Shown here: positions 1-8,928 of the stretch, piece after piece
How positions within the stretch are numbered: position 1 is the first letter of the stretch
How the letters are laid out: the number at the start of each line of letters is the position of its first letter
NCBI GenBank assembly: GCA_000004985.1
Contig: GG739051.1
Length of the DNA: 8,928 nucleotides
Origin: Naegleria gruberi
Taxonomy: Eukaryota
Strand: one strand, 5' to 3'
Program-made: the position numbers and the translations under genes
The notes under the pieces: model-generated
Database searches by the model: none
The model's input: only the letters and a program-made list of their open reading frames with translations
What the model was told of the DNA's origin: nothing

Positions 1-314
1 TAAACAGTCAAATCGTTTGATTGTTGCTTTTTATCAAATTCAAAGTAATTTTTCAGTAAATTATCATTTTGTAATGGTTTTCTCAATCTCGATTGTTTAA
101 TATTCAATTGATGATTTCTCTTTTTTACTTTAACTTTCATTGTAACATTACTAGTTTCATCAATGAATGACATGTTGTTATTACTACTGCTTGAATCACT
201 CCGTCTAATCCCATGATTATTATTATTAGTACAAGTATTAGTATTAGTAGTAGTAGTAGTAGTAGTAGTATTATTATTACTATTATAAGTGTCTCTATTA
301 GTATTATTCTTCAT
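1..314 (-). CDS. Paralog A of a local gene family, 5' part only. The ATG is at 314-312 and the gene continues past position 1. Hand translation: MKNNTNRDTYNSNNNTTTTTTTTTNTNTCTNNNNHGIRRSDSSSSNNNMSFIDETSNVTMKVKVKKRNHQLNIKQSRLRKPLQNDNLLKNYFEFDKKQQSNDLTV...
   Basis: I translated the minus strand by hand. The frame is open from the in-frame stop at 344-342, through the first ATG at 314-312, to the window edge (more than 100 codons). Residues 48-95 align almost residue for residue with the N-terminus of ORFs 3131..3703 and 4799.. (MSFIDETSNVT.K.KVKKRN..L.IKQSRLRKPLQNDNLLKNYFEFDK). The ORF track omits it because it runs off the window. Confidence 0.6.
   Translation of the reverse strand, partial: MKNNTNRDTYNSNNNTTTTTTTTNTNTCTNNNNHGIRRSDSSSSNNNMSFIDETSNVTMKVKVKKRNHQLNIKQSRLRKPLQNDNLLKNYFEFDKKQQSNDLTV
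241..270 (-). repeat. (AGT)n trinucleotide microsatellite, about 9-10 units. It encodes a poly-Thr run in the N-terminal extension that only paralog A has.
   Basis: The run of agt repeats at 241-270 is directly visible. It reads ACT (Thr) in the minus-strand frame. Confidence 0.8.
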
Positions 315-412
315 TGTAATGTTGATTGTGGTAATTATTCTTCAATTTTTTGATTGTTGTATTGTTTTTGTCTTGCTGCTGTGGTTATTGTTGTGGTTGT
401 TGAGAAGTATTG

Positions 413-451
413 AAGTTATATACTCATACCATATTTAGAACATGCCAAATG
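413..451 (-). promoter_or_regulatory. Putative core promoter of paralog A. On the minus strand it reads CATTTGGCATGTTCTA (plus 451-436), then AAATATGG, then TATATA (plus 422-417), about 100-137 bp upstream of the ATG.
   Basis: The same 16-mer, CATTTGGCATGTTCTA, followed by a TA[AT]AT[AT]GG box, lies at the equivalent distance upstream of paralogs B (2996-3018) and C (4691-4712). The leader that follows is CAA/CCA-rich, as in B and C. Confidence 0.45.
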
Positions 452-1762
452 TAAACTCAAGTTTGAAATATATCAAAGTTTTTGTAAATTAAACTAATTC
501 TATTGTAAGCCTTTCATAATAGTTTCATATATTTACCTAATATAAAATGATTTGAATGTGCTTGACTATTGATGCTACTCAATTATTGGCCAACTCTTGA
601 TTATATCTTGACTATTCAATGGACACACAGAGAGTACTCACTGTGTAGGGTTTGCTAGCTAATAAGAGAAATTGATTTGAAATGATTTTTTTCACTCATC
701 ATTTTCATGTGATCACATCCAATGTTGATTTGTTGAAAGTGGTGTTGAGTTTCTGCAGAAAACAAGGAAATTGATGATGTGTTGGTTGCGTGGTTGGTGA
801 AAAACAATGCACTGCTGCAGGTAGGTCTGTCACTTCGTTCTATACTAAATTGAAAGAGTCTACAAACGGATAGGCTTAAAATTGTGAAATAATCTCATTA
901 TTAGTACTATTAATTACGAAAGGACCTTTACAACTCATAAAAATGATGTGATGAACAATGATGGAGTGATTTGTTTGACATTTGTTATTTCTCTTATATA
1001 TCTGTTCGTATCAAATCAATGCATGTGTTGGTTCCTACCACTTGATGATACATGCGATGCATTTATCTTCCATCATCATACGATGTAAATATTATATTAC
1101 ATGTATTACATGTGTTATTATTACCAACACGCACCAGTGAGCTAATAATCATATTAAAAAATTGTCTCTTGTGGGATAGAGGGTGATGACATTTTTTTGT
1201 GAGTTTTAAAGATGGATTTCATATTTGGGAGGTTTCCAAACAGATACCTCACATTGTGCTGATTAATTCTCATCAATAAGTGCAATAATTCATACAACTT
1301 ATATTCCATTCATTGATCATCTATATTGACAGAATCATCATCCAATTGATTCAATATCATCCTATATGGGTTTAATAACTGTGTTATATGATAAAACTCA
1401 ATAGTTTATACCCCACAATTTATGGAGATTAAATCACACACTCATCTATTTGAATAAGATCTCATCCAAACAAATTAACATTCCAAGAATTGATCAGAGA
1501 TATATTACTGTCTCTTAATGTTTAAAAGGCAATCATTTCACAAATTATAGAGTTATCCATAGATCTTCTTAAGCATCAATGAATCAAAGAAGGAAACTGT
1601 CTTTTTTATATTAATAGGGCGCAGTGGTTTCCTTAACATTTAAAATAAATGGCTTTGTTCTCTGAATAAATTCATATTAAGGATGAAAATAAAAAACAAA
1701 TACCAATATATTATTATTATTAACCATTAACAATACTCAACACTACTACTACTATTACAAGA

Positions 1763-2124
1763 ATGAAAAGTTGTGAAAATTATTCCTTAACATTGAATCA
1801 CCAACANNNNNNNNNNNNNNNNNNNNNNNNNNNNNNNNNNNNNNNNNNNNNNNNNNNNNNNCAACAGAGCCTATTACTACTTGCTCATCTTTAGCTAATA
1901 ATCATAATGATGATGATGCTTATATTAGAGTGAGAAGACCTTCGGAGCACAAAAGTACATGTACCAGTGAAGATAATATTATTATTCAACCATTATCATC
2001 ATCACCATTATTCAATAATATTACTCCTAGGAAGACCACTACTATAACAACGACCAATATTGCTACAACAACAAGTGAACGTAAGCATAGAACTGCAATA
2101 ACCTTCCAAGAATTATTAAATTAA
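1763..2124 (+). CDS. Hypothetical small protein whose ORF spans the 55-N gap. The 5' part (ATG 1763, MKSCENYSLTLNHQ..) and the 3' part (..TEPITTCSSLANNHNDDDAYIRVRRPSEHKSTCTSEDNIIIQPLSSSPLFNNITPRKTTTITTTNIATTTSERKHRTAITFQELLN*) are joined only by assumption. Whether the frame is continuous across the gap is unknown.
   Basis: After the gap only one frame is open, for 87 codons up to the TAA at 2122-2124. That is unusual at this AT content. The ORF-track 'M' at 1930 is a GTG, not an ATG. Before the gap a frame is open from 1724 with an ATG at 1763. AATAAA at 2186-2191 lies about 65 bp past the stop. Confidence 0.3.
1807..1861. other. Assembly gap (55 N).
   Basis: Run of n. Confidence 0.99.
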
Positions 2125-2185
2125 TTTTTTTGCTCAAAGATGACATCAAAGCCTGTATCCACGTTATTTCGAATTGAAAAAGTTA

Positions 2186-2191
2186 AATAAA
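2186..2191 (+). terminator. Putative poly(A) signal AATAAA for the 1763-2124 ORF. It sits in the loop of an 8-bp inverted repeat (2149-2156 and 2192-2199).
   Basis: The hexamer is about 65 bp downstream of the stop. aagcctgt and acaggctt are exact reverse complements. Confidence 0.3.
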
Positions 2192-2737
2192 ACAGGCTTG
2201 TAAAATGTTATTTAATGAATGGAAATAGAAACGCATGCTTGAATAAGTGATATACTCGAAACCTGCCATATTCAACTTTGATACTTAGAATATCAATTTG
2301 GAGTTTTAGACACCGATAGGTTGGCATCTTCAAAAAAATTGAGTCAACCCGCTAAGCGCTGGACAAAACCTTCAGCACACAACCTCGGTTCCATCATCTG
2401 ATGCTTTTCATGTTGTATTTCTTCAACAACATCCATAATATAGTTTAACAAGATACATGTGTCTCGGAAGAACAATTACAAATGTTAATAATATTAGCCT
2501 TAGAGTGTTATTAGATGCATGTGCTACATCATAATGTAGGTGATGGTAAAAACAAGATGTGTGTGCCTGATCTGACTGTAAACAGCAACAACTTGTAATC
2601 CACAATATATTGTGTTGGTTACATCTGACCTTTCAATTAGTCTAACTGGCCACAACTTACTGGATTCCTCTTCTAGCCAAATGAAGATGATGTGTTGTGA
2701 TAATGGAAACAGATTGATTTGGATACTTGATAATTGT

Positions 2738-3542
2738 TGGACAATTGGAATATTAGAGAACTATTATTGAGAACACAATACATATTTAATACTAACCAGT
2801 TTTAGACTTTCTAATTTAATATTGAGATTTCATCTCTCATGGCAGAGTACAATAGTGCTTGCTATGTGGTCTATTCATTGTTACAACTGATTGTCCAACA
2901 AAAAAACAACAACAAGTAGCATTGAATTATCAATCTCAAATAATATAGGTATGTTGATAGAAAACAACAGCACTGTATCTATTGGAATGAATGTTCATTT
3001 GGCATGTTCTATATATGGAATGCTGTCTTATAAAAGAAGGTCAAATAACAGCAACAACAAGTTAGTACAACAAAAATACCACAACAAGAGTGATTAATTT
3101 TATTAAAAAATAATCAAGAACACATATCCAATGAAGAAGAATCAGAATTCCAACAACATGTCATTCATTGATGAAACTAGCAATGTTACAAAGAAAGCAA
3201 AAGTGAAAAAGAGAAATAAGGAATTGAAAATTAAACAATCGAGATTGAGAAAACCATTACAAAATGATAATTTATTGAAAAATTATTTTGAATTTGATAA
3301 GCAACAATTAACAGAAAGTGATTTGACTATTTACAAAATTATTAATCCACCAAATGCATCAACCACCATCATTGATAATTCTAATACTTCTAGTAGTATT
3401 GAAAATAATACAACATGTCCAATAGAAACATCAACAGTTGATACAATTATTACATGTCAGAAGGTTAAATGCAAAACTATGAATAATACTAATAATTTGA
3501 ATCAACATGCATCTAGTAATATTGAATATTCATCATCATCAC
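2738..3542 (+). repeat. Tandem segmental duplication, unit 1 (promoter plus 5' CDS of paralog B). It matches 4433-5207. Weaker similarity extends upstream to about 2500, matching about 4255.
   Basis: By eye the two units align with a period of 1668 bp (ATG 3131 and ATG 4799). The first 233 nt of the CDS are identical apart from one synonymous change (aat/aac). The proximal promoter is about 90% identical with indels, including one of 27 bp. Farther upstream only short motifs are shared, for example aacttgtaatcca at 2590-2602 and 4324-4336. Confidence 0.85.
2976..3018 (+). promoter_or_regulatory. Putative promoter of paralog B. It has an inverted CCAAT (attgg, 2981-2985), the conserved CATTTGGCATGTTCTA (2996-3011) and a TATA-like ctatatatgg (3009-3018), about 115-150 bp upstream of the ATG.
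   Basis: The block is conserved with paralog C (4671-4712). The 16-mer is also conserved upstream of paralog A. A CAA-rich leader follows. Confidence 0.5.
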
Positions 3543-3703
3543 TAACAATCAACTCAATCAACAGCAGTAGTGGTGGAAGCAGTACTAGTGGAAGCAGCAG
3601 TAGTGCATGCAGTGATAATACTTCAAAAGAAGAAGAAGAAGAAGCAGTAGAATTTGATGATTGTGAAAGCTTTCTCAGTTCAATTTCGTTTCTTTTTAAT
3701 TAA
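3131..3703 (+). CDS. Paralog B, complete, 190 aa. It has a basic N-terminal module that looks like a bipartite NLS (KKAKVKKRNKELKIKQSRLRK), an NYFEFD motif, a Ser/Thr/Asn-rich middle and an acidic C-terminus (SKEEEEEAVEFDDCESFLSSISFLFN). Function unknown.
   Basis: The ORF runs from ATG to TAA. The N-terminal half is duplicated at 4799 with in-frame indels only (a 3-nt difference across the variable block plus a 6-nt tgtcag indel), which argues for coding constraint. The module is conserved in minus-strand paralog A. AATAAA lies 76 bp past the stop. Confidence 0.7.
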   Translation: MKKNQNSNNMSFIDETSNVTKKAKVKKRNKELKIKQSRLRKPLQNDNLLKNYFEFDKQQLTESDLTIYKIINPPNASTTIIDNSNTSSSIENNTTCPIETSTVDTIITCQKVKCKTMNNTNNLNQHASSNIEYSSSSLTINSINSSSGGSSTSGSSSSACSDNTSKEEEEEAVEFDDCESFLSSISFLFN

Positions 3704-3778
3704 GTTCTCTCTTTGAAACAGTTTTACGAGTAGTATTTACGCATGTCTATTTATGATCTATTCAAATTAAGGTCAATC

Positions 3779-3784
3779 AATAAA
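3779..3784 (+). terminator. Putative poly(A) signal AATAAA for paralog B.
   Basis: caataaacatg lies about 76 bp downstream of the TAA at 3701-3703. Confidence 0.35.
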
Positions 3785-4670
3785 CATGTAAAATTACTAA
3801 AAACATTAAATTAGCTCACACAATCATCGTTTCCAAAAGTTGTATTACTTTAAGATTTTTTAAATAATTGTACAATTATTGAATGCATGCTACAACAAGT
3901 ACTATAAGTTCTTCATCGAACAGGTGAGCACTATTCATTTCTTGCGTGCATGTGTTGCAAGAGAGAGATACGAATAAACATTAATCTAGTTGTCCAACTT
4001 ACTTTTTATGAATATCGCATGAACGAGTTCTACCTTCCTTATTCAATCCTGAGAACACATTTGGGGTCTAGAAAGCAATTACAACTTTAAAAAAAATTGA
4101 ATCATGATGACAAAGCTAGAAAACCACACATGCTTTTACTATCTCAACACTTGGTAGATGTGTGTTGTATTTTTTGAAAATGTTTCAACAACAATTTATT
4201 TCGCGAAAGGTTTTGTGAGCCTTAAAGTGTTGTTGATGGCTTTTTAGAATCACATGTATTTATTGCATGCATGTGGTGAAGCATCATGATGATGATCTAA
4301 TTGTTTGTTTGATGCATGTATCAAACTTGTAATCCATTGCATGCATCTAATAACACATCCATTCAACCTTCACATGCCGAATCATCATGGTTAAACATGC
4401 ATGTCTATCATTTGTATTCGAATGGCTAATAGTCGGGCAATGGGAAATTAGAGAACTATTATTGAGAATAATTCCACTTATTTAATACTAACCACTTATA
4501 GACTTTCTAATTTAATCATTTGATTACATAACAACTCTCGCCAAGGCTTCATGACTTTGGTTTACAACAAAAAAATCATCAACAAGCATCTACATTCAAT
4601 CCAGTTATTACATTGACCTATCAATCTCAAATATCAATAATAGGTATGTTGATTGAAAACAACAACACTG

Positions 4671-4712
4671 TATCTATTGGAATGAATGTACATTTGGCAT
4701 GTTCTATAATTG
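4671..4712 (+). promoter_or_regulatory. Putative promoter of paralog C. It has an inverted CCAAT (attgg, 4676-4680), CATTTGGCATGTTCTA (4691-4706) and a TATA-like taattgg.
   Basis: Aligned copy of 2976-3018. It sits 27 bp closer to the ATG because of an indel in the leader. Confidence 0.5.
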
Positions 4713-4798
4713 GTAATCAAACTTATTAAAGAAAGTCAAATAACAGCAACAACAAGAGTGATTAATTTTATTAAAAAATAATCAAGAACACATATCCA

Positions 4799-5207
4799 AT
4801 GAAGAAGAACCAGAATTCCAACAACATGTCATTCATTGATGAAACTAGCAATGTTACAAAGAAAGCAAAAGTGAAAAAGAGAAATAAGGAATTGAAAATT
4901 AAACAATCGAGATTGAGAAAACCATTACAAAATGATAATTTATTGAAAAATTATTTTGAATTTGATAAGCAACAATTAACAGAAAGTGATTTGACTATTT
5001 ACAAAATTATTAATCCACCAAATGCATCTACTGACAATACTTTTTCAGAAAATATTACAACTTGCTCGAATGCATCATCATTATCATCAGGTACTAGTGA
5101 AAATGTAAAGGATACAATTATTACAAAGGTTAAATGCAAAACTATGAATAATACTAATAATTTGAATCAACATGCATCTAGTAATATTGAATATTCATCA
5201 TCATCAC
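4799..5207 (+). CDS. Paralog C, 5' part only. The 3' end is lost in the 1784-N gap. Residues 1-78 are identical to B, the next roughly 26 aa are unrelated (DNTFSENITTCSNASSLSSGTSENVK), and identity then resumes (DTIITKVKCKTMNNTNNLNQHASSNIEYSSSS).
   Basis: The ORF starts at ATG 4799 and is open up to the N run. The alignment to B at nucleotide and protein level was done by eye. Everything in the ORF-track entry beyond 5207 is X from the gap. Confidence 0.65.
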
Positions 5208-6991
5208 NNNNNNNNNNNNNNNNNNNNNNNNNNNNNNNNNNNNNNNNNNNNNNNNNNNNNNNNNNNNNNNNNNNNNNNNNNNNNNNNNNNNNNNNNNNNN
5301 NNNNNNNNNNNNNNNNNNNNNNNNNNNNNNNNNNNNNNNNNNNNNNNNNNNNNNNNNNNNNNNNNNNNNNNNNNNNNNNNNNNNNNNNNNNNNNNNNNNN
5401 NNNNNNNNNNNNNNNNNNNNNNNNNNNNNNNNNNNNNNNNNNNNNNNNNNNNNNNNNNNNNNNNNNNNNNNNNNNNNNNNNNNNNNNNNNNNNNNNNNNN
5501 NNNNNNNNNNNNNNNNNNNNNNNNNNNNNNNNNNNNNNNNNNNNNNNNNNNNNNNNNNNNNNNNNNNNNNNNNNNNNNNNNNNNNNNNNNNNNNNNNNNN
5601 NNNNNNNNNNNNNNNNNNNNNNNNNNNNNNNNNNNNNNNNNNNNNNNNNNNNNNNNNNNNNNNNNNNNNNNNNNNNNNNNNNNNNNNNNNNNNNNNNNNN
5701 NNNNNNNNNNNNNNNNNNNNNNNNNNNNNNNNNNNNNNNNNNNNNNNNNNNNNNNNNNNNNNNNNNNNNNNNNNNNNNNNNNNNNNNNNNNNNNNNNNNN
5801 NNNNNNNNNNNNNNNNNNNNNNNNNNNNNNNNNNNNNNNNNNNNNNNNNNNNNNNNNNNNNNNNNNNNNNNNNNNNNNNNNNNNNNNNNNNNNNNNNNNN
5901 NNNNNNNNNNNNNNNNNNNNNNNNNNNNNNNNNNNNNNNNNNNNNNNNNNNNNNNNNNNNNNNNNNNNNNNNNNNNNNNNNNNNNNNNNNNNNNNNNNNN
6001 NNNNNNNNNNNNNNNNNNNNNNNNNNNNNNNNNNNNNNNNNNNNNNNNNNNNNNNNNNNNNNNNNNNNNNNNNNNNNNNNNNNNNNNNNNNNNNNNNNNN
6101 NNNNNNNNNNNNNNNNNNNNNNNNNNNNNNNNNNNNNNNNNNNNNNNNNNNNNNNNNNNNNNNNNNNNNNNNNNNNNNNNNNNNNNNNNNNNNNNNNNNN
6201 NNNNNNNNNNNNNNNNNNNNNNNNNNNNNNNNNNNNNNNNNNNNNNNNNNNNNNNNNNNNNNNNNNNNNNNNNNNNNNNNNNNNNNNNNNNNNNNNNNNN
6301 NNNNNNNNNNNNNNNNNNNNNNNNNNNNNNNNNNNNNNNNNNNNNNNNNNNNNNNNNNNNNNNNNNNNNNNNNNNNNNNNNNNNNNNNNNNNNNNNNNNN
6401 NNNNNNNNNNNNNNNNNNNNNNNNNNNNNNNNNNNNNNNNNNNNNNNNNNNNNNNNNNNNNNNNNNNNNNNNNNNNNNNNNNNNNNNNNNNNNNNNNNNN
6501 NNNNNNNNNNNNNNNNNNNNNNNNNNNNNNNNNNNNNNNNNNNNNNNNNNNNNNNNNNNNNNNNNNNNNNNNNNNNNNNNNNNNNNNNNNNNNNNNNNNN
6601 NNNNNNNNNNNNNNNNNNNNNNNNNNNNNNNNNNNNNNNNNNNNNNNNNNNNNNNNNNNNNNNNNNNNNNNNNNNNNNNNNNNNNNNNNNNNNNNNNNNN
6701 NNNNNNNNNNNNNNNNNNNNNNNNNNNNNNNNNNNNNNNNNNNNNNNNNNNNNNNNNNNNNNNNNNNNNNNNNNNNNNNNNNNNNNNNNNNNNNNNNNNN
6801 NNNNNNNNNNNNNNNNNNNNNNNNNNNNNNNNNNNNNNNNNNNNNNNNNNNNNNNNNNNNNNNNNNNNNNNNNNNNNNNNNNNNNNNNNNNNNNNNNNNN
6901 NNNNNNNNNNNNNNNNNNNNNNNNNNNNNNNNNNNNNNNNNNNNNNNNNNNNNNNNNNNNNNNNNNNNNNNNNNNNNNNNNNNNNNNNNNN
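5208..6991. other. Assembly gap (1784 N). It starts inside the Ser-rich low-complexity coding part of paralog C.
   Basis: Run of n. Its length (1784 bp) is close to the tandem period (1668 bp). Confidence 0.99.
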
Positions 6992-7161
6992 ATATTCTTG
7001 AATATTCTCCAAATAATTCAAATTGTATTGATCGTGAGATTTTACAACTTTCAAAACACATACAATATGTTAATAATAATAGATACATTCAAATAATAGA
7101 TATCAAGTTGATGAGTATTTTGCAAAATATTGAATTTTGAATTATTTTAATAATTTACAAT

Positions 7162-7746
7162 TTATTCCATATGAAAAGTCCATATTGGAAAATTAAACTC
7201 CATTTGAGTTTGTGCTGGATTGGAATAGGCTGAATTCTTTCTCTTTTGACATTTTCGTCTTCTTTTCAAATGTTTTGAATTTGAATTATCAATACAAGAA
7301 GTAGTGGATGAAATTGAGATTTTCTTTTCTGTATTTGGACTTGTATAATATTTGAATGAAGAAGAGGAAATCTTTCTCTTCTTTGAGATTGATGAGATAT
7401 TGGGCATGGTAGTATTTTCATTCTTGGTGGTGGTGAATATTGTTGGAAGTTGAAACGTTTCTAGTGCCTCATTGTGATCAGAATTGTTTAATACTACTAA
7501 TGAGGAACTAATTAATTGTTGATCTTTCACTAGTTCATCTGAATGAAAAACAAAGCTGTCATCTTGTTGGTGATGAACTTGTTTGATAGTCTGTAATATT
7601 TTCCAACTCTGCATAAAATCAACAATATCAAGATTTAAACTTGGCAATTCATTGTTACTGGTATTGATAGAAGAGGAGGAGGATGACATTGATGATGGAG
7701 AGACTATTCCACAATGAATATTAAATGGAGAGGGTAACATCAACAT
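7162..7746 (-). CDS. Hypothetical Ser/Asn-rich protein of about 194 aa, counted from the first ATG at 7746-7744. It has a C-terminal basic cluster (KHLKRRRKCQKRK). Function unknown.
   Basis: The frame is open on the minus strand from 7854 to the TAA at 7162. The ORF-track start at 7824 is a GTG and there is no ATG upstream in frame. The first ATG gives MLMLPSPF... AATAAA overlaps the stop (gaaTAAatt on the minus strand). Low-complexity composition makes a chance ORF more plausible than usual. Confidence 0.4.
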   Translation of the reverse strand: MLMLPSPFNIHCGIVSPSSMSSSSSSINTSNNELPSLNLDIVDFMQSWKILQTIKQVHHQQDDSFVFHSDELVKDQQLISSSLVVLNNSDHNEALETFQLPTIFTTTKNENTTMPNISSISKKRKISSSSFKYYTSPNTEKKISISSTTSCIDNSNSKHLKRRRKCQKRKNSAYSNPAQTQMEFNFPIWTFHME

Positions 7747-8167
7747 TTCAGCAACTGAACAATTGACTTGTTTTTTTTTTGAAATACTGTATCTGAATAG
7801 AGAGTTGGTGATGAGTTCTACCACTTTAATATTTACTATTCCAGTTTCAACTTGTCAAATCCGCAGAATAGTTATTTTATTGGTCAGTGCGATTTGTTAC
7901 AGAAATTCATGAAATCAAAATGGACTTGGATACTGAACAAGGCATTATTATCTCCTCAACAAAAGAGAGCAATCATGATTGTATATCAAGTTCTTCTCAA
8001 ATTGCCAAGAGGTATCTTTACGAAAATCATGAAATAAATGATTACTTGGCAGGTCTATTTAGGCTTGAGATACCATAGTGTTATGGAAAGAGATTTCACA
8101 ACTTTCAACTGTTGGCCAACAAACGTTATTAAGAAATTCTATTTTGTACATTTCGGTTAAACATTTA

Positions 8168-8713
8168 TTACCAAAATATTGGTTTTTTCAACATTTGATA
8201 ATATGGAGATTGTTCATCAGTTAATAGTTCAACAATTCCTTCATAATCTAAGGAGAGCATTAATTTTGAATTTAGTAATGATGATGATTCTGATCTTGTT
8301 TCAGATTGCTGATTAGTCAAAATTGAATGTGGGAAACACATTGATTGGAAATTATATCTACAACCATTATTACTGTCCGTACTTTCCTTTGGATGAACAA
8401 TGGTATTCAAAACACTACCTTCGCTATTAGAAACCTTCATTCCATTCGTTTCATTTTCTGTATCAGTTTTCTCTGAAACATGAAAATGAAACAAAGATTC
8501 AATAATTTTACTTGACATCATTTCACTATTTGACCTCTGAATTGTATTAAAATCCATTACTGTATATTCTTCATTCCTACTAATTTCATCTCTACATTTA
8601 GTTTTGTTTAGTTTACTATTTGGCACCATAACAAAGTAAAATTGTTTGAATTTATCGTGGTCGATTTGTTTTCTCAATTTTGAAGGGATTTTCCTGCTCA
8701 ACCCACTTGGCAT
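8168..8713 (-). CDS. Hypothetical 181-aa protein with a basic N-terminus (MPSGLSRKIPSKLRKQIDHDKFKQFYF...). It may be a distant relative of the A/B/C module.
   Basis: ORF from ATG (8713-8711) to TAA. Upstream in frame there are 19 open codons without an ATG and then a stop. TAATAAATG at the stop supplies AATAAA. The possible link to the family rests only on the weak pattern S[KR]LRK.[IL]..D.[FL]...YF, shared with KQSRLRKPLQNDNLLKNYF. Confidence 0.4.
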   Translation of the reverse strand: MPSGLSRKIPSKLRKQIDHDKFKQFYFVMVPNSKLNKTKCRDEISRNEEYTVMDFNTIQRSNSEMMSSKIIESLFHFHVSEKTDTENETNGMKVSNSEGSVLNTIVHPKESTDSNNGCRYNFQSMCFPHSILTNQQSETRSESSSLLNSKLMLSLDYEGIVELLTDEQSPYYQMLKKPIFW

Positions 8714-8928
8714 TTGTTCGTTTTTTTTCTGAGCCTTGTGTTGGATTTTCTGTGGGATACTTTATTCGATACTATGACTTACTATCTTGAGCACAAAGCA
8801 TGGCTTACAATCTCTCTCAAATGTTCCTTTTGTGAACGAGTCAGTACAAACATTAACACGAATCAATGCAAACAATACAATTAAAGAAACTCAACCAATC
8901 AACAGGTGAACGATTGGAGCATAAAAAA

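Follow-up and report, generated by a model that had tools for sequence, protein, structure and literature searches.

We analysed a window of 8,928 bp that constitutes a complete scaffold of the Naegleria gruberi assembly. The sequence is AT-rich (GC 0.24–0.33) with abundant microsatellites, and within positions 1–5207 its sole long repeats are the copies of three small genes, here called A, B and C. The features of the locus are as follows:

1–314 (frame 3–314), minus strand: gene A, coding sequence left incomplete by the end of the scaffold; its database entry, P0004, is a partial predicted protein of 103 aa.
24–179, minus strand: conserved module of A, SFIDET...RLRKPLQNDNLLKNYFEFD; 91% DNA identity with the B and C modules.
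218–306, minus strand: expanded microsatellite (AGT/TATTAG when read on the plus strand) encoding the Thr/Asn-rich N-terminal extension of A.
429–452, minus strand: upstream element of A, ACATTTGGCATGTTCTAAATATGG; TATA-like, its end 114 nt from the ATG.
1807–1861: second gap, 55 N.
2735–3542, plus strand: first copy of the tandem unit (promoter and most of B); its partner is 4428–5207.
2995–3018, plus strand: upstream element of B, 112 nt from the ATG.
3131–3703, plus strand: gene B, a complete 190-aa coding sequence (NAEGRDRAFT_54780 / XP_002668468).
3158–3355, plus strand: N-terminal family module of B (residues 10–75), with the DET motif, basic helix, RLRKPLQNDNLLKNYFEF and the LTIYKII strand.
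3361–3440, plus strand: hypervariable loop of B, unalignable with C 5029–5108; its flanks are 99.6–100% identical.
3446–3469, plus strand: second strand motif of B, IITCQKVK (family consensus [VI][VI]TxEK[VI]), paired with LTIYKII by AlphaFold2.
3626–3700, plus strand: acidic-hydrophobic C-terminal motif of B, KEEEEEAVEFDDCESFLSSISFLFN; helix at residues 179–189 in AlphaFold2.
4690–4713, plus strand: upstream element of C, 85 nt from the ATG.
4799–5207, plus strand: gene C, first 136 codons, broken by the assembly gap; nearly identical to NAEGRDRAFT_53198.
5208–6991: gap of 1,784 N that masks the 3' end of C.

The initial annotation had described three paralogues, with A inverted and B and C in tandem, and the repeats bear this out. 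The A module forms a 156-nt inverted repeat with both 3152–3307 and 4820–4975 (91% complementary), and B and C share direct repeats of 283 nt (3081–3363 versus 4749–5031, 99% identical) and 82 nt (3461–3542 versus 5126–5207, 100% identical). One inverted and one tandem duplication gave rise to the local cluster. Identity between B and C is mosaic: 99.6–100% in the coding flanks, ~91% with indels in the promoter, and unalignable in the central loop. From this pattern we infer that the flanks may have been homogenised by gene conversion. The acidic C-terminal tail reported for B is present at 3626–3700; that of C is invisible in the window because the gap truncates the gene, and the near-identical NAEGRDRAFT_53198 has the same acidic tail.

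Minus-strand translation of 3–314 gives a 104-codon open reading frame that reaches the scaffold end with no stop codon, and for this reason A was absent from the list of open reading frames. The frame is thus as quoted for a "missing gene"; A is, however, already annotated, both A and B being in the databases under the label "predicted protein". The A sequence ends after DLTV, short of where the strand pair and the C-terminus would lie. Its 46-aa extension had been thought unique, but it holds no unique domain: the repeat tract, (AGT)12 and TATTAG x14.8, is an expansion within a short MK(K/N)N leader that is common to B and C.

Each gene is preceded by the same 24-nt TATA-containing element, 85–114 nt before the ATG. 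There were three matches versus zero expected, every one in gene orientation, and all three genes keep both the start context CAATGAAGAA and the spacing between element and ATG. Since the genes have kept one TATA-like element at a fixed distance from the ATG, their co-regulation is probable. Those distant relatives whose upstream sequence was readable did not show the element.

There is a substantial possibility, though it falls short of being probable, that much of the cluster is an artefact of assembly, in which case the 8.9-kb scaffold would be a redundant haplotype copy of a region on a 244-kb scaffold, with the copy number inflated. A near-identical pair of the B and C types is found on this 243,952-bp N. 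gruberi scaffold, where NAEGRDRAFT_53199 (97% identity to B) is the neighbour of NAEGRDRAFT_53198 (one mismatch to C across 136 aa). Another family member is duplicated near-identically on a 6,848-bp scaffold, and there are two N gaps inside the window. However, 1.1 kb of gap-free sequence links B to C, the two differ in their loops, and since a B-type/C-type pair is present on both scaffolds, the tandem pair is real in both copies. The DNA of A is 9% diverged from B and from C, which marks A as a true paralogue, and ORF E in the window resembles its relative on the 244-kb scaffold only in part, so that the two scaffolds may be something other than simple alleles. Any redundancy would alter the genome-wide count but leave the local triplet unaffected.

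Searches beyond the locus showed that the genes are not a three-member local family, as first supposed, but part of a dispersed one. A family search gave 25 matches at E <= 1e-3, and an exhaustive HMMER search gave ~22 further cluster representatives (B itself scored 102 bits and A 89 bits). The members outside the window include at least six additional N. gruberi loci (45892, 67553, 71658/76731, 76150, 72123 and 70228), for a total of at least nine, dispersed; one N. lovaniensis member (C9374_014028); and six in Willaertia magna (ABK040_006246 and 006247, which are adjacent like the local pair, 006269, 012534, 006039 and 003299). Members lie on large chromosomal scaffolds in three species and two genera, and also on metagenome contigs beside ordinary genes. 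The expectation of lineage specificity held: as far as the databases show, the family is limited to the vahlkampfiid amoeboflagellates Naegleria and the sister genus Willaertia. These uncharacterised proteins are true homologues: they have the same DET...RLRKxLxNxxLLxNYFE[WF] module, and they also share the acidic-hydrophobic C-terminus and the strand [VI][VI]TxEK[VI]. None carries a name, domain or function; their lengths range from 148 to 868 aa, and the C-terminal motif varies by subgroup (DDCxSFLSS, LDLxDFIxSL or hydrophobic helices).

The family architecture begins with [SF][FI][IV]DET and a Lys/Arg-rich stretch of variable length, followed by the amphipathic segment RLRKxLxNxxLLxNYFE[WF]. 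The strands LTxYK[IV] and [IV][IV]TxEK[IV] then flank the hypervariable loop in a predicted beta-hairpin, and the C-terminus is an acidic stretch predicted to end in a short hydrophobic helix. In the family alignment D-E-T, L and N-Y-F are invariant, and K, L-R-K and L nearly so. A, B and C all carry D-E-T, L-x-N-Y-F and L-R-K-x-L within the ~60-aa module; B has the strand pair and the acidic-hydrophobic C-terminus in full, and C has both strands and, as seen through NAEGRDRAFT_53198, the C-terminus. The AlphaFold2 model of B (pLDDT 60, pTM 0.23) has helices at residues 17–31 and 179–189 and strands at 64–71 and 106–113, and the core of one paralogue gave the same elements. At such low confidence the hairpin and helices are to be read as suggestions. 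The family proteins are small and look mostly disordered.

The layout of a basic module plus an acidic tail, originally noted at this locus, extends to the family: the module has a net charge of +4 to +9 in all 33 sequences, and the last 40 residues are net negative in 29 of the 32 complete ones. The claim of a module resembling a bipartite nuclear localisation signal (NLS) fared less evenly. Under the rule of two basic residues, a 10–12-residue spacer and at least three basic residues in the next five, the pattern KKRN(K/H)(E/Q)L(K/N)IKQSRLRKP, i.e. KK-x10-RLRKP, is present in A, B and C; family-wide, it falls inside the module in 19 of 33 sequences and is absent in 14.

The module also matches no known domain, as had been proposed. 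A, B and C gave no Pfam match at E <= 1, and 24 members gave no consistent match at E <= 0.1; a PDB profile search with the module gave nothing below E 0.06; and a Foldseek fold search gave no match. Homology to a DNA-binding, chromatin or activation domain was likewise not found by Pfam, PDB sequence or Foldseek searches. A bZIP basic region consists of N-x7-R followed by an in-register heptad leucine zipper. The likeness here is a predicted Lys/Arg-rich helix containing RN...SR, but the Asn-to-Arg spacing is 9 rather than 8, the next residue is variable and may be a proline, and the zipper is absent. With no Pfam bZIP_1/bZIP_2 match either, this candidate was rejected; the indels that vary the length of the basic stretch between paralogues also argue against a rigid DNA-reading helix.

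Among arginine-anchor motifs, HMGN proteins have the nucleosome-binding core RRSARLSA, and CENP-C has the motif RxSxRxxxxPxxYW together with a C-terminal cupin. Comparing motifs by eye, we take the N-terminal basic region, with its R-x-R-L/S-x-K-P-like core (SRLRKP) and nearby YFEW, to resemble both; HMGN proteins are presumably also alike in being small, disordered and acidic at the C-terminus, an experimental lead but not evidence of membership. To our knowledge HMGN proteins are confined to vertebrates. The spacing of the aromatic pair differs from these motifs, the cupin is absent in the family and there was no Pfam or PDB sequence match, and membership in the HMGN or CENP-C group was rejected.

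A parallel in layout is with acidic transcription activators and small nuclear shuttling proteins that carry a classical bipartite NLS, which have the same order of basic cluster, disordered linker, and acidic tract with a short hydrophobic helix. This is a likeness of layout only; the family has no recognised DNA-binding domain and 14 of 33 sequences lack the NLS pattern. On the best reading of the sequences, the proteins would be short-motif adaptors that are probably imported into the nucleus. In such adaptors or regulators, the N-terminal basic module would serve for nuclear import and/or for binding to a conserved partner of negative charge, such as nucleic acid, chromatin or importin; the C-terminal acidic-hydrophobic helix would bring in another partner, much as an activation domain does, and the variable loop would diversify specificity among paralogues. 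Taken by itself, the nuclear-adaptor part of this explanation is tentative.

Alternatively, the proteins may be cytoplasmic or cell-cycle short-motif proteins (APC/C substrates or inhibitors, CDK inhibitor-like proteins or VAP-binding adaptors) and not nuclear regulators, which we consider unlikely. Such regulators are typically mostly disordered with short conserved motifs, as here, and some motif resemblances serve as leads: RKPL could be a minimal RxxL of the APC/C type, NYFEFD resembles WNFDF/KYNFD of CDI/KRP domains, and EFDDCES after the acidic tract resembles a VAP-binding FFAT motif. The CDI profile core is W/Y-N-F-D-F ... Y-E-W; Pfam gave no match to CDI (p27/KRP) or to any cell-cycle family in 24 members, and a CDK inhibitor was rejected. 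At RKPL the D-box positions that should follow are missing, and RKPL is itself not conserved, given that the residue after LRK varies in the family (P, Q, S, T, D or L). Finally, EFDDCES is confined to the B/C subgroup, whereas others end in LDLEDFIQSL-type motifs or hydrophobic helices.

Across 50 codons of the module, A and B differ by seven synonymous and seven non-synonymous changes; half of the substitutions are thus synonymous, though only ~17% of sites are. The resulting values (dS 0.35, dN 0.058, omega 0.17, an estimate from 14 substitutions) point to purifying selection. The synonymous changes cluster where the protein does not vary; in the C-terminal half of the module the protein is invariant despite three synonymous changes. 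With the module recurring in other genera as well, the likeness of A, B and C is not due to chance. Pseudogenes in decay, or a dispersed non-coding repeat whose frames are open by chance in AT-rich, low-complexity DNA, are a very unlikely account of the copies. Such a reading could draw on the microsatellite-laden sequence, on the truncation of A and interruption of C, and on the literature and supplements searched, where we found no transcript evidence and no experiment or expression data for any family member. But it is a scaffold end and a gap in the assembly, not mutations, that truncate A and C; the genes keep their upstream element and start context, and across genera the protein motifs are kept at 26–50% identity in intact frames of 148–868 aa.

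Naegleria genomes contain viral insertions (PMC12344493), and the proteins are orphans on a small, AT-rich, unplaced scaffold, but an origin in a giant virus or transposable element is highly improbable and was rejected: neither 2.9 million viral contigs nor a scan of JGI metagenome contigs yielded a relative, Pfam gave no transposase, integrase or capsid domain, the only long repeats in 1–5207 are the gene copies themselves, and the members are dispersed on chromosomal scaffolds or sit beside ordinary genes.

It is highly probable that A, B and C are paralogous, functional protein-coding genes belonging to an undescribed family in Naegleria and Willaertia, with an inverted and a tandem origin at this locus. 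Family identity and the adaptor mechanism together, as one explanation, have about an even chance of being right. A bolder idea, which we regard as improbable, is that the module is a new small partner- or chromatin/DNA-binding unit of heterolobosean-specific nuclear regulators, with a cassette-like loop specifying the paralogues and A, B and C as a co-regulated set for a Naegleria-specific programme; if true, that programme might be amoeba-to-flagellate differentiation, encystment or mitosis, run through a private shared promoter element.

The regulatory biology of Naegleria is poorly mapped, from its rapid de novo basal-body assembly and its closed mitosis with mitosis-only microtubules to its pathogenic relative N. 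fowleri, and many of its genes are orphans. The family defined here from its motifs, which we call DET-NYFE, adds an alignment, diagnostic residues (DET, LRKxL and LxNYF) and a candidate cis-element. It is a new yet ordinary lineage-restricted family of tandemly duplicating genes for disordered proteins, and it leaves current understanding unchallenged.

The window is AT-rich (GC 0.24-0.36) and carries three paralogous coding genes, interrupted by two runs of N:

3-314, minus strand: gene A, cut by the scaffold end
1807-1861: N run
3131-3703, plus strand: gene B
4799-5207, plus strand: gene C, cut by an N gap
5208-6991: N run

Translation of the minus strand at 3-314 gave the same 104-codon ORF as in the initial annotation, which noted A as missing from the ORF track. 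GenBank does, in fact, already list A, as a partial predicted protein of 103 aa (P0004); the ORF lister left it out because it has no stop up to the scaffold end. B (190 aa) matches the N. gruberi predicted protein NAEGRDRAFT_54780 / XP_002668468 at 100% identity, and C is visible for 136 codons before the gap. The Thr/Asn-rich N-terminal extension, once thought unique to A, is a microsatellite at 218-306, (AGT)12 plus a 6-nt unit repeated 14.8 times, that lies within an MK(K/N)N leader also present in B and C; CAATGAAGAA is the start context common to the three genes. Rfam and tRNA scans of the window were empty; as the window is eukaryotic, bacterial-type scans (promoter/terminator, tRNA) are irrelevant.

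The genes share a basic N-terminal module of ~60 aa. A repeat finder matched 24-179, in inverted orientation, to 3152-3307 and to 4820-4975 (156 nt, 91%), and direct repeats were found between B and C (3081-3363 versus 4749-5031, 99% identical; 3461-3542 versus 5126-5207, 100% identical). Across 50 codons of the module, 7 synonymous and 7 non-synonymous substitutions separate A from B (pS 0.28, pN 0.056, omega 0.17). Residues 12-24 of the aligned segment, which are rich in Lys, hold all the non-synonymous changes but one; the exception is K/Q at the last codon of that segment. IKQSRLRKPLQNDNLLKNYFEFDK is protein-invariant between A and B despite three synonymous changes. These counts, from a small sample, point to purifying selection on the coding sequence of the A/B module. 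A, B and C are real, selected coding genes, and the original observation of three paralogues holds.

An upstream element is also conserved at A, B and C. The 24-nt ACATTTGGCATGTTCTAWAWWTGG occurs at exactly three sites in the window with up to 3 mismatches (0 expected; 200 shuffles):

429-452, minus strand: element of A, ends 114 nt before the ATG
2995-3018, in the orientation of B: element of B, ends 112 nt before the ATG
4690-4713, in the orientation of C: element of C, ends 85 nt before the ATG

A TATA-like core lies within the element, and a CA-rich leader comes next. The element has been kept although the upstream region of A is otherwise unalignable with those of B and C, which suggests that it works as a core promoter and that the three genes are co-regulated. 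In four distant relatives from metagenome contigs, no upstream ACATTTGGCATGTTCTAWAWWTGG was found. Elsewhere, TGCATG/CATGCA is found 16 times in the window (5.8 +/- 2.6 expected), with 10 of the 16 clustered in the B-C intergenic region (3884-4403), several as overlapping GCATGCATG; this cluster upstream of C may be cis-regulatory.

The duplication is local, with a tandem unit that begins near 2735 / 4428, and the identity pattern between B and C is mosaic.

Identity between B and C, by segment
Promoter: about 91% over aligned columns, with many indels
Leader, last 50 nt: 100%
CDS, first 230 nt: 99.6%
Loop, about 80 nt (3361-3440 versus 5029-5108): essentially unalignable
Rest of the CDS to the gap: 100%

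At the loop, the change from 99.6-100% identity to unalignable sequence is abrupt and falls exactly between two predicted strands. The B-type and C-type loops recur in NAEGRDRAFT_53199 and 53198, and this pair shows the same abrupt change. The loop looks like a cassette-type hypervariable segment, and the mosaic would fit gene conversion of the flanks with the loop either replaced or kept different. NAEGRDRAFT_53199 is 97% identical to B and 53198 is almost identical to C; both lie on one 243,952-bp scaffold with consecutive accessions (EFC38202.1 and EFC38201.1), and are thus presumably adjacent. With respect to that scaffold, the window is probably either a redundant haplotype or a copy made by recent segmental duplication. 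For another family member, too, there is a nearly identical copy, on a 6.8-kb scaffold. Such scaffold redundancy bears on genome-wide counts, not on the reality of the A/B/C triplet.

As far as the databases show, this undescribed family is confined to Naegleria and Willaertia. An exhaustive HMMER profile search with the A+B module over 1.84 billion cluster representatives (E <= 1e-3) produced 25 matches, 23 of which carry the module; P0016 and P0025 were rejected as spurious matches to repeat proteins. P0002 (NAEGRDRAFT_53199) and P0004 (A) are the module carriers belonging to this locus, and further cluster representatives beyond it number about 22. The N. gruberi members (NAEGRDRAFT_45892, 67553, 71658 (plus 76731), 76150, 72123 and 70228) are on six different large scaffolds; N. 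lovaniensis has C9374_014028 (868 aa); Willaertia magna has the adjacent ABK040_006246 and 006247, 006269 on the same contig, and 012534, 006039 and 003299; other members come from ENA, Logan and JGI contigs. A three-member local family, as initially proposed, was therefore an underestimate of a dispersed family that extends beyond one genus. Every member found is labelled as a 'predicted' or 'hypothetical' protein, and the family profile, in a word-indexed search, retrieved A alone. No relative turned up in scans of viral contigs and JGI metagenome contigs; no mention of the family locus tags or UniProt accessions was found in the literature searched, nor of family IDs in the searchable supplements of Naegleria papers. 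P0009, P0014 and P0015, distant members on metagenome contigs (L001-L004), adjoin unrelated genes (e.g. one with a weak adh_short match) and are single-copy, so tandem clustering is not universal in the family.

In the family alignment D-E-T, L and N-Y-F are invariant, and K, L-R-K and L nearly so. The consensus begins with xSF[IV]DETxxVxxK and a basic stretch of variable length; this is followed by RLRKxLQNxxLLxNYFE[WF], by LTx[YF]K[IV] after a spacer of ~10 residues, by a loop of 4 to >150 residues, by another conserved strand, [VI][VI]T[SK]EK[VI], and by an acidic C-terminus whose last segment is a short, hydrophobic helix of the type DDCxSFLSSxS, LDLxDFIxSL or a Leu-rich variant. The module has a net charge of +4 to +9 in 33/33 sequences, and of the 32 complete sequences, 29 have a net negative charge over their last 40 residues; the basic-N/acidic-C layout proposed from the first inspection is thus conserved by charge count. 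In an AlphaFold2 model of full-length B, built with a 24-sequence alignment, most of the protein is disordered (mean pLDDT 60, pTM 0.23), with a helix in the basic stretch (residues 17-31, pLDDT 72-81), two mutually paired strands (residues 64-71 and 106-113) and a C-terminal helix (residues 179-189). The short-loop core of paralogue 76150 gave the same elements at equally low confidence (pLDDT 60-62 and pTM 0.23-0.31 over both runs). The proteins are accordingly predicted, from these models, to be disordered with short conserved motifs.

The absence of a recognisable domain was upheld by three kinds of search. Pfam gave no match to A, B or C (E <= 1), no recurrent family among 24 members (E <= 0.1) and no consistent family for three other ORFs of the window. 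A PDB sequence profile search returned two sub-threshold chance matches only, to a repeat protein and a Fis-like HTH (E 0.07-0.08), and Foldseek of the core against the PDB gave 0 matches, the models being too weak for matches to mean anything. Membership of the bZIP class was rejected on testing, and the differing lengths of the basic stretch speak against a rigid, bZIP-like helix that reads DNA. Apparent resemblances to D-box, CDI/KRP, FFAT, HMGN and CENP-C motifs passed no test and had no profile match, and several of them involve positions that vary among family members.

Three further frames in the window bear some resemblance to the family:

1862-2124, plus strand: open frame ending at 2124, reaching across the 55-N gap
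7162-7824, minus strand: ORF E, 220 aa
8168-8713, minus strand: ORF D, 181 aa, possible first exon 8783-8801

ORF E is, as such, absent from the protein database. An N. gruberi relative, P0036 (349 aa), is encoded on the scaffold of 53198/53199; between the two proteins only two blocks are conserved: PSLNLD[IV][IV]DFMQSW, which resembles the C-terminal LKLDLEDFIQSLK of Willaertia family members (8/13 residues), and the C-terminal KHLKRRRKxQKRKNSAxxNPAQTQMEFxFPxWTFHxE (80% identity over 44 aa). In ORF D, SKLRKQIDHDKFKQFYFVM scores 11.5 bits against the module HMM, a value reached by 0/2000 composition-matched shuffles, and the C-terminal end LMLSLDYEGIVELL resembles the family C-terminal motif; the invariant DET is absent. 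ORF D may be a degenerate fourth family member, and a 33-nt intron (GTAAGT...CAG, 8750-8782) is speculative. Weak similarities link RRPSEHKSTCTSED, encoded by the 1862-2124 frame, to RNPSKKNRVVTSEK of NAEGRDRAFT_45892, and the C-terminal ITFQELLN of this frame to LTLQELMN of 71658. The frame could be the C-terminal part of another family-like gene with its 5' end in the gap.

The cautious interpretation first offered, of small nuclear regulators, keeps its layout and its lack of a known domain and gives way on scope. The classical bipartite-NLS rule fits A, B and C, and is met by only 19 of 33 family members. As a hypothesis drawn from sequence, the proteins could be nuclear regulators: they would act as short-motif adaptors or regulators, in which the basic module might drive nuclear import and/or bind an acidic partner and the tail might act like an activation or partner-binding helix. 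The family is new but ordinary and lineage-restricted, its genes already deposited as predicted proteins; its interest would rise if expression or localisation linked it to a Naegleria-specific programme.

What the first reader, a model, noticed from the sequence alone, without database searches (positions are those of the whole stretch)
413..4712. Shared cis-regulatory module CATTTGGCATGTTCTA + TA[AT]AT[AT]GG upstream of all three paralogs
The same 16-mer sits 108-137 bp upstream of the ATG of A (minus strand, 451-436), B (2996-3011) and C (4691-4706). In each case a TATA-like box follows immediately: AAATATGG...TATATA in A, TATATATGG in B, TAATTGG in C. In B and C an inverted CCAAT (attgg) lies 15 bp upstream, and a CAA/CAG-rich leader lies downstream (aataacagcaacaacaag...). 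A and B/C are otherwise strongly diverged in the flanking DNA, so keeping the 16-mer in A argues that it is functional. The 16-mer contains a TTGGCA element (the NFI-type half-site) fused to GCATG. CAA-rich leaders are known translational enhancers, for example the TMV omega leader.
Basis: partly seen in the sequence, partly recalled or inferred. Interest (0 to 1): 0.5.

Follow-up and report, generated by a model that had tools for sequence, protein, structure and literature searches.

The report
Conserved promoter block of Naegleria paralogs
A 16-base sequence just upstream of a TATA box is the best-preserved part of the promoters of three neighbouring copies of a Naegleria-specific gene of unknown function; it is most likely an ordinary transcription-factor site private to this small gene group, not a general or NFI-type element.

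Summary
CATTTGGCATGTTCTA occurs exactly three times in the window. Each copy is in the same orientation as its gene and starts 137, 135 or 108 bp upstream of the ATG of paralogs A, B and C.

The window is a complete 8.9-kb scaffold of Naegleria gruberi. The genes belong to an uncharacterised, mostly disordered protein family found in Naegleria and Willaertia.

The three promoters share the motif by descent: weak homology runs about 400-630 bp upstream. Even so, the 16-mer is the only long invariant run. Flanks of A against B/C are 50-55% identical. Depending on the null model, p ranges from about 1e-4 to 0.03.

Each 16-mer is followed by CTA-W4-TGG, and a better TATA box lies 29-33 nt from the motif start.

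The motif is absent upstream of six more distant family members and of the other genes in the window.

The NFI reading is unsupported. The A-rich leader is generic to N. gruberi-type genes.

Best reading: a promoter-proximal activator site specific to this subfamily. No transcription start data, genome-wide count or binding factor was available. This is an ordinary finding of modest interest.

The parts
436..451 (-). 16-mer CATTTGGCATGTTCTA, copy A, starts at -137 from the ATG
2996..3011 (+). 16-mer, copy B, starts at -135 from the ATG
4691..4706 (+). 16-mer, copy C, starts at -108 from the ATG
429..438 (-). CTAAATATGG (CTA-W4-TGG), overlapping the last 3 nt of the 16-mer, copy A
3009..3018 (+). 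CTATATATGG (CTA-W4-TGG), copy B; also matches TATAWAWR perfectly
4704..4713 (+). CTATAATTGG (CTA-W4-TGG), copy C; contains an inverted CCAAT
415..422 (-). Candidate TATA box TATATAAC, 29 nt from the motif start, copy A
   Evidence: sequence
3029..3036 (+). Candidate TATA box TATAAAAG, 33 nt from the motif start, copy B
   Evidence: sequence
4724..4731 (+). Candidate TATA box TATTAAAG, 33 nt from the motif start, copy C
   Evidence: sequence; alignment
2981..2985 (+). Inverted CCAAT (ATTGG), 15 bp upstream of the motif, copy B; no counterpart in A
4676..4680 (+). Inverted CCAAT (ATTGG), copy C
315..414 (-). A-rich, G-poor presumed 5' leader of A
3037..3130 (+). A-rich presumed 5' leader of B; C lacks about 27 nt of it
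4732..4798 (+). A-rich presumed 5' leader of C
3..314 (-). Paralog A (EFC35725, partial; runs off the scaffold end)
3131..3703 (+). Paralog B (NAEGRDRAFT_54780, 190 aa)
4799..5207 (+). Paralog C (runs into the assembly gap; unannotated; matches NAEGRDRAFT_53198 on another scaffold)
830..960 (-). Second, weakly conserved upstream block, copy A (about -520 to -650)
2715..2835 (+). Second upstream block, copy B (about -415 to -295)
4400..4530 (+). Second upstream block, copy C

Best explanation
The 16-mer, together with the adjoining CTA-W4-TGG, is a double-stranded DNA binding site for a sequence-specific transcription factor in the proximal promoter of a small Naegleria gruberi gene subfamily (paralogs A, B and C).

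Its 3' end lies 13-17 bp upstream of a TATA box. Assuming initiation about 30 nt downstream of that box, the motif is centred near -55 from the start site. From there it would help recruit or stabilise the pre-initiation complex and give the three paralogs a common expression pattern.

The element was inherited with the promoter when the genes duplicated. It has been kept by purifying selection while the surrounding promoter decayed.

Shown: exact conservation, orientation, spacing to the TATA box, excess conservation over the flanks, and the absence of coding or structural constraint.
Inferred: the transcription start site, the existence and identity of the factor, and co-regulation.
For: Three exact copies, all oriented with their genes.

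In MAFFT alignments of the promoters, the 16 invariant columns are the longest run. Column-shuffle tests give p of about 8e-5 to 3e-4 for three-way identity, 0.002-0.003 for A=B, and 4e-5 to 6e-4 for A=C (an 18-nt run). Identity outside the motif is only 0.50-0.55 for A against B or C. Simple independent-site models give P = 0.002-0.03.

The younger B-C comparison also peaks in the window that contains the motif (2984-3013, 97%), against 30-80% elsewhere in the promoter.

CTAWWWWTGG follows all three copies and occurs nowhere else in the window. A TATA box lies at a fixed 29-33 nt from the motif start (alignment).

No reading frame is open through the motif in all three copies. There is no stable hairpin (z-scores from -1.0 to +0.7), no Rfam family match and no tRNA.
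Against: The promoters are homologous by descent, so the motif's presence alone proves nothing.

The statistical excess is moderate and depends on the null model. If neutral identity were the 75% implied by dS of about 0.30 in the coding sequence, a 16-nt run would be unremarkable (P = 0.38).

The family shows mosaic near-identity tracts that look like gene conversion (3081-3363 is 99-100% identical between B and C). A short converted patch therefore cannot be excluded.

The motif, or even its TTGGCATG core, is absent from about 22 kb of other Naegleria-type DNA and from the promoters of six more distant family members.

No transcription start, expression or binding data exist, and no literature on Naegleria promoter motifs was found.
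Confidence: 0.5

Rival explanations
1. The block is a neutral relic or a short gene-conversion patch. It is simply the part of the duplicated promoter that has not yet mutated, or was recently copied between paralogs. It has no regulatory role of its own.
For: The promoters are homologous over 190 bp or more, plus a second upstream block. The paralogs show mosaic 99-100% tracts next to diverged DNA. dS in the coding sequence is only about 0.30, and at the identity that implies, a 16-nt run has P = 0.38. The motif is not seen upstream of any other gene examined.
Against: The flanks actually observed are 50-55% identical, which gives P = 0.002-0.03, or about 1e-4 by column shuffling. The island has graded edges (30 of 38 positions identical, read from the alignment) rather than the sharp boundaries of a fresh conversion tract. 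It is also separated from the conserved coding tract by about 260 nt of unalignable DNA in A. Orientation and spacing to the TATA box are kept.
Confidence: 0.27
2. The block is part of the core promoter or of the transcript. Either the TATA-like sequence directly after the 16-mer is the real TATA box, so the 16-mer acts as an element immediately upstream of that box. Or transcription starts upstream and the block lies in the 5' leader, where it acts at the RNA level.
For: B has a perfect TATAWAWR (TATATATG) that overlaps the end of the motif. No start-site data exist.
Against: A (TAAATATG) and C (TATAATTG) fit the TATA consensus poorly at that position. The downstream box is better conserved. 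No conserved RNA structure is predicted and there is no Rfam hit. No conserved upstream ORF runs through the motif.
Confidence: 0.15
3. One reading: an NFI-type half-site (TTGGCA) fused to GCATG and bound by an NFI-like factor, combined with an omega-like CAA translational-enhancer leader.
For: The strings TTGGCA and GCATG are present in the 16-mer, and the leaders are rich in A and C.
Against: There is no TTGGC-N5-GCCAA palindrome at any copy. NFI/CTF is regarded as metazoan-specific (general knowledge, not tested here). A-rich, G-poor leaders are generic among the N. gruberi-type genes sampled. GCATG-containing hexamers are over-represented throughout the intergenic DNA of the window, so GCATG inside the motif is not distinctive.
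Confidence: 0.03

Closest known systems
Promoter-proximal activator sites upstream of a TATA box (for example CCAAT boxes bound by NF-Y)
   Same: The position is similar (predicted at about -40 to -70 from the start site). The orientation relative to the gene is fixed. The element is conserved inside an otherwise decaying promoter. B and C also carry a true inverted CCAAT 15 bp upstream.
   Different: On the reverse strand the 16-mer reads CCAAAT, not the CCAAT pentamer that NF-Y requires. A has no CCAAT nearby. No factor is known.
NFI/CTF binding site (TTGGC-N5-GCCAA; half-site TTGGCA)
   Same: It contains the half-site string TTGGCA.
   Different: The second half-site is missing. The organism is a heterolobosean, and NFI is considered metazoan-specific (general knowledge).
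MADS-box sites (SRF CArG box CC(W)6GG; MEF2 site CTA(W)4TAG)
   Same: All three copies are followed by a 10-mer with conserved edges and a variable A/T core (CTA-W4-TGG). That is one MEF2-type half plus one SRF-type half.
   Different: It matches neither consensus fully. With three sequences in a 70% A+T genome, W-to-W changes are expected anyway. Whether Naegleria has a MADS factor was not established here.
Gene-family promoter motifs such as the nematode effector 'DOG box' (ATGCCA; recalled from memory)
   Same: A short motif shared by the promoters of a lineage-specific gene group. The reverse complement of the 16-mer happens to contain ATGCCA.
   Different: The DOG box is defined by enrichment across many non-duplicated genes. 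Here the motif is seen only in three promoters related by duplication, and not in six other family members.

Membership tests
NFI/CTF binding site | Dyad TTGGC-N5-GCCAA | tested here: not met
   With up to 2 mismatches, no match overlaps any of the three motif copies.
NFI/CTF binding site | Half-site TTGGCA/TGGCA present | tested here: met
   TTGGCA lies inside the 16-mer. It is a 6-mer string match only.
NFI/CTF binding site | The organism encodes an NFI/CTF DNA-binding domain | not testable with these tools
   No search limited to the N. gruberi proteome was available. General knowledge says the family is restricted to metazoans.
TATA box | Match to TATAWAWR | tested here: met
   B TATAAAAG has 0 mismatches, A TATATAAC has 1 and C TATTAAAG has 1. 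All lie 29-33 nt from the motif start.
TATA box | Located about 25-35 nt upstream of the transcription start site | not testable with these tools
   No 5' end data. No transcript contigs are on record for these proteins.
CCAAT box (NF-Y) | Intact CCAAT pentamer in all copies | tested here: not met
   ATTGG lies 15 bp upstream in B and C only. The 16-mer itself reads CCAAAT on the reverse strand.
MADS-box site (CArG / MEF2) | CC(W)6GG or CTA(W)4TAG | tested here: not met
   All three copies are the hybrid CTA-W4-TGG. This is a resemblance only.
Omega-like CAA translational-enhancer leader | A CAA-rich leader that is distinctive for these genes | tested here: not met
   The leaders of A, B and C are 51-56% A and 7-10% G. 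Other N. gruberi-type genes sampled are similar (41-57% A in five of six), so the composition is generic. Enhancer activity cannot be tested here.
Regulon-type or family-wide promoter motif | Recurs upstream of genes that are not recent duplicates | tested here: not met
   The best match is only 9-11 of 16 positions upstream of six distant family members (the window gene at 8168-8713, L005, L006, L007, L008, L009) and of other genes. TTGGCATG is absent from all Naegleria-type loci fetched. The whole genome could not be scanned.
Phylogenetic footprint (constrained non-coding block) | Conservation significantly above the surrounding homologous non-coding DNA | tested here: met
   Column-shuffle p is about 1e-4 to 3e-3. 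Independent-site models give 0.002-0.03. The result is not significant if neutral identity is taken from the coding-sequence dS.

The most novel reading that the evidence does not exclude
The 26-nt module (the 16-mer plus CTA-W4-TGG) is the recognition site of a heterolobosean-specific transcription factor. It would be the first defined cis-regulatory element in Naegleria, controlling a fast-evolving family of disordered nuclear proteins confined to Naegleria and Willaertia. It might even be bound by the family's own basic N-terminal region (autoregulation). The GCATG core could reflect a wider GCATG-based regulatory vocabulary in N. gruberi intergenic DNA.
Probability: 0.1. Interest if true: 0.45.

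Novelty: new member of a known kind. Interest (0 to 1): 0.22.

Why it matters
Literature searches here found no described promoter element or mapped transcription-factor site in Naegleria. A validated site would be a useful handle for building expression tools in an organism that is hard to transfect. It would also help in studying how tandem paralogs keep a common regulation. As it stands, the element is private to three duplicated promoters of genes of unknown function, so its wider significance is limited.

Tried and rejected
- Getting more N. gruberi DNA. Exact-protein look-ups for B and its twins, and for NAEGRDRAFT_45892, found nothing on record. The 244-kb scaffold with the second copy of this locus could therefore not be read, and no genome-wide count was possible.
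- Scanning JGI metagenomes for the 23-mer gave 0 hits. IMG/VR gave 4 hits to the 16-mer, in contigs unrelated to Naegleria; I treated these as chance hits without examining them.
- Protein-based locus searches in metagenome and viral contigs found no relatives.
- Coding constraint is rejected. No frame is open through the motif in all three copies.
- An RNA gene or structured element is rejected. There is no Rfam hit, no tRNA and no better-than-shuffled fold.
- The protein family's function stays unknown. There are no Pfam domains and no PDB relatives, and the AlphaFold model is mostly disordered (pLDDT 61, pTM 0.26). I therefore ran no fold search.
- A near match in L007 (15 of 17 positions, 138 nt upstream of an unrelated gene) has BLAST E = 0.46 and was not counted as evidence.
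- Literature searches for Naegleria promoter motifs, TGCATG, MADS factors, transcription-factor repertoires and the gene identifiers found nothing usable.
Full report
**What the window is.** Protein B (3131-3703) is 100% identical to a 'predicted protein' of Naegleria gruberi whose longest contig is 8,928 bp, so the window is a whole small scaffold of the N. gruberi assembly. B is NAEGRDRAFT_54780. A is the partial EFC35725. The ORF at 8168-8713 (-) is NAEGRDRAFT_76618. Near-identical twins lie together on a 244-kb scaffold: NAEGRDRAFT_53199 (97% to B), 53198 (which matches the readable part of C) and 74017. The window is therefore probably an allelic or recently duplicated copy of that region. 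The DNA is 30% G+C. It contains two assembly gaps, which truncate C.

**The observation.** CATTTGGCATGTTCTA is present exactly at 436-451 (-), 2996-3011 (+) and 4691-4706 (+). There is no further match with up to three mismatches, and none of 200 shuffles reached three matches. Oriented with each gene, the motif starts at -137 (A), -135 (B) and -108 (C) from the ATG.

**How the three promoters are related.** B and C are tandem duplicates with a period of about 1.69 kb. Their promoters align from about -415 to the ATG. There are two conserved blocks (2741-2829 and 2920-3050), followed by a 283-nt tract of 99-100% identity that begins 50 nt upstream of the ATG (3081-3363). After that comes a strongly diverged mid-gene segment and then another 100% tract. 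This mosaic suggests gene conversion among the copies.

A is older. It shares 156-163 nt of coding sequence at 91% (dN 0.05, dS 0.30 over 48 codons). It also shares a weak 188-nt alignment of the proximal promoter (65%, E = 1e-10) and a second upstream block (A 830-960 minus, B 2715-2835, C 4400-4530; about 67% between A and C, E = 8e-7). So the ancestral duplicated unit included at least 400 bp of 5' flank. The motif is in A by descent, not by independent gain.

**Is the 16-mer more conserved than its surroundings?** Yes, moderately. In MAFFT alignments of the proximal promoters, the 16 invariant columns are the longest run. Outside them, A is only 50-55% identical to B or C, while B and C are 73-90% identical.

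- Shuffling alignment columns gives p of about 8e-5 to 3e-4 for the three-way run.
- The same test gives 0.002-0.003 for A=B.
- It gives 4e-5 to 6e-4 for A=C, where the run is 18 nt.
- Independent-site simulations give P = 0.002-0.03 for backgrounds of 50-64% identity.
- They give P = 0.38 if the neutral identity is taken as the 75% implied by the coding-sequence dS.

That dS is itself suspect because the coding region appears to be homogenised. In the independent, younger B-C comparison, conservation also peaks in the window containing the motif (2984-3013, 97%). The island has graded edges: 30 of 38 positions are identical between A and B, read from the alignment.

**Anatomy of the module.** Directly after the 16-mer, and overlapping its last three bases, all three copies have CTA-W4-TGG (A CTAAATATGG, B CTATATATGG, C CTATAATTGG). 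This pattern occurs nowhere else in the window. It matches the TATA consensus TATAWAWR perfectly only in B. A better-conserved TATA box lies 29-33 nt from the motif start: A TATATAAC at 415-422 (-), B TATAAAAG at 3029-3036, and C TATTAAAG at 4724-4731.

Such boxes are rare in the other 14 Naegleria-type promoters I could sample: two imperfect matches and no perfect one. If initiation occurs about 30 nt downstream of that box, the 16-mer is centred near -55. The leaders would then be about 70 nt (A, B) or about 40 nt (C). This start-site placement is inference, because no start-site data were available.

**What it is not.**
- No reading frame is open through the motif in all three copies.
- The region folds no better than shuffled sequence.
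- It matches no Rfam family.
- It holds no tRNA.
- The NFI dyad TTGGC-N5-GCCAA is absent at the motif, so only the six-base half-site string supports the NFI idea. NFI is, from general knowledge, a metazoan family.
- The 'CAA-rich leader' is not distinctive. Leaders that are 41-57% A and poor in G also precede five of the six other N. gruberi-type genes sampled.
- GCATG-containing hexamers are over-represented throughout the intergenic DNA of the window, so GCATG within the motif is not a distinguishing mark.

**The gene family, and whether the motif goes with it.** A full HMMER scan with a profile of the paralogs found 22 representatives. They come from N. gruberi, N. lovaniensis, Willaertia magna and environmental assemblies. 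The window's own 181-aa gene also belongs. Members share an N-terminal signature, roughly S-F-[IV]-D-E-T ... R-L-R-K-x-L-Q-N-x-x-L-L-x-N-Y-F-E. Many also share an acidic C-terminal D-D-C-x-S-F-L-S-S motif. They have no Pfam domain and no PDB relative. The AlphaFold model is largely disordered, with pLDDT 61 and pTM 0.26.

I could fetch upstream DNA for five more distant members (L005, L006, L007, L008, L009), and I also examined the window's 181-aa gene. None has the motif: the best ungapped match is 9-11 of 16 positions. The core TTGGCATG is absent from all of those loci. The element is therefore specific to the A/B/C subfamily and is not a family-wide or general promoter word. No relatives of the subfamily itself exist in the protein collections outside the N. 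gruberi assembly. That ruled out true phylogenetic footprinting.

**Best explanation and rivals.** I consider a subfamily-specific promoter-proximal transcription-factor site the most likely reading (confidence about 0.5). The main rival is a neutral relic or short conversion patch (about 0.27). That rival is favoured by the descent of the promoters, the mosaic conversion-like tracts and the lack of any occurrence elsewhere. A core-promoter or leader role is possible if the start site lies elsewhere (about 0.15). The specific NFI plus omega-leader version is very unlikely (about 0.03).

**Limits.** I could not read the rest of the N. gruberi genome, because look-ups returned nothing on record. 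The collections that can be scanned do not hold it. Literature searches found no described Naegleria promoter element. The only relevant published fact I found is that N. gruberi uses the AAUAAA poly(A) signal with upstream UGUA (PMC11529991).

**Verdict.** This is a real, modestly significant conserved promoter block in three duplicated promoters. It is a new instance of a known kind of feature and of low to moderate interest.

Noticed in passing
window 2505-2521 (+) and 4340-4356 (-); also 3506-3522 (-) and 5171-5187 (-): A second repeated element, GTGTTATTAGATGCATG, is exact in opposite orientations about 620 bp upstream of B and about 450 bp upstream of C (0 of 200 shuffles gave as many matches). 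Copies with 3 mismatches lie inside the coding sequences of B and C. It could be an orientation-independent upstream element or a decayed fragment of coding sequence in the intergenic DNA.
   Followed up: partly
window intergenic DNA, densest at 3880-4400; also 1020-1055, 2233, 2517: GCATGC, GCATGT and TGCATG are 4-10 times over-represented in intergenic DNA (for example GCATGT 14 observed against 2.3 expected, GCATGC 8 against 0.8). A weaker excess is seen in the N. gruberi-like metagenome contigs L005 and L007, but not in the N. lovaniensis locus L008. I have no explanation for this.
   Followed up: partly
window 3081-3363 against 4749-5031, and 3461-3542 against 5126-5207: B and C have tracts of 99-100% identity, beginning 50 nt upstream of the ATG. 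These are embedded between an 80-90% identical promoter and a strongly diverged, indel-rich middle of the gene. The mosaic suggests gene conversion between tandem paralogs.
   Followed up: partly
window 8168-8713 (-); proteins P0005-P0024: The paralogs belong to an uncharacterised family found in Naegleria, Willaertia and environmental assemblies. It has a conserved N-terminal S-F-[IV]-D-E-T ... R-L-R-K-x-L-Q-N-x-x-L-L-x-N-Y-F-E signature and often an acidic D-D-C-x-S-F-L-S-S C-terminus. There is no Pfam or PDB relative and the proteins are predicted to be mostly disordered. The window's 181-aa gene is a distant member.
   Followed up: partly
L007 8-44: AATGATGATGTTCAAATGGCATGTGTGTATTAAATGG resembles the B island (15 of 17 positions over ATGTTCAnnTGGCATGT). 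It lies about 138 nt upstream of an unrelated 437-aa gene in an N. gruberi-like metagenome contig, preceded by a CCAAT. BLAST E = 0.46, so it is not significant on its own.
   Followed up: partly
L005 about 178 nt upstream of the P0013 gene (gene at 2365-3033): GGGAACATGCCTGG shares the 9-mer GAACATGCC with the reverse complement of the 16-mer. It lies upstream of a distant family member, in the opposite orientation relative to the gene. This could be chance.
   Followed up: no
window 1763-2124 (+) and 7162-7824 (-): Two further ORFs (one interrupted by a 54-N gap) have no annotation among the scaffold's three NCBI proteins and no Pfam match. Their status as genes is unknown.
   Followed up: no
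window 1-8928 compared with the 243,952-bp N. gruberi scaffold: Three window genes have twins on one large scaffold (97% identity for B; the other two pairs lie in the same 90% cluster or match closely). The small scaffold is probably an unmerged second haplotype or a recent segmental duplicate.
   Followed up: partly

What the first reader, a model, noticed from the sequence alone, without database searches (positions are those of the whole stretch)
3131..5207. Mosaic B/C paralog pair: identical 5' CDS, an unrelated internal cassette of about 80 nt, then identity again with a 6-nt in-frame indel
B 3131-3360 and C 4799-5028 differ by a single synonymous substitution (aat/aac, codon 4). From B 3361 / C 5029 the sequences are unalignable for 79 and 82 nt (TIIDNSNTSSSIENNTTCPIETSTV versus DNTFSENITTCSNASSLSSGTSENVK). 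The length difference is a multiple of 3, and a Thr-Thr-Cys is retained in both. Identity resumes at gatacaattattaca (3440 and 5111) and continues to the gap, except that B has an extra in-frame tgtcag (Cys-Gln, 3456-3461). Near-perfect flanks around a fully replaced internal block do not fit uniform divergence after duplication. The pattern suggests gene conversion that homogenises the 5' end, or a hypervariable cassette under diversifying selection or recombination. Upstream non-coding similarity decays with distance from the ATG, roughly 100% to 90% to 60-70%, which is the gradient expected from conversion tracts anchored on the CDS.
Basis: seen in the sequence. Interest (0 to 1): 0.55.

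Follow-up and report, generated by a model that had tools for sequence, protein, structure and literature searches.

The report
Tandem gene pair partly homogenised by conversion
Two neighbouring copies of a small, uncharacterised Naegleria gruberi gene are almost identical at both ends but keep a different, probably disordered linker in the middle, which is best explained by ordinary gene conversion between tandem duplicates.

Summary
B 3131-3360 and C 4799-5028 differ at one synonymous base. A 79/82-nt block then cannot be aligned. Identity returns up to the gap, apart from a 6-nt indel.

The window is an entire 8,928-bp Naegleria gruberi scaffold. B and C are tandem members of an uncharacterised family without Pfam hits, found in Naegleria and Willaertia. 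The family has a conserved basic N-terminal domain, a linker of 7-159 aa, an (I/V)VTSEK-like motif and an acidic C-terminal helix. The "cassette" is that linker.

- Near-identity includes synonymous sites (dS 0.017) and 50 nt of 5' non-coding DNA.
- Homologous upstream blocks are only 79-86% identical or unalignable.
- A third paralog, D, differs from B at dS 0.30 over the same domain.

This fits an old duplication with recent conversion tracts that stop at the heterologous linker.

An adjacent pair on a 243,952-bp scaffold carries exactly the same two cassettes. This argues against an assembly artefact and gives no sign of hypervariability.

Corrections:
- TGTCAG is at 3455-3460, and it is a deletion in C.
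- The upstream profile is stepwise and ends abruptly at 2746/4441. It is not a gradient.

This is an ordinary mechanism in an undescribed protist family. Interest is low.

The parts
3131..3703 (+). Gene B, complete intronless CDS (190 aa; P0001 = EFC35724.1, NAEGRDRAFT_54780)
   Evidence: ORF. A 100% identical N. gruberi predicted protein on a contig of 8,928 bp.
4799..5207 (+). Gene C, first 136 codons, cut by the assembly gap. The full-length C type is known from P0003 (181 aa) on another scaffold.
3081..3360 (+). Homogenised tract 1 in B (5' leader plus codons 1-76). Partner in C is 4749-5028. One difference in 280 nt.
   Evidence: (D1). dS 0.017 and dN 0 over all flanks.
4749..5028 (+). 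Homogenised tract 1 in C
3361..3439 (+). B form of the variable linker ('cassette', 79 nt). It lies in the predicted disordered region.
   Evidence: Unalignable to C apart from a borderline 34-nt core. pLDDT 32-44. Identical in amino acids to P0002.
5029..5110 (+). C form of the variable linker (82 nt)
   Evidence: Identical in amino acids to P0003.
3440..3454 (+). 15-nt identical island (DTIIT) at the start of the family's (I/V)VTSEK-like motif. Partner is 5111-5125.
3455..3460 (+). TGTCAG (Cys-Gln), present in B and absent from C. B's length matches the family motif xVVTSEKVxVK, so this is a deletion in C.
3461..3542 (+). Homogenised tract 2 in B, 82 nt at 100%. Partner is 5126-5207, which runs into the gap.
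   Evidence: (D5)
5126..5207 (+). Homogenised tract 2 in C
   Evidence: D5
3054..3080 (+). 27 nt present in B (D has sequence of similar length here) but missing in C. It is flanked by the 8-nt direct repeat ACAACAAG, so it is a microhomology deletion in C.
2920..3053 (+). Upstream block, 86% identical to C 4611-4748. It contains ACATTTGGCATGTTCTAWAWWTGG, also found upstream of D (425-459, minus strand). Reading it as a core promoter is inference.
   Evidence: (D4, I4, I5)
2746..2835 (+). Distal upstream block, 79% identical to C 4441-4529. B/C homology begins abruptly here, probably at the edge of the duplicated unit (period 1668-1696 nt).
   Evidence: (D7, D11)
3..314 (-). Gene D, third paralog, cut by the scaffold end (P0004 = EFC35725.1, partial). 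It has a 47-aa low-complexity N-terminal extension. It is 91% nt-identical to B/C over 156 nt.
   Evidence: (I1, I2)
8168..8713 (-). Gene E, a distant fourth family member (181-aa ORF)
   Evidence: Family HMM E 1.5e-4 among 155 six-frame ORFs
3563..3652 (+). Microsatellite-like coding repeats (15-nt Ser/Gly unit, then (GAA)n). These are the sites of the indels that distinguish B, P0002 and P0003.
5208..6991 (.). Assembly gap (1,784 N) hiding the 3' end of C and its downstream region

Best explanation
B and C are old tandem duplicates, with a repeat unit of about 1.67-1.70 kb. They belong to a Naegleria/Willaertia-specific gene family that encodes small, mostly disordered proteins. The family layout is a basic N-terminal helical domain, a variable linker, an (I/V)VTSEK-like motif, a low-complexity Ser-rich stretch and an acidic amphipathic C-terminal helix.

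Homologous recombination between the two copies (interlocus gene conversion) has recently overwritten the alignable coding parts. Tract 1 covers 3081-3360 / 4749-5028. Tract 2 covers at least 3461-3542 / 5126-5207.

The roughly 80-100 nt between the tracts encodes the disordered linker. It had already diverged beyond alignment, so it offered no homology for heteroduplex extension and stayed unconverted. This leaves a mosaic of identical, different and identical segments.

Shown: the identity pattern, the family architecture, the tandem arrangement, and the stability of both linker forms in a second gene pair.

Inferred: that conversion is the process, that two tracts end at the heterology, and that the duplication is old.
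For: 1. Identity pattern. One difference in 280 nt and none in 82 nt. The longest identical run is 218 nt, against a maximum of 56 in 10,000 column permutations.

2. The identity is at DNA level, not protein level.
- dS = 0.017 (1 of about 58 synonymous sites) and dN = 0.
- The 50-nt non-coding leader is 100% identical.
- Homologous non-coding blocks of the same unit are 86%, 38% and 79% identical.
- With K = 0.11-0.15, P(at most 1 synonymous difference) = 0.013-0.002, and P(50 identical leader bases) = 0.003-0.0003.

3. Synonymous sites of this domain are free to vary. B against D gives dS 0.30, dN 0.052, omega 0.18. The Willaertia tandem pair is only about 80% nt-identical in the same domain and has no near-100% tract.

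4. The cassette coincides with a linker that varies across the whole family, from 7 to 159 aa between the YK and VTSEK-like motifs. The linker is predicted to be disordered.

5. The mosaic is seen twice. P0003 (EFC38201.1, NAEGRDRAFT_53198) and P0002 (EFC38202.1, NAEGRDRAFT_53199) have consecutive accessions on a 243,952-bp scaffold. They carry exactly the C and B linkers with the same flanks.

6. Naegleria genomes encode RAD51, DMC1 and MSH2/6-type recombination and mismatch-repair genes (PMC9928731).
Against: - Only two sequences are available at DNA level over the full length. No tree-incongruence or GENECONV-type test with orthologues could be run.
- The DNA of the second scaffold could not be fetched.
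- Homology of the two linkers is not demonstrable. Only a 34-nt core reaches p about 0.03. One linker could therefore be a replacement rather than an old divergent homologue.
- A single SDSA-type event spanning both flanks would normally copy the donor linker too. The model therefore needs at least two tracts, or selection against loss of one linker form.
- The 3' extent of tract 2 is hidden by the gap.
Confidence: 0.75

Rival explanations
1. Very recent duplication of the whole gene. The linker and upstream blocks of one copy were then overwritten, either by conversion from a third, unsampled paralog or by non-homologous replacement. The identical flanks would be the original state and the cassette would be the novelty.
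For: - The linkers are statistically unalignable.
- C carries two derived deletions, of 27 nt and 6 nt, so C is the more altered copy.
- The N. gruberi genome holds other family members that could act as donors.
Against: - It needs separate imports for the upstream blocks and for the linker while sparing 280 nt between them.
- No donor-like sequence exists in the window.
- Among the proteins returned by the database searches, only P0003 carries the C linker.
- The upstream blocks sit in the same order and at the same spacing in both units, as expected for one old duplicated unit.
Confidence: 0.12
2. The cassette is a hypervariable specificity module. It is kept different by diversifying selection, or shuffled by recombination that uses the conserved flanks as handles.
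For: - Conserved flanks surround a fully different block.
- The linker is the most variable part across the family.
- Four family genes cluster in 9 kb.
Against: - Both cassette forms are 100% identical in amino acids between the two scaffolds. Other parts of the same proteins differ, for example S7A, a Thr indel, S/L, an EE indel and F/Y.
- Only two forms are seen.
- No silent donor copies exist in the window.
- The linker is low-complexity and predicted disordered.
Confidence: 0.05
3. Assembly artefact: a collapsed or mis-joined repeat, or two alleles stitched in tandem, created the identical segments.
For: - The scaffold is small, gapped and ends inside a paralog. The gap starts inside identical tract 2.
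- Small N. gruberi scaffolds often duplicate genes of large ones.
Against: - An independent scaffold carries the same adjacent B-type/C-type pair with the same mosaic. That pair has its own private differences.
- The identical tracts are flanked on both sides by copy-specific sequence within a few hundred bases.
- One real substitution separates the copies at 3142.
Confidence: 0.03
4. Nucleotide-level purifying selection keeps the flanks identical without recombination, for example through an overlapping RNA element or antisense gene.
For: None beyond the identity itself.
Against: - The same segment differs from D by 12 of 144 nt, with dS 0.30.
- It is only about 80% identical between the Willaertia tandem genes.
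- There is no antisense ORF of 50 aa or more over the identical tracts (3081-3360, 3461-3542) and no Rfam hit.
Confidence: 0.02

Closest known systems
Interlocus (ectopic) gene conversion and concerted evolution of tandem duplicates. The classic case is the human G-gamma/A-gamma globin pair, where a near-identical tract ends abruptly within the gene (from my own knowledge, not checked here).
   Same: - Tandem paralogs in direct orientation.
- A tract of near-100% identity that includes silent and non-coding sites.
- Sharp tract boundaries next to sequence that is much more diverged.
   Different: - Here two tracts flank an unconverted internal block.
- The block is a low-complexity, probably disordered linker, not an intron or flank.
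- The organism is a heterolobosean amoeboflagellate, and I found no description of this locus.
Paralogs homogenised by conversion except for segments that escape, for example primate L/M opsin genes, where tuning sites stay distinct (from my own knowledge).
   Same: A mosaic of homogenised and persistently different segments within one gene pair. Both forms are stably kept.
   Different: There is no evidence here that selection maintains the difference. Lack of homology in the linker is sufficient to explain it.
Programmed cassette systems for antigenic or phase variation (trypanosome VSG, Neisseria pilE/pilS, Borrelia vlsE).
   Same: Conserved flanks surround a variable block. Gene conversion is the presumed process.
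   Different: - No archive of silent cassettes was found in the window.
- There is no variability between the two sampled copies of each form.
- The protein has no recognised surface or secreted features (not formally tested).
Uncharacterised Naegleria/Willaertia protein family (N. gruberi D2W5C7, D2VY78, D2VY79, D2V1H8, D2VFA2, D2W420 and others; N. lovaniensis C9374_014028; Willaertia magna ABK040_006246, 006247 and 006269).
   Same: B, C and D share the invariant D-E-T, L, N-Y-F and the near-invariant L-R-K-x-L of the N-domain. B and C also share the VTSEK-like motif, and B the acidic DDCxSFLSS C-terminus. D and C are cut short before the later motifs.
   Different: The family has no Pfam model, no PDB relative and no literature. 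Its function is unknown. A nuclear or regulatory role is only a guess, from the basic helix and the acidic C-terminal helix.

Membership tests
Interlocus gene conversion between tandem paralogs | Two paralogous copies in the same genome, close together and in direct orientation | tested here: met
   B at 3131 and C at 4799 lie on the same strand with a period of 1668-1696 nt. The second pair has consecutive accessions and locus tags.
Interlocus gene conversion between tandem paralogs | Tract(s) whose identity is significantly higher than the rest of the homologous unit, including silent and non-coding sites | tested here: met
   Tracts are 99.6-100% identical, against 38-86% in the upstream blocks. 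dS is 0.017. The run of 218 nt exceeds the permutation maximum of 56.
Interlocus gene conversion between tandem paralogs | Silent sites of the tract are not otherwise constrained | tested here: met
   B-D dS is 0.30. The Willaertia pair is about 80% nt-identical.
Interlocus gene conversion between tandem paralogs | Phylogenetic incongruence: paralogs group together inside the tract, orthologues or alleles group together outside it | tested here: inconclusive
   At protein level the linkers group B with P0002 and C with P0003. The flanks are equally similar among all four genes, and every flank difference is a singleton. No DNA is available for the second pair.
Programmed cassette-diversification system | Archive of alternative (silent) cassettes near or elsewhere in the genome | tested here: not met
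   No other copy of either cassette exists in the window. The best non-self hits are 12-15 nt with E of 0.03 or more. The rest of the genome could not be searched at DNA level.
Programmed cassette-diversification system | Cassette differs between copies, haplotypes or isolates of the same gene | tested here: not met
   The B linker equals the P0002 linker and the C linker equals the P0003 linker, both 100% in amino acids.
Naegleria/Willaertia FxDET-RLRKxLQN-NYFE family (unnamed) | N-terminal motif [SF][FI][IV]DET ... RLRKxLQNxxLLxNYFE[WF] | tested here: met
   Invariant columns are D14, E15, T16, L49, N51, Y52, F53. Nearly invariant columns are L39, R40, K41, L43. The profile search found 22 representative proteins with E of 1e-3 or better.
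Naegleria/Willaertia FxDET-RLRKxLQN-NYFE family (unnamed) | Downstream (I/V)(I/V)T-S-E-K-like motif after a variable linker, and an acidic amphipathic C-terminus | tested here: met
   B has DTIITCQKVKCK and C has DTIITKVKCK. B and P0003 (the full-length C type) have EFDDCESFLSSISFL at the C-terminus, which aligns with Willaertia LKLDLEDFIQSL. The C copy in the window is cut by the gap before its C-terminus.

The most novel reading that the evidence does not exclude
The linker is a functional specificity module, for example a partner-binding or modification segment that contains the conserved Cys. The family would use its nucleotide-identical flanks as recombination handles. Linkers could then be swapped among clustered paralogs while selection keeps distinct linker types. 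That would be a modular, conversion-driven way of diversifying a regulatory protein family in a free-living protist.
Probability: 0.05. Interest if true: 0.55.

Novelty: new member of a known kind. Interest (0 to 1): 0.22.

Why it matters
The finding is a clean small example of partial concerted evolution in Naegleria gruberi. Its conversion tracts appear to stop where homology runs out, at a disordered linker.

It is useful in three ways:
- It gives a local estimate of tract length, at least 280 nt and at least 82 nt.
- It is evidence of active homologous recombination between paralogs in this lineage.
- It is a caution for paralog dating and for assembling this heterozygous genome.

It also draws attention to an unannotated protein family, found so far only in Naegleria, Willaertia and unnamed environmental contigs, that occurs in tandem clusters. 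It does not point to a new mechanism.

Tried and rejected
- Fetching the DNA of P0001, P0002 and P0003 with the look-up of encoding contigs. None is on record, so the second gene pair could be compared only as protein.
- Pfam on B, P0003 (the C type), D, the A exon and the two minus-strand ORFs. Nothing passed the thresholds.
- PDB sequence search with the family profile. No hit.
- AlphaFold2 on B with a 9-sequence alignment. Mean pLDDT was 46.9 and pTM 0.13. This is too poor for a fold search, so none was run.
- Homolog search with the A exon (1864-2124). It found nothing. A is also not detected by the family HMM (E 8.9). Its EPITTCSS resemblance to C's ENITTCSNASS (15 nt, E 0.13-0.44) is treated as chance or composition.
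- Reverse-complement and frameshift explanations for the cassette. The reverse-complement alignment score is -1, and the DNA itself is unalignable.
- Codon-aware reading of the cassette. Six of 11 conserved codons would be synonymous changes, Fisher p 9e-7. I rejected this as evidence because the underlying protein alignment is not better than shuffles.
- Rfam scan of the window. No hit. No tRNA scan was run.
- Literature search for the locus tags and for gene conversion in Naegleria. Nothing specific was found.
Full report
**What the window is**

A protein search with the B ORF returned a 100% identical "predicted protein [Naegleria gruberi]". Its only contig is 8,928 bp long, which is the window length. 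The window is therefore a whole small scaffold of the N. gruberi assembly. It has two gaps, at 1807-1861 and 5208-6991. GC content is about 25-36%. There are no Rfam hits.

**Checking the observation**

- B 3131-3360 and C 4799-5028 differ at a single base, 3142 T/C. The change is AAT/AAC, a synonymous change in Asn codon 4.
- The identical run also includes the 50 nt before the ATG: 3081-3130 = 4749-4798 (D1).
- From 3361/5029 the sequences are 79 and 82 nt long.
- A global nucleotide alignment of these blocks scores no better than mononucleotide or codon shuffles (z 0.9 and 0.3).
- A BLOSUM62 protein alignment is not significant either (global p 0.86, local p 0.24).
- Only a local 34-nt core encoding E-N-x-T-T-C is borderline. 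It has 27 identities, and 52 of 2000 codon shuffles reach its score.
- Neither a reverse-complement relation nor a second copy elsewhere in the window explains either cassette.
- Identity resumes at GATACAATTATTACA (3440/5111).
- B then has TGTCAG at 3455-3460.
- 3461-3542 equals 5126-5207 exactly, up to the gap (D5).
- The longest identical run, 218 nt, far exceeds the maximum of 56 seen in 10,000 permutations of the alignment columns.

**The surroundings**

B and C are tandem, on the same strand, with a period of 1668-1696 nt. Homology between the two units starts abruptly at 2746/4441. The profile along the unit is as follows:

| B coordinates | Identity to C |
|---|---|
| 2746-2835 | 79% |
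| 2836-2919 | 38% (essentially unalignable) |
| 2920-3053 | 86% |
| 3054-3080 | 27-nt indel |
| 3081-3130 | 100% |

This is a step profile, not a gradient. The abrupt start is most simply the edge of the duplicated unit.

The 27 nt are flanked by the 8-nt direct repeat ACAACAAG. Paralog D has sequence of similar length at this position, so C carries a microhomology deletion.

A third paralog, D, lies on the minus strand at 314 down to 3 and is cut by the scaffold end. It is annotated as a partial protein (P0004, EFC35725.1). B, C and D share an upstream element, ACATTTGGCATGTTCTAWAWWTGG, about 110-145 nt before the ATG (I4/I5). I read it as a core promoter, which is an inference.

A fourth, distant member is the 181-aa ORF at 8168-8713 (minus strand). 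It hits a family HMM with E 1.5e-4 among 155 six-frame ORFs. The window is therefore a small cluster of one gene family.

**The gene family**

A profile search of 1.84 billion representative proteins found 22 relatives. Those that carry names come from three organisms:
- N. gruberi (several scaffolds)
- N. lovaniensis
- Willaertia magna

Others come from unnamed environmental or read-archive contigs. There are no Pfam hits, no PDB relatives and no literature on the locus tags.

The shared architecture has five parts:
1. An N-terminal [SF][FI][IV]DET ... basic stretch ... RLRKxLQNxxLLxNYFE[WF] ... LTxYK domain. Invariant columns are D14, E15, T16, L49, N51, Y52 and F53.
2. A linker.
3. An (I/V)(I/V)TSEK-like motif.
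4. Low-complexity sequence.
5. An acidic amphipathic C-terminus. This is DDCxSFLSS in some Naegleria members and LKLDLEDFIQSL in several Willaertia members.

The linker ranges from 7 to 159 aa in members where both bordering motifs are recognisable. The B/C "cassette" is exactly this linker.

B's DTIIT-CQ-KVKCK has the family spacing (xVVT-SE-KVxVK). The 6-nt indel is therefore a deletion in C.

An AlphaFold2 model of B is poor, with mean pLDDT 46.9. It predicts helices at 15-37, 46-53 and 178-189. The linker falls in the least confident part, with pLDDT 32-44. This is consistent with intrinsic disorder. I did not run a fold search on such a model.

**Why gene conversion is the best explanation**

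The flanks are identical at the DNA level:
- There is one synonymous difference in about 58 synonymous sites (dS 0.017) and dN is 0.
- The 50-nt non-coding leader is identical.

The rest of the same duplicated unit is 79-86% identical at best. Using K = 0.11-0.15 from those blocks, which are probably constrained, gives P(at most 1 synonymous difference) = 0.013-0.002. It gives P(50 identical leader bases) = 0.003-0.0003.

Nucleotide-level constraint is excluded by two comparisons:
- The same domain differs between B and D by 12 of 144 nt, with dS 0.30 and omega 0.18.
- The tandem pair of Willaertia magna (L001 10001-10606 and 11182-11775) is only about 80% identical there, with no near-identical tract.

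The Willaertia pair shows what unconverted tandem members of this family look like. They have conserved ends at about 70-80% and an unalignable middle. The N. gruberi pair has the same pattern with the alignable parts reset to about 100%.

The simplest history is an old duplication followed by recent conversion tracts of at least 280 nt and at least 82 nt. These tracts end where homology ends. Naegleria genomes encode the recombination and mismatch-repair genes required (PMC9928731).

**The second gene pair**

P0002 (187 aa) and P0003 (181 aa) lie on a 243,952-bp scaffold. They have consecutive GenBank accessions and locus tags: EFC38201.1/NAEGRDRAFT_53198 and EFC38202.1/NAEGRDRAFT_53199. I take this to mean they are adjacent.

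P0002 carries the B linker and CQ. P0003 carries the C linker and lacks CQ. Both linkers match the window copies exactly.

The pairs differ elsewhere:
- S7A in P0003
- a Thr deletion, S-to-L and an EE deletion in P0002
- F/Y at the penultimate residue

Most of these fall in regions that Tandem Repeats Finder marks as coding microsatellites (3563-3613 with period 15, and 3627-3652 with a 3-nt AAG unit).

Three things follow:
- The mosaic is not an assembly artefact.
- Each linker form is stable and shows no sign of hypervariability.
- P0003 supplies the full length of the C-type gene that the gap hides.

Whether the small scaffold is the alternative haplotype or a segmental duplicate cannot be decided here. 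Naegleria is described as mainly a heterozygous diploid (PMC9928731). Another small N. gruberi scaffold likewise duplicates a gene of a large one (P0031 and P0018).

**Limits**

I could not obtain DNA for the second pair. The classical test, segment-wise tree incongruence or GENECONV, could not be run. All flank differences among the four proteins are uninformative singletons.

Homology of the two linkers is not established. A variant in which C's linker and upstream blocks were imported from a third paralog remains possible, at about 0.12. It is still gene conversion, in the other direction.

One event spanning both flanks would normally carry the donor linker along. The model therefore needs two tracts, or selection for keeping both linker types. 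I cannot tell these apart.

**Verdict**

The hypervariable-cassette idea and the smooth gradient are not.

This is a new instance of a well-known process, interlocus gene conversion bounded by heterology. It occurs in an undescribed Naegleria/Willaertia-specific family of small, largely disordered proteins.

Interest is low (0.22). The most novel reading not excluded is functional linker modules exchanged through conserved recombination handles, at about 5%.

Noticed in passing
window 8168-8713 (-): This 181-aa ORF is a distant fourth member of the same family. SKLRKQIDHDKFKQFYF matches RLRKxLQNxxLLxNYFE. The C-end KLMLSLDYEGIVELL resembles the Willaertia C-terminal motif. Family HMM E is 1.5e-4 among 155 six-frame ORFs.
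   Followed up: partly
window 7162-7824 (-): This 220-aa ORF contains LPSLNLDIVDFMQSW, which resembles the family's C-terminal LKLDLEDFIQSL motif. The family HMM does not detect the ORF, and it has no Pfam hit.
   Followed up: no
window 3-314 (-): Paralog D has a 47-aa N/T-rich N-terminal extension built on an (ACT)n/(AGT)n microsatellite (234-270). It is cut by the scaffold end just before the position where the B/C linker would begin.
   Followed up: partly
window 2746-2835 and 2920-3053 (C: 4441-4529, 4611-4748): The conserved upstream blocks contain splice-signal-like strings: TACTAAC followed by TTTTAG, and AGGTATGT. They also contain a TATA-like element shared with D (425-459). There could be a 5'-UTR intron or promoter modules. 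This was not tested.
   Followed up: no
window 1763-2124 (+), interrupted by gap 1807-1861: ORF A (MKSCENYSLTLNHQ ... gap ... TEPITTCSSLANN ... ITFQELLN) has no database homologue and no family HMM hit. Its TTCSS string resembles C's linker only at chance level.
   Followed up: yes
window 3054-3080: 27 nt are present in B but absent from C. They are bounded by the 8-nt direct repeat ACAACAAG, which fits a microhomology-mediated deletion in C's leader or promoter.
   Followed up: yes
L001 10001-10606 and 11182-11775 (Willaertia magna JBEGDK010000073.1): Two family members are also tandem in Willaertia. They are uniformly diverged, with about 80% nt identity in the N-domain. Tandem clustering is therefore a family trait, but recent homogenisation is not.
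   Followed up: yes
N. gruberi assembly (proteins P0018 and P0031): Another small scaffold (6,848 bp) encodes a protein in the same 90%-identity cluster as a gene on a 342,059-bp scaffold. This suggests that many small scaffolds of this assembly are alternative haplotypes or recent duplicates.
   Followed up: no
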